DNA from: an uncultured Christensenella sp.
GTDB lineage: Bacteria; Bacillota; Clostridia; Christensenellales; CAG-917
Direction of reading: 5' to 3'
Assembly (NCBI GenBank): GCA_910578325.1
Contig: CAJTQT010000003.1
Coordinates: 167,882-231,881 of the forward strand
DNA: 64,000 nucleotides
A model generated the notes under the pieces. That model saw only the letters and a list, made by a program, of their open reading frames with translations, made no database searches and was not told where the DNA came from. The position numbers were made by a program, and so were the translations under genes. Within the stretch, counting starts at the first letter, position 1. Each line of letters starts with the position of its first letter. This document shows positions 1 to 64,000 of the stretch, piece after piece.

Positions 1-3000
1 ATACTTTCATAATCATAATATGAACCATTACTGCTATTGGCTTTCATATATCTTTTAGTAGTTACTATACGCTTGTTGACTTTATCATTACTTATTTGTT
101 TGCGCATATATGGCTTTTCTGCCACTGCAACCTCCGTTACATCGCCATAATTATCATATGCGTATTCTATTTCTGTACCGTTATGACTAAGTTTAGTGAG
201 TAAACCTAAGGTGTATTCCATTACGTTTGCATTTTGCTGCCCGTCAACACTTGCAGATACACTCAGTAAAGTGTCGTCGTTATGGTCATAGCCATATGCA
301 ACCTGCTCCCCGTTCTTATCAGTAGACACACTTACAATATCTGTATTTGGAATATTCGTATAGTCACATACCTTTTCGCCAAACTCATTTACAGCTCCGA
401 TTTCAGTACCCTTGTCATCTAATATGCTTTCCTCATAATATTTGCTTGAAGGCTCGTCTTGATTATATGTTATATTCTTTAATACAATGCCTTTATCATT
501 ATATTCAGTCTCATTAACTATACCATTATAATCTACGGTGCGAATAAGCGCTCCTATTGCATTATAGTCATATGTAGTTATATATTCTTTGCTGGAATCA
601 TCTCTTCTCAATATAACTTTGACAAGTTTCTTATCGTCATCATATTCATATTCGGTGAAATACTTAGATTTACTATTTTCTTCGTAAGTTTTTGCGCCAT
701 CAGAATTGTATTCGCTATAATTCCACTCTCCTTCCTTTAATTGCATATTTTTTATCTGTGCAAAATTCGTATTTAATGAATAATCCATATATACAAATAA
801 ACTCTCCAATATATACGATTTATTTTCACTCAAAACAATAGGCACTGAACAGTACTGCCAGTCTTGTTGTTGCCAATCAAAACTTGCATAAACATTATCA
901 GTAACAGATACATTATTTTTAGTATCTCTATATGTGATTACTGCGCCGATTTCAAATCTCCTTCCTCTTTGTGTACTATCGGCAAATTGTAAAAATTCTT
1001 TTTCTAACTCATCATAAGTTTCATCACTGCCGATCCTATCTCCAAAACAAGTGCATCTTCTTCTTGCATATGCCGAATCAGCCATTGCCCATGCTGATAA
1101 AACAAAATCCTTTTTGCCACTGTTAATAATTTTCGTCACATCAACATTTTTTCCGATCCTTTCATCTGTTGGATTAATTATTACAGTATTAGAACTCTCC
1201 GCTTCAAACGAAGAAAGTGTTTCCCCGTCAATACCGTCCACATCTCCCATATTGAAGTTATTCCCTAAATAGTTTTCCGCAACGATTTCATGTTCGCATA
1301 CAGAGTCACCATTTCTATTAATGAAGCAAGTATTTTGCAAATAATCTTCTCCGTATATTTTTGGAGTTGATGAATAAGCAATTTTTCCATTTGAATAATC
1401 AAATGATTTTGCTAAACATCCATCTAATCCATTTTTCTTCTCATAAATGGTGATCGGTCTGCAATCATTATCAAATAAGTAAACTATCTCCTTCCCGTTC
1501 TCTTCCGTAATAGTTGTACGGCGACAATCATTGTAAGCTATATTTATTTCTGATTTTTTAACTAGTCCTGTAAAATTTTTCTTGCTATTATGTCTTATTT
1601 TCCTTTGTTTTGCAATTTCGGCAACACTGTTTATCCTATTATTAGAATATGAAAGTTGAATACCTAAACCATTGGGAGCAACCATTTCTTTTAATAGTTC
1701 ATCATCATATGTATAAGTAGATTCTGTTTCATCATTATAAATAACTTTCGTTAATCTTTCATTTGTGTCATAAACATATTGTGTTTCTCGTCCCCTACCA
1801 TCAGTAATAGAAATAAGCATACCATTGTTAGAGTCATACTTTAAACCTAATTCATTTTTATCTCCGACTATTCTTTCTATTTGATTCTCATCATTAAATT
1901 CAAAATATATTGCATTTTCCCATTTATCAGCGATCATTACCAATCGATAGACCTCTCCTATTGGATAATCTGTATTTTCATTATTCAAAAACATATCTGT
2001 TTTGTTAGGTAAATCGATTCTATTTTGTATCGCAAAATAGTTATCATTGACTTCTGTGTCTAAACGAGAAAAACCAAATGTTGTACCCTCCTCATTACTT
2101 ATATAATGTACAGGCACTCGTCGTTGTAGTTTTTTTAATTCATTTTTTGATTTTACTACTTCATCTTCATATTCATGTATTAATTTTTCACATGACTTGC
2201 AATCTCTATAAACTTGGTTAATATCCAAATCGAGTTGACTTATTTGAATTTCGCTTAATGACATATTGGTATGCAAATCATTTGTTTCAAAAAACAGTTT
2301 ATAGCCCAAATCTTCAAATAAATAATTCGCATCCGCTACACTTAAATCTAACGATTCTCTAATCAACTGTTCTAATTTGGATTGTGAACATTTATTGGTT
2401 AATTCATCAGACTTAACAGACAATTGATTTTGATAATCTTTTAAACTGTCTGTCACAGGTTCATCTGGATTTGCATTTTCAGATACACCCCATGTTGCCT
2501 TATCCTGTTCATTTTGAATATACATACTCACGGCAGAACTTTTAATACTAGTTGAAGAAAGTAGTGTACCTTCACTCTCGCTATTAATATCTAAATAAAT
2601 TGTATTAGGATCTTCTTCCGGATTATTTCCACACTGAAAATCGTCTGCTGTTGAAATTTTTACATTGATATCTGGGTTTTTGATAATGTCACCAACTCTA
2701 TTATAAACCGTATCAAAAGCATCTTTATTAATTGCGTCTTTAATAGTCGAATCATTATTATTTGAGTTTGTATCATCAGTATTTTTAATCAAATTTATAA
2801 ATTCACCATATTTTTCTAATTTCTTTATGGCTTGTTGAGCATCGTATAATTCTTTTTCTAAATTAGCTCTTTTCTTTGAATCTTTTGAACTTAATTTTTG
2901 TATTTGATTTTGAATATCTAACGATTTTTTACTCAATGCAAACAAGCAGATCTTTTGCTTATTAATTGCAATATTATATTTTAAATCATCTATATTGCCG

Positions 3001-3935
3001 TTCAATTGCTTAATATTCTCTTTCACCTGAACAATTTCGTCAATTTCTGTTTGAATATACTTAATTCCTTTAAAGCCTTCTAATTGGGTAACTAATGTCA
3101 TACCAGAAGATGTGACAAGTTCTTTTTCCACTTTATATTTTCTATTACCTACAAAATATAGATTTTCATTTTCGTCTATATTGACTTCGCTATAATTTAA
3201 ATAATGTTTAACCTTATTATTATCTAAATAATAATATTTTTCTTTGAATATATGTTTATTACCTTTGCCATCTAAAAATGTGAAAATTTTAGAAATCTTG
3301 TCAGCGTCTATTGCTGGAATACTTTCTCTTATGAGATATTGTTGCATGTTCAATTTCCAATTTTTCCCAAATCCAGCAGTCAATCTATTTTCTGAAATAG
3401 TATGAGTTCTATCCATAAATGGATCATAAATATGCGAAAGACCTACTGATAAAGAACCTGACCTTATAGAGGCATCCAAATGCGTAAATTTTAAATCTCC
3501 TGTTGCTAAATTAATACGCCCTTGCCCTGCTCTACCTGCATCAATCTCTTTATAGGCATTGTTTTCCAATAAAAGATTTTTTGGAATATAATCTATAATT
3601 ACTGCGCTTCTTAGCTTATTAAAAGTAATTATATTAATATCGTCCTTGCTAAAAGTAAGGTTTAGAATTTCATCATTATTTATCGCATCTGTTAATTCTT
3701 CAGTAATATTAATGCATATATACCGTTGGGCAATAGTAGGAGTGATATAATCTATAATTTTGTCCTTACAGCTCACTGTACCATTATATGAATTATTCAT
3801 ATTTTGAACATATAATTTAATTACAGCGTTTTTTATTTTGTTATCATTTGTCAATGAAGATTTATATGACACTTTGAAAAAATCAGAAGTGGCACTAAAT
3901 CTAAGATTATTACTCCCATCAATTTTTTTAAACAT
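1..3935 (-). CDS. RHS/YD-repeat polymorphic-toxin-type protein, N-terminal >=1311 aa (3' end runs off the window)
   Basis: My own translation of the minus strand from ATG 3935-3933 (ccaaAGGAGcaaattATG) stays open to position 3. It is missing from the ORF track only because no stop lies in the window. Rhs shell-start motif INLATGDLKFTHLDASIRSGSLSVGLSHIYD...GFGKNWKLN. Many YD units: YVYDTNERLTKVIYND, YTYDDELLKEMV, YEYDDDKKLVKVI, TYDYNAIGALIRTVDYNG, AYGYDHNDDTLLSV, EYAYDNYGDVTEV. Confidence 0.85.
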   Translation of the reverse strand, partial: MFKKIDGSNNLRFSATSDFFKVSYKSSLTNDNKIKNAVIKLYVQNMNNSYNGTVSCKDKIIDYITPTIAQRYICINITEELTDAINNDEILNLTFSKDDINIITFNKLRSAVIIDYIPKNLLLENNAYKEIDAGRAGQGRINLATGDLKFTHLDASIRSGSLSVGLSHIYDPFMDRTHTISENRLTAGFGKNWKLNMQQYLIRESIPAIDADKISKIFTFLDGKGNKHIFKEKYYYLDNNKVKHYLNYSEVNIDENENLYFVGNRKYKVEKELVTSSGMTLVTQLEGFKGIKYIQTEIDEIVQVKENIKQLNGNIDDLKYNIAINKQKICLFALSKKSLDIQNQIQKLSSKDSKKRANLEKELYDAQQAIKKLEKYGEFINLIKNTDDTNSNNNDSTIKDAINKDAFDTVYNRVGDIIKNPDINVKISTADDFQCGNNPEEDPNTIYLDINSESEGTLLSSTSIKSSAVSMYIQNEQDKATWGVSENANPDEPVTDSLKDYQNQLSVKSDELTNKCSQSKLEQLIRESLDLSVADANYLFEDLGYKLFFETNDLHTNMSLSEIQISQLDLDINQVYRDCKSCEKLIHEYEDEVVKSKNELKKLQRRVPVHYISNEEGTTFGFSRLDTEVNDNYFAIQNRIDLPNKTDMFLNNENTDYPIGEVYRLVMIADKWENAIYFEFNDENQIERIVGDKNELGLKYDSNNGMLISITDGRGRETQYVYDTNERLTKVIYNDETESTYTYDDELLKEMVAPNGLGIQLSYSNNRINSVAEIAKQRKIRHNSKKNFTGLVKKSEINIAYNDCRRTTITEENGKEIVYLFDNDCRPITIYEKKNGLDGCLAKSFDYSNGKIAYSSTPKIYGEDYLQNTCFINRNGDSVCEHEIVAENYLGNNFNMGDVDGIDGETLSSFEAESSNTVIINPTDERIGKNVDVTKIINSGKKDFVLSAWAMADSAYARRRCTCFGDRIGSDETYDELEKEFLQFADSTQRGRRFEIGAVITYRDTKNNVSVTDNVYASFDWQQQDWQYCSVPIVLSENKSYILESLFVYMDYSLNTNFAQIKNMQLKEGEWNYSEYNSDGAKTYEENSKSKYFTEYEYDDDKKLVKVILRRDDSSKEYITTYDYNAIGALIRTVDYNGIVNETEYNDKGIVLKNITYNQDEPSSKYYEESILDDKGTEIGAVNEFGEKVCDYTNIPNTDIVSVSTDKNGEQVAYGYDHNDDTLLSVSASVDGQQNANVMEYTLGLLTKLSHNGTEIEYAYDNYGDVTEVAVAEKPYMRKQISNDKVNKRIVTTKRYMKANSSNGSYYDYES

Positions 3936-4024
3936 AATTTGCTCCTTTGGTAAAAGTTTATATTTTATATTCTAAACGGATATTTTTCTAATGCCTTCTA
4001 ATTTTTGCTAATTTACACTAATCT

Positions 4025-4456
4025 TTACGCTTGTTCGTCTGCCAAATATAAATCAATGAACTTTTCGAGAGCTATTGTATGCAACTGATAAATTCTTTTT
4101 GAAGAATAATGCATCTTATCTGCAATTTGGTCATAGGTATAAAACCTTATATATTTGAGATAAATTATGTTTCTATAAGGCTGTTCTAATTTTTTGATAA
4201 TCGTTTCAATTTTTTGTTTTTTATTTAGGATTTCTATTAGCGATTCTTCTTCGCGCATTTCTCTTTCAACAACATTATTTAATTGCACTCCTACCGCATC
4301 TGCTTCATTCGGTGTATGTTCACTAAGTGATTTTATTCTTAATATTGAATTTTCAATATCGGTTTTATATTTTTCTCTTTCTTTTGACTTTTCTAAAAAA
4401 TAATCAACATCGAGAGCGCAGTTCTCTAATTCTTTTTTAACATCATCTTTGGTCAT
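4025..4456 (-). CDS. Sigma-70 region-4-only HTH protein (phage/ICE late-regulator-like), 143 aa
   Basis: Track ORF is 4025..4492; I prefer ATG 4456 (GAGGAA ~6 nt upstream). The C-terminus LEQPYRNIIYLKYIRFYTYDQIADKMHYSSKRIYQLHTIALEKF looks like a sigma region 4.2 HTH. The N-terminal half is charged and coiled-coil-like, with no region 2. Confidence 0.55.
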   Translation of the reverse strand: MTKDDVKKELENCALDVDYFLEKSKEREKYKTDIENSILRIKSLSEHTPNEADAVGVQLNNVVEREMREEESLIEILNKKQKIETIIKKLEQPYRNIIYLKYIRFYTYDQIADKMHYSSKRIYQLHTIALEKFIDLYLADEQA

Positions 4457-4522
4457 AGTTTTTCCTCTTCGAAATTTTGCTTTTATATACATAACGAAAT
4501 TAAAAATGCTTTTGTTCCAAAA

Positions 4523-4556
4523 ATTGTAAAAAAAATGAACCGACTAAATGTCGGTT
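4523..4556 (-). terminator. Rho-independent terminator after the anti-sigma-like gene
   Basis: Perfect 8-bp stem gaaccgac/gtcggttc (4536-4543 / 4549-4556), followed on the minus strand by a T-run (plus-strand aaaaaaaa 4524-4531). Confidence 0.7.
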
Positions 4557-4577
4557 CTAAATTTGACTATTAATTAT

Positions 4578-5246
4578 TTAATAAATCCTATCTAACAAAT
4601 CACAAATACTTAATTCTTCATATGTAATAACACTTATATAATAATTATATTGTCCATAACTTAAAAATATATAATTATTATATTGGAAATCAATTACACT
4701 ACTTACAGTTTCAAAATTTACATTGCAATTACGCCATACATATGAATTTAATAAATCATCATAATGATATAATAAATTATACTTGTATTCTTTCTTTAAC
4801 AATATAGTTGTTATATTTTCTATATACTCATCATAAACATCAATGACTTGCTCCGCTCCTATAGCCTTATTATTCTCTTTTAAAAGCCACAATGAAGTTT
4901 CGCTATATACAGATTCTATAGATGGTATCAATAAAGATTGACAATTATCCAATTGGTCTATACTGCTATCATCGGAATCTATTATGTCATTACTTGTAAT
5001 TTGATAAATTATTGGTCCCGTTGGCACATTTTGATTAATAGCAAGTGGCACTGTAACTGTTATTACTAATACAATTGCCACTATTGTAGCAACCATAAAC
5101 CAAAGTCGGTTCTTGTTAAATTTACTTTTATTATTATGCGGATGTTGAATTTCAGCTTCCTTCAATTTTTTTAGGTCATCCTTTGCTGAACTCTTAGTAG
5201 TTTCAACATACTGTTGCATAATTTCATCGAAATCTTTATCAGTCAT
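4578..5246 (-). CDS. Single-pass membrane protein with anti-sigma-like topology (function unproven)
   Basis: SD AAGGAGAG upstream. ~60 aa charged N-terminus, one TM (LWFMVATIVAIVLVITVTVPLAI), ~150 aa outside domain. Same operon as the sigma factor. No zinc-binding HxxxCxxC anti-sigma motif seen. Confidence 0.45.
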   Translation of the reverse strand: MTDKDFDEIMQQYVETTKSSAKDDLKKLKEAEIQHPHNNKSKFNKNRLWFMVATIVAIVLVITVTVPLAINQNVPTGPIIYQITSNDIIDSDDSSIDQLDNCQSLLIPSIESVYSETSLWLLKENNKAIGAEQVIDVYDEYIENITTILLKKEYKYNLLYHYDDLLNSYVWRNCNVNFETVSSVIDFQYNNYIFLSYGQYNYYISVITYEELSICDLLDRIY

Positions 5247-5254
5247 ATCTCTCC

Positions 5255-6145
5255 TTAATATACATTGACTGCTTCTGCATCATCCATAACCCCATTATTA
5301 TCTAAAAGATAATAAAAAACCACACCTGTACTAACAACCATACGAATACCCGATGCAACCTCTATATACACTTTTGAGTTTATTATAGCTCCATCATTAT
5401 TATAATAGTCTACTATTTGATACCCATATGCTATAGCAATGTGTGTATCATTATCATAGATACTCTTATTTAAGATGTCAACATTCTCATGATAGTTAAC
5501 TGATGTTAGATTAAATCCACTTAAATATAATACCACGGGATGTCCCATTTGTATTTGAGTAATAAACTTATCTATATCAAATTTTTTATTGCTAAAGACA
5601 TTGTTATATGTAATACTTTTTCCTTTCTCATTTATATATTGCGTTAGCCCTTGCTTAAACATCGCTTGTGTAGTTCCATTATAATCTAATCCCGTCCGCA
5701 TATATGAATAAAGCGTATTAATTACTGCTTGCTTTTTACTTTGGTTCATTCGCATTGGATAATACACATATTGATTCTTTACAATTCTTCCCGAAGTATA
5801 ATCAGGAATAAAATCGTCATAAAAACGATCGTAATAATTTATAATATTAGCACCGGCAACATTAGCACATGCATTTTCTAAATTATTATCTGTATTATAA
5901 CAGTCTGGAAATGTAACATTAACTCTGTCATATTTTCTTATATTTTTGGTAGCATATTCTATTCTTTCCGTTTCCGACTTGCCTATGGTTGTTTCAGAAT
6001 ACGCTATACTTCCATAGTATTTTTCACTTGGCTCATATGCGAAAGCACAATTAGTAACTTCTTTAATAGAAACTAATGTCAATATACAAACAATAAAATA
6101 TGTAACTGCTATTATTCTTATAAAACTAAATTTTTTCTTTGTCAT
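5255..6145 (-). CDS. Secreted papain-fold / C39-like cysteine-peptidase-like protein
   Basis: SD AGGAGA. N-terminal signal/anchor KKKFSFIRIIAVTYFIVCILTLVSI...CAFA. Candidate catalytic Cys in NACANVAGANIINYY and candidate His in DTHIAIAYGY (papain-like H-x-aromatic context). Assigned from motif memory only. Confidence 0.4.
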   Translation of the reverse strand: MTKKKFSFIRIIAVTYFIVCILTLVSIKEVTNCAFAYEPSEKYYGSIAYSETTIGKSETERIEYATKNIRKYDRVNVTFPDCYNTDNNLENACANVAGANIINYYDRFYDDFIPDYTSGRIVKNQYVYYPMRMNQSKKQAVINTLYSYMRTGLDYNGTTQAMFKQGLTQYINEKGKSITYNNVFSNKKFDIDKFITQIQMGHPVVLYLSGFNLTSVNYHENVDILNKSIYDNDTHIAIAYGYQIVDYYNNDGAIINSKVYIEVASGIRMVVSTGVVFYYLLDNNGVMDDAEAVNVY

Positions 6146-6157
6146 TTTCTTCTCCTA

Positions 6158-6700
6158 TTATTCAAGATGTTCTTTAAGTATCATTATAGCATTCTGTTTT
6201 TGCCTACATACTTCAGTTGATGACATTTTCAGTTCTTTAGCTATTTCTCTAATAGTACATTTTTCAAAATATACCGCCTGTATTATTATAGCTTGCAATT
6301 TAGTTAATCTTTTAAATGCTTGTTCCATCATTAAGTGTAATTCAATCCTCTCTATACTTAAATTTTGATAATTCGTTAAACTCCCGTAATCAACATAATC
6401 GATATATACTTCTTGATGCTTATGTAATTTCCTATATCTGTCAATAGCCTTATTTCTAATGACTTTACATAAATATCCATAAGCATTTTTATTAAAGCGA
6501 TATAATTTTAAAATTTTATAAATCTCTGCCCAAAAATCTTGCACTAAGTCTTCCGCATCTAATTTATCATGTAAATATTTATAAGCAATATGTCTAATAG
6601 GAACAGAAATTAAGCTATGTAGTTCATTTATTAAATTATATTCACCTAAATTTATTTGCTTAACGAGTTTTTCAATTTTATCTCTTTCTTCTCCTTCCAT
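6158..6700 (-). CDS. Sigma-70 family RNA polymerase sigma factor, ECF-like (regions 2 and 4 only), 180 aa
   Basis: Region-2-like DAEDLVQDFWAEIYKILKLYRFNKNAYGYLCKVIRNKAIDRYRK. Region-4 HTH LQAIIIQAVYFEKCTIREIAKELKMSSTEVCRQKQNAIMILKEHL. Confidence 0.75.
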   Translation of the reverse strand: MEGEERDKIEKLVKQINLGEYNLINELHSLISVPIRHIAYKYLHDKLDAEDLVQDFWAEIYKILKLYRFNKNAYGYLCKVIRNKAIDRYRKLHKHQEVYIDYVDYGSLTNYQNLSIERIELHLMMEQAFKRLTKLQAIIIQAVYFEKCTIREIAKELKMSSTEVCRQKQNAIMILKEHLE

Positions 6701-6721
6701 TTAAGATTTAATATCCTTAGT

Positions 6722-7063
6722 TTATTCTATATTTTTATCTATTAATAATCTTTCTATAAATAAATTAATCATTTCTAAATCATCCTCTGATAATTCTAAA
6801 AGTTTATTTGCAATCTCAGTTTGTTTTACTGACATTTCTTCAGATTTATTTTCTGAAAAGAAAACAGCTAATGAAACACCCAAATAATCACAAATTTTTT
6901 CAATAGAACGTAGAGATGGTCTACATGCCGCATCTCGTTTTGGATTCTTTTTCCACTGATAAATCGTTGATGATATATTTGTATTTTCTCTTAACTTATA
7001 ATACGTGATACCTTTTTCCGACATCAACTGCTCAATTCTGGCAATAACAATTTTTTTATCCAT
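6722..7063 (-). CDS. XRE-family helix-turn-helix transcriptional regulator
   Basis: Track ORF is 6722..7090; I prefer ATG 7063 (GAGGT upstream). HTH MSEKGITYYKLRENTNISSTIYQWKK...SLRSIEKICDYLGVSLAVFF. Confidence 0.8.
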   Translation of the reverse strand: MDKKIVIARIEQLMSEKGITYYKLRENTNISSTIYQWKKNPKRDAACRPSLRSIEKICDYLGVSLAVFFSENKSEEMSVKQTEIANKLLELSEDDLEMINLFIERLLIDKNIE

Positions 7064-7187
7064 ATCAACCTCGATGTAATATACAACCATTTTAAAGTAG
7101 TTATTTCACCTTTATAAAGTGACTACTACATCATAAATAAGTTGATTTTTCAACTCAAATTATAAAATCCTAATAACAGAATAACTA

Positions 7188-8102
7188 TTATAACTCTTTT
7201 AATCCTTTCCAAACTGGCTGACGCATTCCCCCACTCTCTGTTTCGTGCATAAAGTGTGCAGTCCCTATAAGCTCAGGCTTTATCCACACTGCGTTTTTGT
7301 ATTTGTCAAACCAAGGATTTCTAACCGTATTCTTTTTAGCAAACTCATAAATAATTCTGCGTTCTTCTTCGGATATTCCTAGATATACTTTACCTCTACA
7401 TTGCAATACGCCGTTCTCGTCATAGTATCCAAGTATTAAATCTTTAACTTTCCCATTATTATCAGGTTGATATCCGCATATCAATAAATCCTCATCTTGC
7501 ATTACCTTTATCTTGATCCATTCTATTGAGCGCTTCCCTATATGGTATAATCCGTCTTTTCTCTTTGCTACGATACCCTCTAACTCTTGTGCCTTTGCGA
7601 GTTCAAAAAATGCAATGCCATTCTTTTCTATATATCTTGAAATACCTAAGTTATGCCCTTCCGCAACTGCATTTGCAAGTGCAGATTTGCGTTCCATTTG
7701 AGTTTTGTCTGTTAAATCTTTTCCGTCTAAATATAAAATATCATAAGCTACAAACTGAACGGGATTGGCTTTTGCCGCCAAACTTATCTTAAACTTATCC
7801 CCCATAAGACTGCGTTTTTGTAAGGCATAGAAATCGGGCTTACCGTCTGTTAGTACGACAAGCTCACCGTCGAGTATAACTCGCTTTTTAACGCATTTGC
7901 ACATATCGGATAATTCGGGGTAAATATCCGTAACGTCTTTATATCTCTTATTTTGCAATGTAATCGAATTGCAGTCCAAATAAGCAATGCACCGTATGCC
8001 GTCTAATTTCAATTCATAGATATAATCATCGTCATCAAACGGCTCGTGTTCTTCATACAAAAGCATTGGCGATATATTCTTTTCTTCAAATAAATCTACC
8101 AT
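7188..8102 (-). CDS. ligD: ATP-dependent DNA ligase, LigD ligase-domain-only (304 aa)
   Basis: Adenylation motif I ELKLDGIR, then LDGELVV, FVAYDILY, EGIVAKRKDGLY, WIKIK. No polymerase or phosphoesterase domain. The start overlaps the Ku stop (TAATG). Confidence 0.9.
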   Translation of the reverse strand: MVDLFEEKNISPMLLYEEHEPFDDDDYIYELKLDGIRCIAYLDCNSITLQNKRYKDVTDIYPELSDMCKCVKKRVILDGELVVLTDGKPDFYALQKRSLMGDKFKISLAAKANPVQFVAYDILYLDGKDLTDKTQMERKSALANAVAEGHNLGISRYIEKNGIAFFELAKAQELEGIVAKRKDGLYHIGKRSIEWIKIKVMQDEDLLICGYQPDNNGKVKDLILGYYDENGVLQCRGKVYLGISEEERRIIYEFAKKNTVRNPWFDKYKNAVWIKPELIGTAHFMHETESGGMRQPVWKGLKEL

Positions 8103-8917
8103 TACGCTTCTTTCTTCTTTGCAGTCTTTCTTACAGGTGCTTTATTAACGATTTTAGATTTCTGCGCAAGTTCAAGGCTCTTTGTCAATGCTTCCATAAG
8201 ATTGGTTATAGAACTACCGCCCTTTTCTTTCGGAGCAACAATTTCCTTACCCGCTATTTTCCTTTCTATAGCTTCTTGAACTTTCTCCCTATACTCATCT
8301 TTATATTCTTCGGGAGTAAACTCTCCGCTCATTCCCTCTATAATCGCCTTTGCTATTTTGAGCTCGGATGCGTTAGGCTTTTCTGTAATGTCCTTTGCTG
8401 GATTTTTAGTAACTTCCTCTGCAAAGAATAATGTATTCAACAATAACTGTCCATCTTTCGCGCGTATCAATATAAGTGTTTCTTTATTGCCCATAACGGT
8501 TTTAGCAATAGCCGCCTTACCTTCTTCTTCCATTGCCGTTAAAAGCACTGCAACCGCTTTCTCTGCGCCCGTAGGCACAATGTAATACGGTTTATCAAAA
8601 TACAACGGGTCAACCTCTGAGAGGCTCACAAACTTTTCTATCGTTATATTCTTATCTTTCTTTGATTTAATCTTTTCAAAATCTTTATCATCAAATATAA
8701 CATACTTGCCTTCCTCGTACTCAAAGCCCTTAACAATATCTTCTTGCTTAACTTCACGCCCGTCACAATCTGCACAGGTCTTTTTATACTTGACACGACT
8801 CATAGTCTTTTTATCTATCATGTTAAAGCCAATGTCATTGTTCTTAATTGTATTATGCAAAGTTATTGGAATGTAAACAAATCCGAAACTTATACTACCT
8901 TTATACGAATAACTCAT
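8102..8917 (-). CDS. ku: Non-homologous end joining protein Ku
   Basis: N-terminus KGSISFGFVYIPITLHN, CADCDGREV, EDIVKGFEYEEGKYVIF, and a lysine-rich C-terminal tail KAPVRKTAKKKEA typical of bacterial Ku. Confidence 0.92.
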   Translation of the reverse strand: MSYSYKGSISFGFVYIPITLHNTIKNNDIGFNMIDKKTMSRVKYKKTCADCDGREVKQEDIVKGFEYEEGKYVIFDDKDFEKIKSKKDKNITIEKFVSLSEVDPLYFDKPYYIVPTGAEKAVAVLLTAMEEEGKAAIAKTVMGNKETLILIRAKDGQLLLNTLFFAEEVTKNPAKDITEKPNASELKIAKAIIEGMSGEFTPEEYKDEYREKVQEAIERKIAGKEIVAPKEKGGSSITNLMEALTKSLELAQKSKIVNKAPVRKTAKKKEA

Positions 8918-8991
8918 ATAAATAGTATTAACAATAACAATAAAAATAGTCCATATAAAAGTATGGCTTTTTAACTACTCACAAAAGATTT

Positions 8992-9540
8992 TCAAAAAAT
9001 TTTCCGTGGTTCAAGTCGCAACTTTTTGCACCAACCGATAGCATCCGCTTTCACATGTTCAAAAGCAATGCTATTTTCGCCAAATTGACCTAATATTAAC
9101 TTACCTGCAATTTCATATGCACGTATTTGCTCTAAATGCTCGCTAACTTTTGCTTTTAACGAACTCGTGAGTGGCGAAAAGAAATTGTGTATCAACTCAT
9201 AAAACCTTGATTTCTTATAGGCTTTTAGCCCTTTTCTGTGTGCTACACGGCAATATTTCTGCCAAGCACGATACTTTGTATAATTTCTTTTAATTCTATC
9301 GTGATCTAATTCGTTGAAATCGGGATAGTAATAGCCTTCTTTTCTACCCTTATTCGGACAAAACATCAAAAATAGTTCCTCATCGCTTACAGACTTGGAC
9401 ACGGGAATGGCTAAATTAAGTTCTTTTGCCCTTTTAATAGTTTTTATCACTGTAGTACGAGAGCATTCGCAAATTTTAGCTATCTGCGTATTGGTATTGC
9501 CTTTATGATAATATAGCAAAATAGCTCGATAATTCGTCAT
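8992..9540 (-). CDS. IS21-family transposase N-terminal HTH-like protein (no DDE domain; remnant or domesticated regulator)
   Basis: SD GGAGGG. MTNYRAILLYYHKGNTNTQIAKICECSRTTVIKTIKRAKELNL...YYYPDFNELDHDRIKRNYTKYRAWQKY resembles the IstA N-terminus (HTH plus the PDxxxxHxEL...LLWxEY segment). The ORF ends at 182 aa with no catalytic core. Confidence 0.5.
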   Translation of the reverse strand: MTNYRAILLYYHKGNTNTQIAKICECSRTTVIKTIKRAKELNLAIPVSKSVSDEELFLMFCPNKGRKEGYYYPDFNELDHDRIKRNYTKYRAWQKYCRVAHRKGLKAYKKSRFYELIHNFFSPLTSSLKAKVSEHLEQIRAYEIAGKLILGQFGENSIAFEHVKADAIGWCKKLRLEPRKIF

Positions 9541-9647
9541 AACACCCTCCTATTTGTTTTAAATTCTATCAAATTTTTTTGATTAAATCAAGTGTTCAAG
9601 TAGAATGGAAAAATATTTTTTTAATTATATTTTTAGTGTTTTTGAAC

Positions 9648-9684
9648 ATAAAAATAGGACTTATTTCGCATTGAAATAAGTCCT
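9648..9684 (-). terminator. ppdK terminator at the island/backbone junction
   Basis: 12-bp stem aggacttatttc/gaaataagtcct (9656-9667 / 9673-9684), followed on the minus strand by a T-rich run. Confidence 0.75.
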
Positions 9685-9725
9685 AAATTACAATATATTG
9701 TGTTTACTTTATAGCCGCACCACTA

Positions 9726-12374
9726 TCACTTGGACCTTGGATGACGGATATTAGCCTGCGCCGCCGCAAGTCTTGCAATCGGGACACGGAAAGGCGAGCA
9801 GGACACGTAATCAAGTCCGATTGCGTGGCAGAACTCGATTGATGACGGATCACCGCCGTGTTCGCCGCAAATTCCGCAGTGGATATTCTTGCGCACGGAA
9901 TGTCCCATCTCAACAGCCAACTTCATCAATTTACCTACGCCGATGGTGTCAAGTCTTGCAAACGGGTCGGATTCGTAAATCTTCGCCTGATAGTAACTCG
10001 GCAGGAACTTGCTTGCGTCGTCACGGCTGAATCCGAACGTCATCTGAGTAAGGTCGTTGGTACCGAAGCAGAAGAACTCGGCTTCGATTGCGATTTCGTC
10101 CGCGGTAAGAGCCGCTCTGGGGATTTCAATCATCGTACCGACTTCATATTCAAGTTCAATGCCGGATTCTTTTATAACCGCGTCGGCTGTTTCGACAACA
10201 GTCTTCTTGCAGAACTTCAATTCTTTTACTTCGCCGATAAGCGGAATCATAATTTCGGGAACGACTTTCCAGTCGGGGTGACGTTTCTGAACGTTGATAG
10301 CCGCTTTGATGATAGCCTTTGTCTGCATAACCGCGATTTCGGGATACGTGACCGCAAGACGGCATCCGCGATGTCCCATCATCGGGTTGAATTCGTGCAG
10401 GCTGTCGCAGAGCATCTTAATTTCTTCGACGGTCTTGCCTTTTGCATTTGCAAGGAGTTCGATATCCTTTTCGTCGGTGGGAACAAACTCATGAAGCGGC
10501 GGGTCGAGGAAACGGATTGTAACAGGCATACCTTTCAATGCTTCCATAAGACCTTCGAAGTCTTTTTGTTGCATCGGCTCGATAGCGTCGAGTGCTTTCT
10601 TGCGCTCTTCAACGGTATCGGAGCAGATCATCTCGCGGAATTTATCGATTCTGCCGGGTCCGAAGAACATGTGTTCGGTACGGGTAAGACCGATACCCTG
10701 TGCGCCGAGTTCTGCAGCGCGCTGAGCATCTTCGGGCGTATCCGCATTTGTACGCACGCCGAGTGCTTTATACTTATCGGCAAGTTTCATAATTCTGCCG
10801 AAGTAGCCGCTGTTGGGATCTGCGGGAACGGTTTTGATGCTGATATCGTAAATATTACCGGTGGAGCCGTCCAAAGAAAGTTCGTCACCCTCGTGGAACA
10901 CCTTGCCGCCGAGTTCGAAGAACTTCTCTTCTTCGTGCATCTTGATGTCGCCGCAACCGGAAACGCAACAGGTTCCCATTCCGCGGGCGACAACCGCCGC
11001 GTGAGAGGTCTGACCGCCGCGAACGGTAAGGATACCCTGAGCATATTTCATACCCTCGATATCTTCGGGAGAAGTTTCGAGTCTGACAAGAATGACCTTC
11101 TTGCCCGCTTTGCCGAGTTCGACAGCGTCTTCAGGGGTGAATACAATCGTACCCGCCGCCGCACCGGGAGATGCCGCGATACCTTTGCCGACAACGTTTT
11201 CTTTATCCGCTTTTTTGAGCGCAGCGGTATCGAAAGTCGGGTGCAGGAGCATATCGAGCGTCTTAGCGTCGATTTGGAGAAGAGCCTCTTTTTCGGTTAT
11301 CATACCCTCGTCGATGAGGTCGCAGGCAATGCGGATAGCCGCCGCCGCAGTACGCTTACCGTTTCTGGTTTGGAGCATATAAAGTTTGCCTTTTTCAATG
11401 GTAAACTCCATATCCTGCATATCTCTGTAATGGTTTTCGAGAGTCTTGCAAACGCCGAGGAACTGCTCGTAAACTTCGGGGAGAACTTCCGCCATCGTGG
11501 AAATGGGCATAGGAGTACGAACACCCGCAACGACGTCTTCGCCCTGCGCGTTCATAAGGAACTCACCCATAAGACCGGGTTCGCCGGTAGCGGGATTTCT
11601 GGTAAACGCAACGCCGGTGCCGCAGTCGTCGCCCATATTGCCGAACGCCATCATCTGAACGTTTACGGCAGTACCCCAACTGTAAGGAATATCGTGGTCC
11701 ATACGGTAGATATTCGCACGCGGGTTATCCCAACTGCGGAAGACCGCTTTGACCGCCTCGAAAAGTTGTTCTTTGGGGTCGGAGGGGAAATCCTTGCCGA
11801 GTTGGTTTTTGTACTCTGCTTTAAACTGGTTTGCAAGTTCTTTCAGATCGCCTGCGGTAAGGTCGACGTCGAACTGAACACCCTTTTTCTCTTTCATCTC
11901 GTCGATGAGTTTCTCGAAATATTTCTTTCCGACTTCCATAACGACGTCGGAGAACATCTGTATAAAGCGGCGGTAGCAGTCCCAAGCCCATCTGGGGTTG
12001 TTGGATTTTGTCGCGAGCACTTCGACAACTTCGTCGTTAAGACCGAGGTTGAGAATGGTGTCCATCATACCGGGCATAGACGCTCTTGCGCCCGAACGGA
12101 CGGAAACGAGAAGCGGATTTTCCTTATCGCCGAATTTTTTACCCGCAATTGCTTCGAGTTTTGCAATGTTTTCGATGATTTCGGCGCAAATGGAATCGTT
12201 GATTTGTCTGCCGTCCTCGTAATACTGAGTGCACGCCTCCGTCGAAATCGTGAATCCCTGCGGAACAGGAAGACCGATGTTGGTCATTTCGGCGAGGTTT
12301 GCGCCCTTGCCACCGAGCAATTCGCGCATAGTCGCATTGCCTTCGGTGAACAGATATACATATTTCTTCTGCAT
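9726..12374 (-). CDS. ppdK: Pyruvate, phosphate dikinase
   Basis: 882 aa. LGGKGANLAEM, phosphohistidine motif GGQTSHAAVVARG, C-terminal PEP-utilizer motif GICGEHGGDP. SD AGGAGG. Confidence 0.97.
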   Translation of the reverse strand: MQKKYVYLFTEGNATMRELLGGKGANLAEMTNIGLPVPQGFTISTEACTQYYEDGRQINDSICAEIIENIAKLEAIAGKKFGDKENPLLVSVRSGARASMPGMMDTILNLGLNDEVVEVLATKSNNPRWAWDCYRRFIQMFSDVVMEVGKKYFEKLIDEMKEKKGVQFDVDLTAGDLKELANQFKAEYKNQLGKDFPSDPKEQLFEAVKAVFRSWDNPRANIYRMDHDIPYSWGTAVNVQMMAFGNMGDDCGTGVAFTRNPATGEPGLMGEFLMNAQGEDVVAGVRTPMPISTMAEVLPEVYEQFLGVCKTLENHYRDMQDMEFTIEKGKLYMLQTRNGKRTAAAAIRIACDLIDEGMITEKEALLQIDAKTLDMLLHPTFDTAALKKADKENVVGKGIAASPGAAAGTIVFTPEDAVELGKAGKKVILVRLETSPEDIEGMKYAQGILTVRGGQTSHAAVVARGMGTCCVSGCGDIKMHEEEKFFELGGKVFHEGDELSLDGSTGNIYDISIKTVPADPNSGYFGRIMKLADKYKALGVRTNADTPEDAQRAAELGAQGIGLTRTEHMFFGPGRIDKFREMICSDTVEERKKALDAIEPMQQKDFEGLMEALKGMPVTIRFLDPPLHEFVPTDEKDIELLANAKGKTVEEIKMLCDSLHEFNPMMGHRGCRLAVTYPEIAVMQTKAIIKAAINVQKRHPDWKVVPEIMIPLIGEVKELKFCKKTVVETADAVIKESGIELEYEVGTMIEIPRAALTADEIAIEAEFFCFGTNDLTQMTFGFSRDDASKFLPSYYQAKIYESDPFARLDTIGVGKLMKLAVEMGHSVRKNIHCGICGEHGGDPSSIEFCHAIGLDYVSCSPFRVPIARLAAAQANIRHPRSK

Positions 12375-12692
12375 TTAGAAGTCCTCCTAAAAGAATTCTT
12401 TTAATAAACTAATAATAACAAAATACAATAGAGTTGGCAAGAGGATAACTGTAAAAATACATAAAATTCAACGCCGAATTTTCCATAATTTTCTATGCAA
12501 CCGAAAATAATATCGATGTACTCAAAATTGTTGCTTTGCGGCATTTTTTTTGATAGAATGTTTATATCAATTTTTTATGAGGTGCAAATATTATGGATGC
12601 TGACCCTCGAAGTAGTCAACAAGTCCAGTAATCGCGCACACGTCTGAGGGAATCCGCGGCGTGACGCGTGTCATAAGCCGTAGGAGGACCTA

Positions 12693-13646
12693 ATGTTTCA
12701 AGTCTACAAGAAAGTAAACAAGGCAATCGTCGAAGTCGAAAAAGACCTCATAACCGAGGGCTACGATTTTTCCGACCAGTGGATACATATGTCGAACCCG
12801 ACAGATAAAGAAATCGAGTTCGTGTCTTTGGCTACTTCTATTCCCGAAGAATATCTCAAAGCCGCACTCGACTCCGAGGAGCGCGCTCACATTGAAAAAG
12901 AGGACGGCGTGCTTATGTCCGTAACCGACATTCCGATAACCGAAGAGGACGACGACAAATACACCTACGCCACTCTGCCTTTCGGCTGTATCTTTTCCGA
13001 CAAAACGCTGGTGACGGTTTGCCTGAACGAAACTTCAATCGTTTACGACTTGCTTGCCGGCAGATACGTGCGGGATTTCAATATCCACAAACGCACGCGT
13101 TTTTTCTTGCAACTGCAATACGTAATCGCAAAAAAGTATCTGCAATACCTTAAACAAATCGACCGCGCGAGCCAACGAGTCCAGAGCGAACTCGAAAAGG
13201 CGATGAAAAACGAAGGTCTCAGCGAAATGCTTTCGCTTGAAAAAGCACTTGTCTATTTCAGCACTTCTTTACGCGCAAACAACGCCGTACTCGAAAAAGT
13301 TCCGCGCCTTGTCAAATTTTACGAGGAAGACGAGGATTTGTGGGACGACGTGTTGATAGAAAACCGACAGGCTATCGAAATGTCAAATATCTACCGCGAA
13401 ATTCTCAGCGGCACTATGGATACCTATGCCTCAATAATATCAAACAACCTCAACGTCGTTATGAAAACATTGACCGCACTTACACTGCTTGTCGACACCC
13501 CTGCAATGATAGCGTCGATATGGGGTATGAACACCGGTGTTCCGTTTGAAGGCAAGCAATGGGGTTTCTGGGTTGTAATCGGATTCAATATAGTTGTTTC
13601 CATAATAATGTTCATCATTCTGGCAAAAAAGAAAATGCTGAAATAA
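12693..13646 (+). CDS. corA: CorA-family magnesium/cobalt transporter
   Basis: SD AGGAGG. GMN signature in IWGMNTGVPFEG, flanked by two C-terminal TM helices. Confidence 0.9.
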   Translation: MFQVYKKVNKAIVEVEKDLITEGYDFSDQWIHMSNPTDKEIEFVSLATSIPEEYLKAALDSEERAHIEKEDGVLMSVTDIPITEEDDDKYTYATLPFGCIFSDKTLVTVCLNETSIVYDLLAGRYVRDFNIHKRTRFFLQLQYVIAKKYLQYLKQIDRASQRVQSELEKAMKNEGLSEMLSLEKALVYFSTSLRANNAVLEKVPRLVKFYEEDEDLWDDVLIENRQAIEMSNIYREILSGTMDTYASIISNNLNVVMKTLTALTLLVDTPAMIASIWGMNTGVPFEGKQWGFWVVIGFNIVVSIIMFIILAKKKMLK

Positions 13647-13705
13647 GTTCCTGTCAATACCCAGTCGAATGAACGCGGATAGTTCCTGTAAAAATAAAAT
13701 ATCCA

Positions 13706-13740
13706 CAAAAAATCCCCGTATAAAATTACGGGGATTTTAG
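13706..13740. terminator. Bidirectional terminator between corA and the 248-aa gene
   Basis: Stem atccccgta/tacggggat (13712-13720 / 13728-13736), flanked by an A-run and a T-run. Confidence 0.75.
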
Positions 13741-13794
13741 TTATTTTAAGTAAGTTTTCGGCAATCTAAACCGTTGTTTAACCGTTTGCCCAAC

Positions 13795-14541
13795 TTATGA
13801 ATTCATAAGTGCGTACATAATCTTTTTCATACATCCGATAAGAATTTCTTTCTCTTTTGGGATGTCTTTATACTTCGCGTAAGCGCCCAAAAGCAACGTA
13901 GCGACGTTCATCTTCATACGCTTAGACATATTGAGCGAAAGCATATAATCCACAAGGTTGGGCAGTTTTACAAGTTTTGCGGGTTTTACGATTTCGTCGT
14001 CCTCAACTGGACCGTCCACGATATATCTGACTTCGGGTTGCGGTTCAGGCTTAGGCTCTTCCTTAACCTCGGGAGTCTTATAGATTTCTCTGACGATCTC
14101 CTTCGGCTCCTGACTCGGCATAACGACGTTGGTTGTAACATAAAAGTTGTTGTTCGGATTCTGCTCTTTCACAACCGTGGTTTCGATATGCTTGTCGTCT
14201 TTGCCGTTTTCTTCGATGACGTTCGCCTTATACTCTTCTCTGACAGGCTGTTCGACAGGAGGTTGCTGTACGTTCTGAACAGGAGTGATTATTATCGGCT
14301 GCTGATAATCGTATGTCCGATTCTCCGCATTTTGCTTAGCCTGTAAAGTATCCTTATCGAGAATAAGTTCGATTTCAACAAGTTCATCATCATCCTCATC
14401 CCTGATAATCTCGCTCTCGTAGAAGATTTTCTGCTCAGGCTGCAAATACACGGGAGGCGGCGCCGCGACGTTGGGATTCACGGTCCTGTTTACATTTTGC
14501 ACTTGCGTTGCATTTTGTTTTTTGTCTTTTTTTCCGAACAT
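13795..14541 (-). CDS. Hypothetical Pro/Gln/Glu-rich protein with a conserved C-terminal ~60-aa module (paralog of the next gene)
   Basis: No TM. The C-terminus AKLVKLPNLVDYMLSLNMSKRMKMNVATLLLGAYAKYKDIPKEKEILIGCMKKIMYALMNS closely matches the C-terminus of the 14598..16292 product. Confidence 0.7.
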   Translation of the reverse strand: MFGKKDKKQNATQVQNVNRTVNPNVAAPPPVYLQPEQKIFYESEIIRDEDDDELVEIELILDKDTLQAKQNAENRTYDYQQPIIITPVQNVQQPPVEQPVREEYKANVIEENGKDDKHIETTVVKEQNPNNNFYVTTNVVMPSQEPKEIVREIYKTPEVKEEPKPEPQPEVRYIVDGPVEDDEIVKPAKLVKLPNLVDYMLSLNMSKRMKMNVATLLLGAYAKYKDIPKEKEILIGCMKKIMYALMNS

Positions 14542-14597
14542 AATCCAATCCTGCCCTCAATTTAATTGCTCTTTATAAATGTATGCGCCAAACTTGC

Positions 14598-16292
14598 TCA
14601 TTTGCGTAGAAGCGCATTCATTACCTTTTTCATACAACCGACAACTATCTTTTTGTCCTCTTCACTGTTCTCGAATTTCTTATACGCTGACAGCAATATG
14701 GTTGCGATATTCATCATCACCCGACGAGACGGATTATGCGAAAGCATATAATCCACCAGATTCGGCATTTTGACGAGTTTCGCGGCTTTGACGTTTTCAT
14801 CGTCCTCCGCATACTCGTCTACAACAAGCACTTTAACGTTATCGTTTGCGTTTACGTCGCCGGCGGCTTCCTCGTCGGACAACGTTTCGTCCGCGTCCTC
14901 CGCGAGTTGCGCTTCGCCATCGATATCGTCTTCTTCTGTGCTACCTTCGATTTCCGTCTCAACCTGCGATTCGTCTTCTTCGACACAAACGGCTTCTTCG
15001 GTTATATCTTCTTCGACAAGTTGCGTACCGTTCGCGACGGCAGATTCTTCATCGGCGTCTTCGTCAATACCTTCGACCGCCTCTTCGATTTCATCTTCTT
15101 CTACAACGACCTCTGCTTCCTCTTGCTCATAATCTTTTTGCAACAGGTCGGCTTCTTCGTTTTGTTCCGTCTCCTCGGTTTCGGCATCGTACTCTGAATC
15201 CGAGATTTCTTCAACGGGAGCGTCTTCCGTCAATTCGCCGTCGATGCCGTCCGACATTTCCGTCCCGACAGTCTCCGCAATATCCGTTTCGCTTTCCGTC
15301 TCGGCAGCCTCTTCGAACTCTGACGGTTCTTCATCCGCAACTTCCGCGTTCGCTATTTCTACAGCAGACTCTTCCGAATCAGTTACACCTGTAAGTCCGT
15401 CTGCGTCGCTCTCCTGCTCCGAATCGTTTACAGCCTCGACGTTAATCTCGTCCTGTACGTCGCTGTTCTGTACGTCGCTATTCTGCGCATCGTTTTGCGG
15501 TTGCGCTTCCGCAAACATATCGGACTGAGCGATCAACAATTCGATAGGCGTTTCGCTCTCGCCGAAATCGAAACCTATATCTTTTGCGGTATTTCGGGCA
15601 ACGATTTCGTCCACTATCGCCGACAATTCGGCAAGCGGCGAAGAGTCCGTTGCAAAACTCTTTTCGACTTGCAGTATTACCTTCGCGTCCAAATCCTCTT
15701 GCATCGCACTCAGAGTATCGAGGCAAACTTTGCTCAGCGACCTGTTTATGATGACAAGAACGAGATAGATTATGCCGGCAAGCGCAAGACTTGCGCAGAA
15801 GATAACACCCATATCGCGGCCTTCGAGGGTGCCGTATCCCCAGAACGAAAACACCGCTATAATCAGCAATGCGATTGCGATAAACACGTTGGCGCGAATT
15901 TCGCGAACGCGTTTTACTTCCTTATCGTACACGTTATGCTCGGACACGATATCGCTGGGATAACCGAATCTTACGCCGAGGTACTGAACCCAGCAATCGC
16001 GCAAGATCGACGGCGCTTTCGCCGAAAAACACTGCGATGTAAAGTCGCTCACGTTATCGTCGTCTATAAATTCGACGTCGGAAAGATAGCGTATGATTTT
16101 TTTGCAGGCAGCGGTCAGTTTAAACCTGTATGACCCGAAAAAAGTGAGCGCAGTAATAACACCGATGCCTATCAACAACGAGATAACGACGATAAAATAC
16201 GTCTTAAAATCAATCTTCGGCAACTTGGCTGAAATATCCGCAAGCCACGTGAACGCCTTGGAAAAAAAATCCGTTGCTGACAGTGTTACCAA
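14598..16292 (-). CDS. Hypothetical 3-TM membrane protein with a ~230-aa acidic (D/E) low-complexity region and the same C-terminal module
   Basis: Track ORF is 14598..16358 (TTG). I prefer TTG at 16292, preceded by GGGAGG at 7-nt spacing. TM segments FIVVISLLIGIGVITALTFF, VFIAIALLIIAVFSFWGY, VIFCASLALAGIIYLVLVII. C-terminus AKLVKMPNLVDYMLSHNPSRRVMMNIATILLSAYKKFENSEEDKKIVVGCMKKVMNALLRK. Confidence 0.7.
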   Translation of the reverse strand: MVTLSATDFFSKAFTWLADISAKLPKIDFKTYFIVVISLLIGIGVITALTFFGSYRFKLTAACKKIIRYLSDVEFIDDDNVSDFTSQCFSAKAPSILRDCWVQYLGVRFGYPSDIVSEHNVYDKEVKRVREIRANVFIAIALLIIAVFSFWGYGTLEGRDMGVIFCASLALAGIIYLVLVIINRSLSKVCLDTLSAMQEDLDAKVILQVEKSFATDSSPLAELSAIVDEIVARNTAKDIGFDFGESETPIELLIAQSDMFAEAQPQNDAQNSDVQNSDVQDEINVEAVNDSEQESDADGLTGVTDSEESAVEIANAEVADEEPSEFEEAAETESETDIAETVGTEMSDGIDGELTEDAPVEEISDSEYDAETEETEQNEEADLLQKDYEQEEAEVVVEEDEIEEAVEGIDEDADEESAVANGTQLVEEDITEEAVCVEEDESQVETEIEGSTEEDDIDGEAQLAEDADETLSDEEAAGDVNANDNVKVLVVDEYAEDDENVKAAKLVKMPNLVDYMLSHNPSRRVMMNIATILLSAYKKFENSEEDKKIVVGCMKKVMNALLRK

Positions 16293-16329
16293 CGCTCTAC
16301 CTCCCGACAGTGTATAAAAACATAAGTAG

Positions 16330-16358
16330 ATTATACCGACAACGCAAAAAAAAATCAA
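16330..16358 (-). promoter_or_regulatory. Sigma-70-type promoter of the 14598..16292 gene
   Basis: On the minus strand: TTGATT (16358-16353), 17 nt, TATAAT (16335-16330). It lies inside the N-terminal extension of the track ORF, which supports the downstream start. Confidence 0.5.
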
Positions 16359-16513
16359 TAGGTTTTATACTAAAACTTTTATTCTTTCTTAGAATTTTAT
16401 CGCGTGTGGACATACACGCGCGTACAACCGAAAGTTTTCTATGCGTCGGTTCTGCCGGTTACAAGCCTCGGCAGCGGCAGTAATTGCAGTTTCAGTATGT
16501 GCAAAGATTGCGT

Positions 16514-19500
16514 TTATACTCTGTCGAAAGCAACGTCGATAACAGAACCGCTCCTGAAAGAATAAACCACTGTTCTGTCAATTTCGGCAGTTATCGCGCT
16601 TTCAATCGCCGTTTTGTACAGATAAAGTTGGTTTTTGTATTTTTCTGCCAGTTTTGCGTCATCCAAACGCGAATACTTGAAATCTACAAGCACCTTTTTG
16701 CCTCCGTCGATAAATAAATCCACGACGCCCTGAACAAGCACTTTGTCCGACGACGTAAACTTTTCGTGCACTTCGTTTGCGGGCTTATACATCATAAACG
16801 ACCGTTCGCGCAGGCACTTGCCTGCAAGCGCCGCTTCTCTGGCAAGTTTTATAACTTCGCTCGACATACATTTTTCGATTACTTCCGCATCTACGCAAGC
16901 GCGCTCCTCTTCGGTCAGAATATTTTCGCCGACCATTCGGGACAGTTCGCACTCCACCGCCTGCCGACCTTCAGCAAACAAATCTATAAACTGCATCACT
17001 TTATGATACGCCGTGCCTTCGTTGGCGGCTTCCTCGTATACCCGAATCGCCGCGTCGTCCTGTCCGTCAATGGAAGATACGCTGTATTTCATCGCAAGCG
17101 ACGTGGCTTCCCCGTATTGATAAACGTGTTCCCTGCCGCGCATAATTGCCTCTACCATACGCGGCTCGGACGGCAATACTCTCCTCGATTTGTCCGCAAC
17201 CGTTTCTTCAAAATCCTCCGCTCCGTGTTTTATGACAGGCACGTCCGCACTGCCGTCGCAAACCGCAGCGGATATAAAATCGAGGTCGCAGGAGGCTCCG
17301 CCTATTCTGCGTACAGTTCCGAACTCCGCGCTCTTTTTCGCGGATACGGATGCGGTGACGTACATCAACTGCTTTGCGCGCGTCAATGCAACGTAAAACA
17401 AACGCATTTCCTCTTTTATGCACTGCACCTTTCCGAGTTTAGCAACCGCGAGCCTCGAAAGTGTACCGTACTTGAACTTGTTCTGAAAATCGAAATATTT
17501 TAAGCCGATATATCCCTTTCCAAAAGCCGTCATATCCCCCGAATCGTAATTAAACCCGTATGCCGCGTCCGCAACGAAAACCACGGGAATCTCCAACCCT
17601 TTGAAAGAATGGAACGTGGAAACGCGCACTCGGTTCCCTCCGCCCGATACCGCTTTACTTTCCGCGCCGTCGCCGTAATCCTGCAAAAATTTTCCGAGCG
17701 AAATACCGTCTCTCGCCGCCGCGCATGCTATAAACGCTTTCAGTCCGAACACGTCCGTCTCTCCCGATTTCGCGATATATGCGTCGTAACAGTAGTCGGA
17801 AAGTATTCCGCTCATAAGATCAGCGGTGCTTTTAAAACTGGCTTTTATACGGTATCCGTCAAGTTCGACAAGAGTGCGTCGTATCTTCTCGGCAAGCGCG
17901 CCGCCCTCCTCTGCACATTCTAAAACCTTGTCGTAAAGGCAGTCGCCGTCGCGTGCGGCAATCACCGCAAGTTCCGCTTCCGAATATCCCCCGAAAAAAG
18001 AAAGCAAATATCCCGCAAGCGGAATGTCCTGTCGGGGATTGTCTATTGTCTGCAACATACAGACAAGTTCGCGTTCCGGACGCGTATCGCTCTTTCCGAA
18101 TACGCCCTCGTCAACGGGAATCCCCGCCGATTTCAACTGTTCAACTATAAGCGACGCTCCTTTGGAACGGCTTCTGAACAGCACCGCGATATCGCCGTAT
18201 TCCATTTTCCTGTCGCCGACCACCGCGTGTCCGACAAGAGTCTTTATCTCGTTTGCTATAAACCTCCCCTCATACCGAGAAGCGCTTATTCCGTCGTCTC
18301 CGCCGTCGTGAGCAGTGATATCGTACAATCCGCCCGCGGTCTTCTTTTCGGATTTTTTATCGGTAAAAATATGCACGCGCACATACCCGTCCGCAGGCGT
18401 TCCGTCGAGTTCGAATGCGGACGTGTTCTTATAATCCACGTCCGCGGACTCCTGCGTCATAACCACGTTAAAAACGCTGTTTACAAAATGAAGTATGGCT
18501 CGCGCGCTTCTGAAATTTCTGTTGAAATCTATCGCAGTGCCTCCTCCGTTTTTATATGTTTCCAGACGCGAGAGGAATATTGTAGGATCAGCGAGACGGA
18601 ACCCGTAAATGCTCTGTTTTACGTCTCCGACCATAAAGCATTCGCCTTTTACGAGACTTGAAATTATAAACTCCTGCGTCGGATTAACGTCCTGATATTC
18701 GTCTACGAAAACCGCGCCATACGCATTTCCCAGTTGCGGATACTCTTTGAGAAGATCAACGGTACATTTCTGTAAATCTTCAAACGAGAGCACGTTGTCC
18801 TGACGCTTAGCCTTTTTCAGTTCTTCGTCAAAACGGCGGGTTAATTCTATGATTTTGCGCACATAAACTGCGTTTTGTTTATGATACTGTTCAAATTTAC
18901 AAAAGTCTTCCGCAACCTGAGCCAGTTCTTCCGCCGCTTCGCGCACCTCGTCGAGATACACTTTCGCCTCGTCGGAAACACGTTTTTCGAAGTCCTGAAT
19001 TTTTACACGTTTGCCGAGGTCGGGTTTTTCGTATCCGCAGGCAAGAGCGCACATTTCTCTGAAAGTCTCCGCGGCTGTTATTTCCTTGCACAGCACCGCG
19101 GCAACCGCAACCGCGGACTTATACTTTTCCAAAGAAGTGTCGCAAAGTCTTTCGGAGATTTCACCGAGTCTGCGCTCCGCTTCACTGAAAAATCCGCAGT
19201 AGTACGCTTTGAGCACACTCATAAACTCGCTGTTACCGAAATCGGAAAAACAGGCTTCCACTTTTTTTTCAAAGTCGTTCCGGTCAGGCTGAATTTCGAT
19301 AAGCGAATGTAATTTTATTATGTTGGCGCGCAGATTTTCTTCCTTGCGCGCCTGAGAAAACATTTCGACAATATCGCCGAACTGTTCGTCGCCGTCCTTT
19401 GAATATTCATCGAAAACACTGTCCAGCGCGGCGTTTTTGTACGCGTTATGGGCTTGCTCGTCAAGCACTTCGAATGTCGGAGAAAGTCCCGTCTTTTCAA

Positions 19501-19930
19501 AGTTCTCTCTGATAAAGTTATTGCAAAAAGCGTGTATCGTACAAATGCGGCAAAACGGAAGTTCGTCAAGTTCACCCCTATATCTTTCCCGCATTTCACC
19601 CCTCGAAGAGCAGGCTCTGTCAAACAGTTCGTGATGCAGCCGTTCTCGCAGTTCGTCCGCGGCGGAGGTGTTGTAGACAAGTATCAGCATATCGCGCATC
19701 GGTATCCCCTCGGCAACCATAAGCATAATGCGCTGTACCATAGTAGAGGTTTTTCCGCTACCCGCCGCCGCCGATACGAGAACTTTACCTTTTGCGAGAA
19801 CCGCCGATTTCTGGTCGTCGGTCAGCAGAAGTTTTCCGTCCTTTTTTAAAACTTCCAGCCTCGCGTCCGAACTCGGCTCAATGTTCGTTGCTTCCCTTTT
19901 ATCAGTAACGATCGAAGTATTCTCAGTCAT
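16514..19930 (-). CDS. addA: ATP-dependent helicase/nuclease subunit A (AddA)
   Basis: Walker A SAAAGSGKTSTM, UvrD-type helicase, C-terminal RecB-type nuclease motif VDLFIDGGKKVLVDFKYSR. I prefer ATG 19930 (MTENTS), which overlaps the addB stop (ATGACTGA). Confidence 0.93.
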   Translation of the reverse strand: MTENTSIVTDKREATNIEPSSDARLEVLKKDGKLLLTDDQKSAVLAKGKVLVSAAAGSGKTSTMVQRIMLMVAEGIPMRDMLILVYNTSAADELRERLHHELFDRACSSRGEMRERYRGELDELPFCRICTIHAFCNNFIRENFEKTGLSPTFEVLDEQAHNAYKNAALDSVFDEYSKDGDEQFGDIVEMFSQARKEENLRANIIKLHSLIEIQPDRNDFEKKVEACFSDFGNSEFMSVLKAYYCGFFSEAERRLGEISERLCDTSLEKYKSAVAVAAVLCKEITAAETFREMCALACGYEKPDLGKRVKIQDFEKRVSDEAKVYLDEVREAAEELAQVAEDFCKFEQYHKQNAVYVRKIIELTRRFDEELKKAKRQDNVLSFEDLQKCTVDLLKEYPQLGNAYGAVFVDEYQDVNPTQEFIISSLVKGECFMVGDVKQSIYGFRLADPTIFLSRLETYKNGGGTAIDFNRNFRSARAILHFVNSVFNVVMTQESADVDYKNTSAFELDGTPADGYVRVHIFTDKKSEKKTAGGLYDITAHDGGDDGISASRYEGRFIANEIKTLVGHAVVGDRKMEYGDIAVLFRSRSKGASLIVEQLKSAGIPVDEGVFGKSDTRPERELVCMLQTIDNPRQDIPLAGYLLSFFGGYSEAELAVIAARDGDCLYDKVLECAEEGGALAEKIRRTLVELDGYRIKASFKSTADLMSGILSDYCYDAYIAKSGETDVFGLKAFIACAAARDGISLGKFLQDYGDGAESKAVSGGGNRVRVSTFHSFKGLEIPVVFVADAAYGFNYDSGDMTAFGKGYIGLKYFDFQNKFKYGTLSRLAVAKLGKVQCIKEEMRLFYVALTRAKQLMYVTASVSAKKSAEFGTVRRIGGASCDLDFISAAVCDGSADVPVIKHGAEDFEETVADKSRRVLPSEPRMVEAIMRGREHVYQYGEATSLAMKYSVSSIDGQDDAAIRVYEEAANEGTAYHKVMQFIDLFAEGRQAVECELSRMVGENILTEEERACVDAEVIEKCMSSEVIKLAREAALAGKCLRERSFMMYKPANEVHEKFTSSDKVLVQGVVDLFIDGGKKVLVDFKYSRLDDAKLAEKYKNQLYLYKTAIESAITAEIDRTVVYSFRSGSVIDVAFDRV

Positions 19931-22900
19931 TATCCTTTTCCGCCTCCTGCGTATCGGAAACAAAAGACTCCGCCGTTGCCTTAGAAGTCTTGCGCTCGCA
20001 ACAGTCTTTATACGCGCATATCTGAGCGTATCTGCATTTTTTACAGGCGTCTTTAAGCGGCGACGGCTTGATGTATCCGTTTATGATTTCTTCCGCGCCT
20101 TTCGCCGCAAGCCGAACCGCATAGTCTCCGAGCGTATCGAATCCTTTTTTTGAAAGATGCACCTCCGGATTGAGTTCTCCTCTGGCGTTTACTTTATACG
20201 GGATTACCGCCGACTGCGGCTCGTCAACCACCGCGCTGTCCAACCGCGCCAGAGTTTCCAGACTGTCCGTCGCCTGTCCCTTGTACTTATACCTGCCCGT
20301 GCTTTCTTCCGTGAATCCCGCGAATATCGGCAGATAAAACACCCCCGCGGGTTCCGCATTCAGGCTGTTTTCAACTGCCCGCATATAGATGTATAACTGG
20401 ATTTTCTGCCCGTAGTAAAGTTCTTTCAACGTCAGATCCGCACTTTTGTATGTCTTATAATCGATAATGGCAAATTTACCGTCGCAAGTATCGATTCTGT
20501 CAATCGTACCTTTGAGCGCGATTTTCCTATCTCCGACCGTCAGAGACATAGGTTTTATCCCCTTTTCGCCTATCTTCGCTTCAAGCAACGCAGGCTTGAA
20601 TTCGGAACGCATACTAATGTCGTACAGGTCTTCACATACTCTTGCGCCCTCTTCTTTCACACGCAACAACTGCCTTCCCGAGTCCGCTTTTTCAAGCAGA
20701 ACTTCAAAGCCGTTTTCCTTTATCGCACTTTCAAAATAGGCATATGCCTTTTGGCGTATCACGCCCCTGTCAGAAATCCTGCCGTCTCTCATATCCGTAA
20801 AAAACTTTTCGAGAACATAGTGCAAAACCGTGCCGTTTTCCGTCCCCTCCGCGCGTCCGTCTTTTCTTTTGCGCAAGGAAAGAATATAGTTGAAATAATG
20901 CGAATAAGGACAGTTAAAAAACGTTTCGAGTCGGCTTACGCTCGTACTCTCTGCAAAATATGCGTCGGCAGGAAGCGGAATCCTCTCGGGTTCGTCGTAC
21001 AGTGATTCGAGTTTATTTCTGTCCGTTTCCGCCATACAGGCAAAAGCCGAGCCGTACACCGCGTTCTCGGTAAGCGGAGCGCGCCCCGACACCGCGTTTC
21101 GGAGCACTTCGGCATAACAACTCTTCTCGGTTGCGAAAAGTTTGGACGCGATATCGTACTTTCCATCGCCGAGTTCGGACAGATTTCCGAAATCCACGCG
21201 CTTGATTTCGATAGGTTTTCCGTTTTCGTTGAGCATACCTCTGAGTTCGGACACAACAGTAGACGGCCGCAGATTCCCGCCCCCGCCGGTTTCAGGAAAA
21301 CTCACCGTCAGTTTGCCGTGAGTCTTCTTCATAAGGTCGCAGATAAAATACTTCTCTGTCATAGATTTCTGACGTTCGTTCGGGGTAATCTCGATGCCGA
21401 GTTTTGCAAAATATTCCTCGTCCTTCGGAGATACGACAACGCCCCCGCCCGTCTGTTTCGGAAGTTTATCGTTAGTAGCGCCGATAACGTAGACATCGCC
21501 CAGTCCCATAAATCTGCTGTCGCCGTCGCCGACAAAAACGCAATCCAGATAAGTGGGTACAAGCGCGATTTTCAGAGTTTTCAACATTGACTTGAACACG
21601 CTTTCAAACCCCGCAAGGTCAGTTTCGTAATCGAGCACTTCGTCTATTTCCGAAAGTACGGAATCGAGTTTGCTGTCGACCTGTTCGGCGCATTTGCGAT
21701 AGTACGCGCTGAGTGCGGAGAGTTTCTCGACGTGCTGTCGCCACGCTTCCTCCGCTCCGTCCAGAAATTTTCTCGCGGCTTTGACAAATGACGAGATATT
21801 GCACTCCTGCGCACTGTTGAAACAGGAAAGCGCAAAAAGCAAGGATTTGCGTACCTTTTCCGGAACGTCATTTTCACGAATATCCGTTTTATCGGGTTTA
21901 TTTATACTTTTAAAACTGCCTTTTCGCAAACTGTTATCTTGACAAAGAGTAAATTCCGAGAAGAAACGCGACCTGTCTATATTGTATTTGAGAATATAGT
22001 TTTCAAACAGAAACACATCGTTTTCTCCGCCTTCGAGAATATACGAAAAAAGCGGATTCTTTACAAAATCCAACGCTTCTCTTCGCCTGAATCCGCTGCG
22101 TACGCAGGCAATCGCGTCTAAAATATAACGCACTTTCGTCTGCTCGGAAAGCAGTTCCTTTTTATCTATAAAAAACGGAATGCCGTAACGGGTAAAAACC
22201 GATTTTATCTCCGATTCGTAGTCTGCAACGTCGCTGGCATATATTTCAAAATCTCTGTATCTTCTGCCCTCTCTCACTTTCCCGACAATGTCAACGGCAA
22301 GCGCAAGCACTTCCTTAAATCGGTCGCCGCTTTTACGAAGTTCAACTTTGCCTCCATTTTCTACAGGTTCGTATCCGTATGAGAAAAGTCCTTTGGAAAT
22401 CGCCTCCGTCGCAGGTTCGAGACGCTCGTCGTTGCGCTCTATTTCAACCTTATCAGCACAAATATTTTTAAGTTTGGCAATAACTCTGTCGGGATATATT
22501 CGGCGGTTTGGATTGTCATAACCGCTTGTAAGACCTATAGTCAGCGACATAGCGTTGTCCGCCAACCTCGCCAGTATTTCGAGTTCGGGAGCGGAAAACT
22601 CATATATGTCCGTACAGTAAAAATGCGTAGTCGCAACGCTTTGAGGATTCGTTTTTATATACTCTGCCAGTGCGTAGAGCCGTGTGGAGGAATCGCTGTG
22701 TCTGCCTTCGAGAGCGGCGGAATAGCCGTCGTATATGAGCGCGATATCGTGAGTTTTTGCGCGTAAAGACGGAGTGAGTTTATCGCTGTTCTCTTTGAGC
22801 GTTTGGGTGGATATGCCGCTGTTCCTCAACGCCGTCAGCGCGGCATAGAGTTCGCTGGCAAATCCCTCCGTCATACACGCATTGCCGTAGTATTCGAGTT

Positions 22901-23186
22901 TGTCGCGGTTGTCTGCGATAACTTTGCCTATCAGCATAACCGAACCCTCGGGTGTAAGACACTTCTTTATATCTTTTCCGACAAGTCTGTCGGCAAGTCT
23001 TGTAAACGACATAACTTCTATGCCGAAAGTGCTCTCGATTTCAAGCGAAGATATGAGTCCTCTTTCCACCGACGCGGTAAATCTGTCGGGAGCAATGACT
23101 ATATTGTTCTCGCCCAACCTATTTTTCAGATGTTTTAGAACTCCCCTGTACGCATAACGGGAGGTATTTGAAACGACTATTTTCAT
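19923..23186 (-). CDS. addB: ATP-dependent helicase/nuclease subunit B (AddB), degenerate N-terminal Walker A
   Basis: C-terminal nuclease motif GTIDRIDTCDGKFAIIDYKT. Fe-S cysteines FFNCPYSHYF ... CKKCRYAQIC. I prefer ATG 23186 (MKIVVSN), not the track start 23252, because a consensus promoter lies inside the extension. Confidence 0.9.
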   Translation of the reverse strand: MKIVVSNTSRYAYRGVLKHLKNRLGENNIVIAPDRFTASVERGLISSLEIESTFGIEVMSFTRLADRLVGKDIKKCLTPEGSVMLIGKVIADNRDKLEYYGNACMTEGFASELYAALTALRNSGISTQTLKENSDKLTPSLRAKTHDIALIYDGYSAALEGRHSDSSTRLYALAEYIKTNPQSVATTHFYCTDIYEFSAPELEILARLADNAMSLTIGLTSGYDNPNRRIYPDRVIAKLKNICADKVEIERNDERLEPATEAISKGLFSYGYEPVENGGKVELRKSGDRFKEVLALAVDIVGKVREGRRYRDFEIYASDVADYESEIKSVFTRYGIPFFIDKKELLSEQTKVRYILDAIACVRSGFRRREALDFVKNPLFSYILEGGENDVFLFENYILKYNIDRSRFFSEFTLCQDNSLRKGSFKSINKPDKTDIRENDVPEKVRKSLLFALSCFNSAQECNISSFVKAARKFLDGAEEAWRQHVEKLSALSAYYRKCAEQVDSKLDSVLSEIDEVLDYETDLAGFESVFKSMLKTLKIALVPTYLDCVFVGDGDSRFMGLGDVYVIGATNDKLPKQTGGGVVVSPKDEEYFAKLGIEITPNERQKSMTEKYFICDLMKKTHGKLTVSFPETGGGGNLRPSTVVSELRGMLNENGKPIEIKRVDFGNLSELGDGKYDIASKLFATEKSCYAEVLRNAVSGRAPLTENAVYGSAFACMAETDRNKLESLYDEPERIPLPADAYFAESTSVSRLETFFNCPYSHYFNYILSLRKRKDGRAEGTENGTVLHYVLEKFFTDMRDGRISDRGVIRQKAYAYFESAIKENGFEVLLEKADSGRQLLRVKEEGARVCEDLYDISMRSEFKPALLEAKIGEKGIKPMSLTVGDRKIALKGTIDRIDTCDGKFAIIDYKTYKSADLTLKELYYGQKIQLYIYMRAVENSLNAEPAGVFYLPIFAGFTEESTGRYKYKGQATDSLETLARLDSAVVDEPQSAVIPYKVNARGELNPEVHLSKKGFDTLGDYAVRLAAKGAEEIINGYIKPSPLKDACKKCRYAQICAYKDCCERKTSKATAESFVSDTQEAEKDND

Positions 23187-23192
23187 ACTTCG

Positions 23193-23221
23193 ATTATAAC
23201 AGCACCGACGTACCATTTCAA
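23193..23221 (-). promoter_or_regulatory. Near-consensus promoter 6 nt upstream of the addB ATG (leaderless candidate)
   Basis: On the minus strand: TTGAAA (23221-23216), 17 nt, TGtTATAAT (-10 at 23198-23193), cgaagt, ATG (23186). No SD. Confidence 0.55.
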
Positions 23222-23373
23222 TCCCATAGCGGAAATAAATAAAAATTAACAATTTTTATTTATTTAAAGTTATATTATGGATATAAATCATACAAAAGCC
23301 ACAGTTTTAACCGCGAAATTGCGGGCTTATCTGACAAAAACGCATTTCATATAAACAATTGACCGCGATTTAA

Positions 23374-23401
23374 TTGCGGATATCTTTTTTTATGTTATAA
23401 T
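23374..23401 (+). promoter_or_regulatory. Extended -10 promoter 7 nt upstream of the lipoprotein ATG (leaderless candidate)
   Basis: TTGCGG (23374-23379), 16 nt, TGtTATAAT (-10 at 23396-23401), tacagat, ATG 23409. No SD. Confidence 0.55.
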
Positions 23402-23408
23402 TACAGAT

Positions 23409-24293
23409 ATGAAAAAGACTGTACTGATTATATTCGTAGTGGCAATGGTCGCCGTGCTCGGCGTCGGGCTGACTGCGTGCAACAACGCGACTCCGCAAGG
23501 GCAACTTGCAAACCTGCTCACCGACCACAATCACGAGACCTTTGTCTATGACGTTGTAAACACCAAAGACAATTCGACTGGCGTTTACACCGTAAATCTC
23601 GACGCGTTCAATAAGGACGCAACCGTTGAATTCGGCAACCGCACTCTCGAAAACGTACAAAAAGGCATCCGCGTTCAAGGCGAACTCGTTTTCGGAAATA
23701 CTAAGTATGTTATGGGTTGCTATTACAACCTCGTAAGCGGCACAAGTTTTATGACGCCTGCTTATTCTTTCCGTACCGTTACTGTTGACGGAACGCAGAC
23801 GTTCTCTATGCAAGGCAGATATGTCGGAGGCTCGTTCGAATGCGAACGCTATATCGGCGAAGACACTCTTCTCAACTCCGTAAAAGCAAGCGGCACCGTT
23901 TTCGACAATAACCAGTTTCAACAGGTTCTGCGCTCGGTAACCACTTTCGGCTCGGGACTTACACTGTCATTCACGACGCCGATAGCGTCCGCTACCACCG
24001 TGACCACGGCGTCGCTTACGGCAAATTGCTCTTCTACGGCTAAAATCAAGGATACTGGATATACCGATTCCGTCGAGGATTTGAAAGAAGAAGGCATCGA
24101 CTGCTACGTGGTTTATATCTCCCGCGCGACCGAAGTCAAAGGAATGTCTCAAACTCTTTACTATGCCGTAGACAATATCAAAGTACAAGGCTGGTCGATG
24201 AAAAACGTACTCGTCAGAATCGTCGAGCCGTTTACTTCCGACGGCAAAAGATACGATATGGTCTATTCCCTGAAAACCGCAACTCTCTCATAA
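23409..24293 (+). CDS. Lipoprotein of unknown function
   Basis: Signal peptide with lipobox: MKKTVLIIFVVAMVAVLGVGLTAC|NN. No recognisable domain. Confidence 0.8.
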   Translation: MKKTVLIIFVVAMVAVLGVGLTACNNATPQGQLANLLTDHNHETFVYDVVNTKDNSTGVYTVNLDAFNKDATVEFGNRTLENVQKGIRVQGELVFGNTKYVMGCYYNLVSGTSFMTPAYSFRTVTVDGTQTFSMQGRYVGGSFECERYIGEDTLLNSVKASGTVFDNNQFQQVLRSVTTFGSGLTLSFTTPIASATTVTTASLTANCSSTAKIKDTGYTDSVEDLKEEGIDCYVVYISRATEVKGMSQTLYYAVDNIKVQGWSMKNVLVRIVEPFTSDGKRYDMVYSLKTATLS

Positions 24294-24296
24294 TAT

Positions 24297-24321
24297 AAGG
24301 CGCGCCGCAGCGCGCCTTTTT
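24297..24321 (+). terminator. Rho-independent terminator
   Basis: aaggcgcgc-cgca-gcgcgcctt followed by ttt. Confidence 0.85.
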
Positions 24322-24503
24322 AATAAATAAATTTATGTCGTTATAATTCTAATATTTAAATATAACCGTAAGCATCTATAACCCAGATTTATATAACTCA
24401 TATTATTATTTAGTATCTATATTATATAGCATATAATTATTATGTATTATATATATAACATATTACTAACCTAAAACTAACCTATAAATCAGTAGCATAA
24501 AGG

Positions 24504-24818
24504 TTATTTTTTCTTTTTCTTAGGCTCGGGCAAATCATCCGCAATTGCCGCTAATAAATTCCCTAAAAAATCTTTATCGCAAATGTTTTCCACCAACAGC
24601 GCAGGTTTAGCACCCTCGTAAGGCAATCCGTACTCTGCATTCGGCAATAAGCCCAGTGCGGCAGGAGTAGGTTTTACCAACAACCTTTCGTTATAAACTC
24701 CGCCTATCACTTTCCCCTTGCAATATACAACGTATTCCCCCATCATAGCCCTGCACGACACCTCGCGCTCAACAAGTCCGCTCATTAGACTTTCCATATA
24801 CTCTTTCGAAGTAGCCAC
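24504..24818 (-). CDS. TfoX N-terminal domain protein
   Basis: GTG start with GGGAGG 6 nt upstream. VSCRAMMGEYVVYCKGKVIGGVYNERLLVKPT...LPYEGAKPALLVE fits the TfoX_N pattern as I remember it. Confidence 0.65.
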   Translation of the reverse strand: MATSKEYMESLMSGLVEREVSCRAMMGEYVVYCKGKVIGGVYNERLLVKPTPAALGLLPNAEYGLPYEGAKPALLVENICDKDFLGNLLAAIADDLPEPKKKKK

Positions 24819-24940
24819 TAATCGCCTCCCGCTTATATTACTGACGATATTTTAACATAAAAGTTTTTCGAGTTCAATAAATAGTTTTTTTAGCCGCATA
24901 TTTATGTTATAATAGCAAAAACATCAATAGAGAGGTGTTT

Positions 24941-25411
24941 ATGACGACAGACGAAAAATTTATGTTGCACGCTATCGAACTTTCAAAACTCGCAGTCGAG
25001 CACGGCAACGAGCCATTCGGCGCGCTACTTGTAAAAGACGGAGAGATAGTTTTCACAAACGAAAATCAAATCTACTCTGCAAACGACCCCACGTTTCACG
25101 CAGAAGCAGGACTGCTCAGAAGATTTTGCGCCCAGACGTCAATCGTTGATTTGAGCGAATATACACTGTATTCCAGTTGCGAACCTTGCTTTATGTGCTC
25201 AGGCGCAATGGTATGGATGAAACTGGGCAGACTCGTATACGGAGCAAGCAATGTAGATTTGAGCCAAATACTCAATGAAGAAGGTTGCGAGTGCAGCGAG
25301 ATGGTTTTCAAAAATTCGCCTTATCATCAACCGAGTGTTACCGCGGGAGTGTTGCGAGATAAAGCGGTGGATGTTCTGAAAAACTATTTCTCTCAAAACG
25401 GAAAAGGCTGA
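24941..25411 (+). CDS. CDA-fold nucleoside deaminase (guanine deaminase / TadA-like)
   Basis: Zinc motifs HAE (DPTFHAEAG) and CEPCFMC. NEPFGALLVKDG resembles B. subtilis GuaD. ATG 24941 lies after AGAGG. Confidence 0.8.
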   Translation: MTTDEKFMLHAIELSKLAVEHGNEPFGALLVKDGEIVFTNENQIYSANDPTFHAEAGLLRRFCAQTSIVDLSEYTLYSSCEPCFMCSGAMVWMKLGRLVYGASNVDLSQILNEEGCECSEMVFKNSPYHQPSVTAGVLRDKAVDVLKNYFSQNGKG

Positions 25412-25467
25412 AAATATAACAAATTAAGCAAATATACAAAAAACTGTGTTCAACAATAAAAAAATTG

Positions 25468-25496
25468 TTGCAATTTTGTCGTAAATTTGGTATAGT
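25468..25496 (+). promoter_or_regulatory. Promoter of the tRNA operon
   Basis: TTGCAA (25468-25473), 17 nt, TATAGT (25491-25496), ~10 nt before the tRNA-Gly 5' end. Confidence 0.65.
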
Positions 25497-25506
25497 ATCA
25501 ATGCTC

Positions 25507-25581
25507 GCGGGAGTGACTCAGTGGTAGAGTGTCACCTTGCCAAGGTGAAAGTCGCGGGTCCGAATCCCGTCTCCCGCTCCA
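25507..25581 (+). tRNA. tRNA-Gly (anticodon GCC), CCA encoded
   Basis: Hand-folded cloverleaf: acceptor gcgggag/ctcccgc, anticodon stem tcacc/ggtga, loop ttGCCaa, T-loop tccgaat, 3' tCCA. Confidence 0.9.
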
Positions 25582-25661
25582 CTTGCTGTGGCATATTGCC
25601 ACAGCAAATTGATATCTGACAGCGACGATGACCGCAAGTTGCGTATTTGTCGCAGAAGATT

Positions 25662-25737
25662 GCATCCTTAGCTCAGTTGGTAGAGCAACTGACTCTTAAT
25701 CAGTGGGTCCAGGGTTCGAGTCCCTGAGGATGCACCA
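25662..25737 (+). tRNA. tRNA-Lys (anticodon CTT), CCA encoded
   Basis: Acceptor gcatcct/aggatgc, D-arm gctcagttggtagagc, anticodon stem actga/tcagt, loop ctCTTaa, T-arm caggg-ttcgagt-ccctg. Confidence 0.9.
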
Positions 25738-25791
25738 AAAGAAGCCTCTGTTCGGTTGCCTTTTGAGGCGCAAAACGGGGGCTTTTTACTT

Positions 25792-25874
25792 GCAGATGTG
25801 GTGGAATTGGCAGACACGCTGGATTTAGGTTCCAGTGCGCAAGCGTATGAGTTCGAGTCTCTTCATCTGCACCA
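25792..25874 (+). tRNA. tRNA-Leu (anticodon TAG), long variable arm, CCA encoded
   Basis: Acceptor gcagatg/catctgc, anticodon stem ctgga/tccag, loop ttTAGgt, long variable arm, T-loop ttcgagt. Confidence 0.85.
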
Positions 25875-25875
25875 C

Positions 25876-26082
25876 TCGAAAATGCACGTTGACATAACGT
25901 GCTTTTCTTTTTAAAAAGCACGAGTATGCCGCGTGCATTTTCTCGTCGCTTCGCGCAAATGAATATTTGCTATCAATACAGTGTATCGTTGTAAACAACA
26001 AGAAGTGTTCCGCATATTCATTTGCTTGATGGCGCACTGCGGGCGCTTAAATCAATTCAGAGTTTTCGTACTAATAACACAT
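25876..26082 (+). repeat. Tandem unit copy 1 (~208 bp) starting right after tRNA-Leu
   Basis: Contains the 45-nt core ttttctttttaaaaagcacgagtatgccgcgtgcattttctcgtc (25903-25947), identical to 26111-26155, plus a 12-bp inverted repeat gcaaatgaatat / atattcatttgc (25955-25966 / 26014-26025). Confidence 0.85.
25884..25912 (+). terminator. Terminator of the tRNA operon
   Basis: Stem gcacgtt/aacgtgc (25884-25890 / 25896-25902) followed by ttttcttttt. Confidence 0.75.
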
Positions 26083-26240
26083 TCGAAAAAGCCACGTTGT
26101 TATAATGTGTTTTTCTTTTTAAAAAGCACGAGTATGCCGCGTGCATTTTCTCGTCTCTGCCGCGCAAACGAATGTTCGCTATCATTCGTTGAGCCGCTGT
26201 AAACTCCCGCCTCGTTTCGCGCATTCGTTTGCTTGCTCGG
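26083..26240 (+). repeat. Tandem unit copy 2 (diverged)
   Basis: Same 45-nt core at 26111-26155, preceded by a degenerate terminator hairpin. Inverted repeat gcaaacgaatg / cattcgtttgc (26164-26174 / 26222-26232) carries compensatory changes relative to copy 1. Confidence 0.85.
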
Positions 26241-26322
26241 CATACTTCACTTTCTAACGGTCAAGTTTTTTAGTTGACAATATGTATAAATGAATATTAC
26301 TATTAGTAATAAGGAAAGCAAA

Positions 26323-26856
26323 ATGGAAAACATAATTTTAGGCTTATTGTTGTTGCAGGCGCGAACAATATATCAATTACGGAAGCGCATAAATGACGGA
26401 CTGAATTTAATGTACAGTTGCAGTATGGGCAGCATACAGTCCGCTATTAAAAAATTATTGCACAACGGATATATCACTGTCAGCGAGATAACAGAGCACG
26501 GAAAACTGAAAAAAATTTACATCATAACCGATAGCGGCAAAAACTGCTTTAATACGTGGATAAGCAGTCCTATCGATAACGGCGCGGCTAAAAATCCCGA
26601 ACTGTCAAAAATATATTTTTTAGGATTCGCCGAAAGAGAAATCAGAATAAAACTAATAGAAAATTATATTGCCGATTTAAAAAAAACATATTCGGATTTA
26701 GAGAAAATATGTAACGAAGGCGAGACGCTGTCAATTGAGAATCAAAATAACGATATATTCTGTTATCAACTGCAAACGGCAATATACGGTCGCGATTTAA
26801 TGAAGTTCAATATTGAATGGTACAAACGTTTATTAAAACAGATAAGGAGAAAATAA
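26323..26856 (+). CDS. PadR-family transcriptional regulator
   Basis: ATG 26323 after AAGGAAAG. MENIILGLLLLQARTIYQLRKRI...SMGSIQSAIKKLLHNGYITVSE...KKIYIITDSGK is a PadR winged helix. Confidence 0.8.
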   Translation: MENIILGLLLLQARTIYQLRKRINDGLNLMYSCSMGSIQSAIKKLLHNGYITVSEITEHGKLKKIYIITDSGKNCFNTWISSPIDNGAAKNPELSKIYFLGFAEREIRIKLIENYIADLKKTYSDLEKICNEGETLSIENQNNDIFCYQLQTAIYGRDLMKFNIEWYKRLLKQIRRK

Positions 26857-26857
26857 A

Positions 26858-27646
26858 ATGGAAACTTTATATCTCGACAATTCCCCTATTGCCTATTATA
26901 TAGACGACACTGCGAATAAGGAATGGCTTGTTTTTATACACGCCGCGTTTGTTGACCGCAGAATGTTTGAAAAGCAATTCGATTACTTTTCGGGCAAATA
27001 TAATTTGCTGGCAGTCGATATTTTAGGGCACGGCAATTCCATTCACACGCGAAAAGGCGATAGCATTGATAAAATGTCCGACTGGTTAAACCGAATTTTT
27101 CAAAAGCATAATATCCCCGCCGCGCATTTTGTAGGCGTATCTTTGGGCTCGGTTTTTATACAGGATTTTGCAAACAAATATGAAAATAAAGTGCTGTCGC
27201 TTTCTTGCTTCGGCGGATATGACATAAACAACTTTGATATAAAAAGACAAAATGCAAATTCAAAGGCGCAAATGAAAATGATGATAAAAGCATTGTTTTC
27301 TATAAAATCGTTTGCAAAGTCAAATAAAAAAATTTCGGCATACACCGACGAAGCGCAAACTGCTTTCTACAATTTGAATATAGAATTCCCAAAAAAATCA
27401 TTTATGTATATGTCCGGACTGCAAAAACTTGTTAATAAATATCCGAAAAGACAACGGCAATATGAATTGTTAGTCGGCTGCGGAGAACACGATATACCTA
27501 TGGAAATAGAAATCGTGAACGAATGGGCAGAATATGAAAATTGCGATAAAATAATTTTTAAAGGCGCAGGACACTGTGTAAATATGGATACCCCGCAGGA
27601 TTTTAATACAAGTTTGGAAAAGTTCCTGCAAAAATGCAATAAATAA
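26858..27646 (+). CDS. Alpha/beta-fold hydrolase
   Basis: Nucleophile elbow HFVGVSLGS (GxSxG), HG oxyanion context FIHAAFVD, C-terminal GAGHCVNMD. Confidence 0.8.
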   Translation: METLYLDNSPIAYYIDDTANKEWLVFIHAAFVDRRMFEKQFDYFSGKYNLLAVDILGHGNSIHTRKGDSIDKMSDWLNRIFQKHNIPAAHFVGVSLGSVFIQDFANKYENKVLSLSCFGGYDINNFDIKRQNANSKAQMKMMIKALFSIKSFAKSNKKISAYTDEAQTAFYNLNIEFPKKSFMYMSGLQKLVNKYPKRQRQYELLVGCGEHDIPMEIEIVNEWAEYENCDKIIFKGAGHCVNMDTPQDFNTSLEKFLQKCNK

Positions 27647-27930
27647 AAACGGCGAGCGCTTATTCTGTATTCGCCGACAGCGAATATCAAGTGTTCAACG
27701 TCGCCGTACGACCGCGGAAATCCATAGACAGGAAGAAAACATAGAATATTCGGGAGGACGGAATTTGACATATACGTTAAAGACATCTATGAAACAGTAA
27801 AAGACTGATAATTTTCAGAAAAAAATCTCGGTTTAGTTAAAAGGGTTCTCAGTTTTATTAATTTACAAAAATTTTTCTTAAAAACCTTATCATAACGGCT
27901 TTGCCGTGCTTATAGTTGGAGGCTTTCTAT

Positions 27931-28341
27931 ATGCCAGTTATAATCTATAAATTTGTAGACGGCACGACGAACGCCGTTGAGGTTGCGGACGAAATTTATT
28001 TGATACACTTAGAGTTATTACAGCAAGAAAAAAATAATTATCGTCGCGAAACAAGGCGGCACACATCCTTATATTACTTTACCGATATGGGCATAGAATT
28101 TGAGGACAAGCGCGTCGATATACTTGCGGAGATTATACGGAAAGAAAATATAGAGCGCGTACGTAAAGAAATTATGACGTTAACGGATAGACGGCGAGAC
28201 TTAGTACATAAAGCCTTTTACGATGAAATGAAATATAGAGCGATAGCAGAACAAGCAGGAGTATCTCCCTCTGCAATATCAGAAAGAATGTCGAGGCTGC
28301 GCAATCAATTACAAAAGAAATTATCTGATTGGTCGTTTTAA
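27931..28341 (+). CDS. Sigma-70 region-4-like HTH protein (conjugative-element type)
   Basis: ATG 27931 after GGAGG. C-terminus RRRDLVHKAFYDEMKYRAIAEQAGVSPSAISERMSRLRNQLQKKL. No region 2. Confidence 0.55.
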   Translation: MPVIIYKFVDGTTNAVEVADEIYLIHLELLQQEKNNYRRETRRHTSLYYFTDMGIEFEDKRVDILAEIIRKENIERVRKEIMTLTDRRRDLVHKAFYDEMKYRAIAEQAGVSPSAISERMSRLRNQLQKKLSDWSF

Positions 28342-28558
28342 TTCTCTTTTCCGATACACAATAGCGTGATGCGTATTTTCAAATGTACAACTTAGTTTAT
28401 ATTTAGTATTCTCTTGTATCAACATCGTATCGTCAAGAAATCTATTCGATAAGCAAAAACCGCTTTGACAATGTACGATACTTGTTGAATATAAGTTAAA
28501 ACATTTGACAGGAAGACATATTCAAACAAAAATACTCTGTTTCCCCGCGCAAACATCA

Positions 28559-29341
28559 TTATACATTGATTTTCTGTTGCAAAAGCCAAAGTTTCATTAC
28601 AAGAGATTGAGGTAGAATTTTGGAGGCTACGTGTGTAAACTTGGTATAAAGCCCATACACTGACATACTTTTACCCGCATCCGCGTCCTTCACCGCCTTT
28701 TGCGCAACTACGTCGGGCTCGTGCATATCCACAAACTTATTTGTACCGCGTTTTGCGCCTATGCAGGCGCGTTCGTACAGCCCCGTGCTCATCCAACCGG
28801 GGCAAACGGCGATTGCCGTTATTCCTCTGTCTTCGAGTTCTACGTTCAAAGCACGCGTGTAATGTCTCAAAAAGACTTTCGTCGCCCCGTATATATTCTG
28901 GAACGGCAACGGCTGAAAAGAGGCTTGCGATGATATGTTTATAATTCTGTCTCCCCTTTCCATAAACGGAAGGCAGACTAAACACAGTGCAACCGCCGCG
29001 CCTACGTTCAGATCTATCATATTCAGCGATACGTCGGTATCTATGTCCCCGTACGCGCAGAATTTGGCAAATCCCGCGCAGTTTATCAGATACCTTACCC
29101 TGACGTTGTTTTCTTTAAGCATATCCGCGATAATTTTATAATTGTTTCTGTCCGTCAAATCCATAGGAATGACTTTGATAATATCGCCGAACTCATCTCT
29201 CAATCTATTGAGATTTTCTTCTCCGCGCGCGATAGTCCAAATTTCGTCCAAACCGTCCTTTGCCGCCAACAACCGGACAAACTCTTTTCCAAAGCCTCCG
29301 CTCGCGCCTGTAACAATTGCTATTTTTCTTTTTGTATCCAT
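28559..29341 (-). CDS. SDR-family oxidoreductase
   Basis: TGASGGFG cofactor motif and catalytic YGATK (YxxxK). Confidence 0.88.
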   Translation of the reverse strand: MDTKRKIAIVTGASGGFGKEFVRLLAAKDGLDEIWTIARGEENLNRLRDEFGDIIKVIPMDLTDRNNYKIIADMLKENNVRVRYLINCAGFAKFCAYGDIDTDVSLNMIDLNVGAAVALCLVCLPFMERGDRIINISSQASFQPLPFQNIYGATKVFLRHYTRALNVELEDRGITAIAVCPGWMSTGLYERACIGAKRGTNKFVDMHEPDVVAQKAVKDADAGKSMSVYGLYTKFTHVASKILPQSLVMKLWLLQQKINV

Positions 29342-29432
29342 AAAAACCGCCCCTTGTCTATCACAGTATGATTTGCAATTCGGGCGGTTTTATGCTTTGA
29401 AAGTATAAGTTATAGCCTATCCTAAATGGAAA

Positions 29433-30128
29433 TTAAAGCGATTTAAGTCCGAGCGACTTGCAAATTTCCGCAAGACTTTCGGTGGGATTGAGCGCGTCTT
29501 CGAGCGAGAACGCCACCGACGACTGAGCTTTTTTTCTGTTTTCAGCGTCTTTGATTTTCTCTTTCAGTTCCGCGACGGCGGACGTAGGTTGAACTTTTTC
29601 TGTTTTCTGCAAAGACAACTGTTGCTGTGTAAGTCTTTCGACTTCGCTTCTGAAATAATCCTCCATATCCGTAGTCGTTCCTCCCTTGTTAAGAGAAAAA
29701 TCCTGCATAAGAAATTTTTGAAGGTCCAACTGGGTAGACACCGCCACGCTTTCCATATTGAGAGCGTCTTTATCAAAATGATATCTGTCTTTCAACTGTT
29801 CGTACGCGCCAACCCATTTCGCTCTGAAAAGACGCAGACGTTCAAGTTCGGAAGCATATCTGGCTTTTATGTCGGCAGTCATCTTATCCGCATTTTCGGT
29901 AGCGGTGATGAACGCGGATTTTATCTGTTCCTCTCTGCTTCTGAGAACGGATAATTCCTCCGAAAGCCGTTTGCACTCATCCGTCAGTTCGGCTATACGC
30001 TCGCGCTGACCGAGTTGCACTTCATCCGCTCTTTCACGCTCTGACGAGATATAGTTTTCAACTGCCGCTATATCGTAACCTCTGTGTTTAACTGCAAATC
30101 TTGCGGTTTGTTTTCTGTTTCTTTTCAT
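29433..30128 (-). CDS. DivIVA-domain protein
   Basis: N-terminus FAVKHRGYDIAAVENYI followed by coiled coil. ATG 30128 after GAGGTG. Confidence 0.75.
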   Translation of the reverse strand: MKRNRKQTARFAVKHRGYDIAAVENYISSERERADEVQLGQRERIAELTDECKRLSEELSVLRSREEQIKSAFITATENADKMTADIKARYASELERLRLFRAKWVGAYEQLKDRYHFDKDALNMESVAVSTQLDLQKFLMQDFSLNKGGTTTDMEDYFRSEVERLTQQQLSLQKTEKVQPTSAVAELKEKIKDAENRKKAQSSVAFSLEDALNPTESLAEICKSLGLKSL

Positions 30129-30285
30129 ACGCACCTCGTACTCATATATAGGGAATTATGACATACTTCCGCCTGCGAAAATTGAAAACATTTCCATATA
30201 TTACGCGAATAATGTAATATAAAAACCCCTCGGCAACACACTGTACCGAGGGGCGAATTTGCGGCATATCTACCCGCTAAATCTG

Positions 30286-31743
30286 TCATTTTGCATTGCT
30301 GTTGAGAAGCGTCTGTTTGAGATTCCAAAGTTTTTCCGAAAGGTCTACTTTGTACGTCTGAGTGTTTACAACTCTGCGGTACTCAGGGAAGAATTCTTTC
30401 ACAGATTCATCCTCTGTCTTAGCAATATCTTTGAGCGTAGGAATCTCATAAACCAGTTTTCCGTTCTTAAATATCGGTTGCATAAGTTCTTTGACCTCGA
30501 AATCGGTGTAGCTCGTCTTTTTGTACGTCAACTCCGGATGGAAAATCGTAAGCGGCTTAGACGTGTCGATAACCTCGTCTTCGAGGCAAATCAAATCCGC
30601 CTGCGCCATACCGTTCCGGTATATTCTCACAATCTTTTTCACGCCCGGATTCGTTGTCTTTTCGTGGCTGTTGGACACCTTAATTTTAGGTATAAGCGTT
30701 CCGTTTTCTTCGAGAGCGCAAAGTTTATAGACGCCTCCTAAGGACGCATTGTTATAACTGGTTATAAGTTTCGTGCCTATGCCGTAGACATCGATTTTTG
30801 CGTCCTGATTGTTGAGCGCAAGCAGAATATCTTCGTCTAAGTCGTTTGTTGCGAAAATAAGACAGTCTTTGTGTCCCGCTTCGTCAAGCATAGCGCGCGC
30901 TTTTCTGCTCAGATATGCAAGGTCGCCGCTGTCGAGGCGTATTCCCAGCGGTTTATAACCCTTCGCTTTGAGTTTATCGAAAACTTTAATTGCGTTGGGA
31001 ACGCCGCTTTTGAGCGTATCGTAAGTATCGACAAGCAAGAGGCATTTTTCAGGATAGATTTCCGCGTATTTTTCAAACGCTTCGAGTTCGCTGTCAAACG
31101 ACATAACCCAACTGTGCGAATGCGTTCCCGTCACGGGAATACCGTACAGTTTTCCCGCAACCACGTTGGACGTAGTGCGTACTCCTCCTATATAGGCGGC
31201 GCGCGCTCCGTATATTCCTGCGTCCGCGCCCTGCGCACGGCGCAGTCCGAACTCGCTTATCTTCTTATCGGTACATTCCGTAAGCCTCATCGCCTTAGTT
31301 GCAATAAGCGTCTGATGATTGATAAACGTCAGCAGCGCGGTTTCTATGAGTTGCGCTTCCCAGAGCGGAGCGGAAACCGTTACAATCGGCTCGTATGGAA
31401 ACACTATCGTTCCCTCGGGAACCGCCTTTATATCTCCCGTAAAACGGAAATTCTTCAACGCGTCAAAAAATTTCTCGTCGAAAATGCCCAAAGAACGCAG
31501 ATACTCGATATCGCCGTCCTCGAAACGCAGATTCAGAATGTAATCGATAGCCTGTTCAAGTCCGCCTGCTACCGCATACGAAAAACCGCCTGCCCCGCGG
31601 TAAAATACGTCGAATACGGCCCTGCGGCTGTCCATATCGCAAATGCGGTATCCATTCATCATAGTGAGTTGATAGAGGTCTGTGAGCAAAGTAAGGTTGT
31701 TTGTTTTTACTCTCTCGGTAGTGTAGGAGTTGTTCTGTTCCAT
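30286..31743 (-). CDS. pncB: Nicotinate phosphoribosyltransferase
   Basis: LLTDLYQLTMMNGY, GTHSHSW and ~480 aa length. I prefer ATG 31743 (AGAGGA 8 nt upstream). Confidence 0.9.
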   Translation of the reverse strand: MEQNNSYTTERVKTNNLTLLTDLYQLTMMNGYRICDMDSRRAVFDVFYRGAGGFSYAVAGGLEQAIDYILNLRFEDGDIEYLRSLGIFDEKFFDALKNFRFTGDIKAVPEGTIVFPYEPIVTVSAPLWEAQLIETALLTFINHQTLIATKAMRLTECTDKKISEFGLRRAQGADAGIYGARAAYIGGVRTTSNVVAGKLYGIPVTGTHSHSWVMSFDSELEAFEKYAEIYPEKCLLLVDTYDTLKSGVPNAIKVFDKLKAKGYKPLGIRLDSGDLAYLSRKARAMLDEAGHKDCLIFATNDLDEDILLALNNQDAKIDVYGIGTKLITSYNNASLGGVYKLCALEENGTLIPKIKVSNSHEKTTNPGVKKIVRIYRNGMAQADLICLEDEVIDTSKPLTIFHPELTYKKTSYTDFEVKELMQPIFKNGKLVYEIPTLKDIAKTEDESVKEFFPEYRRVVNTQTYKVDLSEKLWNLKQTLLNSNAK

Positions 31744-31823
31744 AATCATCGTCCTCTGCGCGTCTAATATGTCTGCGCGCAATCTGTATAACAAGCGAAC
31801 GGCATTACGCCGTCCGCAAGTGT

Positions 31824-32924
31824 TTAACGCCCGTATACTTCCGTTTTGGCAAGTTGCTTAAACCTGCTTCTGTATTTCTTCGGCACTCGGTAATAGTCTG
31901 TATTCTCGAAATCGACAGTGACATATTCGCCTTTTGTGTATATAAGTCTAAGCGGATTCTTTGCATTTTTAAGCACTTTACCGACGAAAACATAGTTGTT
32001 AACTTCATATTCCGTCAAAGCAACGTCTTTAAAGTCTCCCATCAACGCGAGGGCGCGCACCTTTTTATATGCCGCCGTACTGTCGCAGGCAAGAACGTAC
32101 AAAACTCCGGCAATTGCCGACAGCGGTACGACCACTCCGCAAAGAACTTTCGTGACAGGCACCGCGTCCATACGCAGGAATTCAAGCCAAAGACGTCCCA
32201 GCATATACCAGAAAAGATAGAATATCAGCATAAGCCCGGGATATTTTTTATTCTTGCCCTTTTCCCAGAAGGCAAGACAGATTGCAAGTCCTATCGAATT
32301 CCACACCATTTCATAAAAAAACGTAGCGCAGAACCATCCGGGAACATTAGCGTGTACTTTGTCATAAAATTCGGATTCAACACCGCTCGGCCGCGTGATA
32401 TAAACACCGAACGGAAACGACATAAATCTCTCGTCGGTGATAGGCAGTCCGAACGCCTCCTGATTGACGAAATTGCCCAGTCTGCCGATTATCTGTCCCG
32501 TGAGCAACGGCACCACAACAAGGTCGGCAACGTTGCCGAAATTGCACTGTTTTCTGTGACGGATCGTAAAAAATACACCGCCTAATACGCCGCCGACAAG
32601 TCCTCCGATTATGGTAATTCCTCCGTCCCAAATCGCGATAAATTCCACAAAATCATCAAAACTGTTCCACGGGAAAAACTCGTCTACTCGTCCGGGAATG
32701 ATATACAAAATGCGTGCAAAAACTATCGCTAACGGAATAACCCAAAGAAAAAGTTCTATTGCGTCGTCGACTTTGAGATTGATTTTTTTACATTCCACGC
32801 AAACGTACACAAGACCTATCAGCATTGCGAAAACTATTATAAGTCCATACCATTTCACGGTAAGCGAGCCTATCTCGAATGCGGTCGTAGGGTCGTTTGC
32901 AGTTGCTAAAACGGATAAAAACAT
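31824..32924 (-). CDS. lgt: Prolipoprotein diacylglyceryl transferase with C-terminal extension
   Basis: GRLGNFVNQEAFG signature; polytopic membrane protein; ~90 aa soluble C-terminal tail. Confidence 0.88.
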   Translation of the reverse strand: MFLSVLATANDPTTAFEIGSLTVKWYGLIIVFAMLIGLVYVCVECKKINLKVDDAIELFLWVIPLAIVFARILYIIPGRVDEFFPWNSFDDFVEFIAIWDGGITIIGGLVGGVLGGVFFTIRHRKQCNFGNVADLVVVPLLTGQIIGRLGNFVNQEAFGLPITDERFMSFPFGVYITRPSGVESEFYDKVHANVPGWFCATFFYEMVWNSIGLAICLAFWEKGKNKKYPGLMLIFYLFWYMLGRLWLEFLRMDAVPVTKVLCGVVVPLSAIAGVLYVLACDSTAAYKKVRALALMGDFKDVALTEYEVNNYVFVGKVLKNAKNPLRLIYTKGEYVTVDFENTDYYRVPKKYRSRFKQLAKTEVYGR

Positions 32925-32927
32925 AAC

Positions 32928-34193
32928 TCAAATCTCCAACGCAAGTCTTGTCGCCCCGTCCTCTCGGATTGCAAGTTTAAAGACGTTTTCACTGCCGAAC
33001 ATATCTTTCAGCGCACAGTCAACTGACTCGGCCGATTTTTCCGCTAACACGAGAATCGTTCCGGCAAAACCGCCGCCGTGAACTCTGCTTGCGACAACGC
33101 CGTCGATTTTAACCACTTTGTCCAGCGCGTTTTCGAGATTGCGGTTGCGTCCCGTCGGAGAATAAGTGTTTTGAAGTTTATATCTCGAACTCAGCCCCGA
33201 CGCGTTGACTATATCGATAAACGTTTTTTCATCGCGACTGTCAATTGCCCCGATCGCTTTTTCGACACGCTCGTTCTCTTCGAAAAAATGCTCCGCTCTC
33301 GAATATGCCCTGCCGCTCACTTTATTCTTTATATCCAACTTAGATTTCTCCCATTCATCGCGTCCGATTTCGCAAAGCAGGCGTTTGCCGAAGCAAGACG
33401 CAACCGCTTTCATTTCTGCGGGAATTGCGGAATAATCGTCCGTAAGATTGCTGTGGTCGCCGCCTGTGGATACCACGAATATATCCAAACCGTCAAATGC
33501 CCAGTCCGCCTTTTCGACGACAGGATTTTCAAGGTCGCAAAAGTCGATCAGATTGACGCCGCCGAGCGCGATTGCGCTCTGGTCCATCAATCCGCTCGGT
33601 TTGCCGAAATACGCGTTTTCGGCATACTGCGAAGCCTTTGCTTTGAAAATTGCGTCAAGTTTTCCGCCGTTGTATAAAACGTTGAGGATTTCCGCTATGA
33701 CAAGTTCGAACGAACTGGAAGAAGATACTCCCGAGCCCTTAGGAACGTTGGCGGTCATACTGGCGCAGAACCCGCCTACGCTTTTGCCCGAACGGATAAA
33801 ATAGTCGGTTACGCCCTTTACAAGAGCGAGAGACGTCCCGATTTCAGAAACGGAAAACGTCGGATTTTTTACGTCTACGCGAAGCATAGGATATCCCGCG
33901 GATTTAACTTCAATAATTCCGTCGTCGCGCGGTGAAACGCACGCGAGAGTATCGAAATTTATAGCCGCGCAAAGCACCTTGCCTCCGTTGTGGTCGGTGT
34001 GGTTTCCTATGATTTCGATACGTCCGGGAGATGAGTAAAATTCCTTTGCGTCCACGCCGAAACATTCTCGGTGCGCTTTGAGCAAAGAACAAAATCTGTC
34101 CGCCTGCTCCGCTCCGTCGGTATGAAACACCCTGCGGCATACGCCGTCGAATTTCGGATTAGAATTGAAATATTCCTCGGATAACGCCATCAT
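32928..34193 (-). CDS. galK: Galactokinase-family GHMP kinase
   Basis: GRIEIIGNHTDHNGG (galactokinase signature variant), GHMP motif PKGSGVSSSSS, divergent from galT. Confidence 0.8.
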   Translation of the reverse strand: MMALSEEYFNSNPKFDGVCRRVFHTDGAEQADRFCSLLKAHRECFGVDAKEFYSSPGRIEIIGNHTDHNGGKVLCAAINFDTLACVSPRDDGIIEVKSAGYPMLRVDVKNPTFSVSEIGTSLALVKGVTDYFIRSGKSVGGFCASMTANVPKGSGVSSSSSFELVIAEILNVLYNGGKLDAIFKAKASQYAENAYFGKPSGLMDQSAIALGGVNLIDFCDLENPVVEKADWAFDGLDIFVVSTGGDHSNLTDDYSAIPAEMKAVASCFGKRLLCEIGRDEWEKSKLDIKNKVSGRAYSRAEHFFEENERVEKAIGAIDSRDEKTFIDIVNASGLSSRYKLQNTYSPTGRNRNLENALDKVVKIDGVVASRVHGGGFAGTILVLAEKSAESVDCALKDMFGSENVFKLAIREDGATRLALEI

Positions 34194-34429
34194 AACTACT
34201 CCGCAATTATCATATAATAATTATGCTATATTGTAACATAGCGTATTTCCATTTGCAAGAACATTCGCAAGGTCGCTGAAATTTGAAACACAATTTCACA
34301 AAATGTTTCAACCGCTTGCTATATTATTGCAATGATGTTACAATTCGATGTGTCCGATAGAGTTTAAACGGACGCTTAAAGACAAATTTAATTTGCCAAT
34401 ACGGCGGAATTCACACTTTTGGAGTTAAT

Positions 34430-35974
34430 ATGGCAAGGATTTCATTTGAGAATCAAGCGAAACAGAATGTCAGAAATCTTATCGATTATGCGGTAAAGCA
34501 CCTATATCTCGACGAAAACGACATCGATTACACGCACAACGCGCTTCTGGATTTATTTAAACTCGACGAGCCATTCGACGGTGAAATCAAGTCCTACGAA
34601 ATTTATCAGGTTTTAAACCATCTATGCGATTATGCGATACGCATAAAACTAATAGAGGAAAACGAAAAACCGCTGTTTGAAACAAAACTTCTCGGTCTGA
34701 TAATGCCGCGTCCTTCCCGTACGGTAGAACTGTTTGACGATACTGCGCGGTTCAAAGGCGTTGAACAGGCGTGCAATATGCTTTACAAACTCGGCGAAGA
34801 CAGCGCGTATCTGCGCCGCCCCGACCTCGACAAAAATATAGTCTGGGAACATAACTGCGACAGAGGAAACATAGTGGTTACGATAAATCTCGCCAAACCC
34901 GAGAAAACTCCCGAGCAGGTCCGTCTTGCCAAACTGGCAAAAGGCGGATATCCCAAATGTATGCTCTGCCGCGAAAACGTCGGTTGGGCAGGCAATCAGG
35001 CGAAGCCCGCAAGACAAACTCTGCGCACAATTCCGTTCGAACTTGACGGCGAAAACTGGTTTATGCAATTTTCACCTTATCAATATTTCGAGCAACATGT
35101 GATCGCAGTGTGCGAAGAACACCGCCCTATGTGCGTAACCGACTCAACTTTCAGGCGTATGCTTGATTTTGTCGACCTTTTCCCTCACTATTTCATAGGT
35201 TCTAACGCGGCGCTCCCCATAGTCGGCGGCTCTATACTCGCGCACGACCATTATCAGGGCGGCAAAAAAGTACTTCCCGTTTTTACCCGTCCATCCCGTA
35301 AGCACTATATGGCGAACTCTCTGCCCGACGTAAACGTATCCGTCGTAGACTGGTACAATTCCGTCATTCGTATTGAAAGCAAAAACCGGGAACAGTTACT
35401 TTGCGCGGTAAACAAATTCCGCAGCGCGTGGGATGCGTACTCCGACGAGAGCGTAAACATAATCTGTTCTTCTCAAAAAGACGGAGAATGCGTTCAGCAC
35501 AACGCAATTACGCCCATAGCGTCCATAAACGAATCCGGCGAGTATCAGTTCAACCTGATACTTAGAAATAACCGCACCGACGAAGCGCATCCTTTCGGGA
35601 TTTTCCATCCTGCCGAAGACCTGCACAATATCAAACAGGAATCCATAGGCATAATCGAAGTAATGGGTCTGTTTATACTTCCGGGCAGACTGGAATCGGA
35701 GGCAAACTCGATTCGCGATATACTTACGGGCAAAACTCCGCTCGATTTCAAATCTCTGTCCGAGGACAGCCACCCTCTACACAAACATCTGGGTATGATA
35801 GCGCAACTCGCCTCCGACTACAATACGAACTGCTCCGAAAAAAAGGCAAGCGACGCTATAACCGAATACATCAACCGCGCCTGCGAACGCATACTCGACA
35901 CCACCGCCGTGTTTAAAAACGACAGTCAGGGACAAGCCGCGTTCGATAGATTTATAACAAGCGTAATAGGTTAA
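34430..35974 (+). CDS. galT: UDP-glucose--hexose-1-phosphate uridylyltransferase (type 2 GalT)
   Basis: ~500 aa Firmicutes-type GalT; active-site GGSILAHDHYQGG; SD GGAG. Confidence 0.88.
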   Translation: MARISFENQAKQNVRNLIDYAVKHLYLDENDIDYTHNALLDLFKLDEPFDGEIKSYEIYQVLNHLCDYAIRIKLIEENEKPLFETKLLGLIMPRPSRTVELFDDTARFKGVEQACNMLYKLGEDSAYLRRPDLDKNIVWEHNCDRGNIVVTINLAKPEKTPEQVRLAKLAKGGYPKCMLCRENVGWAGNQAKPARQTLRTIPFELDGENWFMQFSPYQYFEQHVIAVCEEHRPMCVTDSTFRRMLDFVDLFPHYFIGSNAALPIVGGSILAHDHYQGGKKVLPVFTRPSRKHYMANSLPDVNVSVVDWYNSVIRIESKNREQLLCAVNKFRSAWDAYSDESVNIICSSQKDGECVQHNAITPIASINESGEYQFNLILRNNRTDEAHPFGIFHPAEDLHNIKQESIGIIEVMGLFILPGRLESEANSIRDILTGKTPLDFKSLSEDSHPLHKHLGMIAQLASDYNTNCSEKKASDAITEYINRACERILDTTAVFKNDSQGQAAFDRFITSVIG

Positions 35975-36004
35975 TCTTATCTTAAATTGTAAATATACAA
36001 ATTG

Positions 36005-36033
36005 AAAAAGCGCACTTTACGGTGCGCTTTTAA
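36005..36033. terminator. Bidirectional terminator between galT and recR
   Basis: aaaaagcgcac-tttacg-gtgcgctttt. Confidence 0.8.
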
Positions 36034-36071
36034 AATTCAGTTTTCGGCAATCTAACCGTTCGGAATTAATA

Positions 36072-36656
36072 TTACAGCGTAATTCTCGACGATAACGCTC
36101 TTGATAGAGTGCTCTCGTCCGCATACTCGATAACGCTTCCCTCGGGCAGACCTCTGGCAATACGCGTGCATTTGATTCCCATAGGCTTGATGAGCCTTGC
36201 AAGATACATTGCCGTCGCTTCGCCTTCAACATCCGGATTAGTCGCCAGAATAACCTCTTCCACGCCGTCAAGACGTGAAATGAGTTCCCTTATTCGCAAA
36301 TCGTCGGGACCGATATGTTCAAGCGGAGAAATTACGCCGCCCAGCACGTGATACACGCCTTTGAAATCTTTCACCTTTTCAAGCGCAACGATATCGCGAG
36401 GTTCTTTGACCACGCAAATCACGCTTTTGTCGCGCGAAGAACAAATTTCACATACATCGTTTTCGGTATAATTTCCGCACACACTGCAAAAATGCACCTC
36501 TCGTTTGACAGTAGAAATCGCGTCAATCAGCGAGTCCACGTCCTCCTGAGAGGAGTTAAGAATATGATACGCATATCTTGCCGCAGTCTTTTCGCCTACG
36601 GACGGAAGTTTGCCTAATTGCGCTATAAGATTCGCAAGCGGTTCTATATATCTCAT
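36072..36656 (-). CDS. recR: Recombination protein RecR
   Basis: LPSVGEKTAARYAYHIL HhH, zinc finger CSVCGNYTENDVCEIC, Toprim domain. Confidence 0.95.
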   Translation of the reverse strand: MRYIEPLANLIAQLGKLPSVGEKTAARYAYHILNSSQEDVDSLIDAISTVKREVHFCSVCGNYTENDVCEICSSRDKSVICVVKEPRDIVALEKVKDFKGVYHVLGGVISPLEHIGPDDLRIRELISRLDGVEEVILATNPDVEGEATAMYLARLIKPMGIKCTRIARGLPEGSVIEYADESTLSRALSSRITL

Positions 36657-36665
36657 AAACTCAGA

Positions 36666-36989
36666 TTAAAACAGTCCGCCCGCTCCGCCGAGAGGTCCCA
36701 TAAGTTCCTTTGCTACGTCGTCCGCCTGTTTGATCGCGTCGTTCATCGCGGCAAGAACCAAATCTTCGAGCATTTCCACATCGTCGGGGTCCACCGCTTC
36801 GGGCTTGATGCTTACGCTTACGGGAGATTTGTCCGCAGTCATCGTGACTTCGACCATTCCTCCGCCCGCTACGCCCGTAACTTCCGTTTCCGCTATCTGA
36901 GCCTGCGCCTCCTGCATTTTTTTCTGCATCTGTTGCGCCTGTCGCATAAGTTGTTGCATATTTCCGCCGCCGAATCCGCCGTATGCCAT
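36666..36989 (-). CDS. ybaB: YbaB/EbfC nucleoid-associated protein
   Basis: GNMQQLMRQAQQMQKKMQEAQAQI...VTGVAGGGMVEVTM, in the conserved dnaX-ybaB-recR order. Confidence 0.93.
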   Translation of the reverse strand: MAYGGFGGGNMQQLMRQAQQMQKKMQEAQAQIAETEVTGVAGGGMVEVTMTADKSPVSVSIKPEAVDPDDVEMLEDLVLAAMNDAIKQADDVAKELMGPLGGAGGLF

Positions 36990-37086
36990 TTTCTATTCCT
37001 CCGAAATTTCCAAATATATTTTAGCGTTATACAACGCGTTTTTCACTTCCGTCATTATATGTGACCGATAAACCCGATGTCCGTAA

Positions 37087-38586
37087 TTATCTTATTTCGA
37101 CCAACTCGCCGAACATCTCTTTGATATAAGGCAACGCCTTATCTTCGTCTATATGCTTTATCTCGTTTATAACCAGTTTAAGCCCCTGCGTCACAGGTTC
37201 TGCCTCGAACACCGCATTGAGCACGTCTCGGTTGGATTTTTCACAAACCATATTATACGTCGCGCGGTCGGCTATCCTGATATAGAATTCGCCTTCCGTC
37301 AATTCAAACTGCGCGTCCTGCATCGCAAGTGCGAGCACGTTGTATTTGCGGTTTTTGAGTTCGGATGCCAAATGTAGCCACACCTGCTTCGCATCCTTTA
37401 TAGCAGGTGCCGACTTAAAACCCGAGGTTCTGAGCCTCTCAACGATTTTTTCAAGCCGCGCCACTTTCGCTTGCAACTCCTCCGTCTTTGCTCCGTCTTC
37501 CGCATTCAGACAGGCGGACACGAGCGCACCTTCGAAGAGGATGCGGTGCTGAGAGGAATATCTGAGTTCTCCTTCAAGCCCGCTCATCGTTTTCATAACG
37601 CTCATAAGCCTGCCCGACGAATACTTCTCCGCCATTTTGGCAAGCGCAATGAATATGCTTTCGGGAAGAGCAAGCAAGTCCTTTGCTCCCGAGCACGTTT
37701 TTATAAACAGAATATTTCTGAACAGAGTGGCAAGGTCGTTTGCAAGAACGGGAATGCTTTTCCCCAAATCGCAAAGCACGGCAGCCGCTTTCAAAGCCCT
37801 GTCCGTATCACCGTCGGCTATCGCCTCTCCGAGTTCTCTCAACCGTTGCGGGTCTGACGCTCCCAAAACTTCAAGAACCCCGCCATACGTCACGCGACCG
37901 TCGCAGTAACTCACGCACATATCCGCAACCGACAGCATATCGCGTACGCTTCCCGCTCCCGCCGCCGCAATAAGATCCAGTGCTTCCTTTTCGTATGAAA
38001 CGCCTATATCGTCGAATACTCTTTTTGCATGCGCCGATAACATAGCGTTTGAAACAAGTCTGAAATCGAACCTTAAACAACGCGAAAGTATCGTTGCGGG
38101 AATCTGATGTATCTCAGTGGTTGCAAGAATAAATATCGCGTGTTCGGGCGGCTCTTCCAGCGTTTTGAGCAATGCGTTGAACGCCGCTTTGGAAAGCATA
38201 TGAACTTCGTCGACGATATAAACTTTATATCTGCCTATCGTCGGCGGAAAATTTATTTTGTCTGTGAGATCGCGAATCTGGTCTACGGAATTGTTTGACG
38301 CCGCGTCAATTTCGAGAATATCGAAATTGCCCGCATCCGCAAGTCCGAGACAGTGCTCGCAAATTCCGCAGGGCGAACCGTCGACAGGTTGCAGACAGTT
38401 GACAGCCCGCGCGAATATTTTGGCGACGGAAGTTTTTCCCGTGCCGCGCGTACCCGTGAATATATACGCGTGCCCGACGTTGCCGTTTGCGATCTGATTT
38501 TTGAGCGTCCTTACAATGTGGTCCTGTCCGATGACTTTATCGAACGTATCGGGACGGTATTTTCTGTAAAGCGAAGTGTATGCCAT
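37087..38586 (-). CDS. dnaX: DNA polymerase III subunit gamma/tau
   Basis: LYRKYRPDTFDKVIGQ, Walker A GTRGTGKTS, zinc module CGICEHC, DEVHML. Confidence 0.95.
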   Translation of the reverse strand: MAYTSLYRKYRPDTFDKVIGQDHIVRTLKNQIANGNVGHAYIFTGTRGTGKTSVAKIFARAVNCLQPVDGSPCGICEHCLGLADAGNFDILEIDAASNNSVDQIRDLTDKINFPPTIGRYKVYIVDEVHMLSKAAFNALLKTLEEPPEHAIFILATTEIHQIPATILSRCLRFDFRLVSNAMLSAHAKRVFDDIGVSYEKEALDLIAAAGAGSVRDMLSVADMCVSYCDGRVTYGGVLEVLGASDPQRLRELGEAIADGDTDRALKAAAVLCDLGKSIPVLANDLATLFRNILFIKTCSGAKDLLALPESIFIALAKMAEKYSSGRLMSVMKTMSGLEGELRYSSQHRILFEGALVSACLNAEDGAKTEELQAKVARLEKIVERLRTSGFKSAPAIKDAKQVWLHLASELKNRKYNVLALAMQDAQFELTEGEFYIRIADRATYNMVCEKSNRDVLNAVFEAEPVTQGLKLVINEIKHIDEDKALPYIKEMFGELVEIR

Positions 38587-38593
38587 ACGACAT

Positions 38594-38622
38594 ATTATAT
38601 ACTATTATCTCTTATATGGCAA
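38594..38622 (-). promoter_or_regulatory. Promoter 7 nt upstream of the dnaX ATG (leaderless candidate)
   Basis: On the minus strand: TTGCCA (38622-38617), 17 nt, TATAAT (38599-38594), atgtcgt, ATG 38586. No SD. Confidence 0.55.
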
Positions 38623-38781
38623 TAAAGTTTTCAAAAGATTATCAGCGATTCGCCCTTTGAAAATAATTTACAAAAATTTCAAAAAACCGTTGTATTTGGT
38701 GACGTCGCGCAGTCGGTATTTATATCGCTCTCGCTGATCCCGTAAACTCGGATTACCGAATCACCGAGCGCAAAACCCTAC

Positions 38782-39507
38782 TCAGATGGCGTTCATCAAC
38801 GCCTGTCTGCACATAACGAGTTGCACCTGCGCATATCTCAAAGACGATACGAATGCGGCAACCGTTCCGGTGGTTTTGACGTTTTCAAGAAGCGCGAGAG
38901 ATGTTACGAGCGCAAGTTTTATTTCAGTGATTTGTTTACTCTCATTCCCTTCCGTTTCTTTATAAAAAACCGACTTTATCTCCTCGATTTGAGACTTTAA
39001 CACCCTAATCTGCGTATTTGCGCCTTGAACGTCTATGCTCCCGTCATAAAGCGAGTTAGCCGTTGAATAGAGTTTGTCAAATATAATTTTGTAATATGTC
39101 AGCGCATCGACCACCGCGTTTTTGGTATCGCCGCTTGCCCATTTGAGTTTACTGGCGGGAATTTCAACTGTTTTAACGTACGCGCTTCCCTCGCCGAGCG
39201 CGGACAACACTTTTCTTGCGGTCTCTTCATCGGGATAAACCGCATAAACGATTTCAATCGTATCGCCTTTTATTACGTAACCCGCTCCGCCGCGCTTTTT
39301 GATCAGATCGGAAGTCGTACGCGCAAGCGTAATATCCGTATAGCCTCCCACCGCTACGGCATAGGCGTTCTCTGCCCCGCTTTTGCTTACGGAAAGCGCG
39401 CCGAGTATCCCGTCGCCCGAATAAAAAGTGCACAGCCCTATCGTCACCATAAAGCACAGTACGACTGTGCAAACTACTATTACGTTCTCTTTTGCCGCCT
39501 TACGCAT
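38782..39507 (-). CDS. Membrane-anchored protein with a possible SPOR-like domain
   Basis: One N-terminal TM (VIVVCTVVLCFMVTIGLCTFY). YAVAVGGYTDITLARTTSDLIKKRGGAGYVIKGDTIEIVYAVYPDEETARKVLSAL resembles a SPOR repeat. Confidence 0.45.
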   Translation of the reverse strand: MRKAAKENVIVVCTVVLCFMVTIGLCTFYSGDGILGALSVSKSGAENAYAVAVGGYTDITLARTTSDLIKKRGGAGYVIKGDTIEIVYAVYPDEETARKVLSALGEGSAYVKTVEIPASKLKWASGDTKNAVVDALTYYKIIFDKLYSTANSLYDGSIDVQGANTQIRVLKSQIEEIKSVFYKETEGNESKQITEIKLALVTSLALLENVKTTGTVAAFVSSLRYAQVQLVMCRQALMNAI

Positions 39508-39678
39508 AGTTAAGTTTACGACAGGTTTTGCGATTTAATGACAAATGCTCCGCGACAGGCTTATGCGGCAATCCGCGGAAATATCTCAAATTTGTTAAAA
39601 ACCGTATTTCGCGCCGTCATTCCCGACCGTGAAAACAATATTTGAGACCGAGGAACTTATAAACACGTACTTATAAGC

Positions 39679-39709
39679 AAAAAAAGAGAGGGCGAACCCT
39701 CTCTTTTTC
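39679..39709 (-). terminator. groEL terminator
   Basis: gagaggg-cgaa-ccctctc flanked by A- and T-runs. Confidence 0.85.
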
Positions 39710-39731
39710 AAAACCGTATGTCGGCATAAAA

Positions 39732-41655
<1,924 letters not shown>

Positions 41656-41687
41656 ATATTTGCCTCCGTTATAGTATTTAAAATTTG

Positions 41688-41714
41688 TTAGCACTCGAAG
41701 TGCTTGATTGCTAA
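41688..41714. promoter_or_regulatory. CIRCE operator (HrcA binding site) of groES-groEL
   Basis: TTAGCACTC-gaagtgctt-GATTGCTAA: 9-nt arms, 9-nt spacer, one mismatch to consensus TTAGCACTC-N9-GAGTGCTAA. Confidence 0.9.
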
Positions 41715-41715
41715 C

Positions 41716-41744
41716 AGTTTATTACAACGGTTGCCAAATGTCAA
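41716..41744 (-). promoter_or_regulatory. groES promoter
   Basis: On the minus strand: TTGACA (41744-41739), 17 nt, TAAACT (41721-41716), then 1 nt, then CIRCE. Confidence 0.7.
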
Positions 41745-41873
41745 TATATTATGCAATATTTTTTTGAAAAATTTGGAAGCAAATTCAAAGTCCGTGTTGA
41801 ATATTATATAAAAATGTGATAGTATCCTAATATAAACGAAAAAAAGGCGGCGCAACGCCGCAAAAGGTGAACT

Positions 41874-42323
41874 ATGGATAAGTGGGATAAGCGGTTTATG
41901 GATATGGCGCAATTTGTATCGACCTGGACGAGTTGCGCAAGAGAGGGACGTGCAATCGGAGCGATTATCGTCAAGGACAAGCGAATACTTACGACAGGCT
42001 ATAACGGCGCGCCTGCGGGAATAACGACCTGCCGCGAAAAAGGATACTGTATGCGCGACAAACTCGGCATTGCAAGCGGCACCTGCGCGGAAAAATGCTA
42101 TGCCGTGCACGCAGAGCAAAACGCAATATGTCAGGCTGCAAAACTCGGAGTATCCGTGGAAGGCGCAACCCTGTACTGTACGCACCAACCCTGCACAATC
42201 TGCACCCGGCTCATTATCAACAGCGGCATAAAACGCGTCGTGTACAAATTTCCTTATCCGGACGAGTTTTCTATGCAACTGTTCAACGAAGCGAACATTC
42301 TCGTGGAAAAATTCGAGGATTAA
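41874..42323 (+). CDS. comEB: dCMP deaminase (ComEB-type)
   Basis: HAEQNAI and CTHQPCTICTRLIINSGIKRVVY zinc motifs; SD AAGGTGA. Confidence 0.85.
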   Translation: MDKWDKRFMDMAQFVSTWTSCAREGRAIGAIIVKDKRILTTGYNGAPAGITTCREKGYCMRDKLGIASGTCAEKCYAVHAEQNAICQAAKLGVSVEGATLYCTHQPCTICTRLIINSGIKRVVYKFPYPDEFSMQLFNEANILVEKFED

Positions 42324-42407
42324 CCTTTATTACTGCAAAATCTTAAAACAACCGCAGACAATTGCGGTTGTTTTTTGTTCGGATAATTTTCAAACAGAAA
42401 TTTAAAA

Positions 42408-44330
42408 TCAAACTCTCGCGAGTTTCATATCTCCGGCGCGATAAACTATTCTGTACAGAGCATCGTCCTCAACGGCGTCTTCAAACAGCACTCCGTACTT
42501 ATCCGCAAATCCGTCCCAAACGTCGTGGAGATATACGTGGGAATATGCGGACATTTCCTTGACGGTATCTTCGAAAGTCGCGCCCGAAGAAAACGGATTG
42601 CCCGTCCACCAAATGTTTACGTCCCTGCCCTCCGAATAATTTCCGCCTTCCAGATATCCCGAAGTCTGAATCGGAGTCGCCATAAACCTCATAGACAGAT
42701 ATTCGACAACGTGATTCGCCGCGCCGTCGCTGTCGTTTATAACGATATATACGCTGTCGCCTCTGCTAAGAGTTTGAAGCGTTTGCGCCCATACGGCATA
42801 TTGCGCATCTTCCGATTGCACTTTTTTAATGCAAGACATATAACCGCCGACCGACGTCGCTACGGTGAATACACCCAGTGCGGCGGCGAACAACGGATAT
42901 GAAAGAGGTTTGAGTTTCGCACTCACGGTTGCAGGCAGAATGCTTTTTTCTGTTTTCATTTCCGCAAGCATATCTATAAAGCGATAAATATAAATCAATG
43001 CGAGCATAAGCCAGACCGAAGACATATATCTGCAATAAGACGCAAGACCCAGCCCTTCGGCATACGCGAAACTGAACAGATAAAGCAACATAAGGTATAT
43101 CGCATATCCGACCGCGATAACCACAGTCACTACTCCCTGCGTAATCGCAAACGCTTTATGCCTTGTTTTAAAGTATAAAACGACGCACGCGCCTACTGTC
43201 AGCAGCAAACCCAGAATCTCGGGAATCTGCACGCCGTAGCCGTTGCCGAGGAAGAACGTCTTTAAGAAAAGCGATGTGACCTGCGACTGATAGGGATTCG
43301 GATTTTTCAACCACTGCAAAATATTAGGCAAAGTCATTTCACTCGAATTCCATCCCGCGCCGACGCCGTAGTAGTCGACATACCAGTTCCAGGACAGATT
43401 CGCAAACGCTATCAGTACAATCGGCAGCAACACGAACGCAAAATTGCGCTTATCGGCAAAAAACTCCTTTGTGCGCGCTTTGCCGAGAGTAAACATATCG
43501 ATAATTATAAATATAATCGCAAACAGAACAAGCGGCAGTCCCGAAGATTTCGTGAGCGTAAGTACAAAACACCCCAGCCCCACGTTGACGATAGTAAACC
43601 CGTCCGCTCTCTTCCTGTCCTGAAAATACGCGAGGAATATTCCCGCCGCCATCATCGCTATCGGCACGTCTACAAGAACGCTGTGAAAGAGTTCCACGTT
43701 GAAGAGAAAACATTCAAGAATCACAGCCGCAAAACAGACGACGCTCTTCAACGTCGGTTTATTGCCGAACATATCTACGACAGGCAAAGCCAACGAAATT
43801 ATCAACAAATCCATTGCGCTGTATATCGCGCCGTTTCTGAATCCGTTTTCGAAAATCTGAAAGGCATACATAAAAATGCCCGTTGCAGGGACATACCTGT
43901 CAAACATTGTAGTTGCATTGCCGAAATTTCCGAAATTGTCGTATGCAACCATATTTTTCACAACCAAAGCCCAGTGCGTCATCTCATCGCCGATTGCGTT
44001 TGCCGTCGTAGTGTAATTCAGAAACACAAAGCCGAAAGTAAATCCCGCAACAGCATAAATATAAAAAGCGGGATTCTTTAAAACCGTTTTCACTCCCGCT
44101 AAGTCGCGCGTATGCACCGCTTTAAACGCCGTAAAGCCCGTAAGCAGAATAACCGCGGTCAGAAATACGTACATGGCCGTTCGCATATCTGCAAACAGTC
44201 CTCCGAGATAGAGCATAAATATCAGTACGAAATTCGAAAATACAGCCGTCTGTCCGAACCCGCGTTTAAACAGATATGCAAAATCGAAACCGAGAATCAA
44301 CAAGAATATCAGCACAACAAAATAACTCAT
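42408..44330 (-). CDS. Polytopic membrane protein (>=12 TM) with a C-terminal soluble domain; function unknown, possibly a GT-C-like glycosyltransferase
   Basis: 640 aa, hydrophobic throughout the first ~500 aa. The last ~140 aa are hydrophilic. No motif I can name. Confidence 0.6.
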   Translation of the reverse strand: MSYFVVLIFLLILGFDFAYLFKRGFGQTAVFSNFVLIFMLYLGGLFADMRTAMYVFLTAVILLTGFTAFKAVHTRDLAGVKTVLKNPAFYIYAVAGFTFGFVFLNYTTTANAIGDEMTHWALVVKNMVAYDNFGNFGNATTMFDRYVPATGIFMYAFQIFENGFRNGAIYSAMDLLIISLALPVVDMFGNKPTLKSVVCFAAVILECFLFNVELFHSVLVDVPIAMMAAGIFLAYFQDRKRADGFTIVNVGLGCFVLTLTKSSGLPLVLFAIIFIIIDMFTLGKARTKEFFADKRNFAFVLLPIVLIAFANLSWNWYVDYYGVGAGWNSSEMTLPNILQWLKNPNPYQSQVTSLFLKTFFLGNGYGVQIPEILGLLLTVGACVVLYFKTRHKAFAITQGVVTVVIAVGYAIYLMLLYLFSFAYAEGLGLASYCRYMSSVWLMLALIYIYRFIDMLAEMKTEKSILPATVSAKLKPLSYPLFAAALGVFTVATSVGGYMSCIKKVQSEDAQYAVWAQTLQTLSRGDSVYIVINDSDGAANHVVEYLSMRFMATPIQTSGYLEGGNYSEGRDVNIWWTGNPFSSGATFEDTVKEMSAYSHVYLHDVWDGFADKYGVLFEDAVEDDALYRIVYRAGDMKLARV

Positions 44331-44336
44331 AAGCGT

Positions 44337-44365
44337 ATTATAGTATTCCTTTAATCCACTGTCAA
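44337..44365 (-). promoter_or_regulatory. Perfect-consensus promoter 6 nt upstream of the ATG of the 640-aa membrane protein (leaderless candidate)
   Basis: On the minus strand: TTGACA (44365-44360), 17 nt, TATAAT (44342-44337), acgctt, ATG 44330. Confidence 0.6.
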
Positions 44366-44420
44366 TTTCAACCGAAAATTAAATTGATGAAATTTGTCGA
44401 GAAAATAATTATCAATATAG

Positions 44421-44450
44421 TTGACACGCGTATGCGCACGCGTATATAAT
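44421..44450 (+). promoter_or_regulatory. Promoter of the XRE-cupin regulator / pot operon
   Basis: TTGACA (44421-44426), 18 nt containing acgcgt...acgcgt, TATAAT (44445-44450). ~148-nt leader before ATG 44599. Confidence 0.6.
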
Positions 44451-44598
44451 GCAGTCACTTAATGATTTAGTTTAGTTTTACTAAACTTTTTGATTAAAAT
44501 AGCGATACCCTTTAAACCGACGGTCAGTTTTGCCTAAACCGCCCCGAAAGTTTAGAACAGGTAAACAAAAAACACCGTATGTGTTTCGGAGCGGGAGT

Positions 44599-45132
44599 AT
44601 GGAATTAGGAATCAAAATCAAAAGGTTGCGTCTGCGCAACAATCTCACGCAGGAAGAACTTGCCGACAGATGCGAACTGACAAAAGGATATATCTCGCAA
44701 CTCGAAAACGAACTTACCTCCCCGTCAATCGCGACGCTTGAAGACATACTGAATGCGCTCGGAACGACGCCTGCGGAATTTTTCAGCGACGAAAAAGACG
44801 AAAAGACGGTTTTTACAGAAAGCGAATTTATTGAAAAAATCGCGGGCGGATACAAAATCGAATGGCTTGTTCCCAACGCGCAGAAGAATGAAATGGAGCC
44901 TATACGCGTTACAATCGAGCCGCACTCTTCTCTTGAAGAGGACGTCCCGCACGAAGGAGACGAATTCGGCTACGTTTTAAAAGGTTCCGTTTGGCTGCAC
45001 ATAGGCAAAGCCGCGTACAGCGTAAAAAAAGGCGAAGTGTTTTATTTCTCATCCAGCAAGGTGCACCGCTTGGAAAACCGCACGGGAGAAAAAGCGGTTG
45101 TGCTTTGGATCGCGTCGCCCCCTACTTTCTGA
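44599..45132 (+). CDS. XRE HTH + cupin domain transcriptional regulator (PuuR-like)
   Basis: ATG 44599 after GGGAG. HTH IKRLRLRNNLTQEELADRCELTKGYISQLEN. C-terminal cupin HEGDEFGYVLKGSVWLHIG...GEVFYFSSSKVHRLEN. Confidence 0.82.
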   Translation: MELGIKIKRLRLRNNLTQEELADRCELTKGYISQLENELTSPSIATLEDILNALGTTPAEFFSDEKDEKTVFTESEFIEKIAGGYKIEWLVPNAQKNEMEPIRVTIEPHSSLEEDVPHEGDEFGYVLKGSVWLHIGKAAYSVKKGEVFYFSSSKVHRLENRTGEKAVVLWIASPPTF

Positions 45133-45243
45133 TTCGGTAAGAGAGTAAACGCAACAACATAGTTGTAAAACAATAGGTACCCGCGCGGAACCGTCCGCGC
45201 AGTCAATAGAAAAATAAACGGCACAAAGTGCAGAGGTCGGTAT

Positions 45244-46869
45244 ATGAATAAAAGAGCATCTGTCGATAACATTATCGAACTGAAAAACATCTACAAAACG
45301 TACGACGACAAAACCGTCGTAAAAAACGCCAGCCTTACGATAAAGCGCGGCGAATTCGTCACTTTGCTCGGTCCGAGCGGTTGCGGCAAAACGACTACCC
45401 TGCGAATGATTGCAGGCTTCGAAATGCCGACGAGCGGCCAGATAATTTTCGACGGACAGGATATTACGAATCTTCCTCCGCACCTGAGACGCGTAAACAC
45501 GGTATTCCAGAAATACGCTCTTTTTCCGCATCTCAACGTTTACAACAATATCGCGTTCGGACTCAAACTCAAAGTTATTCCCAACGGCACTAAGACAAAC
45601 CGTAAAGGCGAAACCGTACAACTTTTCAGAAAGTACACCAAAACGGAAATCAAAGAAAAAGTCGACAACGCGCTGAAAATGGTTGACCTCGAAGATTACG
45701 GCCACCGCAACGTATCCTCGCTTTCGGGCGGACAGCAGCAACGCGTTGCCATAGCGCGCGCTCTCGTCAACGAGCCCGAAGTGCTGCTTCTGGACGAACC
45801 GCTCGGCGCGCTCGACCTCAAAATGCGCAAGGATATGCAACTCGAACTTATGGATATGCACAACAGACTGGGCATAACCTTCATATACGTAACTCACGAT
45901 CAGGAAGAAGCGCTTACGATGTCAGATAAAATCGTGGTTATGCGTCTTGGCGAAATACAGCAGATAGCCACTCCCGAAAAAGTTTACGACGAACCTGCAA
46001 ACGCTTTTGTCGCAGACTTCATAGGCGAAAGCACCATTCTCTCGGGAACTATGTTAGACGACTATAAAGTCGAATTTTGCGACACCGTCTTCGAATGCGT
46101 CGACAAAGGCTTCAAAAAGAACGAGCCTATCGACGTCATAATTCGCCCCGAAGACCTGAAAATTCTGGATAAAGACGACAAAAAATCGCTGATATCCGCA
46201 ACAGTGCTCTCCTCTGTATTTAAAGGCGATCACTATCAGGTCACTCTGCTCGCAGGAGGAAACGAACTCGTTGCACACGACACCGAAACATACGGCATAA
46301 ACGACACTGTTGGGCTTTACATCAAGCCGTTCGACCTGCACATTATGCACAAGACGCGCATTATCAACGAAATCAACACATATATCACAGGCGAAAACCT
46401 CGTTGAAATTTGCGGCGCGGATTTCGAATGCAAGACCGATTTACCCGAAGGCACTCCGGTCAAGGTTTCGATAGACTTTGACGACGTCGAGATTACAGAC
46501 GACGAAGAAGACGGAACGATCGGCGCGAACGTGCTTTCCTCTATTTACAAGGGAAGTTACTATCAGGCGATACTTTCCACCGACGACCACTACAACTTCT
46601 TCGCCGACACCGATTACGAATGGCTCAAAGGCGACCGCGTCGGCATAAAAATCGCGCCTGACAAGATTCTGATAGAGCAACGTCAGGAAGACGCGCCCGA
46701 GGGCGCGGAGAACTCCACGGCGGCGGATAACAGCGAAGATACGGAAGAGACAGAGAGCACCGATTCTTTTGCCGAAATCGCACAACTCGAGGGTAACGAT
46801 AACATAGTAGGCGCATTAACCTACGATAGTGTCGATTCCTCGGATAACGGAGAGGAGGTAGAAGAGTGA
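45244..46869 (+). CDS. potA: Spermidine/putrescine ABC transporter ATPase with an extended C-terminus
   Basis: Walker [10 protein letters not shown], signature LSGGQQQRV, Walker B LLLDEP. Two TOBE-like segments ([15 protein letters not shown]..., [15 protein letters not shown]...) and an acidic tail. Confidence 0.9.
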
Positions 46870-47669
46870 AAGCAAAAAGCGCGCGCAGACCTTTCCGTCT
46901 GACAAAAAAAGCATTCGGCATACCGTATATGCTCTTCCTTATGCTGTTTGTTGTGATTCCGCTCGTATTGATACTCGTCAACGCCTTTCTTGACAGCGAC
47001 AACAATCTGACGTTTGGCAATTTCAAGATTTTCTTCTCGTCTGCGTCGAGCCTGATCGTACTCGGAAATTCCCTGCTTGTAGGTGTGATCACCACTCTGC
47101 TGTGTCTGGTAATCGGCTATCCCGTGGCGTATATACTTTCCAAAATGAGCAGCGGAAAAATCATCGTCCTTTTGTACATCATACCTATGGGCGTAAACTT
47201 CCTTATAAGAACGCTCGCGACAAAAGCGATATTTATCGCGCTCGGCGTGGAACTCGGTATGGGTACCGTTATATTCGGAATGGTATACAACTACCTGCCG
47301 TTTATGATTCTCCCGCTTCACACCACACTGTCGGGTATAGATAAGAGTTACGCCGAAGCCGCGCAGGACCTCGGCGCGGACAAAGCGACCGTATTTTTCA
47401 AAACTACTCTGCCGCTGTCGGTAAGCGGAATAATGAGCGGAATTACTATGGTATTCATTCCCACGATTTCCACTTACGCAATTTCACAGTTGCTGTCAAA
47501 CGGCAAAATCTTCCTTTTCGGCGACTCAATACAACTGAGTTTCGAACAGGGCATGTACGGCGTCGGCTCGATAATGAGTATAGTAATGCTTGTGTTTGTC
47601 CTGTTATCAAATTTCATTATGAACAGATTCAACAAAGGCGGCAACGCTGCAAGGAGGTCGTTATGGTAA
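46866..47669 (+). CDS. potB: Spermidine/putrescine ABC transporter permease
   Basis: GTG start overlapping the potA stop (GTGA). EAA loop [22 protein letters not shown]. Confidence 0.88.
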
Positions 47670-48487
47670 AGGTAAAGAGTTTCTTCGAAAGATTTTATCT
47701 GCTTGTCATACTCGCCATTCTGTATGCGCCGATAATACTGCTGATAATATATTCGTTCTCCAACAGTTCGAACTTCAACTTCGACCAGGGCTTCAATTTC
47801 GAGGCGTATATTTCGATATTCACATCCGACAAATCCCCCGACCTCTGGGCGGCAATCGGAAACACTCTGCTTATCGCGTCCGTTTCATCGGTCATCGCGA
47901 CGGTTATGGGCACTTTCGCATCTATCGGAATTTTCCACCTCGGAAAGCGTATGCGCCGCGTTGTGGAAAACGTCAACCAGTTTCCCATCATCAACAGCGA
48001 AATCGTTATGGCAGTTTCGCTGATGGTATTCTTCGTCACTTTCGCTTTCCCCGAGGGATATCTGCGCCTAATAATCGCGCATATTGCGTTCTGCACTCCC
48101 TACGTCGTGCTCAACGTACTTCCTAAGTTGGAGGCAATGGACCCCAACATCTACGAAGCCGCTCTCGACTTAGGCGCAAATCCGTTCAAAGCGCTGACAA
48201 AGGTTATGTTCCCCATTATAACCCCAGGCATAATCAGCGGATTCGTTATGGCATTTATAATGTCGATGGACGATTTCATCATCACTCAGATAAACAAAGG
48301 CGCGGCGACCGGCATCAATACTCTGTCTACGTACATCTACTCCGACGCGAGAGTTCAGGGCCTCGAACCGTTCTGGTATGCCATATTCAGCATTATTTTC
48401 GTAGCGGTGCTCGCGCTTGTTCTGTCCATAAATCTCGTAAAGATAAGCAAGCAGAAAAAAAAGAATAAGGAGACGGGCGTACAATGA
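47663..48487 (+). CDS. potC: Spermidine/putrescine ABC transporter permease
   Basis: Overlaps the potB stop. EAA loop YEAALDLGANPFKALTKVMFP. Confidence 0.88.
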   Translation: MVKVKSFFERFYLLVILAILYAPIILLIIYSFSNSSNFNFDQGFNFEAYISIFTSDKSPDLWAAIGNTLLIASVSSVIATVMGTFASIGIFHLGKRMRRVVENVNQFPIINSEIVMAVSLMVFFVTFAFPEGYLRLIIAHIAFCTPYVVLNVLPKLEAMDPNIYEAALDLGANPFKALTKVMFPIITPGIISGFVMAFIMSMDDFIITQINKGAATGINTLSTYIYSDARVQGLEPFWYAIFSIIFVAVLALVLSINLVKISKQKKKNKETGVQ

Positions 48488-49935
48488 AAAAATCCGTATA
48501 TCTGATACTGACAGCCGCTGTGATCGCCTGCGTGCTTCTACCCGTACTTACCGCCTGCAACAACTCCGTCGCGGGAACGGGCGGACGGGACAGACTCGTC
48601 GTCTACAACTGGGAAGACTATATAGACCTCGATATGTGCGACGATTTTGCGGCATACTATAAGGAAGTTACGGGACGCTCGCTCGAAGTCACGTACACCA
48701 CCTTCGACACCAACGAAACGATGATGACCAAAGTGCTCAAAGGCGACGCAAACGTCGACCTTATCTGCCCTTCCGAGTATTCTATCGAAAAACTTCTGCT
48801 CGCGGGATGCCTGCTCAACCACAAAGACGTTCTTGCCGACATTGCTCCGCAAGCGGAACAACTCGGTCTTACGTTCGACGGTATGAGCAGTCTCGGCAAC
48901 GGGGACGGGAACGTGGAGCCCGATATAATGAACGTCATACGTCCTATGTTCGGCGCGCTTGAAGGCAGCGACGGAAAAACGTACGATATGACGGAGTATA
49001 TGGTTCCCTACTTCTGGGGAACGCTCGGAATCCTCTACAATACTAACGTCATATCCGAGGAAGAACTCGACGAGTACGGCTGGGGCGTACTCTGGAACGT
49101 ACAGAAGAATCCTCTCCTCGAAAATAAGATTCTTATGAAAGACAGCGTGCGCGACAGTTACGCTGCGGCAGTGTTCTATATGTATGAATACGGTCTGCTT
49201 CCCGAGGGCTACGAAGACTATTCCGTCCAGCAACTCATCAACTGCACCGACGAACCCATACTCAGAACCGCTGAACGTATTCTCACCGAACAGCGCGCGC
49301 ATATATCGGGATACGAAGTCGATTTCGGAAAAGACGATATGATAAATGAAATCGTCTACGCCGACCTCGCTTGGAGCGGCGACGCTATGTACGCAATAGA
49401 AGAAGGCGACTACGACGAGGAAACCGACACCTATCAACTCGGCTATTACGTGCCCTCTTCCGCAAGCAATATCTGGTACGACGGCTGGGTGATTCCCACA
49501 ACCGTAAACAATAAACTTGCGGCGATGATGTTTATAGACTATATGTGCCGCCCGATGAACGGAATACGCAATTCTATGGAAGTTTGCTACACCTCCGCAG
49601 TGGCGAAAGATAAACTCAGACAGGACGAGGACGTATGCGCTTTCATCGAAGAGAACGAATACGACATAGACGAATATTTCGACGACGAAGTCCGCTATCC
49701 CGTCATCAACGAAACGCTGGGCGTTATGCGCGACTTCGGCGCAAGAAACGACGACCTCGTGAATATGTGGCAACGCGCAAAATCGGGCGCGGGAATCGAC
49801 TCTTCCCTCTGGTGGATACTATTTGTCATAATTCTCGGAATCGGGCTTGTAGTCGGAGCATACTTTGCAATGCAGGCGTTAAAAATGCGTCCGCGCAAAA
49901 CCCCGAGTAAATCCGAGGATTCTAAGGAACTGTAA
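48484..49935 (+). CDS. potD: Polyamine-binding lipoprotein with an extra C-terminal TM helix
   Basis: ATGA overlap with potC. Lipobox VLTAC|NN. PotD-like body. C-terminus SSLWWILFVIILGIGLVVGAYFAMQAL then KMRPRKTPSK. Confidence 0.82.
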   Translation: MKKSVYLILTAAVIACVLLPVLTACNNSVAGTGGRDRLVVYNWEDYIDLDMCDDFAAYYKEVTGRSLEVTYTTFDTNETMMTKVLKGDANVDLICPSEYSIEKLLLAGCLLNHKDVLADIAPQAEQLGLTFDGMSSLGNGDGNVEPDIMNVIRPMFGALEGSDGKTYDMTEYMVPYFWGTLGILYNTNVISEEELDEYGWGVLWNVQKNPLLENKILMKDSVRDSYAAAVFYMYEYGLLPEGYEDYSVQQLINCTDEPILRTAERILTEQRAHISGYEVDFGKDDMINEIVYADLAWSGDAMYAIEEGDYDEETDTYQLGYYVPSSASNIWYDGWVIPTTVNNKLAAMMFIDYMCRPMNGIRNSMEVCYTSAVAKDKLRQDEDVCAFIEENEYDIDEYFDDEVRYPVINETLGVMRDFGARNDDLVNMWQRAKSGAGIDSSLWWILFVIILGIGLVVGAYFAMQALKMRPRKTPSKSEDSKEL

Positions 49936-49957
49936 TCCATCTGATCGCACTCACACA

Positions 49958-49985
49958 GACGGCTCTTTCAAGAGCCGTCTTTTTT
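49958..49985 (+). terminator. pot operon terminator
   Basis: gacggctct-ttca-agagccgtc followed by tttttt. Confidence 0.88.
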
Positions 49986-50014
49986 GTTAATTAGACGCAA
50001 TCGGAGACAAACGC

Positions 50015-50043
50015 TTGCTAAGTGCTTAAAATGACAATATAAT
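50015..50043 (+). promoter_or_regulatory. Promoter 8 nt upstream of the CDF transporter ATG (leaderless candidate)
   Basis: TTGCTA (50015-50020), 17 nt, TATAAT (50038-50043), gtctttat, ATG 50052. No SD. Confidence 0.5.
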
Positions 50044-50051
50044 GTCTTTAT

Positions 50052-51215
50052 ATGAAATTCGCGCGAAGGCTGCTTGTCAAAAATTACAGGAATACCGACG
50101 ATCCGCAGGTCAGAACACGCTACGGTTTATCCGCAGGTATTTTCGGCATAATTTCCAACACCCTACTCTGCGCGTTTAAACTCGTCGTCGGCATTCTCGG
50201 CCACAGCGTAACTCTCATTGCGGACGCAGTCAACAACCTGTCCGACGCGGGAAGCAGCGTGGTCACTCTTATCGGCTTTAAGTTGGCGGCGATTCCGCCC
50301 GACAAAAAGCATCCTTTCGGACACGCAAGATACGAATATATCACCGGTCTAATTGTGTCTATGGTCATACTGTTCATCGGCATTTTACTTTTGAAATCGT
50401 CGATCGAAAAGTGCATAACTCCCGAACAAGTTACGGTCTCGGTTTACACATACGTAGTTCTCGGAGTTGCCATACTGATAAAACTGTTTCAAATGTTTCT
50501 GTATCTCGACTTTTCAAAGGCGATAAACAGCGGCGCGCTCAAAGCGTCGGCAGCGGACAGCCGCAACGACGTCATTGCTACCTCCGTCGTGCTTGTGTCC
50601 GCAATCGTAATAGACGTCGCAGGTATAAATATTGACGGATACGCCGGCATTGCGGTTTCGCTGTTCATAATAATATCAAGCGTGTTTATGCTCAAAGAGT
50701 CTATGAGTCCGATTCTCGGAGAAAAGCCTGACGAAGAACTCGTCGAAAAAATCAGGAATAAAATTCTGTCCTACGACGGCGTGATAGGAATACACGACCT
50801 TGTCGTACACAATTACGGCGCAAAACAGTTGTTCGTAATAGCGCACGTAGAAGTGCCCGATGACATAGACCTTAATAAAACCCACGATTTGATTGACAAC
50901 ATCGAACACGATTTCCGCGAGGAAATGAACGTGCGTCTAAACCTGCACCCCGATCCGGTAGACGTCAATAACGCCCTGCTTTCCGAACTTAAACTGAAAG
51001 CCGAAACTACGCTAAAAAAACTGAACGAAAATATTTCGATACACGATTTCAGAATGGTAAGCGGACCGACGCATACAAATCTCGTATTCGACGCGGTTTT
51101 GCCGTTTGAAAGCAAACTCTCGATCTCGGATATCCAAACCGCCCTCGAAGAGGACTTCGAAAACGAGGACGTAAAATATTATTTTGTTATAGATATAGAC
51201 AGACAAATGACCTGA
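50052..51215 (+). CDS. Cation diffusion facilitator (CDF) family transporter
   Basis: HSVTLIADAVNNLSD in TM2, six TM helices, C-terminal cytoplasmic domain GIHDLVVHNYG. Confidence 0.88.
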   Translation: MKFARRLLVKNYRNTDDPQVRTRYGLSAGIFGIISNTLLCAFKLVVGILGHSVTLIADAVNNLSDAGSSVVTLIGFKLAAIPPDKKHPFGHARYEYITGLIVSMVILFIGILLLKSSIEKCITPEQVTVSVYTYVVLGVAILIKLFQMFLYLDFSKAINSGALKASAADSRNDVIATSVVLVSAIVIDVAGINIDGYAGIAVSLFIIISSVFMLKESMSPILGEKPDEELVEKIRNKILSYDGVIGIHDLVVHNYGAKQLFVIAHVEVPDDIDLNKTHDLIDNIEHDFREEMNVRLNLHPDPVDVNNALLSELKLKAETTLKKLNENISIHDFRMVSGPTHTNLVFDAVLPFESKLSISDIQTALEEDFENEDVKYYFVIDIDRQMT

Positions 51216-51232
51216 CTGTACGGAGGTAAACA

Positions 51233-51526
51233 ATGATAAACAGCGGACAACGCGCAAAACTGCGTTCGATGGCGCAAAACCTGAATCCTATTTTCCACAT
51301 AGGCAAAAACGGAATAAACGAGAACTTTATAAGCGACATCGACACCGCTCTCGAAGCGCACGAACTTATAAAAATTTCCGTCCTGCGCAACTCGGATATG
51401 AGCGCCAAAGAAAGTATGGAAATACTCTCGCAGGCAACCGCCGCGGAACCTGTGACGGCAATCGGAAGTAAATTCGTAATTTACAGACGCAGTACGCGCG
51501 ATAATGTAGAACATATTCAAATCTGA
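51233..51526 (+). CDS. yhbY: YhbY-family (CRM domain) RNA-binding protein
   Basis: QRAKLRSMAQNLNPIFHIGKNGINENFISDIDTALEAHELIKISVL; SD GGAGG. Confidence 0.88.
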   Translation: MINSGQRAKLRSMAQNLNPIFHIGKNGINENFISDIDTALEAHELIKISVLRNSDMSAKESMEILSQATAAEPVTAIGSKFVIYRRSTRDNVEHIQI

Positions 51527-51556
51527 TATATAATCGCGGTAAAGACAATACTACAC

Positions 51557-51585
51557 TTGCCGCAAATCGCGATTAGGTGTATAAT
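51557..51585 (+). promoter_or_regulatory. Promoter 7 nt upstream of a 59-aa ORF (leaderless candidate)
   Basis: TTGCCG (51557-51562), 17 nt ending in TG, TATAAT (51580-51585), ataagtt, ATG 51593. Confidence 0.45.
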
Positions 51586-51592
51586 ATAAGTT

Positions 51593-51772
51593 ATGGATTA
51601 CGAAAAAGCAAAACTCTCCCCTATCACCGAGAGCGGCGAAGACACCAAAACCGCCGCCCAAAAAGAAGCGAGAGAACAACTAAACCGCAATCGCGCGCAG
51701 ACTCAACGCTATAAACAGCGTTATTTCGAGTACTACGACGACGTAAAAATCAACCACAGAGAAGACTGGTAA
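51593..51772 (+). CDS. Small charged protein, 59 aa (below the ORF-track cutoff)
   Basis: My own translation: MDYEKAKLSPITESGEDTKTAAQKEAREQLNRNRAQTQRYKQRYFEYYDDVKINHREDW*. It fills the yhbY-trkA gap and has backbone-like codon usage. Confidence 0.45.
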   Translation: MDYEKAKLSPITESGEDTKTAAQKEAREQLNRNRAQTQRYKQRYFEYYDDVKINHREDW

Positions 51773-51818
51773 AGATATTGACGGATTCATCCGCCGATAA
51801 ATATATACACGAGGATTT

Positions 51819-53171
51819 ATGGATATTATAATTTCGGGGCTCGGCTCCGTCGGAACAACAATTATGCAGGAACTCGCAAAAGAGGGACATAACATAGTTG
51901 TTATCGACAGCAACAGCGCAAAGGTCGAAGACGCTATAAACGCCTACGACGTAAAAGGAGTAATAGGCAACTGCGCAAGCAGCGAAGTGCTTGAAGAGGC
52001 GAACGTAAGTTCCGCCGAACTTCTGATTGCCTGTACTTCACACGACGAACTCAATATTCTGTGCTGTATAATAGCAAACAAACTCGGCGTAAAAAAGACT
52101 ATCGCGCGCGCTTCTAAGCCCGAATATCTGGAACTGTTCAAAAACGAAGGCGACCTCGGGCTAAGTCTTATGGTCAACCCCCAGTACGAGTCCGCTATGG
52201 AAATCAGCAGAATGCTGCGCTTCCCTTCCGCAATCAAAGTGAATCATTTCAGCGGCGGAAAAGTAGAACTTGTGGAATTCCGTGTTACGCAGGGTTCGAC
52301 GCTTATCGGGACTTCTCTTAAAACTCTGAACAAAAATTTCAAGGCAAAAGTGCTTATCTGCGCCGCACAGCGCGACGGAAAGGCGATTATTCCTACCGGC
52401 GACTTCACCATACAGGCGGAAGACAGGCTGTTCCTCACCGCAACCACAAAAAATATATCGCTGTTTTTCAAACAACTCGGCTGGAACAAACAAGCCAAAA
52501 ACGTCATTATCGTCGGAGGTTCGCGCACGGCGTTTTATCTTTGCGAGGAACTCGAACGCGTCGGCATACGAGCCAAAATCATAGAGAAAAACAAAAAGAA
52601 ATGCACTATGCTCTCCGACACATTCAGTAAAACGGAAGTAGTGTGCGGAGACGGCACCGATCAGGAACTTCTTTTGGAAGAAGGGCTCGAATATACGGAC
52701 GCGTTCGTCGCGCTCGGCAATCAGGACGAGCAGAATATAATAATGAGTATGTTCGCCTCTTCCCGCGACGTCCCGAAAGTCATCACCAAAATAGACCAAC
52801 TGAGTTATTACGATATGCTGCAAAAAAGCGGCATTTACAGCGCGGTTTCAACAAAGAACTCCACTGCGGATCAGATTGTGCGTTTCGTACGTATTTTGGG
52901 CAATAAGGACAGCGCGGACGTTCAACGCATCTTCCACATAATCGACAACACCACGGAGGTTCTGGAATTCAGGGCCGCGGACAATTTCAAAAAATTCAGC
53001 GTACCGATTCAGAATCTGAATCTAAGGCGGCATTTGCTCGTAGCGGGCATAATTCGAAGCGGCATTCTCATCACCCCATCCGGTCAGGACACCATAGAAA
53101 AAGGCGACAGCGTAATTATTGTCGCCAAAGACGCGACTCTTTCGAGTCTGAACGATATTTTGGATTTCTAA
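51819..53171 (+). CDS. trkA: Trk potassium uptake system, NAD-binding subunit TrkA
   Basis: Two RCK-N/RCK-C repeats. Rossmann motifs IIISGLGSVG and IIVGGSRTAF. Confidence 0.92.
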   Translation: MDIIISGLGSVGTTIMQELAKEGHNIVVIDSNSAKVEDAINAYDVKGVIGNCASSEVLEEANVSSAELLIACTSHDELNILCCIIANKLGVKKTIARASKPEYLELFKNEGDLGLSLMVNPQYESAMEISRMLRFPSAIKVNHFSGGKVELVEFRVTQGSTLIGTSLKTLNKNFKAKVLICAAQRDGKAIIPTGDFTIQAEDRLFLTATTKNISLFFKQLGWNKQAKNVIIVGGSRTAFYLCEELERVGIRAKIIEKNKKKCTMLSDTFSKTEVVCGDGTDQELLLEEGLEYTDAFVALGNQDEQNIIMSMFASSRDVPKVITKIDQLSYYDMLQKSGIYSAVSTKNSTADQIVRFVRILGNKDSADVQRIFHIIDNTTEVLEFRAADNFKKFSVPIQNLNLRRHLLVAGIIRSGILITPSGQDTIEKGDSVIIVAKDATLSSLNDILDF

Positions 53172-53175
53172 GCCT

Positions 53176-54648
53176 ATGAATTACAGATTGATTGCTTTCG
53201 TACTCGGAGAAATTGCGCTGATAATGGGTGCCATATTGTGCATCCCTATGTTTATGGCGCTCGGATTTCACGAGAACCACACTCTCGCGGCGTACGGTAT
53301 CGCCATCGGCGTATGCGTCCTGCTCGGAGGAATAGGGCTTGCCCTGCGCCCTCCGAAAGATAAACGCGATTTGCGTCCTTCAAGCGGATTTGCCATCTGC
53401 GGAATGCTTTGGATCGTCATCGCGCTCATAGGCGCGCTTCCCTACTGCATTTCGGGTTATATTCCCAACTACGCGGACGCTCTGTTCGAAACCGTGTCGG
53501 GATTCACGACCACAGGCGCAAGCATTCTCAGCGACGTGGAAGCGTTGCCTAAATCCCTGCTTTTCTGGCGCGCGCTCACTCAGTGGCTGGGAGGAATGGG
53601 AGTTCTTGTTCTCGCCATAGCGATTTTGCCGCACAACGACAAAATGTCTACTGCGCTTGCAAAGGCGGAAATACCGGGGCCGCAGTTCGGAAAACTGGTC
53701 AGCAAACTGCGTTTTACTTCGCGCATACTCTACGCCATATACATCGTAATGACGCTGGTTCTTATAGGTATACTTTGCGCTTGCAAAATGCCCGTATTCG
53801 ACAGTTTCTGTCACGCGTTTTCAACGGCTTCCACCGGCGGATTTTCTGTAAAAAACGCGAGCATTGCGGCATATAATTCAGTTTCTATTGAAGTTGTCAT
53901 CACAATATTTATGGTGTTGTTCTCCGTCAATTTCAATATCTATTTTATGATTATAATCGGGCATTTTTTCAAAGCCATCCGAAGCGAGGAACTCATCTGT
54001 ATGTTTATCATCTTCTTCGTTGCGGTTGCCGCGATAACCGTTGACCTCTGCACAAGGCACACATTCGGAAGCGTAGGAGAAGCGCTCAGATACAGCAGTT
54101 TTAACGTCGCGTCGGTAATGTCCACAACAGGTTTCGGAACGGCTGATTTTACGGGTTGGTCCACCATATCGCAAATGATGCTTTTGGGAATTATGTGCAT
54201 AGGCGGCTCGGCAGGCTCCACCGCCGGCGGAATGAAAGTATCGCGTTTTATCATCCTATCAAAATCATCGCTGATAAACCTGCGCAAAACTCTCTCCCCT
54301 CGCTCCGTCTATTCCCTTAAAATCGACGGAAAGCCGGTCGGCGAGGACACCGTTGTAAACGTACAGAATTTCTTCGTACTGTACGTATTGATTATTATCG
54401 TTTCCACACTGCTCATTTCCATTCCGTCTGCAAAAATGGAAGGAAATATGTTTGAGACGAATTTTACCGCAGTCATATCCTGTTTCAACAACATAGGACC
54501 GGGGCTCGGTGCCGTCGGCCCCGCAGGCAACTACGGAGGATACAGCGTTTTCTCTAAACTGATACTGAGTATGGATATGCTTTTAGGCAGACTCGAAATA
54601 CTGCCAATACTGCTTATGTTCTCATTTAAATCATGGAAACGCGTTTAA
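53176..54648 (+). CDS. trkH: Trk-type potassium transporter membrane subunit TrkH
   Basis: 490 aa polytopic protein; selectivity-filter-like repeats SGFTTTGAS, STGGFS, STTGFGT, GGSAGSTAGG. Confidence 0.92.
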   Translation: MNYRLIAFVLGEIALIMGAILCIPMFMALGFHENHTLAAYGIAIGVCVLLGGIGLALRPPKDKRDLRPSSGFAICGMLWIVIALIGALPYCISGYIPNYADALFETVSGFTTTGASILSDVEALPKSLLFWRALTQWLGGMGVLVLAIAILPHNDKMSTALAKAEIPGPQFGKLVSKLRFTSRILYAIYIVMTLVLIGILCACKMPVFDSFCHAFSTASTGGFSVKNASIAAYNSVSIEVVITIFMVLFSVNFNIYFMIIIGHFFKAIRSEELICMFIIFFVAVAAITVDLCTRHTFGSVGEALRYSSFNVASVMSTTGFGTADFTGWSTISQMMLLGIMCIGGSAGSTAGGMKVSRFIILSKSSLINLRKTLSPRSVYSLKIDGKPVGEDTVVNVQNFFVLYVLIIIVSTLLISIPSAKMEGNMFETNFTAVISCFNNIGPGLGAVGPAGNYGGYSVFSKLILSMDMLLGRLEILPILLMFSFKSWKRV

Positions 54649-54676
54649 TTCAGTTTAAATATCCGCAAATAAAAAT

Positions 54677-54700
54677 CCACCAGTCGAACTGGTGGTTTTT
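54677..54700 (+). terminator. trkH terminator
   Basis: ccaccagt-cgaa-ctggtgg followed by ttttt. Confidence 0.85.
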
Positions 54701-55001
54701 AATTTGAGGGTAAAACCCTCTGTTATTAGCATAGCGAAATCGCTTACCCGTAGTCCGCCTTTTGCGTTCGCTAACTTAAACTTTTGCATCTACTCTTTTT
54801 TTCATTGTTAGCGTGTTATGCTCAACACATACTGCCATTATTTAATTGTTTTGTGTTGGCATTATCCTGTTTCTCTGCTAATATTATGCTGTCATTATTT
54901 TTAATAACAATTCCTCCTTGCTAAATATGTTATAGTTTTGCGGACTACTTCCACATTCTAACATAGGAGGATTATTTTTGTTCACCGGTAAACCTCTACT
55001 G

Positions 55002-55027
55002 AACCACCGGACTATCCGGTGGTTTTG
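55002..55027 (+). terminator. Orphan plus-strand terminator-like hairpin
   Basis: aaccaccgg-actat-ccggtggtt followed by tt. No annotated plus-strand gene ends here. Confidence 0.55.
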
Positions 55028-55033
55028 TGTAAC

Positions 55034-55067
55034 AAAAAAAGGACGCTCATACGAGCGTCCTTTTTTT
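55034..55067. terminator. Bidirectional terminator (serves the minus-strand gene 55080..57107)
   Basis: aaaaaaa-ggacgctc-atac-gagcgtcc-ttttttt. Confidence 0.85.
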
Positions 55068-55079
55068 ATAGACAGATTA

Positions 55080-57107
55080 TCAGCCCATTACATAAGCGAA
55101 AGAGGCGGCGGTATTTGCACAGGTAACTATCGTAAACAGCATAGTGTTTATAAATGCTCCCAGCCACATATTGCCGGTCTTTGCCGTCATTCTTCTTGAA
55201 ATAACGGTGGATATCGCAAGAATCGGAACCATAGGTATCAAAACTATGTATCCCAATGCCATATCAGACTGCCACATAACGCCCGAAGACCTAAACTGAC
55301 CGTATTGAATCGATATTGCGAGAATCACGCCGAACACATTGAAGAATACGTTAATAAGAGTGCTTGCCCATTCGGGAAGATTCTTCGCGCGGTAGTTCTC
55401 GTTGAATATCGCACTGATGATAAAGAAAATACCGAAGAACACGGCGTAACGCACCATAGTGGGCAACATAACGCCGACATCGAAGACTTTAACAGCAAAC
55501 GTCCAGATTCGGAAGTCAACAGTCCATATCGACCAGTTCACAAAAGTGACGAAATAGAGGGAGAATACCACAATCGCCGCAAGCAGGAAAGATTTGGCTA
55601 TACCTGCAATACCTGTGCTTATTTTTGCGGAAGCAAACGGATTCTCGATATACGTTCCAGCATTTTCACGGTATTTAGCGCGATAAACGATTGTATTTAC
55701 AAGCCAGAAGAACAGAATTACCGCTAACGAGAACAGCGCGACTACAACTGCCCATATTGCAACCCAGTTCGTCGTATCCTGCGGGAACAACTGCGTATTC
55801 GGGAAGACCTTACGTCCGTATTCGGTTGCAACGTCGTGAATGATAAATCCACTGAAAAACATTATTCCCAATGCACCGAGCCAATAGGTTATATTTTTCA
55901 ATACGCCCTTCAAAGGTTTTGGCTCGACCGGCACGTTCGCGCCGACAAACACGAGTTCGCCTGCTTCGTTGGTTTGTTTCTTACCCACTGCAAGCGAACG
56001 GAACAGCGGCGTAGTAAGCAACAGGCTCACCAACGGGAATATCATTGCAAACAGCGCAATCATACCGATGAACGAGAACAAATCTTTTACCCACCAGGAC
56101 TGACTGCCCTTTGCAATATACTTCGCCCCCGCGGGAGTTCCGAATGAGTTATAGAAGAAATCGATTACCGCTTCCGCGCCGTCAACAGAGTAGTGAACCT
56201 GCGGATGTACTCCGGGTATTTCGTAAATTACTCTTATAGCGCCCTCGACTTCTTTGCCTGCCTCGGGTGTCACAAGTTGACCGCCTACATATATGCCGCC
56301 GTTAACGACGTCTCCTTCCATAGAGGCGTTTCCTACGTATTTTTTTGCTTCGGAAGTCGACAGCCAATCTCTCGAAAGCGTGCCGCCGTCTTCTTTGGTA
56401 GTGTAAAAGAACTCATCGTCTTTCGACTTCAAAAATCCGACGTCAACCCCGGGTCCCGCCATTAAAAAGGTGCTCCACGACTGCATAAGCCCCGCAGAAA
56501 CTATACCAAGACCGCCGGTAAGCGTACTGTCGCTCATAAGCGTCATAGCAGTGGTATATCCGCCCATCGAGTGTCCGGAAATACCGATTTTCGCTTTGTC
56601 GACATAATCGAGATTGTACAGATATTTTGCGCTGTCATACAATCCGTTTGTAGCCATCATAGCGTTCTGGTTGCCGGAGTTCTTATAATTTCCGTGGCCT
56701 TCTCTGTCAACGGCAAGAACCACAAAACCGCGACGCGCAAGTTCAATAGCATTTTGAAGTTGCATTTCGCGGTTGTTCAGATATCCGTGCGTAAGTACAA
56801 CGGCAGGCACAGGATTTTCGGAAGTAGCGGTTTTCGGCTTGAAAAGAAGACCGCTGACGACTTTTCCGTCTACGTTCTTCGTTTCCACGACAAGTTCGCC
56901 CGTCTCTTTGTTTATAGACTGAACTTCCTTTGTTCCCTTGTTGGTTTCATTTCTCAAATCCGAAACCGAAACGGACCAACCGTCCGTCTGTACTGCGGAT
57001 TGCACAAAACTCGTCACTAATATTACTGCAAGACATATTACGAGAAAAAGAACAGCGACTTTATGCTTTTTGCAATACGCAATAAAATTGTCTTTTAAAT
57101 AACCCAT
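55080..57107 (-). CDS. Alpha/beta hydrolase domain fused to a polytopic membrane domain
   Basis: N-terminal TM. Hydrolase core VVLTHGYLNN...GFVVLAVDREGHG...ISGHSMGGYT (GxSxG). The C-terminal ~330 aa contain ~8 TM helices. SD AGGAGA. Confidence 0.75.
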   Translation of the reverse strand: MGYLKDNFIAYCKKHKVAVLFLVICLAVILVTSFVQSAVQTDGWSVSVSDLRNETNKGTKEVQSINKETGELVVETKNVDGKVVSGLLFKPKTATSENPVPAVVLTHGYLNNREMQLQNAIELARRGFVVLAVDREGHGNYKNSGNQNAMMATNGLYDSAKYLYNLDYVDKAKIGISGHSMGGYTTAMTLMSDSTLTGGLGIVSAGLMQSWSTFLMAGPGVDVGFLKSKDDEFFYTTKEDGGTLSRDWLSTSEAKKYVGNASMEGDVVNGGIYVGGQLVTPEAGKEVEGAIRVIYEIPGVHPQVHYSVDGAEAVIDFFYNSFGTPAGAKYIAKGSQSWWVKDLFSFIGMIALFAMIFPLVSLLLTTPLFRSLAVGKKQTNEAGELVFVGANVPVEPKPLKGVLKNITYWLGALGIMFFSGFIIHDVATEYGRKVFPNTQLFPQDTTNWVAIWAVVVALFSLAVILFFWLVNTIVYRAKYRENAGTYIENPFASAKISTGIAGIAKSFLLAAIVVFSLYFVTFVNWSIWTVDFRIWTFAVKVFDVGVMLPTMVRYAVFFGIFFIISAIFNENYRAKNLPEWASTLINVFFNVFGVILAISIQYGQFRSSGVMWQSDMALGYIVLIPMVPILAISTVISRRMTAKTGNMWLGAFINTMLFTIVTCANTAASFAYVMG

Positions 57108-57398
57108 TACTTTCTCCTATATTATAAATTTCAGATAATGACGGCAGACTGTAATTTCACCTCCTCATATGTCCACCGACAGCCGAGATATCTCCTATCG
57201 CGGCCGCAACGAACGCAGCACTGTTTTTGCGCCCGATTTCATATTCTATTTTTATGTTAGACGATTGAAAAAATCTTTTCAATTGACAAAAATGTCCGAT
57301 TATTGTACTATTTTGTTGTACTTTCTTGTTGCACTTTCTTGTCATCTCAAAATTACCACGTATAGTAATGCGCCTGAAGGTAAAATTTAGGAGGTTCT

Positions 57399-58268
57399 AT
57401 GCCCAAACACAGTCTGGAAGAAGTTATATCAGTCGATAAACTTAAAGAGGCGTTGCACTCAATTGCCAGAGCAACGGAAGTAAACCTATGCGTAATAGAT
57501 TTAATAGGCAACGTCATAATCTGGCCCGTTAACGACTCCCCTTTTTGTGCTGAGGCAAGAAAAAACTCTGACATCCGCGAAAACTGTCTCAGATGTGCGA
57601 CGCACGCCGCACTGGAAGCCGCAAGACAGAAACGTCCTATGTTTTATAAGTGTCCGTACGGACTTGTTGATTTCACTCTGCCTATTTACTACAAAGAAGA
57701 GGTTTTGGGCGCAATCTGCGGCGGACAAATTAAAACAGATTCCCATACAGATTTTTTGGACTATGTATACAATCAGATTTCTTTAGGCAACAATGATGAA
57801 CTCAAAAAACGCTTTGAGAATTTGCCTACCGTCAAATCCGAAAAACTAATAGACATTTCGGATATACTTTTAAAGATGACGGAAAGACTTACGAAATTCG
57901 GAATCTATATGGATCTGGAACCGCATCAGAATGCTCGGACTTACAATCGTTATAAGTTGCAACCCGCGCTCAACTATATAGACCTTAACTATAATAAAAA
58001 TATAACGCTTACCGAACTTTCCGCGCTATGTTGCATTACAGAAAGTTATTTTTCCAGACTTTTCAGCGCAACTATGAACATCAGTCTGTCGCAGTATATC
58101 ACAAATTTACGCATCGATAATGCGAAAGAACTTCTTCTTGATCCGACGAAAAAAATACTTGCGATAGCCTACGAAGTCGGTTATAACGATTCGGCATATT
58201 TCATAAGAAAATTTAAAGAAGTCACACAAATGACTCCGCTTGAATACCGAATCGGAGCGCTTAAATAG
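57399..58268 (+). CDS. PocR sensor domain + AraC-family HTH transcriptional regulator
   Basis: PocR-like N-terminus CVIDLIGNVIIWPVNDSPFCAEAR...CLRCATHAALEAARQKRPMFYKCPYGLVDFTLPI. AraC HTH AYEVGYNDSAYFIRKFKEVTQMTPLEYR. SD AGGAGG. Confidence 0.85.
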   Translation: MPKHSLEEVISVDKLKEALHSIARATEVNLCVIDLIGNVIIWPVNDSPFCAEARKNSDIRENCLRCATHAALEAARQKRPMFYKCPYGLVDFTLPIYYKEEVLGAICGGQIKTDSHTDFLDYVYNQISLGNNDELKKRFENLPTVKSEKLIDISDILLKMTERLTKFGIYMDLEPHQNARTYNRYKLQPALNYIDLNYNKNITLTELSALCCITESYFSRLFSATMNISLSQYITNLRIDNAKELLLDPTKKILAIAYEVGYNDSAYFIRKFKEVTQMTPLEYRIGALK

Positions 58269-58283
58269 CGCGCATTCGCAAAT

Positions 58284-58321
58284 AAAAAAATCCCGATGGC
58301 AATTGTCATCGGGATTTTTTT
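58284..58321. terminator. Bidirectional terminator
   Basis: aaaaaaa-tcccgatg-gcaattgt-catcggga-ttttttt. Confidence 0.85.
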
Positions 58322-58386
58322 ATCATTATTCAAATTTTTACGCTTCACTTCGCCGAACCTCTCCGAATACTCTATGGACTTCGTAT

Positions 58387-60303
58387 TTATTCGAGTTCGA
58401 AAGCGCCGGTGTACAACTGATAATACTTACCCTTTTTCGCAATCAATTCCTCGTGGTTGCCGCGCTCGATAATCTCACCGTGCTCGAGTACGCAAATCAA
58501 ATCCGAATTACGTACGGTGGACAGTCTGTGCGCAATGACGAAAACCGTTCTGCCCTGCATAAGCCTGTCCATACCCTTTTCTATGAGACGCTCTGTACGG
58601 GTATCGATTGAAGACGTCGCCTCGTCCAGAATGAGTACGGGCGGATTTGCAACCGCCGCCCTTGCAATAGCGAGCAATTGACGCTGTCCCTGAGAGAGAT
58701 TCTCGCCGTCGCCCGTAAGCAAAGTATCGTATCCATCGGGCAGATGTCGGATAAAGTAATCCGCATTTGCGAGTTTTGCCGCCGCTACGACTTCCTCGTC
58801 GGTTGCGTCGAGTTTGCCGAACCGTATATTGTCGCTGACAGTCCCCGTAAACATATGCGTATCCTGCAAAACCATCGCCATAGAGTGCCTTAGATCGGCT
58901 TTGTTAATCTTTGTGATGTTGATATTGTCGTAGCGTATTTTACCGTCGTTTATGTCATAAAACCGATTGATAAGATTGATAATCGTAGTCTTACCCGCGC
59001 CTGTAGAACCGACGAACGCGATTTTCTGTCCGGGTTTCGCCACCAGCGAGATATCTTTGAGAACGGTTTTTTCAGGCACGTAACCGAAAGTCACGTTTTC
59101 GAATTCCACTTCGCCCGTCCACTTGACATAGGTAGTGGTTCCGTCCGCCCTATGGAAATGTTTCCACGCCCACATACCCGTATACTCTTCTGTTTCAACG
59201 AGTTTTCCTGCTTCGTCCTCTCTTGCGTTGACAAGGGTTACATAGCCGTCGTCTTCTTCGGGCTGTTGGTCTATGAGATCGAAGATACGTTCCGCACCTG
59301 CGAGAGCCATAAGCACGCCGTTTAGTTGCTGTGCCATCTGTGCAAGAGGATTGCTGAACTGACGCGAGTACATCATAAACGAAACAAGTCCTCCCCAATT
59401 CATTCCGCCGAAGCCGCTGATTGCAAGCAGAGTTCCTGCGATTGCCGTTACGGCATACGTTACGTAAGACAGATTTCCCATTATAGGCATAAGCACGTTG
59501 GCGTAAGTATGCGCTTGCCTCGAAGCCTCTTTGAGATTGCCGTTAAACACGTCGAACTCCGCCTTTTCCGCGCTTTCGTGGCAGAATACCTTAACGACTT
59601 TAAGTCCGTCGAGGTGCTCTTCGATATATCCGTTGAGCGCACCTATCTGACGTTGCTGTCCTACAAAGTGCTTTCCGCTTCTGCTTGCAATAAACTTTAC
59701 TATAAACAGCATAATCACAAGCATTGCTATAGATATAAGCGTAAGCAGCGGTGAGATTACCAGCATAGCGATAAACATACCTATCAGCGTAAGCACATTG
59801 GTGATCATATTAGGCAGACCGCCCGACAGCAACTCGCGAAGAGTATCCGTATCGTTTGTATACAGACTCATTATGTCGCCGTGCGTATGCGTGTCGAAAT
59901 ACTTTATGGGAAGTTTTTGCATCTTCTCGAACATTTCGTTACGCACATTTTGCAACACTCGGGTTGTAATCCGAATAATTAAATAATTATAAACATAGTG
60001 CAACGACGCTCCGACGATGTAAATAGACGCCATAATGCCTACAATGCCGCCAAGCGCGCCCAGTCCAGAAAGCGATCCGAGCGTAACCGTTTCTCCCGCA
60101 GCGAGAGGCAGAACTAACTGTTGAAGAATCACGCCTATCATAAATGTACCGCCGACGTTGCAAAGAACGTTGGCAAACATACACGCAAGAGCGACAGCAA
60201 TTTGCACCTTGTAACCTTTAAGGTAACCGAGAATACGCTTGAAAGTTTTTGCAGGGCTCTTAACTTTGAAATTGCCCATATTCGATTTCTTATTCTTAGG
60301 CAT
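58387..60303 (-). CDS. ABC exporter, fused permease/ATPase (heterodimer partner 2)
   Basis: Six-TM domain plus NBD: Walker A GSTGAGKTT, signature LSQGQRQLL, Walker B LILDEATS. Confidence 0.9.
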   Translation of the reverse strand: MPKNKKSNMGNFKVKSPAKTFKRILGYLKGYKVQIAVALACMFANVLCNVGGTFMIGVILQQLVLPLAAGETVTLGSLSGLGALGGIVGIMASIYIVGASLHYVYNYLIIRITTRVLQNVRNEMFEKMQKLPIKYFDTHTHGDIMSLYTNDTDTLRELLSGGLPNMITNVLTLIGMFIAMLVISPLLTLISIAMLVIMLFIVKFIASRSGKHFVGQQRQIGALNGYIEEHLDGLKVVKVFCHESAEKAEFDVFNGNLKEASRQAHTYANVLMPIMGNLSYVTYAVTAIAGTLLAISGFGGMNWGGLVSFMMYSRQFSNPLAQMAQQLNGVLMALAGAERIFDLIDQQPEEDDGYVTLVNAREDEAGKLVETEEYTGMWAWKHFHRADGTTTYVKWTGEVEFENVTFGYVPEKTVLKDISLVAKPGQKIAFVGSTGAGKTTIINLINRFYDINDGKIRYDNINITKINKADLRHSMAMVLQDTHMFTGTVSDNIRFGKLDATDEEVVAAAKLANADYFIRHLPDGYDTLLTGDGENLSQGQRQLLAIARAAVANPPVLILDEATSSIDTRTERLIEKGMDRLMQGRTVFVIAHRLSTVRNSDLICVLEHGEIIERGNHEELIAKKGKYYQLYTGAFELE

Positions 60304-62173
60304 TCGCGTTCACCTCCCCGTCATCCGCACTTCCCTTTTGCTGGGATTGATATACGTCGCGGTATATATCGTTTGTTTCGAGCAACTCTTCGTGAGTGCC
60401 GATTGCGTCAATCTTTCCGTCGTTCATAACGATAATCCTGTCCGCGTCCTCAACCGACGAAATTCGCTGAGCGATAATGATAACGGTCGTATCGCCGAAC
60501 TCCTTTTTGAGTCCCGCTCTGATCGACGCGTCGGTCGCGGTATCGACAGCGCTCGTGGAATCGTCGAGAATCATAATCTTCGGATGTTTGAGCAATGCTC
60601 TTGCAATACAAAGACGCTGTTTCTGACCGCCAGACACGTTTACGCCGCCCTGTCCCAAATCCGTTTCATAACCTTTGGGAAAGGACATAACGAAATCGTG
60701 CGCCTGCGCCGCCTGCGCCGCGTGATACATTTCTTCGTCGGTAGCGTCGGGATTGCCCCAAAGCAGATTCTGCTTGATTGTACCAGAAAACAGTACGTTC
60801 TTTTGAAGAACCACGCCTATTGCCGAACGCAGGCTGTCTATCTTGTAATCTCTTACGTCAACTCCGCCGACTTTAACGCTTCCGTCAAATACGTCGTAAA
60901 GTCTGGGAATGAGTTGTACCAACGTTGTTTTAGCAGAACCTGTTCCGCCGATAATACCTATCGTCTCACCGCTTGCAATATGCAGGTCGATGTTTTCGAG
61001 ATTGAGTACGCTGCTATCGTTCTTGTAGGAGAAATCCACGTTATCGAAATCTATACTGCCGTCGGCAGGAACGGCGTCGGTTGCGTTTTCGCCGTCTTCG
61101 ATATCTATCTTCTCGTCCAGCACTTCCACGATACGGTCAACGGACGCGCGCGACATAACGATGGTCATAAACACCATCGCCACCATTATAAGCGACATCA
61201 ATATCTGCATAACGTAGTTCAAAAACGCAGTCAAATCTCCGACAGTCATTCCGTTGGCGGCAATGTTTCCGCTTTCAATGATGTCGCGACCGCCGAAAAG
61301 TATGATACAGATAATACACGCATACACCAGAATCTGCATAAACGGGAAGACGATAACGATAATCTTCTCCGCGCTGAATTGAAGTTTCTGAACCGTCTCG
61401 CTAACCTTTTTGAACTTCTTGATTTCGTTGTCTTCTCTGACGTATGCCTTGACCGCGCGGATTCCTATAAGGTTTTCCTGCGTCGACTCGTTCATATCGT
61501 CATATTTGTTGAGCATCTTCTCGAATCTGGGAAAAACCACTTTCGTTCCCACCGCAAGACCTATGAGAAGCAAAGGAAGCACCACTGCAAATATAATCGA
61601 CAGTTTCGGGCTTATCGTTACCGACATTACAAGCGACAAAATCAGCATAAACGGCGAACGTACGAATATGCGAATAATCATCATATACGAATTCTGCATA
61701 TTTGTTACGTCCGTCGTAAGCCTCGTCACGAGGTTGGCAGTGTTGAAACGGTCGAGGTTCTTAAAACTGAAATTTTCGACTTTGTAAAAGAGTTTCTTTC
61801 TCAGATTGCCCGCGAATCCCGTTGAAGCGGTTGCCGCAAGTTTTGCCGACAGCGCTCCGCACAGCAGGGATATAAATGCCATAGCCACCATAAGCGCGCC
61901 GCAAGTGGCAATAAACGCGGTGCGGTTCGTCATCTCGAAAACGGGGATGTTGAGACTTCCGAATTTCAGAATAAACGGAAATACGGAAGCGGTGTCGTCC
62001 ATTCCCACATCCACAATCTGCGCCATTATCAACGGAATAAATACCTCAAACAGCACCTCGACCGCAACGAGTACCGCCGTCCAGACGGACGCCGCCTTAT
62101 ACTCGCCTATACAGGACGCCATCTTACGGACTCCGCCTTTGGCTCTTGGAGTTTTAATTTCTTTTTCTTTCAT
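60296..62173 (-). CDS. ABC exporter, fused permease/ATPase (heterodimer partner 1)
   Basis: Walker A GGTGSAKTT, signature VSGGQKQRL, Walker B MILDDSTS. ATG 62173 after AGGTGA. Overlaps the downstream partner by 8 nt. Confidence 0.9.
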   Translation of the reverse strand: MKEKEIKTPRAKGGVRKMASCIGEYKAASVWTAVLVAVEVLFEVFIPLIMAQIVDVGMDDTASVFPFILKFGSLNIPVFEMTNRTAFIATCGALMVAMAFISLLCGALSAKLAATASTGFAGNLRKKLFYKVENFSFKNLDRFNTANLVTRLTTDVTNMQNSYMMIIRIFVRSPFMLILSLVMSVTISPKLSIIFAVVLPLLLIGLAVGTKVVFPRFEKMLNKYDDMNESTQENLIGIRAVKAYVREDNEIKKFKKVSETVQKLQFSAEKIIVIVFPFMQILVYACIICIILFGGRDIIESGNIAANGMTVGDLTAFLNYVMQILMSLIMVAMVFMTIVMSRASVDRIVEVLDEKIDIEDGENATDAVPADGSIDFDNVDFSYKNDSSVLNLENIDLHIASGETIGIIGGTGSAKTTLVQLIPRLYDVFDGSVKVGGVDVRDYKIDSLRSAIGVVLQKNVLFSGTIKQNLLWGNPDATDEEMYHAAQAAQAHDFVMSFPKGYETDLGQGGVNVSGGQKQRLCIARALLKHPKIMILDDSTSAVDTATDASIRAGLKKEFGDTTVIIIAQRISSVEDADRIIVMNDGKIDAIGTHEELLETNDIYRDVYQSQQKGSADDGEVNANA

Positions 62174-62421
62174 ATTCACCTGAACTGCGCTATTGCGCAT
62201 AAGTCCGATTTAGACTTTAATAATCTATTTAACGATTATTTAAAAAAATGTCAACCGATTTTTCGAAAAATTACGATAATTCCTTATATATTAAAATATT
62301 TTTAATAAAACGGGTACAACTAAATTGAGAATCGTCGCCACTTTTACAGATTCGCGCTTAACACGCATACAGCCATATTGACAATGCTGTGATATTATGC
62401 CAAAATGAATCGAGGTGTTTT

Positions 62422-63003
62422 ATGGCGGTTAAAGAAGATATCCGTATAGTGCGCACGCGCAAATTGCTTTGCGACGCTCTTCTCGATATGATGCAGACAG
62501 ATTCCATCGAGCACATAAGCGTCATAGATATCTGCAACAAATCGCTGATAAACCGCGCGACGTTCTATAAGCATTTCGAAGACAAATACGACCTGCTCGC
62601 TTACGCGCTCGAAGAGATCAAGCGCGAAATAAACCGAGGCTTTATCATAAATAAGTCGGATTTGAATACGCCTCAGGATGCTTTGCGAGCACTGTTTACA
62701 ACCACCACGGCATATTTTTTTGACAACAGAAGCCGCGTTTCAAATCTCATTAAACACAATATGCACACAAAAGTTATCTCCTGCGTAAAGGATTCGATTG
62801 CGGATTCGATTGAATCCCTCGTATCAGACTATACCTATACTTATGCATTGCGCGTTCCTCTTCCCGTACTTGCGACGTTCCTCGCAGGAGGGCTCGTCTC
62901 GACGTTGATTTGGTGTTTACAGCAACCCGGGAAATATACCTTCCAGGAGTTTGTCACTTGTATTGATGTAGGTTGCATAGACTCGTTGTTCGAAAAGGTT
63001 TAA
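62422..63003 (+). CDS. TetR-family transcriptional regulator
   Basis: ATG 62422 after GAGGTG. HTH ISVIDICNKSLINRATFYKHFEDKYDL. Divergent from the ABC exporter pair. Confidence 0.88.
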   Translation: MAVKEDIRIVRTRKLLCDALLDMMQTDSIEHISVIDICNKSLINRATFYKHFEDKYDLLAYALEEIKREINRGFIINKSDLNTPQDALRALFTTTTAYFFDNRSRVSNLIKHNMHTKVISCVKDSIADSIESLVSDYTYTYALRVPLPVLATFLAGGLVSTLIWCLQQPGKYTFQEFVTCIDVGCIDSLFEKV

Positions 63004-63194
63004 AATCCAAATGCCGTCAACTTTACTTTAATATAGCGGAATTCCATAGAATTTCAATTAATGGTAAAACGGCACGTTATGTTCCGTTTTTTATTACGCA
63101 AACTTTTAAGAACATATCGATGAGTCAAAAATACTTCGAATATTAGCATTCCACAACGCGTTATCAAAAATATAATTTATTTTTTCATAAAAAG

Positions 63195-63223
63195 TTGACT
63201 TTTGGCAATCTCTGTAATACACT
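63195..63223 (+). promoter_or_regulatory. clpB promoter
   Basis: TTGACT (63195-63200), 17 nt, TACACT (63218-63223), then 1 nt, then a CIRCE-like element. Confidence 0.65.
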
Positions 63224-63224
63224 G

Positions 63225-63251
63225 TTAGCAGTCAAACAATTAGATTGCTAA
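63225..63251. promoter_or_regulatory. CIRCE-like operator upstream of clpB
   Basis: TTAGCAGTC-aaacaatta-GATTGCTAA: a 9-9-9 inverted repeat with two mismatches to the CIRCE consensus. Confidence 0.75.
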
Positions 63252-63294
63252 ATAATTTCAACTCTAATTGGCAACAATCTTAGGAGGTTGCGAT

Positions 63295-64000
63295 ATGGAA
63301 ACTGAAAAATACACAAAAAAAGCATTAGAAACAGTCAACCGCGCGCAAACGCTCGCGCTTGAAAGGAACAATCAACAGTTGAGCGTTGAGCATCTGACTT
63401 ACGCGCTTCTGTCGGACGAAGACGGGCTTATCCCCAAACTGCTTACAAAATGCGGCGCGGACGCGCAGGCGTTGCTTAGAGAAACGGACAAAATAATATC
63501 CTCTTTCCCCGCTGTTACGGGAACGGGTTCGCCACAGGTTTATATGTCAAGCGAAACCGCCCTGATACTGTCTGCGGCGGATAAGATTCGCGCCAAAGCA
63601 GGCGACGATTTTATCAGCGTAGAGCATATATTCGAGGCGGTTTTAGACAAACCCACCCCTGCGCTCAAAACAGCGTTTAGTCGAGTTAATCTCACAAAAA
63701 AGCAGTTTATGTCCGCGCTTTTACAGGTTAAAACCTCGAAAGTGACAAACGACAGTCCTGAAGATACCTACGACGTATTGAATAAATACGGGTTCGACCT
63801 TGTCGAGCGAGCAAGCACAGGTAAACTGGATCCGGTTATCGGACGCGACGACGAAATACGGAATGTGATTAGAATTCTGTCGCGTAAGACGAAAAACAAC
63901 CCCGTGCTCATAGGCGAACCGGGAGTAGGAAAAACGGCGATTGCAGAAGGTCTTGCCCAGCGCATCGTGCGCGGCGACGTTCCCGAGGGACTGAAAGACA
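63295..64000 (+). CDS. clpB: Chaperone ClpB, 5' partial (continues beyond the window)
   Basis: My own translation from ATG 63295 (AGGAGG upstream): [34 protein letters not shown] ... [58 protein letters not shown] (Clp_N repeats plus the first Walker A). Not in the ORF track because there is no stop in the window. Confidence 0.95.

What the first reader, a model, noticed from the sequence alone, without database searches (positions are those of the whole stretch)
1..3935. Giant RHS/YD-repeat ORF hidden from the ORF track, with no export signal and a ~300-aa coiled-coil insert
Seen: the minus strand is open from ATG 3935 to the window edge (>=1311 codons). The supplied track lists nothing here except a spurious 73-aa plus-strand ORF. 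The first ~140 aa (MFKKIDGSNNLRFSATSDFFKVSYK...) show no signal peptide, lipobox, LXG or PAAR-like feature. The shell-start motif (LATGDLKFTHLD...GFGKNWKLN) lies at ~aa 140-190. From ~nt 3,060 down to ~2,130 (aa ~290-600) the sequence becomes a K/E/N/D/Q-rich heptad-like region, for example IDEIVQVKENIKQLNGNIDDLKYNIAINKQ, KKRANLEKELYDAQQAIKKLEKYGEF and EKLIHEYEDEVVKSKNELKKLQRR. Dense YD repeats then resume.
Established: Rhs proteins normally build a continuous beta-cocoon around a C-terminal toxin and carry a recognisable delivery domain.
Inference: the delivery route is atypical (holin-like release, T7SS-independent, or surface display through the coiled coil). The toxin tip and immunity gene lie left of position 1.
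Basis: partly seen in the sequence, partly recalled or inferred. Interest (0 to 1): 0.65.

Follow-up and report, generated by a model that had tools for sequence, protein, structure and literature searches.

The report
Signal-less Rhs toxin with phage-derived partners
This is an intact 1994-residue Rhs "cocoon" toxin of a gut Gram-positive bacterium that has no secretion signal, carries a helical hairpin insert typical of its family, and is wired by a shared promoter element to phage-like fibre proteins and a small membrane protein, which suggests a holin-type release route.

Summary
The ORF is real. It is open at the window edge and runs to 1994 aa in the genome. It looked "hidden" only because ORFs that run off an end are not listed by default.

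It is an Rhs/YD polymorphic toxin. From N to C it has:
- a β-sandwich domain (aa 1-125);
- the plug/shell start;
- a ~318-aa insert, of which only the two arms (aa 291-384 and 533-607) are long heptad-like helices;
- a second, β-rich insert (aa ~881-1080);
- the Rhs C-terminal plug;
- a 195-aa hydrophobic, Gly-zipper tip, followed by a 2-TM immunity gene.

The insert and the missing signal peptide are shared by a whole clade in gut Clostridia/Bacilli MAGs. More distant relatives do carry Sec signal peptides.

The genome has no WXG100 protein and no multi-domain EssC-type ATPase. The protein has no PAAR or LXG domain.

The Rhs gene travels with a conserved five-gene cassette: fibre-like, tandem-Ig adhesin-like, Gly-rich, a ~160-aa protein, and a 3-TM protein. 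A 35-bp core of a promoter/operator element occurs exactly twice in the genome, upstream of the Rhs gene and upstream of the cassette. A phage late-activator-like regulator is encoded just before the Rhs gene. In relatives, unrelated small membrane proteins sit directly upstream of the Rhs gene.

Best reading: a phage-derived, holin-type release (and perhaps targeting) system for a membrane-attacking Rhs toxin. The route is inferred, not shown. I rate it a new variant of a known kind.

The parts
3..3935 (-). Rhs/YD-repeat toxin gene, N-terminal 1311 of 1994 codons. The full gene is C3:165832-171816(-), which runs 2050 bp past the left edge of the window.
   Evidence: Pfam RHS_repeat 5.8e-19; 100% identical separate assembly
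3561..3935 (-). N-terminal β-sandwich domain, aa 1-125. No signal peptide. Optional in the family.
   Evidence: AF2 pLDDT 70-82. Foldseek best hits are BMP prodomain arm and CBM35 jelly rolls, E ~6e-4, which is weak. No Pfam match. Absent from the L062 Rhs and from P0017.
3066..3545 (-). N-terminal plug / shell start, aa 131-290 (AGRAGQGRINLATGDLKF … GFGKNWKLN … EKYYY)
   Evidence: Invariant columns in 11 homologues. Weak DUF6531 match. Foldseek matches to Rhs shells 7pq5, 7q97 and 8qja. DUF6531 is the N-terminal plug in Tse5 (PMC10684867).
2784..3065 (-). Insert, outgoing helical arm, aa 291-384
   Evidence: AF2 helices 291-347 and 354-384, pLDDT up to 84; heptad windows above the 99.9% null level
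2340..2783 (-). Insert, distal part, aa 385-532: poorly defined, variable, not heptad-like
   Evidence: AF2 pLDDT <50; heptad score not raised; length-variable among homologues
2115..2339 (-). Insert, returning helical arm, aa 533-607, ending at the conserved P-V-x-Y/F-I anchor
   Evidence: AF2 helix 533-606, pLDDT up to 86; heptad windows 564-607; anchor P608 invariant
1296..2114 (-). YD-repeat shell, aa 608-880
   Evidence: RHS_repeat and TIGR01643 matches at aa 700-736; β-hairpins in the AF2 model
696..1295 (-). Second, non-YD insert, aa ~881-1080 (…FVLSAWAMADSAY … FDWQQQDWQY…), conserved in many family members, fold unknown
   Evidence: Motif found in 20 of 45 tabulated family members, including the close homologues; no Pfam match; not modelled
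3..695 (-). YD-repeat shell, aa 1081-1311, continuing beyond the window edge
3942..3948 (-). Shine-Dalgarno AAAGGAG, 6 nt before the ATG
3967..4022 (-). Promoter/operator element with four ATTAG repeats at an exact 10-bp period. Its 35-bp core recurs upstream of the fibre cassette (C3:165185), and with 2 mismatches at C3:121006.
   Evidence: It is the only ATTAG-N5-ATTAG site in the 1.6-Mb genome: 3 overlapping pairs against 0.33 expected. The two copies agree at 46 of 47 positions. A similar phased element lies upstream of the Rhs gene in L018 and upstream of the fibre gene in L063.
4025..4492 (-). 155-aa sigma region-4 / DUF1492-type regulator, like a phage late activator, directly upstream of the Rhs gene
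   Evidence: Pfam Sigma70_r4 and DUF1492; phrog_36 'transcriptional regulator' 1e-14; 45-47% identical homologues at the same position in L007 and L018; weak homologue in L062
4578..5246 (-). 222-aa single-pass membrane protein with anti-sigma-like topology
   Evidence: One TM at aa 52-70; a protein with the same topology and position in L004; no sequence similarity detected between the two
5255..6145 (-). 296-aa exported protein, possibly a C39-like Cys peptidase
   Evidence: N-terminal hydrophobic segment; homologues in L004, L014, L023, L054 and L062; weak Peptidase_C39_2 match for the L004 homologue, E = 0.0085
6158..6700 (-). 180-aa ECF-like sigma factor
   Evidence: Sigma70_r2 1.6e-13, Sigma70_r4, Sigma70_ECF
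6722..7090 (-). 122-aa HTH_26 (XRE-type) regulator
   Evidence: Pfam HTH_26 1.8e-9; 51% identical homologue in the equivalent cassette of L004

Best explanation
The window edge cuts through a single intact 1994-aa Rhs/YD polymorphic toxin gene. It lies on a low-GC, horizontally acquired island of a small-genome (1.6 Mb), wall-bearing gut Bacillota MAG.

Shown or strongly supported:
- The protein builds an Rhs cocoon (plug/shell start, YD shell, C-terminal plug).
- The cocoon would enclose a 195-aa hydrophobic, glycine-zipper-rich tip (aa ~1800-1994).
- The next gene, a 170-aa 2-TM protein, is the immunity partner.

Inferred:
- The tip is a membrane-depolarising or pore-forming antibacterial toxin.
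- The cocoon is decorated by an optional N-terminal β-sandwich, by a family-wide helical hairpin whose two long arms would project a variable distal part away from the shell, and by a second β-rich insert. These are most likely binding or docking surfaces.
- The protein has no Sec, T6SS or T7SS address. I propose that it is made under a phage late-activator-like regulator together with a co-regulated, phage-derived cassette (fibre-like protein, tandem-Ig adhesin-like protein, Gly-rich protein, a ~160-aa protein and a 3-TM protein).
- I propose that it leaves the cell through a holin-type membrane lesion or lysis of a subpopulation. This would be analogous to TcdE-dependent release of large clostridial toxins and to T10SS release of Tc toxins.
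- The signal-less fibre and adhesin proteins may be released with it and may help it bind target cells.
For: Identity:
- RHS_repeat 5.8e-19.
- aa 1484-1798 aligns to the C-terminal plug of Tse5, S. bongori Rhs, YenC2 and RhsA.
- The family alignment shows a conserved body.

Tip and immunity:
- TM segments occur only at aa 1802-1903.
- 35 of 37 family tips begin with a hydrophobic segment.
- In L059 an orphan tip 54% identical to aa 1743-1994 is followed by a 31% identical homologue of the 170-aa protein.
- A 15-bp-stem terminator follows the 170-aa gene.

No classical route:
- No hydrophobic N-terminus.
- No WXG100 in the genome. The only strong FtsK/SpoIIIE hit is single-domain.
- About 19 more distant relatives carry clear Sec/TM N-termini, so the signal-less state is a clade trait and not a calling artefact.

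Partners:
- The five-gene cassette is 33-73% identical and linked to signal-less Rhs genes in my locus, L061 and L062. It is also present in L063.
- In L062 the 3-TM gene lies directly upstream of the Rhs gene.
- Unrelated small TM proteins sit directly upstream of Rhs in L005, L022 and L045 (LLH-like; PHROG holin 7e-6) and in L011 (a different 3-TM family).
- The LLH-like gene is in 11 of 33 signal-less loci and 0 of 19 SP/TM loci, Fisher p = 0.004.

Co-regulation:
- A 35-bp core occurs exactly twice in the genome, before the Rhs gene and before the cassette.
- The regulator gene ends just before the element.

Cassette folds:
- The 592-aa protein models at pLDDT 87.7 as tandem Ig-like domains. 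It matches pilus adhesins and phage tail-collar/baseplate proteins.
- The 344-aa protein matches PHROG 'tail fiber assembly' at 3.6e-10.

Precedents (abstracts listed): TcdE (PMC3369941) and T10SS release of Tc toxin (PMC10847048).
Against: - No experiment or expression data bear on this.
- The 190-aa 3-TM protein has no detectable similarity to any Pfam, PHROG or PADLOC family, or to the two holin-like families of relatives. It is a holin candidate by topology and position only.
- No endolysin was recognised in the locus, although the organism has penicillin-binding proteins and so a wall.
- My genome lacks the LLH-like family.
- The Fisher test ignores shared ancestry among the loci.
- The first Asp of the DPxGx18DPxG protease motif is Glu (EAEE…DDNG), so self-cleavage of the tip is not assured.
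- The AF2 model of aa 1-720 is weak overall (mean pLDDT 57.5). I could not examine the relative position of the two arms, because no coordinates were available.
- The tip has no family match, so pore formation is inferred from composition alone.
Confidence: 0.55

Rival explanations
1. The toxin is released passively, with no dedicated machinery. The Rhs protein escapes by ordinary autolysis or prophage induction. The fibre/3-TM cassette is neighbouring prophage debris with no role in toxin release or targeting.
For: The island is a mosaic that includes Ku/LigD, a LexA-like repressor and conjugative-element genes. The 3-TM protein matches no known holin family. In L059 a homologue of the 3-TM protein sits among housekeeping genes beside an orphan tip only.
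Against: The cassette stays with signal-less Rhs genes in at least three independent loci despite rearrangement. It lies downstream in my locus and L061, and directly upstream in L062. The Rhs and cassette promoters share a 35-bp core found nowhere else in the genome as an exact copy, and similar elements occur in L018 and L063. Three unrelated small-TM families occupy the position next to Rhs.
Confidence: 0.15
2. The toxin is associated with a particle. The Rhs cocoon is a component or cargo of a phage-like particle. The N-terminal domain and helical hairpin dock it to fibre or baseplate-like proteins or to a capsid-type module, and the particle delivers it.
For: In L016 the Rhs gene follows TerL, portal, major head and virion structural genes on one strand. 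L022 has the same module, then a holin-like gene, then Rhs. My genome carries a homologous capsid-type module on C4:181.6-190.7 kb, with TerL 64% and MCP 54% identity. The cassette proteins are fibre- or adhesin-like.
Against: Only 2 of about 33 signal-less loci show the capsid module next to Rhs. In my genome the module is on another contig, at host-like GC, with no tail or lysis genes recognised beside it. No sheath, tube or baseplate genes were seen in the Rhs locus. The presence of an immunity gene and orphan tips fits a free polymorphic toxin.
Confidence: 0.15
3. The protein acts inside the cell. It is never exported, and the tip acts in the producer, for example as an abortive-infection or toxin-antitoxin-like module, as reported for Salmonella Rhs elements.
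For: There is no export signal. Rhs elements acting as type II TA-like modules have been reported (PMC7043789, abstract listed). The regulators are phage-type.
Against: No PADLOC defence model matches any gene of the locus. Related family members carry Sec signals and are clearly extracellular. The protein carries β-sandwich decorations, and its co-regulated partners are adhesin- or fibre-like, which suggests an extracellular binding role. Orphan tips with immunity genes are typical of competition systems.
Confidence: 0.05
4. The protein is exported by an unrecognised dedicated secretion system (a divergent T7SS-like or other translocon) that reads the N-terminal β-sandwich or the helical hairpin as its signal.
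For: The N-terminal domain and hairpin are conserved and match no known family. Helical hairpins are T7SS-type signals in other proteins (my own knowledge, not tested).
Against: There is no WXG100 and no multi-domain EssC-type ATPase in a 98%-complete genome. The N-terminal domain is dispensable in family members such as the L062 Rhs and P0017. No conserved ATPase or channel gene appears among the neighbour clusters.
Confidence: 0.05

Closest known systems
Tse5 (PA2684) of Pseudomonas aeruginosa, a T6SS Rhs effector with a pore-forming C-terminal toxin (PMC10684867, PMC9637101)
   Same: Both are Rhs barrels with N- and C-terminal plugs. The C-terminal plug aligns by sequence (8cp6, E = 1.3e-9). 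Both have a hydrophobic tip that would act on membranes, enclosed in the shell. Both have an immunity gene downstream.
   Different: Tse5 is delivered by the T6SS through a VgrG/PAAR-type N-terminus. My protein has none, and the host is Gram-positive. Tse5 has no helical hairpin insert, no N-terminal β-sandwich and no second β-rich insert. Its DPxGx19DPxG motif is complete, whereas mine reads EAEE-x18-DDNG.
WapA-type Rhs/YD toxins of Gram-positive bacteria (Bacillus subtilis, Streptococcus suis; PMC12704120)
   Same: Both are Gram-positive YD-repeat polymorphic toxins with a variable C-terminal tip and a downstream immunity gene. The core end has the same RYYD…GRF…NLY.YC..NP signature.
   Different: WapA-type proteins are exported by Sec through a signal peptide. 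Mine has none. SP-bearing relatives of my family do exist but form a different group.
Tc toxin TcB-TcC cocoon released by the T10SS (holin/endolysin/spanin) in Yersinia entomophaga (PMC10847048); YenC2 structure
   Same: Both are Rhs-type cocoons around a toxic tip, with no signal peptide and with release linked to phage-lysis-derived genes. The C-terminal plug aligns to YenC2 (E = 1.8e-5). In both, separate large partner proteins are candidates for binding target cells.
   Different: Tc toxins are Gram-negative insecticidal ABC complexes with a TcA injector and a TcB β-propeller. I found no TcA-like gene here. My partners are fibre-like or tandem-Ig proteins, the tip looks antibacterial, and an immunity gene is present. 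No endolysin or spanin was recognised.
Holin-dependent release of large clostridial toxins (TcdE with the TcdR sigma factor; PMC3369941, PMC8878733)
   Same: Both involve a very large toxin without a signal peptide, encoded with a small sigma-type activator and a small phage-derived membrane protein in a Gram-positive host.
   Different: The toxin family is unrelated. My 3-TM protein is not homologous to TcdE-type or other catalogued holins. The regulator is of DUF1492/phrog_36 type and was not shown to be TcdR-like.
Glycine-zipper membrane-depolarising toxins of T7SS LXG proteins (EsxX, TspA; PMC12744356)
   Same: Both are hydrophobic, Gly-zipper-rich C-terminal toxins neutralised by membrane immunity proteins in Bacillota.
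   Different: Those toxins ride on LXG domains through a T7SS. My genome has no WXG100 or EssC, and here the carrier is an Rhs cocoon.

Membership tests
Rhs/YD-repeat polymorphic toxin | YD/RHS repeats forming the shell | tested here: met
   PF05593 5.8e-19; TIGR01643 5.9e-5; Foldseek matches to Rhs shells 7pq5, 7q97 and 8qja
Rhs/YD-repeat polymorphic toxin | N-terminal plug (DUF6531) | tested here: inconclusive
   PF20148 E = 0.062, 14.1 bits against a cut-off of 24.1, at aa 141-212. The motif is invariant in the family, and one homologue (P0017) carries a precomputed DUF6531 match.
Rhs/YD-repeat polymorphic toxin | C-terminal plug with aspartyl-protease motif DPxGx18DPxG | tested here: inconclusive
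   The plug aligns to Tse5, YenC2 and RhsA. The second motif is DDNG, with the Asp kept. The first is EAEE, with Asp replaced by Glu and Pro lost. Across the family the first position is D in 19, E in 7 and other in 10 of 36.
Rhs/YD-repeat polymorphic toxin | Variable C-terminal tip with a cognate immunity gene downstream; orphan tips | tested here: met
   Tips diverge after the core end even in the 59%-identical P0004. The tip and the 170-aa protein co-occur in L059. An orphan fragment, tip and 195-aa gene lie at C3:121.2-123.1 kb. L003 has an orphan array.
T6SS Rhs effectors | PAAR/VgrG-interacting N-terminus and a T6SS in the genome | tested here: not met
   No PAAR or VgrG match in the protein. 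The host is a Gram-positive-type organism. I did not search the genome for T6SS core genes.
T7SS (LXG/WXG) toxins | LXG or WXG100 domain, and EssC and EsxA in the genome | tested here: not met
   No LXG match. There are 0 WXG100 matches in the genome. The only strong FtsK_SpoIIIE match is a single-domain hit in a 1243-aa ORF that I read as FtsK-type.
Sec-dependent WapA-type Rhs | N-terminal signal peptide | tested here: not met
   Maximum KD19 in the first 70 aa is 0.76. Only 12 in-frame codons lie upstream of an ATG preceded by a Shine-Dalgarno sequence.
Holin-dependent toxin release (T10SS / TcdE-type) | A holin-family membrane protein encoded with the toxin | tested here: inconclusive
   The 190-aa protein has 3 TM segments and a charged tail. 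It is conserved with Rhs genes but matches no holin family. Relatives carry an LLH-like protein (PHROG holin 7e-6; Pfam Holin_LLH below cut-off) next to Rhs.
Holin-dependent toxin release (T10SS / TcdE-type) | Endolysin (and a spanin in Gram-negatives) encoded with the holin | tested here: not met
   No muramidase or amidase domain in any gene of the locus. The genome has PBPs, so a wall must be crossed.
Holin-dependent toxin release (T10SS / TcdE-type) | Release of the toxin depends on the holin | not testable with these tools
   This needs genetics and secretion assays.
Tc (ABC) toxin complexes | TcA injector and TcB β-propeller partner | tested here: not met
   No such domains among the neighbours. 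The 592-aa partner is a chain of Ig-like domains.

The most novel reading that the evidence does not exclude
Signal-less Rhs toxins of gut Clostridia/Bacilli belong to an undescribed phage-derived release-and-aiming system for Gram-positive bacteria. One late-activator-type regulator, acting on a shared phased-ATTAG operator, switches on the Rhs cocoon with its immunity gene, together with a cassette of signal-less fibre, tandem-Ig adhesin and Gly-rich proteins and a new 3-TM holin-like protein. The holin-like protein lets all of them out. The helical hairpin and/or the N-terminal β-sandwich of the cocoon docks onto the fibre/adhesin proteins, which bind the target cell. In function this would be a Gram-positive counterpart of a Tc toxin with T10SS release.
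Probability: 0.25. Interest if true: 0.85.

Novelty: new variant of a known kind. Interest (0 to 1): 0.62.

Why it matters
How very large toxins without signal peptides leave Gram-positive cells is an open question. It has been studied mainly for the large clostridial toxins. Rhs toxins are usually filed under T6SS, T7SS or Sec.

This locus, with at least three related loci, gives a compact and testable gene set:
- a regulator;
- a unique shared operator;
- the Rhs gene with its immunity gene;
- a five-gene fibre/adhesin/3-TM cassette.

This set could define another route, and possibly a targeting device, for interbacterial toxins in abundant but poorly studied gut Clostridia/Bacilli.

It also shows that Rhs cocoons can carry large surface decorations (a helical hairpin and two β-rich modules). 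That bears on how cocoons recognise targets.

If the cassette turns out to be unrelated debris, the finding reduces to one more polymorphic Rhs toxin with an unusual N-terminus.

Tried and rejected
1. LLH-like holin in my own genome. An HMM built from 9 relatives found nothing among 19,110 stop-to-stop ORFs.
2. A fusion of that holin-like domain to the TM-bearing N-termini of L014, L019 and P0015, which I thought I saw by eye. Neither the HMM nor Pfam supports it.
3. The N-terminal domain as a DNRLRE/CBM-type family, which was my recollection. There is no Pfam or NCBIfam match at E ≤ 1. Only a weak structural resemblance to jelly rolls remains.
4. A PT-TG or other known toxin family for the tip. 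No match at E ≤ 5.
5. Homology among the three small-TM families (my 190-aa protein, the L007/L011 ~200-aa proteins, and the LLH-like proteins). hhalign probabilities are below 2%.
6. Anti-phage defence. No PADLOC match for 10 proteins of the locus.
7. T7SS. Absent.
8. Sequence relatives of the 426-, 592- and 344-aa proteins among solved structures. None.
10. Organism name. The RpoB look-up by identity found nothing. I infer only "Bacillota gut MAG" from the titles of related loci.
11. The heptad score as proof of a coiled coil. The local windows stand out, but the protein-wide maximum does not beat composition-matched shuffles. I therefore call the arms heptad-like helices, not a proven coiled coil.
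12. The Rhs gene in close relatives. It is absent from 18 same-genus and 12 same-order genomes.

Full report
**Observation.** The minus strand is open from the ATG at 3935 to the window edge: 1311 codons. The ORF is missing from a default ORF list only because frames that run off an end are not listed. The window is C3:167882-231881 of a 1.63-Mb, 15-contig, 98%-complete genome. In the genome the ORF continues to 1994 aa, at C3:165832-171816.

The start is sound. AAAGGAG lies 6 nt before the ATG, and the stop-to-stop frame leaves only 12 codons upstream. A separate metagenome assembly (L065) is 100% identical over 7068 bp without gaps, from codon ~96 through the stop and the next gene. I cannot tell whether that assembly comes from an independent sample.

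**Setting.** The genome is ~46% GC and the Rhs region is 26-33% GC. The N-terminal 720 aa have no match at E ≤ 1e-10 in 18 genomes of the same genus or 12 of the same order. This is the only full-length Rhs gene in the genome. The locus is therefore an acquired island. The organism has two penicillin-binding proteins, so it has a wall. Many of its giant proteins begin with lipoprotein-type signals, so the lack of a signal on this one is not a habit of the genome.

**Anatomy of the protein.**
- **aa 1-125:** a β-sandwich (AF2 pLDDT 70-82). Its best structural matches are jelly rolls such as BMP prodomain arm domains and CBM35 (E ~6e-4, weak). No Pfam family covers it.
- **aa 131-290:** the conserved start of the cocoon (AGRAGQGRINLATGDLKF … GKNWKLN … EKYYY). 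Many columns are invariant across 11 homologues, and there is a sub-threshold DUF6531 match. [quoted passage not shown]
- **aa 291-607:** the insert. AlphaFold predicts very long helices at 291-347, 354-384 and 533-606 (pLDDT up to 84-86). The middle, aa 385-532, has low confidence. A register-aware heptad score exceeds the 99.9% level of composition-matched shuffles in eight windows. Seven of them lie in 291-381 and 564-607. The protein-wide maximum is not beyond the 95% level of shuffle maxima. I read this as an outgoing and a returning helix that would form a hairpin stalk with a variable tip. I could not inspect coordinates, so the antiparallel packing is inferred.
- **aa 608 onward:** YD repeats.
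- **aa ~881-1080:** a second, non-YD, β-rich insert (…FSAWA.ADSAY … FDW…W Q…). It is conserved in many family members and has no Pfam match.
- **aa 1484-1798:** aligns to the C-terminal plug of solved Rhs and TcC proteins: Tse5 1.3e-9, 8h8a 1.8e-9, S. bongori Rhs, YenC2 and RhsA.
- **Protease motif:** DPxGx18DPxG reads EAEE-x18-DDNG. The second Asp (D1795) is kept. It is nearly invariant in the family (32 of 36). The first position is Glu here; across the family it is D in 19, E in 7 and other in 10. Self-cleavage after ~N1799 is plausible but not assured.

**Tip and immunity.** aa ~1800-1994 is 15% Gly and 26% Gly+Ala, carries repeated GxxxG-type runs, and holds the only TM-grade hydrophobic segments of the protein, at 1802-1903. 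It matches no family. In 35 of 37 family members whose core end I could locate, the tip begins with a Trp-rich motif followed by a strongly hydrophobic segment.

The next gene encodes a 170-aa protein with two TM segments and is followed by a 15-bp-stem terminator. In L059 an orphan tip 54% identical to aa 1743-1994 is followed by a 31% identical homologue of that 170-aa protein. That is what a toxin-immunity pair looks like. By analogy with Tse5-CT (PMC9637101) and with the glycine-zipper toxin EsxX (PMC12744356), I infer a membrane-depolarising or pore-forming antibacterial tip. This is an inference from composition and context.

**The family.** A search with aa 1-700 found homologues of 1.9-2.3 kaa: 59% identity to a Bacilli MAG protein and 27-34% to the others. 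A scan of species genomes gave 54 loci, mostly gut MAGs labelled Christensenellales, Clostridia, Bacilli or Oscillospiraceae.

All close homologues share the plug/shell start and a helical insert at the same place. Many also have the second insert, and almost all have the hydrophobic start of the tip. The insert varies from ~120 to ~420 aa. In P0005 its heptad repeats are visible by eye. The N-terminal β-sandwich is optional: the L062 Rhs and P0017 begin at the shell start. The insert is therefore a trait of the family and not an oddity of this gene. I found no such insert in the solved Rhs structures that matched.

**Export address.** The first 70 aa have no hydrophobic segment. Pfam finds no PAAR, LXG or other trafficking domain. 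The genome has no WXG100 protein, and its only strong FtsK/SpoIIIE match is a single-domain hit in a 1243-aa ORF that I read as FtsK.

Among relatives that share the GKGWKL shell start, about 19 begin with clear Sec or TM N-termini. About 33, including the close clade, do not. The signal-less state is thus a recurrent trait of a clade.

**Partners.** Three lines of context point to phage-derived partners.

*First: small membrane proteins next to the Rhs gene.*
- A 114-142-aa single-TM family (PHROG holin 7e-6 and 6e-4; Pfam Holin_LLH below its cut-off) lies directly upstream of Rhs in L005, L022 and L045, divergently upstream in L004 and L021, and just after the immunity gene in L010.
- An HMM finds it in 11 of 33 signal-less loci and 0 of 19 SP/TM loci. 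Fisher p = 0.004, not corrected for shared ancestry.
- L011 has an unrelated ~200-aa 3-TM protein directly upstream of Rhs, with a homologue beside the L007 Rhs.
- My genome has neither family.

*Second: the cassette in my locus.*
- After the terminator come five genes:
  - 426 aa, with weak PHROG tail-fibre matches and a repeated …SYNSLTDKPTIP… unit;
  - 592 aa;
  - 344 aa (Pfam Gly_rich_2 5e-13; PHROG 'tail fiber assembly' 3.6e-10);
  - 163 aa;
  - 190 aa, with three TM segments and a charged tail.
- The 190-aa protein defines an unnamed family of 33 clusters.
- The whole cassette is conserved at 33-73% identity in L061, L062 and L063.
  - In L061 the order matches mine: Rhs, immunity, then the cassette.
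  - In L062 the order is HTH_26, sigma, two genes (one homologous to my peptidase-like protein), a small regulator, the cassette ending in the 3-TM gene, then Rhs and immunity directly after it.
- The 592-aa protein models with high confidence (pLDDT 87.7) as a chain of Ig-like β-sandwiches. It matches Gram-positive pilus adhesins (PitA, SpaC, TIE; E ~1e-5) and phage tail-collar/baseplate proteins (E down to 1e-9).
- None of the four soluble cassette proteins has a signal peptide.
- The three small-TM families show no detectable homology to one another. Unrelated small membrane proteins filling the same position is what one expects of holins. That argument is contextual.

*Third: regulation.*
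- A 155-aa protein with sigma region 4 (Pfam DUF1492; phrog_36 'transcriptional regulator' 1e-14) is encoded directly before the Rhs gene. Homologues 45-47% identical sit at the same place in L007 and L018.
- Between its stop codon and the Rhs start lie four ATTAG repeats at an exact 10-bp period. This is the only such site in the genome: 3 overlapping pairs against 0.33 expected.
- A 35-bp core of this element occurs exactly twice in the genome, upstream of the Rhs gene and upstream of the fibre cassette. The two copies agree at 46 of 47 positions.
- A third copy with 2 mismatches precedes a truncated fibre gene at C3:121.0 kb, next to an orphan Rhs fragment, an alternative tip and a 195-aa gene.
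- Similar phased elements lie upstream of Rhs in L018 and upstream of the fibre gene in L063.
- I take this as good evidence that the Rhs/immunity unit and the cassette form one regulon. That the 155-aa protein is its regulator is inferred from position.
- Further upstream is an HTH_26 / ECF-like sigma / exported peptidase-like / anti-sigma-like cassette. It recurs beside family members in L004 (HTH 51% identical, peptidase-like 28%) and in L062 (HTH 28%, peptidase-like 27%).

**Phage link.** In L016 the Rhs gene follows large terminase (3e-31), portal (1.5e-37), major head protein (3e-60) and a virion structural protein on one strand. L022 has the same module, then the holin-like gene, then Rhs. 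My genome has a homologous capsid-type module on another contig, C4:181.6-190.7 kb, with TerL 64%, MCP 54% and portal 43% identity. It is at host-like GC, and I recognised no tail, lysis or Rhs genes beside it. This keeps a particle-associated reading alive. Only 2 of about 33 signal-less loci show that adjacency.

**Mechanism.** The identity of the protein as a polymorphic Rhs toxin with a membrane-active tip and a membrane immunity protein is well supported. For delivery I favour co-induction of Rhs, immunity and cassette by the late-activator-type regulator, followed by release through a lesion made by the 3-TM protein, with or without lysis of a subpopulation. This follows the logic of TcdE-dependent toxin release (PMC3369941) and T10SS release of Tc toxin (PMC10847048), both known to me from the abstracts listed. 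The fibre and adhesin proteins, and the hairpin and β-sandwich decorations of the cocoon, would then serve in binding to target cells.

Points against this reading:
- there is no homology of the 3-TM protein to known holins;
- no endolysin is recognised in a walled organism;
- the Glu in the protease motif leaves tip cleavage unproven;
- there are no expression or functional data.

No defence-system model matches the locus, which weighs against an intracellular abortive-infection role.

**Relation to earlier notes of this scan.** My results agree. A follow-up on another genome proposed a signal-less RHS pore toxin with a holin-like 3-TM partner, fibre-like proteins and a late activator. I saw it after finding the LLH-like association and the phage context. 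It led me to test the 190-aa protein, and the cassette linkage and shared promoter are my own results. It is not independent evidence.

**Novelty.** Rhs polymorphic toxins, pore-forming Rhs tips and holin-dependent release of large toxins are each known. I did not find the following described in the papers I could search, and the searchable library is incomplete:
- this signal-less Gram-positive clade with a family-wide helical hairpin insert;
- the conserved fibre/adhesin/3-TM cassette;
- the shared operator.

I rate it a new variant of a known kind.

Noticed in passing
C3:120761-123098 of the own genome (outside the window, ~45 kb left of it): A decayed second copy of the arrangement. It consists of an orphan Rhs fragment (184 aa, 61% identical to aa 1537-1709), a core end plus an alternative tip (217 aa, …NNPVMLVDDNGNKPKWWQW…), a 195-aa candidate immunity gene, a third copy of the ATTAG promoter element (2 mismatches in 35), and a fibre gene truncated to 52 aa. 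It abuts luxS-like, dnaG and rpoD-like genes.
   Followed up: partly
C4:181573-190719 of the own genome: A capsid-type module: TerL, portal, scaffold, major head protein, and homologues of the 181-, 480- and 278-aa genes of the L016 phage. It is at host-like GC (~0.5), with no tail, lysis, integrase or Rhs genes recognised beside it. The same module directly precedes the Rhs gene in L016 and L022. It could be a domesticated or remnant head module.
   Followed up: partly
window 696-1295 (-), aa ~881-1080 of the Rhs protein: A second non-YD insert in the shell, with conserved motifs (F/L-S-x-W-A-x-A-D-S … F-D-W-x-x-x-x-W-Q). It is β-rich, has no Pfam family, and is present in many family members.
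   Followed up: partly
window 7188-8917 (-): Ku (Pfam Ku 4e-48) and a ligase-only LigD (304 aa, ATP-dependent ligase domains) are carried on the same low-GC island, with overlapping stop and start codons.
   Followed up: no
L061:11285-20335 and L063:8234-10549: In two relatives the fibre/3-TM cassette lies next to PcfJ/PcfK-type conjugative-element genes. In L061 it also lies next to a CBASS-like set (SAVED, SMODS, Cap2/ThiF, JAB). The cassette may travel on conjugative elements.
   Followed up: no
L063:3123-7858: A tandem duplication of the last three cassette genes (Gly_rich_2 ~335 aa, 157 aa, 191-aa 3-TM). The two copies give identical BLAST matches to my proteins.
   Followed up: no
C3:146411-157441 (-) of the own genome (L002:1-5442): A 3676-aa ORF preceded by a small sigma region-4 protein (166 aa), a Zn-ribbon protein and a LexA-like S24 repressor. 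It is probably part of a conjugative or mobile element adjoining the Rhs island. It was not annotated further.
   Followed up: no
L003:17858-22154: A classic array of orphan Rhs tips and candidate immunity genes downstream of the main Rhs gene. It includes a 404-aa orphan C-terminal fragment and ends near a holin-like gene. An integrase fragment lies upstream.
   Followed up: no
L004:6073-8172 (-): A 699-aa MACPF-domain protein is encoded ~1.7 kb upstream of a signal-less Rhs gene, next to the holin-like gene.
   Followed up: no
window 5255-6145 (-) and homologues in L004, L014, L023, L054, L062: An exported 265-390-aa protein with conserved Cys…His motifs (C..AGANI…Y and DTH…GY) and a weak Peptidase_C39_2 match recurs between an ECF-like sigma gene and an anti-sigma-like gene beside these Rhs genes. 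It may be part of a protease-gated sigma switch.
   Followed up: partly
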